Source: a virus (Duplodnaviria; Caudoviricetes). From it: a stretch of 29,092 nucleotides of DNA. Under the pieces are notes generated by a model. It searched no databases and was not told the DNA's origin. It worked only from the letters and a program-made list of their open reading frames with translations. Every line of letters starts with the position of its first letter. Position 1 is the stretch's first letter. The position numbers were made by a program, and so were the translations under genes. Location of the stretch: the IMG/VR virus record IMGVR_UViG_3300025084_000149, positions 1 through 29,092 of that record. One strand, 5' to 3'. Positions 1 to 29,092 of the stretch are shown in pieces.

Positions 1-150
1 ATTTAGTTTTTGAATTTCATTTTATTCCAATATTCAGCAGTATAACCTTTATACTTCATATCCTTTGGTGCTACTGGTACTTTTTGAGCGTTTGGTCTGC
101 CCTTTGGTTTAAAACCTCTTGACCTTGCCTCTGTTGTGGTTATTTCTGTG
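1..150. repeat. Terminal direct repeat, copy 1
   Basis: Identical to 28943-29092 except position 24 (A) versus 28966 (G). Confidence 0.97.
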
Positions 151-1835
151 CCCATTCTTTTACCACCTAACTTTCTTACATAAGTTTTTCTAAACCATTT
201 ATGCTGGCATCTAGCTCCACCTTTGTAAAGCCAGATTGAATATTTTCCTGTTTTACTTCCACTTTTAGCAAATTTTGGGTTTACAGTTTTTTTAGTCATT
301 GCCATTATATCCTCTTTACGATACACTTTATTAGCATTAACCATCTTTTTACAGAATTGTCTTGAGTTTGTGCTGTATCTTTGTGGACTGTAAACATATC
401 TTACTAAAAACTCATTGCCTTCTTCTTTTGTTTGTTTGCTTGTTCCATCTTGTTCGCTTGGTGCTGTTTTTTTAGCTGTACCAGTACTTACAAACTCCCA
501 TAATTTAGATAAGGCACTTTTTTCTTTAGGTTTATTTAAGTCCGTTATAACCTCATCTAAGCCATCTTCTTCTTCATAACTTACTTCTCGTTCATCTACT
601 AAGTCATATTCGGCTAGTAGTTCACTTTCATCTTGCCCCAAGTCTATTAATTCATCAGCTATTTTACTGCCTACTTCGTTTGGTAATTCCTTAGCTAATT
701 TAACCCCTGTTTCTTCTTCTCTTGTTTCAGCGTCCTCAACGTTTTCTAAGTCTGTAAACTCTAACGGTTGAAGCGTTTTAAAGTATAATTTAAGGCTCAT
801 TTGATTGTAAGCTAGTATGCAATCAAAAGCATCTATTAAAAGCATTTGAAACGGTCTTATAACGGTGTTATCCATTAATGTACTTGCAGTCATTAATTCT
901 TGTGCATTATTACCTAGTCCACTATTGTCTTTAATTCCTAAAAGCATAGGACTAACAACTCTATGAGCTACCATAACTTTTTTAGAACTTTCATCACTTA
1001 AAAATTGATATTGTTGATGTGCTTCACTTAATTGTATAGGCTCAATAGTTGCTGCACTTTCTGGGTTATCATTGAAGGCTAAAATGAATTTACCAGCATT
1101 ACTAGAACCGCTAAATTTTTGATAAATTCTGTTTTCTAATGCTTGGCGTTCTTCTGCGTTTGGCGTTCCGTTATTGAAATTGATGAGCATTGACGGAGCT
1201 AAACCGTTCAAGATATTGTTTAAATGGTAGTTGCTTATCTCTTGCTCGAGCTCGGCATATTGTAAACCACCAGCATAATCTGGACTTGAATAGTATTTAT
1301 ATCCAGCCCTGTAAGGTTTTACATATATAATCTCAATATTTTCTGTACTACAACCAAAAGACGGTATTCTAGTAGTGTGACCTACGTTTTTAACCTTTGA
1401 CCAATCATCAGCATAGTAATACGCTTCTATTTCGCCTTTTTCGTTACATTTTTCAGCTCTTAAATTTTCAACAGGAATATGCTCAACTCGTGCAATAGTT
1501 TTACGGTCTTTACTGTAAATAACTTGCATAGCACATTGACCCATTAATTTAAGGTCATAGCATAATTTACGAACCATATCTTTATGAAACAAAGAAATCA
1601 TTTTAGCGTACTGCTCTGGTTTTTTATTTGAGTTTAAAGCATCTAGTCCACGTCCGTAAATCATCTCACTAATACCGTTTATAATAGCGTTATTTGTTGG
1701 GCTACCATTATAGCGGTCAATTAAATACTTAAAATAGTTATTATCAGAACCATAAGAAACCCATTCTTTATTTGATTTCTCAACGATGTCTGGCGTTGTG
1801 TAAGTACTTAAATTTACTATTCTTAAATCGTTCAT
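3..1835 (-). CDS. Portal protein with ~230-aa C-terminal extension
   Basis: Portal-like core (SPTNNAIINGISEMIYGRG, NGLAPSMLINF, GSSNAGKFILAF, AHRVVSPMLLGI, NTVIRPFQ); acidic linker then a basic Cys/His domain. Confidence 0.88.
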   Translation of the reverse strand: MNDLRIVNLSTYTTPDIVEKSNKEWVSYGSDNNYFKYLIDRYNGSPTNNAIINGISEMIYGRGLDALNSNKKPEQYAKMISLFHKDMVRKLCYDLKLMGQCAMQVIYSKDRKTIARVEHIPVENLRAEKCNEKGEIEAYYYADDWSKVKNVGHTTRIPSFGCSTENIEIIYVKPYRAGYKYYSSPDYAGGLQYAELEQEISNYHLNNILNGLAPSMLINFNNGTPNAEERQALENRIYQKFSGSSNAGKFILAFNDNPESAATIEPIQLSEAHQQYQFLSDESSKKVMVAHRVVSPMLLGIKDNSGLGNNAQELMTASTLMDNTVIRPFQMLLIDAFDCILAYNQMSLKLYFKTLQPLEFTDLENVEDAETREEETGVKLAKELPNEVGSKIADELIDLGQDESELLAEYDLVDEREVSYEEEDGLDEVITDLNKPKEKSALSKLWEFVSTGTAKKTAPSEQDGTSKQTKEEGNEFLVRYVYSPQRYSTNSRQFCKKMVNANKVYRKEDIMAMTKKTVNPKFAKSGSKTGKYSIWLYKGGARCQHKWFRKTYVRKLGGKRMGTEITTTEARSRGFKPKGRPNAQKVPVAPKDMKYKGYTAEYWNKMKFKN

Positions 1836-1837
1836 AT

Positions 1838-2188
1838 TTATATTATTATAAATTCGTTGTCCGAACTTTCTTCACTTATATATTGGTCTTTATTAACGCT
1901 GTAATATTCGTCATTACTTTGGTTAATAGCTTGGTCTGTGCAAAAAATCTTATCTTTATAAATTATATTGTTTAAATAACTAACTTCTAAAATATAAAAA
2001 TCGCTTTCAGTTAAAGTACCGAAAACAGCATCAAACGAAATATAATTACCGTCAATTTCAGAAACAGCATCAGCCGTTATAGAAACATTTGTACTTTCGC
2101 TAGTCAATTTTAAGTTCAAAGTACCTACCGTAAATTCTCTAGGAATTATTTTAAAGGTTTTGTTTCCGCTTGTGTTAATTAACTTCAT
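1838..2188 (-). CDS. Hypothetical virion structural protein (beta-rich, possible head-closure protein)
   Basis: 116-aa ORF between tail tube and portal genes, preceded by the late promoter motif. Confidence 0.5.
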   Translation of the reverse strand: MKLINTSGNKTFKIIPREFTVGTLNLKLTSESTNVSITADAVSEIDGNYISFDAVFGTLTESDFYILEVSYLNNIIYKDKIFCTDQAINQSNDEYYSVNKDQYISEESSDNEFIII

Positions 2189-2220
2189 ATTAATATATAA
2201 ATAAAAAACAAATATTTTGT
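2189..2220 (-). promoter_or_regulatory. Putative late promoter (YAAAW-N14-TTATATA)
   Basis: acaaaatatttgttttttatttatatattaat-ATG; same spacing at five sites. Confidence 0.65.
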
Positions 2221-2233
2221 ATTGTGTAGGTAT

Positions 2234-2263
2234 AAAAAAAGGGCTATCCGTTAAGATAACCCC
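2234..2263 (-). terminator. Intrinsic terminator after tail tube gene
   Basis: GGGTTATC-ttaacg-GATAGCCC followed by T7. Confidence 0.85.
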
Positions 2264-2285
2264 ATTTTACAAGTAAAAGTACTAT

Positions 2286-2813
2286 TTATGCTGTTGGGTC
2301 AATTTGAACCGCTGAAGCATCGTCAGTAATTACGGTTGATGTTACAAAGTAAGGTGGTACAGTTTCTTGTGCATTTACCGTTAATGTGTAACCTGTTAAA
2401 TCTCCCATTGCAGCACCTGTAACGATAGTCCCACCGTTTACATCGCCACCATTTTCAAGTCCTACTAAAAAGAAGTTACCATTGTAATCTTCAACTGCCA
2501 CGTGTGGACGTGCGTGAGCGATTAGTTTAAGTTCTTCTTGTGTAGCTTTGTCTTGAAAGGTCAAAGTCATATTTAATGTAGTATCATAGAAAGTTGTTCC
2601 GTTTTCTCGGCTTGAAGTGATAGCAGTTTCCATTGAACTGTTACCTTTTACGTCAAACTGAAACCACGTTGGAGTTCCAGATACTGCTGTTATTTCGCCA
2701 GCTACGATTGTCGCATCTCCTAAAGTTCCGTAATCTGCAAAGTAGATAGTTTTAATACCGCCTACTGCTGATTTGCAAGGTACTTTACGTCCGCTTGTGA
2801 TAAGGCATCCCAT
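2286..2813 (-). CDS. Major tail (tube) protein, putative
   Basis: 175 aa, beta-rich, C-x9-C then GGI at the N-terminus, follows the major capsid gene, flanked by terminators. Confidence 0.7.
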   Translation of the reverse strand: MGCLITSGRKVPCKSAVGGIKTIYFADYGTLGDATIVAGEITAVSGTPTWFQFDVKGNSSMETAITSSRENGTTFYDTTLNMTLTFQDKATQEELKLIAHARPHVAVEDYNGNFFLVGLENGGDVNGGTIVTGAAMGDLTGYTLTVNAQETVPPYFVTSTVITDDASAVQIDPTA

Positions 2814-2835
2814 AAGTTGTTTATTTTTTTTTAGT

Positions 2836-2860
2836 TAACTACTTGACTATCAAATAGTTA
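2836..2860 (-). repeat. 11-bp stem palindrome TAACTATTTGA-TAG-TCAAGTAGTTA
   Basis: Inverted repeat, fully paired as minus-strand RNA (one U-G pair). Confidence 0.75.
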
Positions 2861-2867
2861 TTTAAAT

Positions 2868-2896
2868 AAAAAAGGGTAGGCAGAACCCACCCTTTT
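2868..2896 (-). terminator. Intrinsic terminator after major capsid gene
   Basis: AAAAGGGTGGG-ttctg-CCTACCCTTTTTT. Confidence 0.85.
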
Positions 2897-2915
2897 AAAT
2901 TTGATTAGTTAATTA

Positions 2916-3869
2916 TTATACAGTTTTTCTGTAAACGATGTCAGTAACTTGTGCGTACTGAACCCCAGCAGTAAATCTCATTACGATACGTACATTTTGT
3001 GAACCGTCATTCTCTGCCATATCAATCACTCGTACTTCGTTCAAGTCATTTAAAAGACCAGTTCCAAAGAATAAATTTGATTTTTCAGCAGCGATAATAG
3101 TACCGTCAGCAGCACCTCTCGCTGGTACGACAGGAATACCGTCAAAGAATAAAGAACCTAAAGACTGGTTGTTTCCTTTGTTTTCGTATCCGTTAGCACC
3201 TTGTCCACCAGATTGGAAGCCACCTAAAGCACGTGTGTAAGCTCTAATAACGTCAGAAGCAGCATAAATATGTAAATCTTCAGAACCATACACAGCAGTA
3301 GGAATAGCGTCTGCAACAGCTCCTAGCTCAGTAATAACATTTGAAGCGGTAATTGCAGCACCTGTTAAATCTTGTCCAGCTGGTAGGTTAGCATCTGTAT
3401 CTAACTTAATTGAGAAACCGTCAAACTGTCCGCTATTTCCTGTATCTCCAGACCAGATATTTTTTTCTGTTCTATCAGCTACCTGAGATGCAACGTGTCC
3501 GATAATAAAATCAGCAAAACTTGGCGCTAAGTTATCAAAAGCACTGTAACCCATTTGTTCAGCTTCCCAAGAAGAGTGAAGCGTTTTTTTACAAATATCA
3601 AGGTTTACTTGAAATTCTTTTGGCTGTAAGATAGCCTCTGTTAAAGCAATAGTTCCCTCGCCTGAACGGTCATTTAAAGTCTGAAAATCGCAAGTAGCAT
3701 CTTGTACTAAAAGTCCGTCACCGCCTACTTTTTGAATTACAGATTTAAATTTTACATTTGGCATTACGGTAATTAACCCTTTGTCCAAAGTGTCAGCAGA
3801 TAGTAAAGCAGCAGCGATATACTTGCCACTAAATTCACCTGCGTAAGATGTTGTTAATGATACACTCAT
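2916..3869 (-). CDS. Major capsid protein
   Basis: 317 aa, follows protease and scaffold genes; HK97-like features (long spine helix FADFIIGHVASQVADRTEKNIWSGD, FDGIPVV, C-terminal beta strands); strong terminator downstream. Confidence 0.88.
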   Translation of the reverse strand: MSVSLTTSYAGEFSGKYIAAALLSADTLDKGLITVMPNVKFKSVIQKVGGDGLLVQDATCDFQTLNDRSGEGTIALTEAILQPKEFQVNLDICKKTLHSSWEAEQMGYSAFDNLAPSFADFIIGHVASQVADRTEKNIWSGDTGNSGQFDGFSIKLDTDANLPAGQDLTGAAITASNVITELGAVADAIPTAVYGSEDLHIYAASDVIRAYTRALGGFQSGGQGANGYENKGNNQSLGSLFFDGIPVVPARGAADGTIIAAEKSNLFFGTGLLNDLNEVRVIDMAENDGSQNVRIVMRFTAGVQYAQVTDIVYRKTV

Positions 3870-3891
3870 TTTATTTAGTTTTTAGTTGTTA

Positions 3892-4515
3892 TTAATTATT
3901 TAGTCTTGACATTACTCGGTCAATAGTAGTGCTTTTTCTGTTTTTAGAAACACTAAATTTCGAGATAGTTTTATGTACTTCTGGGTTTGATACGATAGGC
4001 TCTGCGCTTGGCTCGTTTAATTCAGCTTGTACTTCAACAGGAATTTCGTTTAGCTCCACTTTTTCGTGTTTAGCTAATTCTTCTGTTAAAAGGTTGCCTA
4101 AGTCATCAGCACTTAAATCTTCTTTTGGTTCTAGCATTGCTTTGATTTCTTCAATCATATCTTTAACCTCTGCTAGTTCTTCTTTAGTAGCATAACCCAT
4201 TTTTTCTTCTTCTTCTTCTTCTTTTGCTTCAACCTCTTCAACCTCTTCTTCGGTTTCTTCTTCGGCTTCTGCATCTTTGATTTCAGAAATAAGACCCTCT
4301 TCGGCAACTACTAATATTTTACCGTCCTCTAATGCGTACTCGCCAATCGGCAAAGCAACTTTTTCATCTTCTGTAACGATAAAAACTTCTTTTCCACTTT
4401 CAAACGCATCAGCCTCAATGACTGTACCGTTGTCTAGTTTAGCCTGTTCCAACTTAACTTCCTCGTTTAAGTTTAGAACGTCTTTGATTTTTTCTATCAC
4501 GTTGTTTGATTTCAT
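3892..4515 (-). CDS. Capsid scaffolding/assembly protein, putative
   Basis: Very acidic Glu-rich coiled coil with a basic C-terminal helix, directly upstream of the major capsid gene. Confidence 0.72.
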   Translation of the reverse strand: MKSNNVIEKIKDVLNLNEEVKLEQAKLDNGTVIEADAFESGKEVFIVTEDEKVALPIGEYALEDGKILVVAEEGLISEIKDAEAEEETEEEVEEVEAKEEEEEEKMGYATKEELAEVKDMIEEIKAMLEPKEDLSADDLGNLLTEELAKHEKVELNEIPVEVQAELNEPSAEPIVSNPEVHKTISKFSVSKNRKSTTIDRVMSRLNN

Positions 4516-4547
4516 ACTTATATATAATTTAGATTAATTTAATTTGC
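4516..4547 (-). promoter_or_regulatory. Putative late promoter
   Basis: gcaaattaaattaatctaaattatatataagt-ATG. Confidence 0.6.
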
Positions 4548-4928
4548 ATTTTCACATTCAGAACAGTCACTATAAGCTGTTACACTTTCCCATTCAAAGC
4601 CGCTTGTTTCATCATCTGCTCGTAAAACAGTATAGCAACCACTGTGTGCTTCGTGGACTAAATCAAAATAGTAAACGTTACCTACTGTCAATTCTTCACC
4701 ATTCCAAACGTGTTTTTGTTGGCTATGTCCACAACGCTGTATTTTATATCCATAACTCCCTACGGGTGGCGTTATTCCTTGCCCTGATGTACTTCCAATT
4801 CCTTGTGCTATAATATCACCATTGCAGCATTCAATAGAATAAGCGTCCCTATCCCTACATAAACAACCCCTACGACCGTTTCTAGGACTTGTTTTACTTG
4901 GACTAAATAGTTTTTTAAATCTATTCAT
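4539..4928 (-). CDS. Cys-rich hypothetical protein in head module
   Basis: 129 aa; GCLC, ECC and terminal CSEC motifs. Confidence 0.75.
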   Translation of the reverse strand: MNRFKKLFSPSKTSPRNGRRGCLCRDRDAYSIECCNGDIIAQGIGSTSGQGITPPVGSYGYKIQRCGHSQQKHVWNGEELTVGNVYYFDLVHEAHSGCYTVLRADDETSGFEWESVTAYSDCSECENAN

Positions 4929-4948
4929 TTAGTTTACTTGATATTATT

Positions 4949-5335
4949 TTATAATATATCTTTTGCTTCTTTTTCTAATTTTTGTGATAACCTTTCGTAT
5001 TTATCATAAACATCAACCGCATTAGAATAATCAATTTGTATGTCAGCGTTAAAACCTAAGTCTTTTGCTGCTTTTTCAAATCGTTTTAAATCATTTTTAA
5101 TATCATCTCCAATACTTTCTCCAACTTTTGCCCATTTAAAAATAGCTTTTTGTATCTCTTTTAATTCTTGCTTTACTCTACTAGCCTTTTTAACTAGACC
5201 GCTTCCCTCGCTTTCATATTTAGAAAATCCTCTGGGATATTTTCTTAAATCATCTGTTATACTTAATTCTACTTTTTTAGGCTCTTGCTTTGCTAAATAC
5301 TCGTTAATTATTTTTAATGCTTTTTCTTTACTCAT
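4949..5335 (-). CDS. Hypothetical helical protein, possible internal head protein
   Basis: 128 aa, Lys/Glu-rich helices, KKVELS at residues 20-25, starts 1 nt after the protease stop. Confidence 0.7.
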   Translation of the reverse strand: MSKEKALKIINEYLAKQEPKKVELSITDDLRKYPRGFSKYESEGSGLVKKASRVKQELKEIQKAIFKWAKVGESIGDDIKNDLKRFEKAAKDLGFNADIQIDYSNAVDVYDKYERLSQKLEKEAKDIL

Positions 5336-5336
5336 T

Positions 5337-6281
5337 TTATTTATTATTTAGTTCGTTTAGTTTACTTTCTGCCCACGTTTTAGCTGATTTGCCACCCCAT
5401 AATAAAAAAGAGATAGTTCCACAAGCTTCGGTATCTTCTGGTTTGTAATACGCTTCTGCTCTTGACAAATAAGAAAACATTCTTTTTATCGTTTCTTTGC
5501 TGATTGGTTTTCCTTGTGCTAATTGTTGAGCTCTTACTTTGCCGACTTGTGTAGCACATTTATTGTTTACTTCTTCGTTTAGTTTTAAACCTCGTTTAGC
5601 GTTGTTACTTACTGAACTAGGATAGTCTGAATAGCTTTCTAAAACCATTTTTTTACCACCCTTAACACGCTTATCGTTTTTAATAATAGCTTTTATTTCG
5701 GCTAGTAAATATTCAGCTTCTTCTTCTTCTATTTGTGCTAACTCGTCTTTTATTGTTTGGTCATTTGGACGTTCCATTTTGTCAGCAAAATATCCTTCAA
5801 TACTGAAACCTTTTACTTTGCCAGTCTTAACAAACTCGTTCCATATTTGGTCATTGTTTACTTTAACACTACCAACCCAAGAACCTAAAGGTAAATCCAT
5901 TCCGTACTTTACAGATTTATCGTGTACCTTATCTTCAACAATCCAACTTTCAACTAAACTTAAACCCTCCAATTCGTGTTGGTGTTCTAACGTTGAGTTG
6001 TTTTGTTTGCTATTCATTAAATACATCTGGGACGCTTTTAAGACAGTATCTTTTGAAAAATATATATAGTACTCATCTTCGCCATTGCGTCTGTAAATAG
6101 GCTTGTTTGGTATCAATAAAGCACCCATTAATATCCTACGCTCTCCGTCTATTTCAGCAAGTTTAAACTCTTGGCTTTTTAAAGCGACAAAATCTTCTTC
6201 AATAGCTGGGTTTTCAACTACGCTTATAGCTTCAATTCCTAACTCGCTTTCTTCGTCTAATATTAATTCGACTATTCTCAT
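5337..6281 (-). CDS. Prohead maturation serine protease (XkdF/S78-like) with extra C-terminal domain
   Basis: TLEH (His), LVESWI, LPLGSWV and VKTGKVKGFSIEG (Ser) motifs; upstream of scaffold and capsid genes. Confidence 0.85.
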   Translation of the reverse strand: MRIVELILDEESELGIEAISVVENPAIEEDFVALKSQEFKLAEIDGERRILMGALLIPNKPIYRRNGEDEYYIYFSKDTVLKASQMYLMNSKQNNSTLEHQHELEGLSLVESWIVEDKVHDKSVKYGMDLPLGSWVGSVKVNNDQIWNEFVKTGKVKGFSIEGYFADKMERPNDQTIKDELAQIEEEEAEYLLAEIKAIIKNDKRVKGGKKMVLESYSDYPSSVSNNAKRGLKLNEEVNNKCATQVGKVRAQQLAQGKPISKETIKRMFSYLSRAEAYYKPEDTEACGTISFLLWGGKSAKTWAESKLNELNNK

Positions 6282-6313
6282 AATAATATATAATTAAATT
6301 TATTTATTTTTGT
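6282..6313 (-). promoter_or_regulatory. Putative late promoter
   Basis: acaaaaataaataaatttaattatatattatt-ATG. Confidence 0.65.
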
Positions 6314-6316
6314 TTT

Positions 6317-8149
6317 TTATATTGTCGCTCCCTCAACTATATTGTTTTCTAAACTTTGTGCTGTTGTTACATCGTTTGAAACTACATAAGCCTGTACTGG
6401 TTCTTGTGTTTGTTCTGCAACTGTGTCAGCTAAAACACTTGTTTCGCTTGAACCTACAACATTAAAACTTGGGGGAGCTGGAGCAGCACCACCACCAGGA
6501 ACAGAACCACCACCACCTCCACTTCCACCGCTAGTCTTAGGAACTTTAACGCTTACTATTTTTTGAACATTTTTAAGTCCATTACCTAAAATTGCAGCAG
6601 CATTTACAAACTTTAAAGCGGTTTCAAAAGGCGTAACTGTCTTAGCTGCTAAGGCATCAGAAACCCCTCTATAAGTGTTTATAGTTGCACTAGCAATGGC
6701 TAAACCTTTTCCAGCTGCTGTTTGTTCTCCAGCTAAAGCACCTAAAGAATTTAAAGCGTTTTCTGTATTGGCTAAGTTTTTGCTTTTTGCTTCTGCCTCT
6801 GCCTTTGAAATACCTACCTTTGCATCAGAAATTTGTTTATCTCTTTCTAAATTAGTTTGTCTTGACTGTTCGTTAAATTCGTCAAGAGCAATTTGAGCAT
6901 CTACTTTAGCTTGTGTTTCTGCATTTGCATTATCAACAATAGCTTGTAGTCTTAACCCCTCTTGTTCAGCTTCTAATAAATCAATTTCTTTTAAGGCTTC
7001 TAAACGTGCTAATTCATCTTCTATTTGTTCAGCATTAAATCGTTTACGTTCAATTGATAAATTACTTTCGCTTTCTGTTTTTGAGTTTGTAAGTTCTATT
7101 TGCTCTCTGTCAAGTGCTAAATCGTTTGCTTTTTGTTCTGAACGAAAACCCTCTATTTGTGCTAAAACCCCTAACCTGTTCGCTAATGCTTCTGTGACCG
7201 CTACTTGGTTTTCAATAGAATTATTTTTAGCAGCTTCGGCTTGTGCAGATTTGAGTTGAGCGTCTGCGGTTGCTAACATTGCTTTTTCTTGCTGTTCTAA
7301 AACAAGTAAAAGTTCGTCATTTGCTTTTTTACGTTCGCTTATACTGTTACGTTCTTCGTCACGTATTTGTCTTAGTTGCTCTGCTTGTCTATCGTATTTT
7401 TCAACTAAAAGACTTTGTTGTGCTGCTGCAATTTCGGCTGCATTTGCTAGTTTAACATTTTCCTGTGCTGCTTTTACTGTTTCTGAAACGTAACCTTTAA
7501 CCGCTTCCGTTGTTTTTTCTATAAACTCTTTGCTTTTATCAAAAGTATTATTAACTCCTGTCAATACATCTAAACTCTCTTTACCAGCACTTTTAACATC
7601 ATCTAATGCACCAGCAAAATCACCACTAAATACTTTTTTAACCGCACTAGCTAAATAGCCTAAAGTATCTAAGTAACTGTCGAAACGTTCTTGTATATTT
7701 TCTTTAAATGCCTTAGCAAAACTTTTTAAACTTTCTAAAGGGTTTTTAAATATAGCACTAAAAAACTTTATAACTCCGCTAGTATTTTTAACTATAAAAT
7801 TAACAAAGTCGTTAAAAGCAATACTTACAGCTTCAAATGCAGTGTTGAATAAATCAGCGACTTTTTGGTTTTGCATAAAAACCTCGCCTAACTTGGCTAA
7901 AAGTCCTATTATTAACCCTATCCCTGTGGCTTTTATTGCTGTACCTAAACCCTTAAAACCTTTACTTAAACCCCCTATTCCTTTAGTTGATTTTTTAGCA
8001 CCCTCGCCAACCCCCTCAATAGAACCAGTAAATCCTGATGTTTCTTTTAAAGATGCGTTTACTCCGTCAATGCTTTTTTCTAAGTCATTAACCCCTTTAA
8101 CAGCTCCTTTGCTATCTACGTTTATTTCAATTGTTTTTTCTACTGCCAT
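6317..8149 (-). CDS. Tail tape measure protein, putative
   Basis: 610 aa, Ala/Gly-rich amphipathic N-terminal part with a hydrophobic segment (ATGIGLIIGLLA), long coiled coil, Gly-rich linker near the C-terminus. Confidence 0.75.
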   Translation of the reverse strand: MAVEKTIEINVDSKGAVKGVNDLEKSIDGVNASLKETSGFTGSIEGVGEGAKKSTKGIGGLSKGFKGLGTAIKATGIGLIIGLLAKLGEVFMQNQKVADLFNTAFEAVSIAFNDFVNFIVKNTSGVIKFFSAIFKNPLESLKSFAKAFKENIQERFDSYLDTLGYLASAVKKVFSGDFAGALDDVKSAGKESLDVLTGVNNTFDKSKEFIEKTTEAVKGYVSETVKAAQENVKLANAAEIAAAQQSLLVEKYDRQAEQLRQIRDEERNSISERKKANDELLLVLEQQEKAMLATADAQLKSAQAEAAKNNSIENQVAVTEALANRLGVLAQIEGFRSEQKANDLALDREQIELTNSKTESESNLSIERKRFNAEQIEDELARLEALKEIDLLEAEQEGLRLQAIVDNANAETQAKVDAQIALDEFNEQSRQTNLERDKQISDAKVGISKAEAEAKSKNLANTENALNSLGALAGEQTAAGKGLAIASATINTYRGVSDALAAKTVTPFETALKFVNAAAILGNGLKNVQKIVSVKVPKTSGGSGGGGGSVPGGGAAPAPPSFNVVGSSETSVLADTVAEQTQEPVQAYVVSNDVTTAQSLENNIVEGATI

Positions 8150-8280
8150 TTTAATTCTTGTTTTAACGCTTTGTAACCCTCTTTAATTGTTGTAGGTAGT
8201 TTGTATTTACCTTGTGCTATTCGCAAATTTTCGGTTTCTCCGTTTGCGTATTTTAAACTCTCTATTATTAATTTTATCAT
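8140..8280 (-). CDS. Small hypothetical protein (46 aa; not in ORF track)
   Basis: MIKLIIESLKYANGETENLRIAQGKYKLPTTIKEGYKALKQELKWQ; ATGA overlap with the upstream gene and its end overlaps the tape measure start. Confidence 0.75.
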   Translation of the reverse strand: MIKLIIESLKYANGETENLRIAQGKYKLPTTIKEGYKALKQELKWQ

Positions 8281-10898
8281 AATGTTGTTTCAAATAAATC
8301 TGTATCAAATGCTCCAAACTCGTCTCCGTCAATATCGTAAATAGCTCTTACAGAAAATTTATAAGTTGTATCACTGTCTAGCTGTGTTCGAGTTTTAGTT
8401 GTTGGGTCTCCAGAGGGAACGGTCGTGTCTAGTTCTCCATCTAAGTATATTTGATATTCTACAAAATTACTGTCAGTTATTGCGTCCCATTCATAACTAA
8501 TACTTGAACTTGTTGTACCTGTTGATACTAAATTCTCAACCCTTTGTAAATCCTGTCTTTGACCGTTCAAACTTTGCGATGTGTTTGTTTGTAAGTTATA
8601 TAATTCTAAGTCACTTTTATTTGTTAATAAATTTGTCTTTATAGAGTTTATTCTATATTCCGTTGTACCTATGATAAATATATCGTTTAGTCTATAATTT
8701 AAAATTACATTCAAAGGCAAGTAAGCAGATACATTTGTTTTTCTTGAATTTCTAGCAAATAGATTAGCTACATAATTTCTATAATATTTAGTATATAAAT
8801 CATTTGAAGAGGTTTGTGTTGAGCTTCCTGTTCCTTGCGTGTACTCATCTACTTCAATCCCAAAATTTACTGTTTGATTTATAAACCCTGTTGAAATATT
8901 AACTATTGCGTTTGACGGTCTGTAATATCTAACTAAATTGCTAAATGTATCGTTTAGATTATCAAACTTTATAACATCACTTGTTTCAGTCCATATTGGA
9001 TAAAATAATAAAGGGTCGCCTATTGTTGGTTCAAACTTTTTATCTAACATAGCACCCTGTTGAACATCTGTTAAAGTGTTTGTTGAACTCTCATCACTTA
9101 ATCTCTCGTACATCATTTTCTCAAAACCAACCTCAACCTTGTAATCGCTTCCGTCATATTGCTCTGATGTAAAACTTTCTTCTGCAAACTTATTGCCTTG
9201 CAATTCGTCTGAATACTGTACTAAATACGATTTTTTGCTTTTAAACTTAAATATCATATTTTTAAATTGTAGTAACTTAGATACAGTTTTTTTGCTAGTA
9301 TCTACATATTCCGTAATATCGTAAACCTTGCCAGCGTTATAATAATCGTCTAAAGGTAATACCGTTATAACTCCGTCCTCTTTATATGCAGTTAAATTAA
9401 ACATAGTAAATAGGTTTTTTAGAAAATCAAATATTTTCATTTTAGGCATTTGCCTACTTATATCTACTATATTTGCGGCTGTTGGTGCTGCGGCTTCATA
9501 AAACCCTGTCGCTTCTATTGTTTTGCTTCCACTACCATTATTAAAAATCCTTCTAACCTCCAATTCTTGTGATATAAGTAAAGTGTTTTCAGCTATTATA
9601 ATAATTTTTAAATCTATATACCCTTCCCCCCAGTCTTGTGGGTTAATTGTAACAAGGTCAAGAGTTTGGTTTCCGCTCCCCTGTCTTTCAGCAAAAAGGC
9701 TATTATTCGAAAGCCTCCTAAATTCAACAGTATAACTTTGACCGCCAGGAGCATTAACAGTTAAAAAAAAGTCATACTCTCTATACGTCCCGTTGCCAAA
9801 AGGAGTGTTATAAGGGTTCATTTCTGGGTCGGCTGGTCTTATTTCTGTTCCACTGTCTAAATCATATTCTAAACCAGCAGTAGCTGCACTTCCTGTAAAC
9901 CAAGTTTTAACTATGCTAGTAACCTCCCCACCCTCTTCTGCATTACTCATAAACCCCTCTTCTCTATGAAGCCATAAGTATAACTTTTTAAAATTAAAAC
10001 TGTTAAAAAAAGTGTTACTGAATTTTATCTGTGGGTAATTACTTTCTATCGCATCAATTATGACCTTAGCTCTTAATGCTGGTTTTATATCTGCATAGTT
10101 TAAAAATGTATTTGTAATAGCGTCTTTATATCCAGCGTTACCGTTATATCCGTATCTCATATTCTTACTATGAGTAATTAAAGGAAATAGCAAATCGTGG
10201 TCTGGGTCTGTAATTGCTACTGATGAGCCTAAACGAGTTTGGACAAAACTGCTTGTATATTCAAAATCTAAAGTATCTGGAAATTGTAAAGAGCTTAATT
10301 CATTTTCTGCTAGTATTTTTTTGAACTCAACCGTTTCGCCTGTAAAGACTAGTTTATAAGAATATGCTACATTGTTTTTTAAATCAACAGATGTAAGTTT
10401 GAATGAGCCTTTTTTGTAATTAGTTCCGTTTAACTGAATAAGTGCATCGCCTTGAAATCTTGCGTCAAAACTGTTTACTACTTCACTATTGTAATAATGC
10501 TTAAAGAATTTATTATTATGCTTAGAGGCTGGTACGCTAAACTGTTGGCTAAACGGTGCAAATATCTTAGCAGGGTCTTTTACATTTTGGATAGTATCTG
10601 TAATTGAAACGCTCTCGTCTTTAAATAATTCAAGCTTTGTGAAGTCATTATATATTTGGTATCTTTTACCACTTCCAGAAAATACACCTCCTGTGATATC
10701 TAGTGTATCTGTTCCGCTTGGTGCTATTGCAGTAATAGTCCCCTCAACCCCACTGTCAAGGTCAAGTATTATTTGCCCTACTTTAAATAGTCCGTTTGTA
10801 AAATCTGTTGAAGTGTCTACAAGTCTTGTTTGTGTAGGAAAGTAACCAACGCTAGTATATTTAAAAGCATCTCTTATATATAAGTCTATTATCTGCAT
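8277..10898 (-). CDS. Tail tip/baseplate hub protein with C-terminal fibronectin type III domain
   Basis: 873 aa; FSQQFSVPASKHN and MPKMKIFDFLKNLFTMFNL hub-like segments; FN3 pattern (SISYEWD...YQIY...LDSDTTYKFSVRA). Confidence 0.75.
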   Translation of the reverse strand: MQIIDLYIRDAFKYTSVGYFPTQTRLVDTSTDFTNGLFKVGQIILDLDSGVEGTITAIAPSGTDTLDITGGVFSGSGKRYQIYNDFTKLELFKDESVSITDTIQNVKDPAKIFAPFSQQFSVPASKHNNKFFKHYYNSEVVNSFDARFQGDALIQLNGTNYKKGSFKLTSVDLKNNVAYSYKLVFTGETVEFKKILAENELSSLQFPDTLDFEYTSSFVQTRLGSSVAITDPDHDLLFPLITHSKNMRYGYNGNAGYKDAITNTFLNYADIKPALRAKVIIDAIESNYPQIKFSNTFFNSFNFKKLYLWLHREEGFMSNAEEGGEVTSIVKTWFTGSAATAGLEYDLDSGTEIRPADPEMNPYNTPFGNGTYREYDFFLTVNAPGGQSYTVEFRRLSNNSLFAERQGSGNQTLDLVTINPQDWGEGYIDLKIIIIAENTLLISQELEVRRIFNNGSGSKTIEATGFYEAAAPTAANIVDISRQMPKMKIFDFLKNLFTMFNLTAYKEDGVITVLPLDDYYNAGKVYDITEYVDTSKKTVSKLLQFKNMIFKFKSKKSYLVQYSDELQGNKFAEESFTSEQYDGSDYKVEVGFEKMMYERLSDESSTNTLTDVQQGAMLDKKFEPTIGDPLLFYPIWTETSDVIKFDNLNDTFSNLVRYYRPSNAIVNISTGFINQTVNFGIEVDEYTQGTGSSTQTSSNDLYTKYYRNYVANLFARNSRKTNVSAYLPLNVILNYRLNDIFIIGTTEYRINSIKTNLLTNKSDLELYNLQTNTSQSLNGQRQDLQRVENLVSTGTTSSSISYEWDAITDSNFVEYQIYLDGELDTTVPSGDPTTKTRTQLDSDTTYKFSVRAIYDIDGDEFGAFDTDLFETTL

Positions 10899-12014
10899 TT
10901 ATCTAATGTTGTTTATAGTGTCAAAAGCAAAGTCTATTTTTATAGTGTAATTAATTAGCTTGTCATTTAAGCTTGTCTTGTAACTAAAACTACTATCTGT
11001 TACATTAACTGGTAAAACAACGTTGTCTATTTCAATCCAACAGTCCTCGCTTAATTGCATCTCTTTAAACACTTCGTTGTACTCCTCTGGATAAAACCCT
11101 GTATTTAAGTCCATTTTTTCGTTACCCATTTTATATAGGTTTTTCTTTTGGTGCTTATCCGTTCCGTAACTATTCGCTGATAGTGTATTTCTTTTGAAGT
11201 CCTCTGCCTTAGTAGATAGTTGTTTATTGCTTCGCTTAAAGAACCATAAATTCTGCAACGCTCCGTACTTATTTATAAAACTTAATTTATAAGGGTCGTA
11301 TTTACACTCCGTTATATTCTCCACTTTAACAACTGAAACGCTACCGTCTGATAATTCTATGTAAATAGTATCTACTGGGAACGTTACATTGCTATCTAAA
11401 AATTGATGTAAACATATACTATTTTCAAAAGTTCCGTCATCTCTATAAACTCTGTCCGCAAATTCGTCCGTTCCATTAATAGTATTTGAAACATATTGTA
11501 TCTGTTGGCTTGACAAATTGCTAGACGTAAAATTCTCCTCGTACATTTCTTGGCTTTCTGAATAGTATTGTACACTTACAACTTTGCTTACGTCAATAGG
11601 TAAAACGACTGGTGCATCGTCTAGCTTAACTACTGTTAAATTTGACTGTAATAGTCCGCTATCGTTTTGAGGATTAACCCCCTCTTGAAAATATCCGTAA
11701 CCGTAAAAGCCTTTATTTAAGCTGATAGCATCAGTAAAAGTGTTTCCAGAAATAATTTTTGTTAATTCATAATCAACCCACACAATCTCTGTTTCGTAAT
11801 CGTCAGCATTGTAAGTCATATAATCCCTTACAAGCTCTGCTATCTCAAAATTAATAGTACTGTTTACTGCACGTGCTGATAATGTATAAGTAGGTGTTGT
11901 AGGTCTTGACGTTGTTTGCGTTCCTGTATATATCCAAAGTTTTAAACTAGCCTCTGTTAATTTGCTTTGATTAAAATATACATAGTATGGACTTCTTACG
12001 TTAATTTTTGCCAT
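10899..12014 (-). CDS. Tail structural protein (distal-tail-like)
   Basis: 371 aa, beta-rich, FINKYGALQNLWF motif, directly upstream of the hub gene. Confidence 0.6.
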   Translation of the reverse strand: MAKINVRSPYYVYFNQSKLTEASLKLWIYTGTQTTSRPTTPTYTLSARAVNSTINFEIAELVRDYMTYNADDYETEIVWVDYELTKIISGNTFTDAISLNKGFYGYGYFQEGVNPQNDSGLLQSNLTVVKLDDAPVVLPIDVSKVVSVQYYSESQEMYEENFTSSNLSSQQIQYVSNTINGTDEFADRVYRDDGTFENSICLHQFLDSNVTFPVDTIYIELSDGSVSVVKVENITECKYDPYKLSFINKYGALQNLWFFKRSNKQLSTKAEDFKRNTLSANSYGTDKHQKKNLYKMGNEKMDLNTGFYPEEYNEVFKEMQLSEDCWIEIDNVVLPVNVTDSSFSYKTSLNDKLINYTIKIDFAFDTINNIR

Positions 12015-12015
12015 T

Positions 12016-12561
12016 TTATCGTTTTGTTAATTTTATTAAATCTTTTTCTAGTCCTATTGAGTACGCTTTAATCAAATCATCTGGCAACCTTTTAAACGCT
12101 GCTACAAATGGTTTAGTAAAAAATAAACTAGGCTTAATTCCTTTTTGATATATACTTCTAGCAATTAAAAACGCTGTACTTTGATAGCTTAAAAATCGTC
12201 CTGTTTTCCTATCCTTAAATTGTATTCTACGCCTTTTAACATAGCTTTGCATTGCTTCGGTTAAACCGCCTTTACGTCCTGTGCCACTGCCAAACCTAAA
12301 AGGGCTGTTCGGTGCTTTACTGCTTGACGATTTACCCCTAACTCCTTTATCTTTAAACTTACCATAATCAGCCATTTCAATGTTAAGGTTAGCTCCGTTT
12401 TTAGTTGGTACTACATTACCCTTTAAACTATTATAAAGTGTCTTAGTGTCATTATATGTGCCATAATCAGAACTACCCTTTGTTAGGTTGCTTCGGCTTT
12501 GCTGTATAACGTACTTAGCAAACTTATTTAATTCTTCTTGTAATTCTTTATCTGCTAACAT
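12016..12561 (-). CDS. Neck/tail completion protein (HK97 gp10-like), putative
   Basis: Basic 181 aa; TKTLYNSL, YGKFKDKG, IARSIYQKGIKPSLFF motifs. Confidence 0.65.
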   Translation of the reverse strand: MLADKELQEELNKFAKYVIQQSRSNLTKGSSDYGTYNDTKTLYNSLKGNVVPTKNGANLNIEMADYGKFKDKGVRGKSSSSKAPNSPFRFGSGTGRKGGLTEAMQSYVKRRRIQFKDRKTGRFLSYQSTAFLIARSIYQKGIKPSLFFTKPFVAAFKRLPDDLIKAYSIGLEKDLIKLTKR

Positions 12562-13025
12562 ATTTCAATATCGTTATTAACGAATACATCAAACGTTGCA
12601 GTCCAACCAGCTACTTTATTTTCAAACCTATCTACAAACGGTTCAAGACTTGCATCTCCGTCTAATTGATATTTGTCATTGTATAAATCGCCACGTCTTA
12701 AAACTTGTACTAACTTATTCAATACTGCTAGTTGTGTATTAAGTACGTCTTGTTCATTATTGTTACCTATAAATATATCTGTTGTAGGTTCTTTGCTCTC
12801 ATCTACAATATCCATTGCTAGTATTGATATATTAAACCTTAGTACACTCTCTTGTGCTGTAACACTATTAATAATCAAATGCGATAAAGGGAATATAGAT
12901 TGCTTAGATAAATCAACATCAAACAAATCTCCCTCTGTGACTGTGTTTACATTTATATCTCCTAGTAAAGCGTCTTTAATAGTTTGTGTTAATAAATAAT
13001 AACCTCTTATTCCTGTGTAACTCAT
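12555..13025 (-). CDS. Tail terminator-like protein, putative
   Basis: Acidic 156 aa, FPLSHL motif, adjacent to the neck gene. Confidence 0.6.
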   Translation of the reverse strand: MSYTGIRGYYLLTQTIKDALLGDINVNTVTEGDLFDVDLSKQSIFPLSHLIINSVTAQESVLRFNISILAMDIVDESKEPTTDIFIGNNNEQDVLNTQLAVLNKLVQVLRRGDLYNDKYQLDGDASLEPFVDRFENKVAGWTATFDVFVNNDIEIC

Positions 13026-13276
13026 TTGAATTTACTTTTTATTTGTCTTGCTTCTATTTCGTTTTTTTCTTTTGTATATGTTAAATACGTCAAACATTCG
13101 TGTACGTTTAATTTAGTGATATCTTCAAATCTCGTAATATCTCCGTCAGCGATTGCATAGATTGAATTGTACCAGCCCCATTTGGTTGTGAAGCCAGAAA
13201 TTGCGCTAAGCTCTCCTCGTTCTGTTTGCTCGAAGAGTTCAGGATAACTGTCGATAAGTCTTTGCCTAAATTGTAA
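13022..13276 (-). CDS. -1 frameshift extension (T segment) of tail assembly chaperone, 84 aa
   Basis: Open -1 frame from the T9 run: LQFRQRLIDSYPELF...KWGWYNSIYAIADGDITRFEDITKLNVHECLTYLTYTKEKNEIEARQIKSKFK; no internal ATG; its TGA overlaps the next gene's ATG. Confidence 0.8.
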   Translation of the reverse strand, partial: LQFRQRLIDSYPELFEQTERGELSAISGFTTKWGWYNSIYAIADGDITRFEDITKLNVHECLTYLTYTKEKNEIEARQIKSKFK

Positions 13277-13752
13277 AAAAAAACAATAGCACCAAATACT
13301 GCATCTAGAGGATAGTTCTTAGCATCTTCGTTTGTGTCTGGGTTGTATTCTTTAAGCGTGTATCTTTGCCCTTGCTTTAAATCAATTGGTCTATATAAAA
13401 CATTCATAGCTCTATGCAAGTTATCGTTATCGCCTATAAACGTATCTAAGTCCACATATTCGCCAAAACTCATATTTTCTAAGTCTGGTATAAAACCGTA
13501 ATCAATACCATTCATTTGAAACCTATTTATAAGCTGATGTTCTGTATCAAACATATTATTTATAATAACACAAATATCTGTTATATCTTTTGCTTTCATT
13601 GAACGTACAACCTCGACAGGCACTTTACAGAATATCTCAATCATCTTAGATTGCACCTCTGCTTCCTTAGTTAAATCTAATTTATCAAACTCTTGGTATT
13701 GCCCTAGAGTTATTTCATTTAATGTTGTTGGTATGCTTAACTTAACTTTCAT
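13108..13752 (-). CDS. Tail assembly chaperone (G product), putative
   Basis: 214 aa with slippery GTT TTT TTT TAC at codons 157-160. Confidence 0.7.
   Translation of the reverse strand: MKVKLSIPTTLNEITLGQYQEFDKLDLTKEAEVQSKMIEIFCKVPVEVVRSMKAKDITDICVIINNMFDTEHQLINRFQMNGIDYGFIPDLENMSFGEYVDLDTFIGDNDNLHRAMNVLYRPIDLKQGQRYTLKEYNPDTNEDAKNYPLDAVFGAIVFFYNLGKDLSTVILNSSSKQNEESLAQFLASQPNGAGTIQSMQSLTEILRDLKISLN
13275..13283 (-). other. Slippery site T TTT TTT for -1 ribosomal frameshift
   Basis: Nine T on the coding strand, fitting the X XXY YYZ pattern. Confidence 0.78.
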
Positions 13753-13784
13753 ATTAATATATAAACTTTTTAATTTTATTTTAG
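13753..13784 (-). promoter_or_regulatory. Putative late promoter
   Basis: ctaaaataaaattaaaaagtttatatattaat-ATG. Confidence 0.65.
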
Positions 13785-13787
13785 TAA

Positions 13788-14996
13788 CTAAGATACAGTA
13801 TATTTACCTCTATTTGGGTTTTGCAGTTGAAAGCCTACTGCATAACGAACCGCATCTATTAAATGATTGTATTTGTCGATTGGTGTATTTGATTTGCGTT
13901 CTAACCAGCGATAGTTATTTAATTCCTTAATTAAGTTAGTGCTATCTGGACTTACTATAATATCATAGTCTTGTAATAAGCTTATGCCATAAGTAACGCT
14001 TCCTTGCCCTTTTATACTTGGGCGTACGTTACAACCCTTTGCTTTTATTTCGCTTAGTAGTCTAGGCTCTGCACTATCCCCAACGATTAAACCCTCTCTA
14101 GCGTGTTTTAAATTAAGTTGTGCTATTTGTGACGTTGTTAGTCTTTGTAAGTAGAAACATTCTTTTAAATATATTCGTTTGTTAGAACTGTCGATATTGA
14201 CTTCAACCAATGTACTTGGGTCTGCTGCGAAACCATAATCTTGACCCCATACACTTACACTTGTTTTTCTAAACTCACCTACACTCCAATTATTAAATAT
14301 AACGCCCTCAGCTTTATTTAGCCACGCTCCTAACATTTGTTGTTTGTATTTCTCTGGGCGTCTTACCTTCATTTGCTCTATTTGGTCTATATAGCTTTTA
14401 GATAAGTTCTTTATGTTGTCCTGGTAGGTTGTGTGTATGTAAGTTGTATTTTCTTTTGTTGTATTGCTGCCCTCTTGAACGCCTCTGTCCTCAAAGAAAC
14501 GTCTATATATAAAATGCTCTTTTGTTGTTGGGTTAAGTATTAATATAATTCTGTTTGGTTTGCCTTGCTGCCTTACTGATAAATCAATAGTGTCAAACTT
14601 TTGTTCATCAACTAGTTCTTCAGCTTCATCAACCACCCACGTTGTAATACCTTGTAAAGATTTAAGGTTTGCAGTCTGGTCACCGCTTGAGGTTTTAATC
14701 CCCCTGAATATTATTTTGCTTCCTGTCTTTTTGTTTAGTATCTCATCTTTGGTTATGTGAAAGTCTGCTATTGAGCCGAACTGTTCTAGCTTGTCTATAA
14801 ACTCTGGAATGATTGATATATAAGCTGAGGTTAATGTGTAGCGTGTAAACAGTATCGTATGACCTTGTTCGTATGTCAGCATCACTAAAAGGGCGTTTAC
14901 TGAAAAAGATTTCCCAGAACCACGCCCACCACTAACAATAAAATACCTACTGTCGCTATCAACAATAGGCATATATTTCTTTTTTACTTTAATCAA
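13788..14996 (-). CDS. terL: Terminase large subunit (PBSX/SPP1-like)
   Basis: Walker A GGRGSGKS, Walker B WVVDEAEE, LNP coupling motif, nuclease motifs DYGF, DSAEP and NHLIDAVRY. Confidence 0.96.
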   Translation of the reverse strand: MIKVKKKYMPIVDSDSRYFIVSGGRGSGKSFSVNALLVMLTYEQGHTILFTRYTLTSAYISIIPEFIDKLEQFGSIADFHITKDEILNKKTGSKIIFRGIKTSSGDQTANLKSLQGITTWVVDEAEELVDEQKFDTIDLSVRQQGKPNRIILILNPTTKEHFIYRRFFEDRGVQEGSNTTKENTTYIHTTYQDNIKNLSKSYIDQIEQMKVRRPEKYKQQMLGAWLNKAEGVIFNNWSVGEFRKTSVSVWGQDYGFAADPSTLVEVNIDSSNKRIYLKECFYLQRLTTSQIAQLNLKHAREGLIVGDSAEPRLLSEIKAKGCNVRPSIKGQGSVTYGISLLQDYDIIVSPDSTNLIKELNNYRWLERKSNTPIDKYNHLIDAVRYAVGFQLQNPNRGKYTVS

Positions 14997-15258
14997 CGAA
15001 CTTTATTAAATCTCTAAAATTGATGTTTAAGCCCTCGCTAGAGTTAATGTCAACACTTTCCTTAGGTTTACCATAACGATAGCTTAAATATAGTTGTACT
15101 GCTCTCATATCACCTTTGGCTACTAGTTCCCCTAGTTTACTTATAGCTTCGTCTTTGTCTATTATAGCATCTAAGCGTTCAATTAGTTTTTGTTCTATTG
15201 CCTTTGGTTTACGTCCAGCACCTGGTCTAGCACCACCATTATTTTTTCTATTATCCAT
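14989..15258 (-). CDS. terS: Terminase small subunit, putative
   Basis: GGARPGAGRKP N-terminus and YRYGKP motif; overlaps the terL start. Confidence 0.8.
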   Translation of the reverse strand: MDNRKNNGGARPGAGRKPKAIEQKLIERLDAIIDKDEAISKLGELVAKGDMRAVQLYLSYRYGKPKESVDINSSEGLNINFRDLIKFVD

Positions 15259-15285
15259 ATTGAAATAAATTGTTTAATCAATCCT

Positions 15286-15317
15286 ATTAATATATAAACA
15301 GAATTACTTTTTTTTAG
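15286..15317 (-). promoter_or_regulatory. Putative late promoter upstream of terS
   Basis: ctaaaaaaaagtaattctgtttatatattaat, ending 27 nt before the ATG. Confidence 0.6.
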
Positions 15318-15964
15318 AACATTCTTATTTGTGCTTTGTGCTGCTCTATTCTTTTTATAGCTGCATTGTAGTAGTCTTTGTCTAATTCACAAGCTGTTAA
15401 ATCATATCCTAGATTATGACAGGCTAAGGCAATAGAGCCACTACCTAAATGTGTATCAAGTATTTTATCTCCCTCTTTTGCGTAATTCATTAAAAGCCAT
15501 TCATATAATTGTATAGGTTTTTGTGTTGGGTGTATTCTATCAACTTTATATTTCTTTTTAAATCCTGCCCACAAATGGTCGTACATATTACATTTTCTAT
15601 CAAAGGAAGTCCACGCAAGTTCAGCCATAGATAAATGTTCTTTTATATCTACTTTTTTATTCCATACTATCCAACCTTTAGAAGGTGGTAAATATTCAGT
15701 AAAGTAATTACCACCCCATATAATTTGTTTTTTTGATACTCTTTTAAGCTGCTCAAAGTATTCTTTTGTTGGTGGCTTACTATCATCAAAAGTTTTGTAA
15801 TGTTGACTTTTTGGGTTTTTCCATTTTTCGGTTGGTCTATCTCCTGTTACATTTCTTTGCCCTTTTTCGTTTATCCCATAAGGTGGGTCTACTATTGCTA
15901 AATCAAAGTAGTTATCCGCATACCTAGCCATTAGTTCCATATTGTCCTCGTTGGTTATTAGCAT
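15314..15964 (-). CDS. DNA N6-adenine/N4-cytosine methyltransferase (beta class), orphan
   Basis: DPPY catalytic motif, HPTQKP, then ILDTHLGSGS SAM-binding motif. Confidence 0.93.
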   Translation of the reverse strand: MLITNEDNMELMARYADNYFDLAIVDPPYGINEKGQRNVTGDRPTEKWKNPKSQHYKTFDDSKPPTKEYFEQLKRVSKKQIIWGGNYFTEYLPPSKGWIVWNKKVDIKEHLSMAELAWTSFDRKCNMYDHLWAGFKKKYKVDRIHPTQKPIQLYEWLLMNYAKEGDKILDTHLGSGSIALACHNLGYDLTACELDKDYYNAAIKRIEQHKAQIRMF

Positions 15965-16470
15965 AGCACAGGGTTTTTAACTTTCTTGTTTAGTGCAGCA
16001 CCTTTTATTTCTGGTATTGTCTTACGCTTTACTCTAGTCTTTATTAATGCGTTAAAGGGGTCTAGTCGTGTTTGTTTAAATTCTGTTACTGTTTCTATAT
16101 CCCAGCCTGTTAAGATGTCTATAACGTCTTGTATTTCTTTTATTGTTTTGTTTGTTTTTATTTCTTTTTTTATTTTGTCTTGTTCTGAATTAAAGAATGG
16201 CTTTGATAATACTAGTCCTAGTTCCCTTATTATTTGGTCGTGTTTCTTTTTATCTTCAAGACCTATTACGTTTATACTATTAACGTGGTGCAGTATATTG
16301 CAGTGACTTTTTTTAATTACATCGCCCACCTCTCTAAATGTAGCACCGCTTTCGTAAGCTAGTTTGCTAAATACCTTTTTAGCATAAGAGTAATTTCTTT
16401 GCCTTGTATCTAAGGATATATCTAAATTGAATTTTTTATCTACTGCTTTTTTTATTGTTTCTAATTTCAT
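15958..16470 (-). CDS. DnaA domain IV-like helix-turn-helix DNA-binding protein
   Basis: TRQRNYSYAKKVFSKLA...ATFREVGDVIKKSHCNILHH resembles the DnaA C-terminal R-x-R...IG..F.RDH.TV.H pattern. Confidence 0.65.
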   Translation of the reverse strand: MKLETIKKAVDKKFNLDISLDTRQRNYSYAKKVFSKLAYESGATFREVGDVIKKSHCNILHHVNSINVIGLEDKKKHDQIIRELGLVLSKPFFNSEQDKIKKEIKTNKTIKEIQDVIDILTGWDIETVTEFKQTRLDPFNALIKTRVKRKTIPEIKGAALNKKVKNPVLC

Positions 16471-16478
16471 ATTTATTT

Positions 16479-16625
16479 TTAGTTAAATTCTGCGTGTTCT
16501 AAACACTCACTACAAAGGTTTTCATTTAATTGACTAGGTTCTGCATTACAACAATCCGAACCTATGTGTTCTTCTGTATGTGGGTTGTCTATTGCGTATT
16601 GTATTATTTGTTTTGGTGTTTTCAT
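16479..16625 (-). CDS. Small Cys-rich (Zn-binding?) protein, 48 aa (not in ORF track)
   Basis: MKTPKQIIQY...SDCCNA...LCSECLEHAEFN; fills the gap between neighbours. Confidence 0.7.
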   Translation of the reverse strand: MKTPKQIIQYAIDNPHTEEHIGSDCCNAEPSQLNENLCSECLEHAEFN

Positions 16626-16630
16626 TTTGT

Positions 16631-16765
16631 CTATATTTTATTGTCTATAACTTCTATTAAGTGTCTAAGGTCTGAGCGTTCCCATTCTCCTAGCTTAACT
16701 CCATTAATATTAAATTTAAAATAATCTTTTCTGTCGGTTTTTTCTATTTCTATATTTATATACAT
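16631..16765 (-). CDS. Small hypothetical protein, 44 aa (not in ORF track)
   Basis: MYINIEIEKTDRKDYFKFNINGVKLGEWERSDLRHLIEVIDNKI; starts 1 nt after the upstream stop. Confidence 0.7.
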   Translation of the reverse strand: MYINIEIEKTDRKDYFKFNINGVKLGEWERSDLRHLIEVIDNKI

Positions 16766-16766
16766 A

Positions 16767-17216
16767 TTAATCTATTTTAGTAAATTCTGCTATTTGGTTT
16801 TTATTATGTTCTTCTTTGTTTTGAAAGTAGTTATCTACTAGTGCGTCAATCATTACTAGCTCATCAATACTAGCTGTTTTTATTTTGTGCATTAAGCTGT
16901 CTATTTTGTTTAGCACGTTGGTACACATTTCAGGGTTGTTATGGTACACTGTATTAAACCCTTCTTGATATATTCGCTCTAGTATCTTTGATGTTTTATT
17001 TACTTGTAGCTTTACGTTCTGCTTAAACCCTACGCTTCCTTTTAAATCATCGTTTGCTTCTAGTAGTAATTGACTTATCAATACGCATTTTAAATAGCTT
17101 AGGTGTCTATGTGTTATTTGTTCTACTGGCTCATCATAAACCCCTCTTACTTGTTCTTGATGTTCTAGTTCTTTTTGTTCCATTCTTTCGTAGTATTCTT
17201 TTTGTTCTTTTCTCAT
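16767..17216 (-). CDS. Hypothetical protein
   Basis: ORF track; start moved to the ATG at 17216, which forms an ATGA overlap with the upstream gene. Confidence 0.75.
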   Translation of the reverse strand: MRKEQKEYYERMEQKELEHQEQVRGVYDEPVEQITHRHLSYLKCVLISQLLLEANDDLKGSVGFKQNVKLQVNKTSKILERIYQEGFNTVYHNNPEMCTNVLNKIDSLMHKIKTASIDELVMIDALVDNYFQNKEEHNKNQIAEFTKID

Positions 17217-17443
17217 TTGTTTTTTTCTATCCATTGTTGTTGTTGCTCTCTTAAGTATTCTATCTCACGTCTTAAATAATCTGCTGCTTTTTCTAAGTCT
17301 TTTAACTCATCGTCTTTTTTACCGCTTCTGCAAATATACTTAATTATATTCCCCCTATTGAAGTTTAGTTCGTAATCTTTTATAAAGTCTATAACGTCAT
17401 AGCCTTTTCCGTTTTCGTAATGTAAATAAGTTGCTCGTTTCAT
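17213..17443 (-). CDS. DUF3310 / SaV-like (T7 gp1.7-like) protein
   Basis: HY...DVIDFI...FNRGNIIKYICRSGKK...DLEKAADYL motif. Confidence 0.88.
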   Translation of the reverse strand: MKRATYLHYENGKGYDVIDFIKDYELNFNRGNIIKYICRSGKKDDELKDLEKAADYLRREIEYLREQQQQWIEKNK

Positions 17444-17449
17444 AATATT

Positions 17450-17662
17450 TTATCTTTTACTACCATTAATTTTTCTTTTTTTTGCTGGTGGGTTACCTCT
17501 TGTCGGTGCTATCTTTGACCTTATATTTGTTCTACTATAATAGTTTGTTTGTTTCTGTTCGTCACAAGGTATAAATTTAACTTTATCTTTTTCACTGCTT
17601 AGCTCTGTTAAATTAACCCACTTACCTTTTATTTTTCTCCATATATCTTTTTTGTCTTTCAT
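17450..17662 (-). CDS. Basic hypothetical protein
   Basis: 70-aa ORF with an A-rich leader (aaaacaaaaacaaaatt-ATG). Confidence 0.65.
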   Translation of the reverse strand: MKDKKDIWRKIKGKWVNLTELSSEKDKVKFIPCDEQKQTNYYSRTNIRSKIAPTRGNPPAKKRKINGSKR

Positions 17663-17677
17663 AATTTTGTTTTTGTT

Positions 17678-17800
17678 TTATAGTAATGCTAATATTCTTA
17701 AATCTTCTTGTATGTCTTTAATCATTTTTAAAGCGTCTTTATAGTCTTGGTTTTCCATTGCTTCAATAACTATGTCTAGGTCATATACAAATCTAATCAT
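17678..17800 (-). CDS. Small hypothetical protein, 40 aa (not in ORF track)
   Basis: MIRFVYDLDIVIEAMENQDYKDALKMIKDIQEDLRILALL; overlaps the exonuclease stop. Confidence 0.7.
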   Translation of the reverse strand: MIRFVYDLDIVIEAMENQDYKDALKMIKDIQEDLRILALL

Positions 17801-18509
17801 TTGTTCTTAGTTTTAATAAGTGATAGCACTCTACAAATTTTTGACGTGCTTTGCCTTTGTATTCTTGTTTAAATAATTCATACATCTTTTTTGTGTATTG
17901 GTATTTAGTGTCGCATTCAGCTAAGTATTTTTCTGAAAACTTTTTTCCTTTACCTTTAAAATAGTTTACGTTGTCGGCAGTATCTCCAATTATCATTTGC
18001 TCATAAAAGTTATATAAAGCCTCGTCCTCACTTATATCTAAAACCTCTTTATGTTTATAGTGATAGTTATAAATTTTGGCTGGAAATTGTCGGTAGTCTT
18101 TATCGATTGAAACTATCATAACATTGTCACGCCCTAGTTCGTTTGACAGTTCGTACCAATATCTAGCAACCATATCATCAGTTTCTATACCATAACCCCA
18201 AACGCTGTCGTATTGGTCTTTAACGTATTGGTGCATCTCATCTAATAAAGGTGGTAACTCTTGCTTTTTTCTATTGGCTTTGTAGTCGCTTGTAATTAGC
18301 TTTCTAAAATTGCCTTTACTACCGCTGAACGTTATTACTTTTTCAACAGGGTACATATCTTCAAGCTTATTGACTATGCTCATAAATTGCTCATCAAACT
18401 TCGCTTGTGCCTCTTCTATATCTCGATAGTATTTGTCATCTTCTGGGTTCTCTCGTTTTTTATAACAAGCTGCGAAGATTAAACTATCTGCATCTACTAG
18501 TAGTATCAT
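17793..18509 (-). CDS. 5'-3' exonuclease / flap endonuclease (T7 gp6 / T5 D15-like)
   Basis: LLVDAD, NFRK...YKANR, ETDD, SIDKDYRQ and GDTADN motifs. Confidence 0.93.
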   Translation of the reverse strand: MILLVDADSLIFAACYKKRENPEDDKYYRDIEEAQAKFDEQFMSIVNKLEDMYPVEKVITFSGSKGNFRKLITSDYKANRKKQELPPLLDEMHQYVKDQYDSVWGYGIETDDMVARYWYELSNELGRDNVMIVSIDKDYRQFPAKIYNYHYKHKEVLDISEDEALYNFYEQMIIGDTADNVNYFKGKGKKFSEKYLAECDTKYQYTKKMYELFKQEYKGKARQKFVECYHLLKLRTND

Positions 18510-18628
18510 TCTATATCTAAATTAAAGCATTCAATTGAACAGTAATAATCGCCATTTGTTTCAGAACCGCAACAAGCGCATTCAGTCTTTGTATCTGGTT
18601 CATCTATATAACTATCTAACCAACTCAT
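18506..18628 (-). CDS. Small zinc-ribbon protein, 40 aa (not in ORF track)
   Basis: CACC...YCSIEC; ATGA overlaps at both ends. Confidence 0.78.
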   Translation of the reverse strand: MSWLDSYIDEPDTKTECACCGSETNGDYYCSIECFNLDIE

Positions 18629-18900
18629 ATATCGTATTGTTTTAAATCGTTTTGTAATTTTTCTATTTGTTCTTTAAGCTGTATTAACTGCTTATTTTTT
18701 TCTTCTCGTATTAAACTTATACGTCTTGTTAATACTGTATTTTCAACGTTTAAACCGTTTACATATTGACCTATTTCTGTCATTCCTTGCACTATGTTTT
18801 TTAAGTCTGTATTGGCTGGTTTCTCTTTACTCCATTGCATAATTAAATTAGCTATGTGGTTAAACCATAAATTATAAGACTGTTTTTGTAGTGGTGTCAT
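18625..18900 (-). CDS. Hypothetical coiled-coil protein
   Basis: 91-aa ORF coupled to both neighbours. Confidence 0.75.
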   Translation of the reverse strand: MTPLQKQSYNLWFNHIANLIMQWSKEKPANTDLKNIVQGMTEIGQYVNGLNVENTVLTRRISLIREEKNKQLIQLKEQIEKLQNDLKQYDI

Positions 18901-19088
18901 TATATCTTAGAACCTATAATTAAACCAAAAGTAAAAATTAAAATTCCTAAAAGTAGAATACTTCCTGTTATTACAAGATTTCTATATTCTTGTTGTTTAC
19001 GTTCTTTTTCTTGTAACTCTTTTTTGGTGTAAACCTCAATGCGATTTTTTCTAGTTTCAATGTGTAGTCCTGTCTTTGTCTTTTTCAT
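18900..19088 (-). CDS. Small membrane protein
   Basis: Basic N-terminus and a C-terminal hydrophobic helix (LVITGSILLLGILIFTFGLII). Confidence 0.75.
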   Translation of the reverse strand: MKKTKTGLHIETRKNRIEVYTKKELQEKERKQQEYRNLVITGSILLLGILIFTFGLIIGSKI

Positions 19089-19104
19089 AATGTTTTGTTT
19101 TAAT

Positions 19105-19130
19105 GGGGGTTTTTACACCCCCTTTGTTTT
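19105..19130. terminator. Hairpin GGGGGT-GTAAAA-ACCCCC; U-tract only in the + orientation
   Basis: 6-bp GC-rich stem followed by TTTGTTTT on the + strand. Confidence 0.6.
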
Positions 19131-19133
19131 ATT

Positions 19134-19364
19134 TTATATTTCACAGTCTAAGTGATAAGATGTTAAACCATTAGGATATTCACCTAACCATATTAATTCT
19201 TTTTTCTCTAAAGAACCTATCACGCCTTTAAGTTGATTTTTAGTACCATTAAAAGCACTTGCAATTTCATCAAAACACTCCGTAGGTGTTTCCTCGTAAT
19301 CATCACCCCAAGAGATAATTGTTAGTACTTCTTTTTCTAATTGTGTTAAATTTGCAGTTGTCAT
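19134..19364 (-). CDS. Winged helix-turn-helix protein, putative (76 aa)
   Basis: LTQLEKEVL...FDEIASAFNGTKNQLKGVIGSLEKKELI; ATG at 19364 preferred to the track's TTG start. Confidence 0.65.
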   Translation of the reverse strand: MTTANLTQLEKEVLTIISWGDDYEETPTECFDEIASAFNGTKNQLKGVIGSLEKKELIWLGEYPNGLTSYHLDCEI

Positions 19365-19393
19365 AATATTTGTTTTTGTGTTATTAATATACC

Positions 19394-19435
19394 GCAATAT
19401 ACAACTTTATTTTAGTTATAAACATATTATTAACT
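19394..19435 (-). promoter_or_regulatory. Host-type early promoter (TATATTGC) with upstream tandem 9-mers
   Basis: Variant of the Bacteroidota -7 element TAnnTTTG at 19394-19401; TTATAAACA at 19416-19424 and TTATTAACT at 19427-19435 (+ strand). Confidence 0.55.
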
Positions 19436-19906
19436 ATTTTTTTTATTTATTTTTTCTTTTATATCAAAATAGCTATCCCAAATACCAATCTCTAGTTCTT
19501 CATTTAAGTTAATTATTGCAGCATCTTTTTCTTCTAACAAGTAACAAGGCTTTAATATTTTCTTTTTAGTCCAAAGCGTTGTATCAGGACAATACATATC
19601 TTTTGTTTGTAAGTCTTTTAAATTATTTAGCCAGAACATATAATTGCCTTTAGGGTCGTTTACTAAATACAGTGCCACCTTACCTGTTTCAATTAGTTTG
19701 TCGTACTTAAATTTTTCTATTATTTTGGTGTCATAGTATTTATTTCTAAACTTCATTTCGATAACGCATTCTTGACTTTTGGGTTTGGGAGTTGTGCCTA
19801 TTGCGTCCCAGCTTTCCATTCCGTCACCTGTATGTTTTAAGTTCCAACCGTCTAGGTTTAAAAGTGTTACTACTGCTTTTTCCCAGTTATGTATTTTATT
19901 TATCAT
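19430..19906 (-). CDS. PD-(D/E)xK-fold nuclease-like protein
   Basis: E...WDAIG...VIEMKFR motif. Confidence 0.6.
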   Translation of the reverse strand: MINKIHNWEKAVVTLLNLDGWNLKHTGDGMESWDAIGTTPKPKSQECVIEMKFRNKYYDTKIIEKFKYDKLIETGKVALYLVNDPKGNYMFWLNNLKDLQTKDMYCPDTTLWTKKKILKPCYLLEEKDAAIINLNEELEIGIWDSYFDIKEKINKKNS

Positions 19907-20102
19907 TTAATTTGTTATATATATTATCAATATCTTTTATCCACATTACTAATGTTTTAGGTCGGCAACTGCAAGGTTCGTGATACCTGTGGTTTAAATA
20001 ACGAGCGTGGAGCGTACATAAAAGCCTGTACTGGTCTTTTGTTAGCTTAGTAGTTACATTTGCTTTAAAATCAACCCACGCTTCTTGGTCATCTATTCTC
20101 AT
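19896..20102 (-). CDS. Hypothetical protein with HEPCSC motif (68 aa)
   Basis: Start placed at the ATG at 20102 (ATGA overlap with the upstream small gene). Confidence 0.72.
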   Translation of the reverse strand: MRIDDQEAWVDFKANVTTKLTKDQYRLLCTLHARYLNHRYHEPCSCRPKTLVMWIKDIDNIYNKLNDK

Positions 20103-20242
20103 AGCTCTATATTTATATCGTTCCAGTCGTTTCGCCTTTGGTCGCAACCGCAGTCTTTACCTAGTGCTTTGCTAATCTTTTTTACTAACCAATGAATGCC
20201 AGTGTAATAAGTAATGTAATAAACTAAATCTCCTAATCTCAT
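20099..20242 (-). CDS. Small protein with DCGC motif, 47 aa (not in ORF track)
   Basis: MRLGDLVYYITYYTGIHWLVKKISKALGKDCGCDQRRNDWNDINIEL; ATGA overlaps at both ends. Confidence 0.8.
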   Translation of the reverse strand: MRLGDLVYYITYYTGIHWLVKKISKALGKDCGCDQRRNDWNDINIEL

Positions 20243-20634
20243 AAGTTAAATTTTTTAATTTTCCATAATTTACTAAATCCTTTTAAAGTGTCTTTTAGTG
20301 TTATTTCTGTTTTAGCGTTTTTCCATTGTTTATCTATGTAGATACTTTCTACATTGCATTCGCTTAACGGTATATCTTTATCATCATTTTTAAAATTATG
20401 AGTAACGAATAAAACAACAGATTTTTTAGTATGCCAAGCGTTTGATATTCTCTCTAAAACAAGTCTTTGTCCTGTTGGTATTTTGTTTCCTTTACGCTTA
20501 ACTTCCATTAAAATAAGAACCTCATTATTAAATTCTAAAACAACATCAATATCGGTAGGGTGTATCTTGCCGCTTTGAATACCTGTAAAATCAATACTTT
20601 GTCTAACTTGTTTAGTGTTTCTAATTAAACTCAT
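20239..20634 (-). CDS. PD-(D/E)xK / VRR-NUC-like nuclease
   Basis: PTDID...LMEVKRKG...TGQR motif. Confidence 0.65.
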   Translation of the reverse strand: MSLIRNTKQVRQSIDFTGIQSGKIHPTDIDVVLEFNNEVLILMEVKRKGNKIPTGQRLVLERISNAWHTKKSVVLFVTHNFKNDDKDIPLSECNVESIYIDKQWKNAKTEITLKDTLKGFSKLWKIKKFNL

Positions 20635-21122
20635 AGCTTGTTCTTTATATGTTTCTTTGCGTTTGTATATGTATTGTAAAGTGAGTAATAACTTATTTTA
20701 GTGTTTCTGCTTAACTCTGCAACGCTTACGCCCTTAGCGACTATCTCAAATATTTTCTTATCGTACCAATACATTTCGTTTAATATGCTGTCTATATGGT
20801 CACGTTGCTTTGCCCATTCAACCTCATCTATTCCGCTTTCTTGTATTTCTTTTAATTCGTTAATGTCGTTTAAATAAACCTTTTTTTGTCTTAGGCTTGA
20901 CTTGTATAAATTTGTATAAATACCCCTTAGAACTTTATAGCAGTAGTAATGATTAATCTGGTCTTTATAGTAAAGGTCTAAACCTTTTTTGACATCAGCA
21001 TCTAATTGGATATACATCTCCATTACAACGTCCTCGCTCATTGAGGGGTTGCAACCGAAACTCTTTACTATGTTATTCCAGTCGCTATGCTTTTTATATG
21101 CTAGTTCTAAAATTGGTGTCAT
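20631..21122 (-). CDS. Phage sigma-70/ECF-like RNA polymerase sigma factor
   Basis: Region-2-like SEDVVMEMYIQL and region-4 HTH (YDKKIFEIVAKGVSVAELSRNTKISYYSL); 163 aa. Confidence 0.8.
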   Translation of the reverse strand: MTPILELAYKKHSDWNNIVKSFGCNPSMSEDVVMEMYIQLDADVKKGLDLYYKDQINHYYCYKVLRGIYTNLYKSSLRQKKVYLNDINELKEIQESGIDEVEWAKQRDHIDSILNEMYWYDKKIFEIVAKGVSVAELSRNTKISYYSLYNTYTNAKKHIKNKL

Positions 21123-21131
21123 TTATTTATT

Positions 21132-21980
21132 TTATAAGCCACAATAACCACTGTCGCATTCGTTAAAGTCATCATCAAATAATTCTGTTTGTTTAAAACT
21201 GTTTTTTATTTGTTTATAGTTAATTCCGTTTTTAAAGGTTCTAACATTATATCCTGTTTGTTGTTCTGCTTCTATAAACCAATTAAATTTATTTGGGTGC
21301 TTATCACTCATTAACTTGAGTAACACTTCGTTTCTATGAAAACAACCTACGCAATTATTCATATAAGCAAACCTAACGTTTTTACCTTTCCAGAATGTTT
21401 CTATTTGGTCTTTATATATATTATCTTTTATTAATGGAAATACAGGTTTTTGCCATTCTATATCTGCCCATTTGTTTTGTGTTTTTCTTTTACCTACAAT
21501 AGTTTTCATTTCTAAAAAACCATTTTCATTTGTTTTATTTAACATTGTTTTTGCTCTATTTTGTTCGTTTGCCCTAAATCCTATACGCATATTAACAACT
21601 TCATTTATTTTATTTTGCCACCAATTAAAAATTGGTTTTAATTTCATTTCAGTTGTGCAAAATCTTATTGTTGCATTTGGTAAATATTTTTTACCATTTC
21701 TATCAATAACCTTGTCAAAAGTCTTACCAGTTACCCAGTCGATTTTACTACCTATAAATTGTTCTAAATCTAACATTGTGTATATGATAGTATCTTCTTC
21801 TAATGTACCTATAAATTCAGTGCCTAACTTATCACTAACTTGTTGTCTTATTTTAGCATCTGGGAACATACATTTTTTATCATCTGTTCTAACTAAAGAA
21901 AATACATTATAATCTGCTGGGTAATTAGCTGCTATATAACTTGATGTTTTACCACCGCTTAAACTGTTTACCGTTTTCAT
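21132..21980 (-). CDS. PAPS-reductase-like / adenine nucleotide alpha-hydrolase (PP-loop) protein
   Basis: SLSGGKTS PP-loop, RFCTTEMK, IGFRANE, NCVGCF and terminal CDSGYCG motifs. Confidence 0.82.
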   Translation of the reverse strand: MKTVNSLSGGKTSSYIAANYPADYNVFSLVRTDDKKCMFPDAKIRQQVSDKLGTEFIGTLEEDTIIYTMLDLEQFIGSKIDWVTGKTFDKVIDRNGKKYLPNATIRFCTTEMKLKPIFNWWQNKINEVVNMRIGFRANEQNRAKTMLNKTNENGFLEMKTIVGKRKTQNKWADIEWQKPVFPLIKDNIYKDQIETFWKGKNVRFAYMNNCVGCFHRNEVLLKLMSDKHPNKFNWFIEAEQQTGYNVRTFKNGINYKQIKNSFKQTELFDDDFNECDSGYCGL

Positions 21981-22849
21981 TGTGTCGTTGTTTTAGTTAG
22001 TGTTCTAGGTACAAAGTATTCTAATGGGTCGTATATTTCGCCAACTACAAAAGGCAATCCAAACTCATTAATACTAAAGCTAAACGTTTCAAAGGCGTAA
22101 CCCCTAGAACGTTTGCAGCTTACTGTTATCCATTCTTTATTTACTGTATTTACTTCAAGTTGTATTTGTGTTTCTGTCTTTTTTTCAAGGAACGAACCTA
22201 AATGTCCTGTTGGCTTGTCGCTTCCATAATTACTATGTATTACCGTTACTATATGGCAATCATATTTTGCAGATAGTTGCATTATTTTTTGAACGCATAA
22301 ATTACTTTCTTCTAAATTATTAACGTCCGAAACTAAATCAGCAATTCCGTCTATAATAAGCAAACCGTTTTTATCTTTGTTTTGTTCTAAACAGTGTTCT
22401 ATAAATTGTAACCGTTCTTTATATCCTACCGTTCTTAGTGCGTATGTATGATAACAACCAACTTCTTTTGTGTTACTCATATCTTGAACACGCTTAAAAA
22501 CTCGTTGAGCGTGCCAATGTCCTTGTTCTGTATCAAAGTGCATTAAACAACGTCCGTCACGATGCCCTTTTATTTTACCCCCAAAGTTATTGCCACCACT
22601 TAAATAAACCGAAGCTAGTAATGATACAAAAAATGTCTTTTTACTTTTTGGCGGTGCTTGTACGAAACTAAAATTTCCATAAGTTCCAATAGGAATAGGC
22701 ATTGTTATCTCGCCACCTTTTGCTTGTATAGTTTTTTCCCCTAAACTTAATGCTGTTGGTGGATATTCCATAACTGCTGCTGTGTCGATAGTGCATTCTT
22801 CTGCAATCAACTCCATTAACATATTATGCGTAGTTTGTTCTTCTGTCAT
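21977..22849 (-). CDS. RecA/DnaB-like (SF4, AAA_25-type) helicase
   Basis: Atypical Walker A APPKSKKT, FDTEQ, Walker B LLIIDGIAD, VIH and GHLGS motifs. Confidence 0.82.
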   Translation of the reverse strand: MTEEQTTHNMLMELIAEECTIDTAAVMEYPPTALSLGEKTIQAKGGEITMPIPIGTYGNFSFVQAPPKSKKTFFVSLLASVYLSGGNNFGGKIKGHRDGRCLMHFDTEQGHWHAQRVFKRVQDMSNTKEVGCYHTYALRTVGYKERLQFIEHCLEQNKDKNGLLIIDGIADLVSDVNNLEESNLCVQKIMQLSAKYDCHIVTVIHSNYGSDKPTGHLGSFLEKKTETQIQLEVNTVNKEWITVSCKRSRGYAFETFSFSINEFGLPFVVGEIYDPLEYFVPRTLTKTTTQ

Positions 22850-22866
22850 ATTATTGTATTGTTTTG

Positions 22867-22874
22867 TAAAGGTA
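22867..22874 (-). promoter_or_regulatory. Possible host-type promoter -7 element (TACCTTTA)
   Basis: One mismatch from TAnnTTTG; sits between a terminator and the helicase start. Confidence 0.45.
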
Positions 22875-22876
22875 AT

Positions 22877-22901
22877 AAAAAAGGCGGTTATTACACCGCC
22901 C
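22877..22901 (-). terminator. Intrinsic terminator after ssb
   Basis: GGCGGT-GTAATA-ACCGCC followed by T6. Confidence 0.85.
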
Positions 22902-22908
22902 TAGTTAG

Positions 22909-23208
22909 TTAAAATGGTAAGTCGCTTGTTTCAGCTTCTTGTACTATTTCTTTAGCTTCTTCACGTTCAGCCTTGACAATGTTACCGTCAGTCCAAACTA
23001 CTTGACCGTTGCCAATGTAAGTTCTTGGCTTCTTAGCTTCACGTTCTTCTTGTGTTTGGCTAATCATAATCGATGCGTTATTTCCGTAACGTGTCTCGTC
23101 ATTTACTGACATTGTAAGGTTAACATAAACCGCACCGTCTTTTCCAGCAATAAATTTCTCCTTAGGGAGCTTATCTACTCTTAAACTATAATTGATAATT
23201 GCACTCAT
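22909..23208 (-). CDS. ssb: Single-stranded DNA-binding protein, putative
   Basis: 99 aa, beta-rich, acidic tail ending in DLPF, between annealase and helicase genes. Confidence 0.75.
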   Translation of the reverse strand: MSAIINYSLRVDKLPKEKFIAGKDGAVYVNLTMSVNDETRYGNNASIMISQTQEEREAKKPRTYIGNGQVVWTDGNIVKAEREEAKEIVQEAETSDLPF

Positions 23209-23232
23209 AATTTTACTTGTTTTTAATTGTTA

Positions 23233-23625
23233 TTATTTATTATTATTTTTAAAACTTTCGCTTTCATCTTCTCCAAAAACTCCCTGTTCGTAAAAGCCTG
23301 TTAATTTAAGCACCGCCCTTGACATTGCTCGTTTCTCCGCCATTTCAGCAACGTACCAACTATTTGTCGAACTGTCTTTATAGTTTTCGCCTTTTAAAGC
23401 ACTGCCAAAGGTTTCTATTGTTGCAGCTCCTTTATGTGCTACTGCTTTAAATACTGCAAAATTCGGTTCGCATCTTACAACTTCATAATTGATTGTAATA
23501 TTACTTTGTGCCATTAATTTTTCTATACCGCTTCTGGTGATGATTAAATAATGTTGATGTTTAAATACATCGTCTTTAGTTAAATTATACTCTTTGTATA
23601 ACTCTGTTAATTTTTCTTTGTTCAT
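23233..23625 (-). CDS. Single-strand annealing protein (Rad52/Sak-like fold), putative
   Basis: ETFGSA...MAEKRAMSRAVLKLTG motif; adjacent to ssb. Confidence 0.65.
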   Translation of the reverse strand: MNKEKLTELYKEYNLTKDDVFKHQHYLIITRSGIEKLMAQSNITINYEVVRCEPNFAVFKAVAHKGAATIETFGSALKGENYKDSSTNSWYVAEMAEKRAMSRAVLKLTGFYEQGVFGEDESESFKNNNK

Positions 23626-23626
23626 A

Positions 23627-23755
23627 TTAATTGTTTTTGATTTCTATTTGTGCTTCTAAAAATTCTACTCTTTTTTCTAATGCTTCTATTCTAGCATTTA
23701 AGTAGTCTATTGTATCTGGACTTGAACTTCTTTTTACATCTTCTGAATAAGTCAT
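23627..23755 (-). CDS. Small coiled-coil protein, 42 aa (not in ORF track)
   Basis: MTYSEDVKRSSSPDTIDYLNARIEALEKRVEFLEAQIEIKNN; 1-nt gaps to both neighbours. Confidence 0.78.
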   Translation of the reverse strand: MTYSEDVKRSSSPDTIDYLNARIEALEKRVEFLEAQIEIKNN

Positions 23756-23756
23756 A

Positions 23757-23957
23757 TTAAATCTCTTTAAATAATTGATACGGACTATCCACGTCTAATA
23801 AAAATTTTAAATCTAAAACTAAACTATAAGGAATATCTCCTACATATTCATAGTTTTCTAATCTGTCAATAGTAAACCCAACTAAATCAGGGTGTTTAAT
23901 GTTTTCTAAATCCAGGTTTTCACCGTACTCGGGTTTTAATCTTTCTAATAAATTCAT
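23757..23957 (-). CDS. Hypothetical early protein
   Basis: 66 aa, leader aaacaatacatt-ATG. Confidence 0.75.
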   Translation of the reverse strand: MNLLERLKPEYGENLDLENIKHPDLVGFTIDRLENYEYVGDIPYSLVLDLKFLLDVDSPYQLFKEI

Positions 23958-24209
23958 AATGTATTGTTTATAATTTTAAAATAAATGTTCTAAATCAAAA
24001 GCAGTTGATAACTCGTCCATAGCATCTTCTATTAAACTTATCGCAGTATCTATTGCATTCATTTTATCTTCGTGTATTTCACAGGCTTCACTTTCGTGCC
24101 ATTTTTCTGAACGCTCGTCCATTGCCCATTCCATTGCTTCTAGCTTTTCTTGTAGCTTTTCTTTTAAATTGTTTAGTTTTGTTAAATTTGCTTTCATAAT
24201 GTATTGTTT
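23953..24209. repeat. 17-bp direct repeat TTCATAATGTATTGTTT at 23953-23969 and 24193-24209
   Basis: Exact match spanning the leader and start codon of two consecutive early genes. Confidence 0.85.
23976..24197 (-). CDS. Acidic helical hypothetical early protein
   Basis: 73 aa, first gene after the TATATTTG promoter. Confidence 0.75.
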   Translation of the reverse strand: MKANLTKLNNLKEKLQEKLEAMEWAMDERSEKWHESEACEIHEDKMNAIDTAISLIEDAMDELSTAFDLEHLF

Positions 24210-24224
24210 TAATTAATATTAAGG

Positions 24225-24275
24225 CAAATATAAAACAAATAATTCAATAAAAAAAATATAAACACATTATAAACA
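24225..24275 (-). promoter_or_regulatory. Host-type early promoter (TATATTTG) with upstream tandem 9-mers
   Basis: Consensus Bacteroidota -7 element at 24225-24232; ATATAAACA at 24256-24264 and TTATAAACA at 24267-24275 (+ strand). Confidence 0.7.
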
Positions 24276-24300
24276 AAAAAACCACCCTTTTACAGGTGGC
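24275..24300 (-). terminator. Intrinsic terminator downstream of ninG
   Basis: GCCACCT-GTAAAA-GGGTGGT followed by T6. Confidence 0.85.
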
Positions 24301-24341
24301 TTAATTTGGCTGGTTAGCCTATTTTAAAACAAAAACAATAC
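24275..24341 (-). ncRNA. Candidate small regulatory RNA (~65 nt)
   Basis: TATCTTTG promoter element at 24346-24353; U-rich 5' segment, GGCT-AACC-AGCC hairpin and terminator; no start codon ATG. Confidence 0.4.
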
Positions 24342-24355
24342 TTTACAAAGATACA

Positions 24356-24751
24356 TTAAGTATCTAGTTCTTTAATTAACAATTCATATTTTTCTATTAA
24401 CATTTCTAAATCTGTATTATCTAGCTTAACAGTTTTATTTGCTTCAATATGTAGTTCTTCTGCTAAACCGTCATAATAAGTATTATCTAGGTTCTTAGAA
24501 AATTTATACTGTTCGCCATACCTAAATACATTACAACCAGCACATTGCACCTGGCAATTCTGTTCGGACCACCTAGTAGAATAGTGTTTACGACTTTGAA
24601 AATGTCCGTTTTGTAGCTTCTTCCAATGGTCTTGCTTACCACAAGTAAAACATTCGGCAATATCATTAACAGCAAATCTACGTCTTATATATATACTAAA
24701 AACTTTGTCTAATTTATCTACTAACTTTTTGCGTTTTGTTTTTTTTGCCAT
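24356..24751 (-). CDS. ninG: NinG/Rap-like recombination endonuclease
   Basis: FSIYIRRR, CFTCG, GHFQSR, TRW..N...QCAGCN motifs. Confidence 0.9.
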   Translation of the reverse strand: MAKKTKRKKLVDKLDKVFSIYIRRRFAVNDIAECFTCGKQDHWKKLQNGHFQSRKHYSTRWSEQNCQVQCAGCNVFRYGEQYKFSKNLDNTYYDGLAEELHIEANKTVKLDNTDLEMLIEKYELLIKELDT

Positions 24752-24875
24752 TTGATTAGTTCCCCTAAGTCTTATATTTTATTTAACTTTTTATATCTAT
24801 TTATTTTGTATTTGTTTTTTATGCCTTTAAGGGCAACAAAACATTTAACTAAATGTCTAGTTTTAATAAAAAATT

Positions 24876-24883
24876 CAAAGTTA
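24876..24883 (-). promoter_or_regulatory. Host-type promoter -7 element (TAACTTTG) upstream of ninG
   Basis: Matches TAnnTTTG in the largest intergenic region. Confidence 0.5.
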
Positions 24884-24914
24884 TATATTTTATTTTAGAA
24901 AAAAAAGCAAAAAC

Positions 24915-25394
24915 TTATTTATTTTTCCAATGCTTAGTTATCTTCTCTGCTGAACGCATACCAAAATAACCACCGTAAACTAAAAGTAATAAAGAAGAAA
25001 GTAAATCAATCCAGTTAGGGTCTATTTTAAAGCCCTCTAATGAACTATCTAATATGATATAAATAAACAGTGTAGCGGTTAAAAAAGCAAGTGTTAAGGG
25101 CCTTATATTGCGTGTTAAGTAACTTTCTGTATTGTTGTCAGAAACCCAACGCTTAGTTGTTTCTTGCATTTCTATTTTATCAAAGTTTAGCTCTTCTAAT
25201 AAAAGTTGTTTATCTGCTTCGCTTAATTTATCGTCTGTACTTATTTTACTAGCTAAAACCTCTAAGGCTTCTATTCCTGTAACGTTACCAGCTATTTTTA
25301 AAAGTTCTGGTGCTACTTCTTTGCCTTGCTTTAATAGCCAACGTAAAGCATCGCCTACCCTTGTAGTACCGTTTTCTTTTTTATACTTACCCAT
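24915..25394 (-). CDS. Holin-like membrane protein (3TM-holin type)
   Basis: RW.SD...NIRPLTL, two C-terminal TM helices and YFGMRSAEK; follows the endolysin gene. Confidence 0.8.
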   Translation of the reverse strand: MGKYKKENGTTRVGDALRWLLKQGKEVAPELLKIAGNVTGIEALEVLASKISTDDKLSEADKQLLLEELNFDKIEMQETTKRWVSDNNTESYLTRNIRPLTLAFLTATLFIYIILDSSLEGFKIDPNWIDLLSSLLLLVYGGYFGMRSAEKITKHWKNK

Positions 25395-25761
25395 TCCAAC
25401 GTGATTTTATTTTTCTAAAATCATAATGCGTAAAAGAAGAGTACATTCCTAAACCGCCTTGTAATATTTCGCCAGATAACATTAAGTCATCTAAATAGTC
25501 ATAAGTATCTAAAACAGGGTCAAGACCTTGAATAACAATATCAGCAGCTTTGCCTAGTAAGTGTTGAGAGTTTACAGAACCACCGACCGCTTTGTTATGA
25601 GCTTCACATCTATAAGCACTATTAATTGTTATAGGCATCGCTACACAATCCCTGACATATTGTAATTGATTTGCTAGTTTAGTTATATTTACTAAAACAT
25701 CATCTGGCATTTCACAACCACATTTACAATCAAATTCGCTTTTTTTGAAGTTTTTAGTCAT
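25387..25761 (-). CDS. Endolysin, peptidase M15A family
   Basis: NF..SEFDCKCG, SAYRC..HN..VGG..NSQHLLGKAADI, FTHYD motifs. Confidence 0.93.
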   Translation of the reverse strand: MTKNFKKSEFDCKCGCEMPDDVLVNITKLANQLQYVRDCVAMPITINSAYRCEAHNKAVGGSVNSQHLLGKAADIVIQGLDPVLDTYDYLDDLMLSGEILQGGLGMYSSFTHYDFRKIKSRWNG

Positions 25762-25912
25762 TCTTTTTCTTGTGCGTTTCGTATATTTTCTGAGCGGTAT
25801 ATCCTATCGATAAAAGCAATAATATAATTTTTAAACTATTTTCTATATGTGTAAAGCTTACTCCTAAAGTAAAAGCATTTAATATTCCTATTTTCAAATC
25901 TTGTAATGTCAT
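25754..25912 (-). CDS. Small holin-like membrane protein, 52 aa (not in ORF track)
   Basis: MTLQDLKIGILNAFTLGVSFTHIENSLKIILLLLSIGYTAQKIYETHKKKND; two hydrophobic segments, basic tail, overlaps the endolysin start. Confidence 0.75.
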   Translation of the reverse strand: MTLQDLKIGILNAFTLGVSFTHIENSLKIILLLLSIGYTAQKIYETHKKKND

Positions 25913-25916
25913 AATA

Positions 25917-26390
25917 TTATACTGGGCAACTTAATGTAAAGTCCCAAAGTGTTTGGTCTAAAGGTGCGTAAACTTTAACTAAAGCCACCTCTGTGTTTGT
26001 TGTTTTACTAAAATTAGCAGTTCCTGAACCAATTCCAGCTATCGTTTCACTTGGTAAGCCTCGCTCTGCTAAAGCCTCGTCTAAGTCTTGTTGTCTTGCT
26101 GATGAGCCTCTGTAACCAGTATCTATAACTTTAATACCGTCAAGCCAAACTTCAAATTTATCTGGTATGCTTCTAGCATCAAAATTAAGCGTTACAGTTC
26201 CTGTCGATGCTCCTACGTTAATATTTAAAAGAGTAGGGAATGTTTCTCCTCCAGTATATGAATATTGAGTGCCGCAAGAACCTTGTTCTGTTGCACAAAA
26301 TTCTGGAAACTCTGGTACACTTGCTTTGTTTTTATCGTCACCCCAGTGTGAGTAACAATATATTTCTCCCCAATTTATATTATTTGCCAT
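25917..26390 (-). CDS. Putative virion decoration/fibre protein (beta-sandwich domain)
   Basis: Trp-containing N-terminal peptide (INWGEIY..SHWG) plus a Gly/Thr-rich beta domain (PDKFEVWLDG..VIDTGYRG). Confidence 0.5.
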   Translation of the reverse strand: MANNINWGEIYCYSHWGDDKNKASVPEFPEFCATEQGSCGTQYSYTGGETFPTLLNINVGASTGTVTLNFDARSIPDKFEVWLDGIKVIDTGYRGSSARQQDLDEALAERGLPSETIAGIGSGTANFSKTTNTEVALVKVYAPLDQTLWDFTLSCPV

Positions 26391-26392
26391 TA

Positions 26393-26734
26393 TTATTTTA
26401 TTTTATATTCTAAATATGAAAGTCCAGAAAAACCGTGTATTCCTTCTGTATCTAAGTCGCAACTGTATGTCTTCCAACCCCAAGGGTGGTCTTTTAAGTC
26501 ACTCCATATAACGTCCACGTGATACTTATTACTAAATACAGGCTCTTTAATTAACTCCTTTTTACTGCCTTTAATCTCGTACTCTCCTTGCTCTAAAACT
26601 ATATGCCCTAGCTCAACAATAGTATGGTTATGTGTTGGATATTCGTTACCTTGCCAATCATAGTCCACGCCTAAATCTACAATTTTCTCCTTAGCCTGTT
26701 CTTCGTCATTAAACTCGTATTTTCCTATTGTCAT
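26393..26734 (-). CDS. Hypothetical protein, possible fibre chaperone
   Basis: 113 aa, follows the fibre-like gene; KYEF, YHVDVIW and H.FSG motifs. Confidence 0.6.
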   Translation of the reverse strand: MTIGKYEFNDEEQAKEKIVDLGVDYDWQGNEYPTHNHTIVELGHIVLEQGEYEIKGSKKELIKEPVFSNKYHVDVIWSDLKDHPWGWKTYSCDLDTEGIHGFSGLSYLEYKIK

Positions 26735-27912
26735 AATTCCGTTAATTTTTTTATTTCTGCATCGCTCATCATTTCGTCAAAAACTTGAACCCCATAAACT
26801 TTGCCTTTAAATTCCTTGCTGCCTGTATTAAGTTGAAATTTGAACTCTTCTAAAACGTTAAATTCTTGTGTTGTATTAAAACTTGTTATAAATTGACCGT
26901 TTGCATAAAGTCTATACCTACCGTTTAACCAGCCTATTGCAGCTTTTATTCTGCCACCGCTATGTGTATAATCATATTCTACTGCTGGTGTTCCAGTTCC
27001 GTTATTAACGTAAAATTCTAAAACATTATTTGGTTTAAATTCAAAAGCTATTTGGTCATAAACTCCACCTTGTAGTTTTATTTGTGATAGTAAACTTTGA
27101 CTAACAGTAGGGTCTAATCTATAAGGCTCAACATCTATAATAGCAACCCCCTCTTTATGATTAAATTGTGTTTCTCCTGTTAGTTCAGAAATTATAGTAT
27201 GCTCTTTTTGTCTTGTTTGAAATTGATAGCTAGGTGTGTTTATATAACTTGTAGCACTTAACCCAGCTTCTAACTGCCCACCCCATACCGAAATGTCTAA
27301 ATCTTGTGCAATAGGCACTACATCAAACCATAAGCCAATGTCTATATATGCACTTTGTCCACTTATAGTCGAGCCTTGAACTTCTATTCTAGTCCATTCG
27401 CTACCTATCTTGTAACTTTGTTCTACTGAATTTCTAGCAACTACAACTACATCTTGTGACCTCGAAGTGTTACTTTTAATATAAACAGATGCAGAGTAAT
27501 TACCTACTATTGCAAAACTTTCTTGGTATAAAAGTGCATAGTTTCCAGCTCCAGCGTCCATACTAATTTCTAACCTAGTAGCTTCTTCTAGTCCGTTTGG
27601 CGCTACCGACCAATTAGCAGTTTTTGTCAAACTTCCACCAGATACAGTAGTTTGCCAGTTATTTAAGTTGTTACCAAAAATAGCATAATTTGACTTTTGT
27701 GGCTCACATAATAAACTAGGACAATTATTGTCCCAATTTAGCCTTGGGTTATTGTTTCCAGATATAGTTTCAATTAAACCGTTTTGTTTTACTCTAGTGC
27801 CGTTACCTGTTCTAAAGAATACAAAATCTCCGTCACCATTTACAGGCAAAACAGAGTAAACTTTTTTAAATTTATATGCACTAGGCACTAATGCTAAAAT
27901 TGGCTTTTTCAT
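26731..27912 (-). CDS. Fibre/spike protein with carbohydrate-binding-like and LamG/concanavalin-like domains
   Basis: F.RTG.GTRV..NGLIE and PSLLCEPQ..N N-terminus; WGGQLEAG..ATSYI; C-terminal LYANG...FKGKVYGVQVFDEMMSDAEI. Confidence 0.75.
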   Translation of the reverse strand: MKKPILALVPSAYKFKKVYSVLPVNGDGDFVFFRTGNGTRVKQNGLIETISGNNNPRLNWDNNCPSLLCEPQKSNYAIFGNNLNNWQTTVSGGSLTKTANWSVAPNGLEEATRLEISMDAGAGNYALLYQESFAIVGNYSASVYIKSNTSRSQDVVVVARNSVEQSYKIGSEWTRIEVQGSTISGQSAYIDIGLWFDVVPIAQDLDISVWGGQLEAGLSATSYINTPSYQFQTRQKEHTIISELTGETQFNHKEGVAIIDVEPYRLDPTVSQSLLSQIKLQGGVYDQIAFEFKPNNVLEFYVNNGTGTPAVEYDYTHSGGRIKAAIGWLNGRYRLYANGQFITSFNTTQEFNVLEEFKFQLNTGSKEFKGKVYGVQVFDEMMSDAEIKKLTEL

Positions 27913-28358
27913 TATCTCTCTATTATTATTGATGTACTAGTACAATACCACCACTGTCCATTTACTTGTAGTCTAAGCGTCACTACTTGACCTCTGTTTA
28001 TTTCTATTGACCTACCAAAATCTAAAACAACTGTTTCCCTTACATTATTTCCGTAAGTACTTGTTTCGCTACCTTTAAAAACTCCGTCTAAATAAACACT
28101 TAAAGTCAAAGAACTACCATTCGGGAACTGCCTACTAGAGTACGGCATTGATGACAGTTGAAATTGACTAAAATAAGCATCAAAAGGAATTCCAATACCA
28201 CCATAAGCATAAGGGAACGCTGTACTCGCACCAGTACCAAAAAGCGTATAAGTAGAAATTCCACTAAGATAGTGACGCCACGTAACAGATATTTTTTCAG
28301 TCGTTAAACCTCTGCTAGTGTATTCCCTTGACTTAGCTTTTAAAACGTTATTAATCAT
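27912..28358 (-). CDS. Hypothetical beta-rich structural protein
   Basis: 148 aa, coupled to both neighbours. Confidence 0.6.
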   Translation of the reverse strand: MINNVLKAKSREYTSRGLTTEKISVTWRHYLSGISTYTLFGTGASTAFPYAYGGIGIPFDAYFSQFQLSSMPYSSRQFPNGSSLTLSVYLDGVFKGSETSTYGNNVRETVVLDFGRSIEINRGQVVTLRLQVNGQWWYCTSTSIIIER

Positions 28359-28447
28359 TTAGCTTTCTCCTTTATTAAGGGTTTGTTTTGTTTTTTTAAA
28401 TAAGACATTAACTTATTTAAGTTTTTTTTCTTTACTTTATACTTCAT
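28355..28447 (-). CDS. Very basic microprotein, 30 aa (not in ORF track)
   Basis: MKYKVKKKNLNKLMSYLKKQNKPLIKEKAK; ATGA overlaps at both ends. Confidence 0.68.
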   Translation of the reverse strand: MKYKVKKKNLNKLMSYLKKQNKPLIKEKAK

Positions 28448-28944
28448 AAAACCCAACCGTTAAAAACCGTATCTGTATCTGGGCTAATATCGTCATTTGT
28501 GTTGCTTGTGTATTCTGGGAATTTAGATTGATTAAAACATAAATGGTCTACTAGTCTTGTACTGTAATAATTAGCGTATTCTCTAGCTTTACCTACTAAA
28601 TAATCAACTTCTGTTTTATTTACGTTTTCGGCTGTTTCGCTTGAATGTTTAAACACTCCACCGTTTTTGATTTGATAAGCAGCAAACGGAATATAATTAA
28701 CTTGTGCGAACCATATTAAGGTTGGCTGTATATAATCTTGAACAAGTGCTAAATAGTCGCCTGTTAAGGTACTGTTTTCAATATCTGTACTTATTCGGTT
28801 GTATAAATCCGTTCCTAGTAAGTTTTGAATGTCAATTTGCTGTCCGAGTTTCAGAAATTGTACTATTTTGTCATAATCAGTATTTCCGTCAATTATTGAA
28901 TTACGAACTAAATCGTTTCTTGTTATGAATAGTGCTGTTGCCAT
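28444..28944 (-). CDS. Head-tail adaptor protein, putative
   Basis: Helical 166 aa (IQNLLGTDLY, YIQPTL, FPEY); its ATG directly follows the portal stop across the circular junction. Confidence 0.7.
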   Translation of the reverse strand: MATALFITRNDLVRNSIIDGNTDYDKIVQFLKLGQQIDIQNLLGTDLYNRISTDIENSTLTGDYLALVQDYIQPTLIWFAQVNYIPFAAYQIKNGGVFKHSSETAENVNKTEVDYLVGKAREYANYYSTRLVDHLCFNQSKFPEYTSNTNDDISPDTDTVFNGWVL

Positions 28945-29092
28945 TTAGTTTTTGAATTTCATTTTGTTCCAATATTCAGCAGTATAACCTTTATACTTCA
29001 TATCCTTTGGTGCTACTGGTACTTTTTGAGCGTTTGGTCTGCCCTTTGGTTTAAAACCTCTTGACCTTGCCTCTGTTGTGGTTATTTCTGTG
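28943..29092. repeat. Terminal direct repeat, copy 2 (3' end of the portal gene)
   Basis: 149/150 identical to positions 1-150. Confidence 0.97.

Follow-up and report, generated by a model that had tools for sequence, protein, structure and literature searches.

The window, that is, the whole stretch of viral DNA analysed here (29,092 nt), carries a 150-nt direct repeat at its ends (99%; positions 1-150 and 28943-29092) and therefore probably represents a complete phage genome that is circular or terminally redundant. Its long ORFs lie on the minus strand, and the PHROGs names found among them are portal, capsid-like, terminase, endolysin, holin, and ninG. The nearest cultured relatives are the Nonlabens phages P12024L/S (terminase 56%, holin 62% over part of its length, capsid 30%), and NinG relatives of 60-61% are present on contigs from Lacinutrix and Wocania MAGs, which makes a host from the Flavobacteriaceae likely. 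The unit described below is located at the boundary between the lysis genes and ninG on one side and 25 small early and replication genes in a row on the other; the limits of the early region (15259-24300) were chosen by us from gene content. A TTATAT-rich motif was observed directly 5′ of the ATG codons at 13752, 6281, and 2188.

As listed in Table 1, ninG is followed by a -7 promoter box, a U/G-rich stretch that we call the seed, a small hairpin, and an intrinsic terminator. These elements, as well as the lack of any ATG within the unit, had been pointed out in the earlier note, and all of them were confirmed at their places on the minus strand. Transcription is predicted to start at about 24341, based on the spacing known from Flavobacterium johnsoniae, where transcripts begin 4-5 nt past the -7 box (PMC6847099), and the unit would then measure 67 nt from the start to the end of the terminator. 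The earlier note had raised as a caveat that no clear -33 element is present. Such an element is indeed absent, but this is no argument against a promoter, because the -33 element of F. johnsoniae is described as "much less evident" (PMC6847099). Since the ninG stop codon abuts the box, a ninG 3′ untranslated region would also include the seed.

Table 1. Features of the ninG-downstream unit and its target sites in the window
Feature	Position	Strand	Remarks
ninG/Rap junction endonuclease gene	24356..24751	-	phrog_5034, E=2e-26; anchor for finding relatives
-7 promoter box	24346..24353	-	TATCTTTG, Bacteroidota housekeeping type; two bases past ninG stop
5′ seed of predicted sRNA	24321..24341	-	U/G-rich, complementary to early start regions
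Small internal hairpin GGCU/AGCC	24308..24319	-	From single-sequence folds
Intrinsic terminator	24275..24302	-	9-bp stem plus U tract
Separate -7 box of first early operon	24225..24232	-	TATATTTG; downstream of terminator
Target site 1, 10 nt	24201..24210	-	-13 to -4 of ORF 24197
Target site 2, 9 nt	23961..23969	-	ORF 23957
Target site 3, 10 nt	23630..23639	-	ORF 23625; gene family has cognate excess
Target site 4, 10 nt	22856..22865	-	Before AAA_25 helicase-like gene 21977-22849
Target site 5, 10 nt	19370..19379	-	ATG at 19364
Target site 6, 11 nt	19093..19103	-	ORF 19088; just behind G5/C5 hairpin
Target site 7, 10 nt	18634..18643	-	Before ORF 18628; overlooked in the earlier note
Target site 8, 14 nt	17667..17680	-	ORF 17662

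A search of the window against Rfam gave no match at the gathering score and only chance-level matches at E≤5, and none of 50,697 phage records was matched by the region in blastn. RNAalifold on a MAFFT alignment of the units recovered the terminator alone, with two-sided changes in 2 of its 9 pairs, and missed the internal hairpin because the alignment shifts it. Inspection of the group sequences revealed this hairpin, with the stem variants GGCU/AGCC, GGUU/AACC, and GACU/AGUC, in the clade of the window and in a sister group, and its absence from most other groups. In the loci L015, L018, L020, L021, L023, and L025 the middle hairpin GGUUGUCAUAACC includes GUUGUCAUAA, which is complementary to starts reading UUAUGACAAC and is a possible second seed, an example of a target being ORF 19364 of the window. 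On the other side of ninG, a 163-nt gap without an ORF (24752-24914) contains a further -7 box (TAACTTTG, 24876-24883). This box was kept in the examples of groups G1-G3 that were viewed, the remainder of the gap being AT-rich and variable, and in several other clades the gap is occupied by a gene instead.

Perfect matches of at least 9 nt to the seed were found in 8 of 25 early start regions and in 1 of 26 late start regions of the window, the single late site (9 nt) being located before ORF 8149. All seven complementary sites named in the earlier note were exact, and its list was one short of the eight early sites. Enrichment at leaders relative to shuffled controls, which the note had proposed as a check, was evident: eight early matches were reached by none of 3000 mononucleotide and 3000 dinucleotide shuffles of the seed and by none of 2000 leader shuffles, the shuffle means being 1.0-1.6. 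When all 21-mers of the coding strand were scanned genome-wide, six or more early starts were matched only by those starting at 24338-24350, so that the seed is the best early-start-matching 21-mer on this strand; on the opposite strand, three 21-mers at 16139-16141 match 6-7 early starts. Seven of the 11 sites of at least 10 nt in the genome fall into start regions, which cover 4.4% of it. The caveat that the matches are of low complexity thus does not account for them, since no shuffle reached eight and no other coding-strand 21-mer did as well.

Upstream of the seed-matched leader of ORF 19088 we noticed a hairpin (GGGGGU-GUAAAA-ACCCCC, 19105-19122, minus strand; 53-nt fold of -13 kcal/mol) that lacks a U tract. 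Similar hairpins were found before 21 of 2239 early starts (20 loci), and a cognate match of at least 9 nt is present at 16 of these 21. By signalling processing or uncoupling, the hairpin may give rise to a start that is regulated separately.

Scanning viral contigs four times for NinG yielded 240 related loci, or 241 with the window. Nine that lacked a ninG stop codon plus 150 nt of downstream sequence were removed, and of the remaining 232 we left out 100 that were identical over a 210-nt key, so that 132 distinct loci were compared. The conservation in relatives that the earlier note had asked for was found throughout: a -7-like box just past ninG and a U/G-rich seed stretch after it were present in 132 of 132 loci, and a terminator in 130. 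The box had the strict TAnnTTTG form in 114 of 132 loci, compared with 36 strict boxes after 1599 other stop codons in the first 75 loci; G at -10/-9 occurred in only two of the 132 boxes, which fits the consensus TAHHTTTG. The box-seed-terminator arrangement was kept down to 57% NinG identity, with lengths of 48-85 nt from the predicted start to the terminator. A pattern search for the box with a window-type seed returned 38 copies, 37 of which adjoin ninG and one of which is located at a contig end. A conserved small ORF as the product of the unit was ruled out, because 85 of the 132 units contain no ATG. The unit thus has its own promoter and terminator and no conserved ORF, as is general for trans-acting sRNAs. 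Fourteen RNA runs were listed, 11 of them with shares of at most 0.13 and three, of unknown kind, with shares of 0.20-0.22. The sequences examined, from four runs, were assembled contigs of relatives, which carry no information on ends, strand, or level.

We then asked if seed and targets change together. Motifs defined by hand divided the 132 units into 13 seed groups. Start regions (-25 to +8, with start codons of relatives taken from a simple ORF caller) were then compared with the seeds of their own and of the other groups, a match being at least 9 nt. At 1,706 distinct distal early starts, the own seed matched in 13.4% and foreign seeds in 5.8%, a difference reached by none of 100,000 label permutations, whereas at 790 late starts the own seed (2.5%) did not exceed foreign seeds (3.9%, p=0.96). 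The cognate excess was 2.3-fold at offsets -25 to -1 and 1.9-fold at +3 to +28 (p=0.001), and no excess was seen at the control offsets +40 to +73, +80 to +113, and -70 to -37. In the relatives, pairing peaked at mRNA positions -13 to -5 and seed positions +1 to +13, and some seeds span the AUG itself (L241, L208, and L212). The result held with 8 or 10 groups, after similar groups had been dropped, and with one locus per group (p≤0.01 in 99 of 100 draws). The own seed ranked first for only 4 of the 13 target groups, since seeds that are long and U-rich find matches in many of them. In a NinG tree of 57 sequences with poorly resolved deep branches, seed groups largely followed clades, with several switches among related clades. 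Complementarity is thus kept by compensatory change at unlinked genes, another general property of trans-acting sRNAs, and the clades in effect represent natural compensatory mutants.

The targets are concentrated in operon-leading small genes, a 130-aa gene, and the helicase-like gene. Other families are avoided, including a 163-aa protein (20631-21122 in the window) that has members in all 13 groups (117 members) and 27% identity to P12024S gp33, annotated as sigma-70 region 2; judged by this similarity, it is likely a late-gene sigma factor. A median relative has two perfect distal sites among about 21 early ORFs, the clade of the window being at the high end, and 6 of 67 long loci have none.

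The strongest single test of the link between seed and target is the orthologue family of the AAA_25 helicase-like gene (21977-22849), which in the window lies 1.4 kb downstream of the unit and behind its own terminator. From 112 members we obtained 75 distinct starts; 37 were dropped either as duplicates or because they had no start behind a U tract. In two groups with leaders, 17 of 21 starts had a match of at least 9 nt, always in the leader and never within the coding sequence. Of the 54 starts in the other groups, 29 matched, and 28 of these 29 matches were inside the coding start, at about codons 2-8. In 33 of the 54 a -7 box is located 3-6 nt before the ATG, and these mRNAs are therefore predicted to be leaderless. 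The coding-start matches use the clade's own sequence, one clade encoding K-L-T at the site in agreement with its GUAAGUUUU seed. Part of the pattern may be due to a Q-T-E peptide that is conserved and has codons similar to several of the seeds. Neither this relocation of the site nor the AUG-spanning seeds are predicted by copying of a leader cassette, by folding in cis, or by a DNA operator.

A unit whose front end is complementary to eight early starts, and which changes together with them across relatives, likely encodes one down-regulating sRNA. From these sequence comparisons, which strongly support a real regulatory RNA candidate, we consider it probable that the conserved unit makes a 67-nt trans-acting antisense RNA that pairs with a subset of early mRNAs bearing a complementary address and lowers their translation. 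The host housekeeping polymerase would transcribe the unit from the -7 box from the onset of infection, and transcripts running through ninG, or late ones ending at the same terminator, could add seed-bearing RNA. Once accumulated, the RNA would cover the A-rich zone from -16 to -4 that Bacteroidota ribosomes use instead of a Shine-Dalgarno sequence or, on leaderless messages, codons 2-8. In F. johnsoniae, initiation is favoured by low structure and by adenines at -3, -6, -12, and -13 (PMC6847099), the positions that pairing would occlude. The expected outcome is a damping of operon-leading small early genes and of the replication helicase-like gene. Since the unit has the same type of promoter as the early genes, the RNA would accumulate alongside them and delay or restrain early and replication proteins as a built-in timer or brake, while the sigma-like gene and the late genes are without an address.

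Being rich in AU pairs, the predicted duplexes reach only -9.9 to -17.4 kcal/mol, with the accessibility cost left out, and are thus weak; in the seed variant of the window, positions 5-10 are predicted to pair with positions 17-22. Lowering the temperature from 37°C to 15°C reduces the probability that the first 16 nt are unpaired from a median of 0.83 to one of 0.73. Participation of a chaperone or a partial repression is therefore plausible.

Conservation, covariation, and site relocation thus bear out the core of the earlier note, a predicted trans-acting RNA aimed at the phage's own early starts, but not the reach that the note had given it. Silencing of the whole early regulon does not agree with the finding that most early genes have no site. 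The notion that late mRNAs escape because they are leaderless is rejected as the general cause on two grounds: a motif immediately 5′ of the ATG, assumed here to mark leaderless late promoters, occurs at only three late genes of the window and at 12 of 778 late starts in relatives, and early mRNAs predicted to be leaderless are still matched, in their first codons. Late genes would rather escape because they lack the address. Silencing of host mRNAs, also suggested there, is taken up below.

The same pairing could serve another purpose, namely immunity against superinfecting kin or maintenance of a dormant carrier state, with the seed types corresponding to immunity groups as for c4 in P1/P7. 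Seed types are clade-specific and match their own leaders, a host-type promoter would fire without phage proteins, and c4 heteroimmunity provides a precedent (PMC12197685). The genome looks complete, however, and no integrase, repressor, or antirepressor families were found among the ORFs scanned (30 with PHROGs and 30 with Pfam, jointly covering all 25 early ORFs); moreover, the early promoters would stay on. We therefore regard this purpose as unlikely, while noting that timing and exclusion of kin are indistinguishable by sequence alone.

It is improbable that the role of the seed is confined to the 3′ end of ninG or late transcripts, or to action in cis on the first early leader about 130 nt downstream, with the distant matches stemming from a leader cassette spread by recombination. 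This explanation would account for the adjacent early starts having the strongest cognate match (57% for the own seed versus 13% for foreign seeds at 107 starts), and read-through RNA folds the seed onto that leader in silico. It is opposed by the terminator (130 of 132 loci) and the separate promoter-like box, found with a loose pattern between the terminator and the next ATG in 123 of 125 loci, which both lie between seed and first leader, and by the conservation of the box before the seed. In 40 loci the adjacent leader has no match of at least 8 nt; the distal excess drops to 7.6% versus 4.8% in these loci, a decrease that favours action in cis, whereas the absence of an adjacent match there does not. 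Copying of leader cassettes also differs from what was observed at coding-start sites, which follow the seed.

Bacteroidota leaders are A-rich, and FopS, which has one homologue in a phage, targets host mRNAs (PMC11697453), so that the RNA might mainly be a factor for host shut-off or reprogramming and the phage leaders might merely share the leader dialect of the host. In a sample of about 300 kb from two Flavobacteriaceae MAGs, which may not be those of the host, the window seed matched 16 of 255 start regions; this rate of 6% is far below the 32% for phage early starts, and the addresses AAACAATAC, AAACAGAAC, and AAACAAAGA occurred in 0 of the 255 regions. These data speak against silencing of host mRNAs and make a main role in the host very improbable.

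Short repeated motifs near promoters are typical of operators, and a G-U wobble test with six core motifs did not discriminate between RNA and DNA. A reading without RNA pairing, in which the motif is either a neutral inverted copy or an operator bound by a phage protein on the DNA, is nevertheless extremely improbable: a single inverted copy is located at +1 of an otherwise empty transcription unit, and the placement of the sites goes with the ribosome footprint and orientation, not with promoters. The sites also shift into codons on leader loss, and in some cases they span the AUG.

Regarding known systems, the antisense RNA proposed here most resembles FopS of Bacteroides thetaiotaomicron, an sRNA that pairs next to the start codon and blocks translation (PMC11697453). 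Features shared with FopS/GibS are a housekeeping-sigma promoter, a single-stranded U/G-rich 5′ seed followed by an intrinsic terminator, and a start-codon-adjacent complementarity to multiple targets, the latter being predicted in our case (PMC11697453); the arrangement of a 5′ seed and terminator behind a -7 promoter is present in the window, whose seed variant is partly self-paired. The FopS family has 12-15 chromosomal copies, and its seed does not vary; it acts by repressing PUL mRNAs of the host and binds RbpB, one homologue being located in a Caudovirales phage (PMC11697453). In contrast, the unit of the window is phage-borne, its seed varies between clades together with the phage's own early genes, and only one box-seed-terminator unit exists on the coding strand. 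FopS-10 starts with GUGUUUUUCAUAG (PMC11697453), and the window seed does not contain the CAUAG of the FopS-10 5′ end. Neither a FopS/GibS seed nor membership in an Rfam family was found, in an Rfam copy that may lack a model of FopS.

The CI RNA of phage P4 is, like c4, a phage-encoded trans-acting antisense RNA. The c4 RNA of P1 and P7 blocks translation of a phage mRNA, with a specificity that differs between related phages (PMC12197685). It acts on an antirepressor mRNA of a temperate phage via structured loops (PMC12197685), whereas the window unit has a linear 5′ seed and several unlinked early genes as predicted targets. No match to the Rfam covariance models of c4 or CI was obtained, and the targets in the window are small unknown ORFs and the AAA_25 gene rather than an antirepressor operon. 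By the tests made, the window unit is not a member of the FopS or c4 families.

GcvB of enterobacteria silences ACA-containing translation enhancers upstream of start codons (PMC3879156); it also is a multi-target sRNA, and the addresses of the window phage are ACA-rich as well. GcvB differs in being a host sRNA that acts on amino-acid transport mRNAs with Shine-Dalgarno sequences (PMC3879156), and the window unit has no Rfam match. In phage T4, RegB and RegA each inactivate or repress many early mRNAs via a shared motif in the initiation region, which is thought to ease the transition from early to later stages (PMC3014915). These factors are proteins, a nuclease and a repressor (PMC3014915), whereas the reader of the window motif is a predicted RNA. 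We propose by analogy that the window unit works like FopS and GcvB and fills the role of RegB/RegA. SviR of the PLE satellite is a trans-acting sRNA that lowers translation of phage mRNAs, but it is satellite-encoded and directed against the helper phage ICP1 (bioRxiv 10.1101/2022.04.08.487710), whereas the window unit is phage-encoded and would act on the phage's own genes. For a lambda sRNA described in a preprint, the targets reportedly lie in the host or in another genome. In the literature covered, from which subscription journals were mostly absent, we found no description of a phage sRNA that is directed at the phage's own early genes through a tag evolving together with it. The motif could be listed in catalogues of candidate structured phage RNAs.

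The shut-off of early genes in lytic phages is understood in few systems, mostly via proteins, and no study of early-gene switch-off in Bacteroidota phages was found in the literature searched. Tentatively, and with more doubt than for the unit itself, we suggest that Bacteroidota phages run an RNA-only address system in which a tiny RNA and a co-evolving tag on early genes form an off switch, an RNA counterpart of T4 RegB; the type of tag would set which kin silence each other, and on leader loss the tag would enter the coding sequence and reshape the first residues. The unit also gives direct access to the question of how A-rich leaders and leaderless starts are read by ribosomes that are blind to Shine-Dalgarno sequences, and a reprogrammable repressor of 60 nt could serve as a tool for Bacteroidota.

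When the window was scanned generically for such units together with two MAG contigs and four cultured phages, 18 candidates were obtained. The units of the window (0/500 shuffles) and of L241 (2/500) were clear. Suggestive, without correction for multiple testing, were P12002S 14218-14309 (13/500), RAP44 47156-47217 (5/500), Harreka 16724-16808 (22/500), and an antisense-to-ORF unit of P12002S (39/500). The other 12 units, including those of P12024S and L242, were at 85/500 shuffles or more. In Nonlabens phage P12024S (L244), a unit consisting of a box, a U-rich stretch, and a terminator (10186-10244) is located right after the holin gene and begins with GUGUUUUU like FopS-10; its targeting was at chance, with 2 of 35 starts matched and 354 of 1000 shuffles reaching this number. 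The candidate at 14218-14309 of Polaribacter phage P12002S (L245) is a 92-nt intergenic box-seed-terminator unit among tail genes, whose UUUCAUUUUUU stretch is complementary to AAAAAUGAAA-type starts of many early-strand genes. It matches 26 of 54 early-strand starts compared with 4 of 32 others, a result reached by 17 of 1000 shuffles at 9 nt and weaker at 10-11 nt, and it could be tested in a cultured phage. In the temperate phage RAP44 (L268), an intergenic unit with box and terminator at 47156-47217 had eight start-region matches compared with 2.1 after shuffling (5/500, uncorrected).
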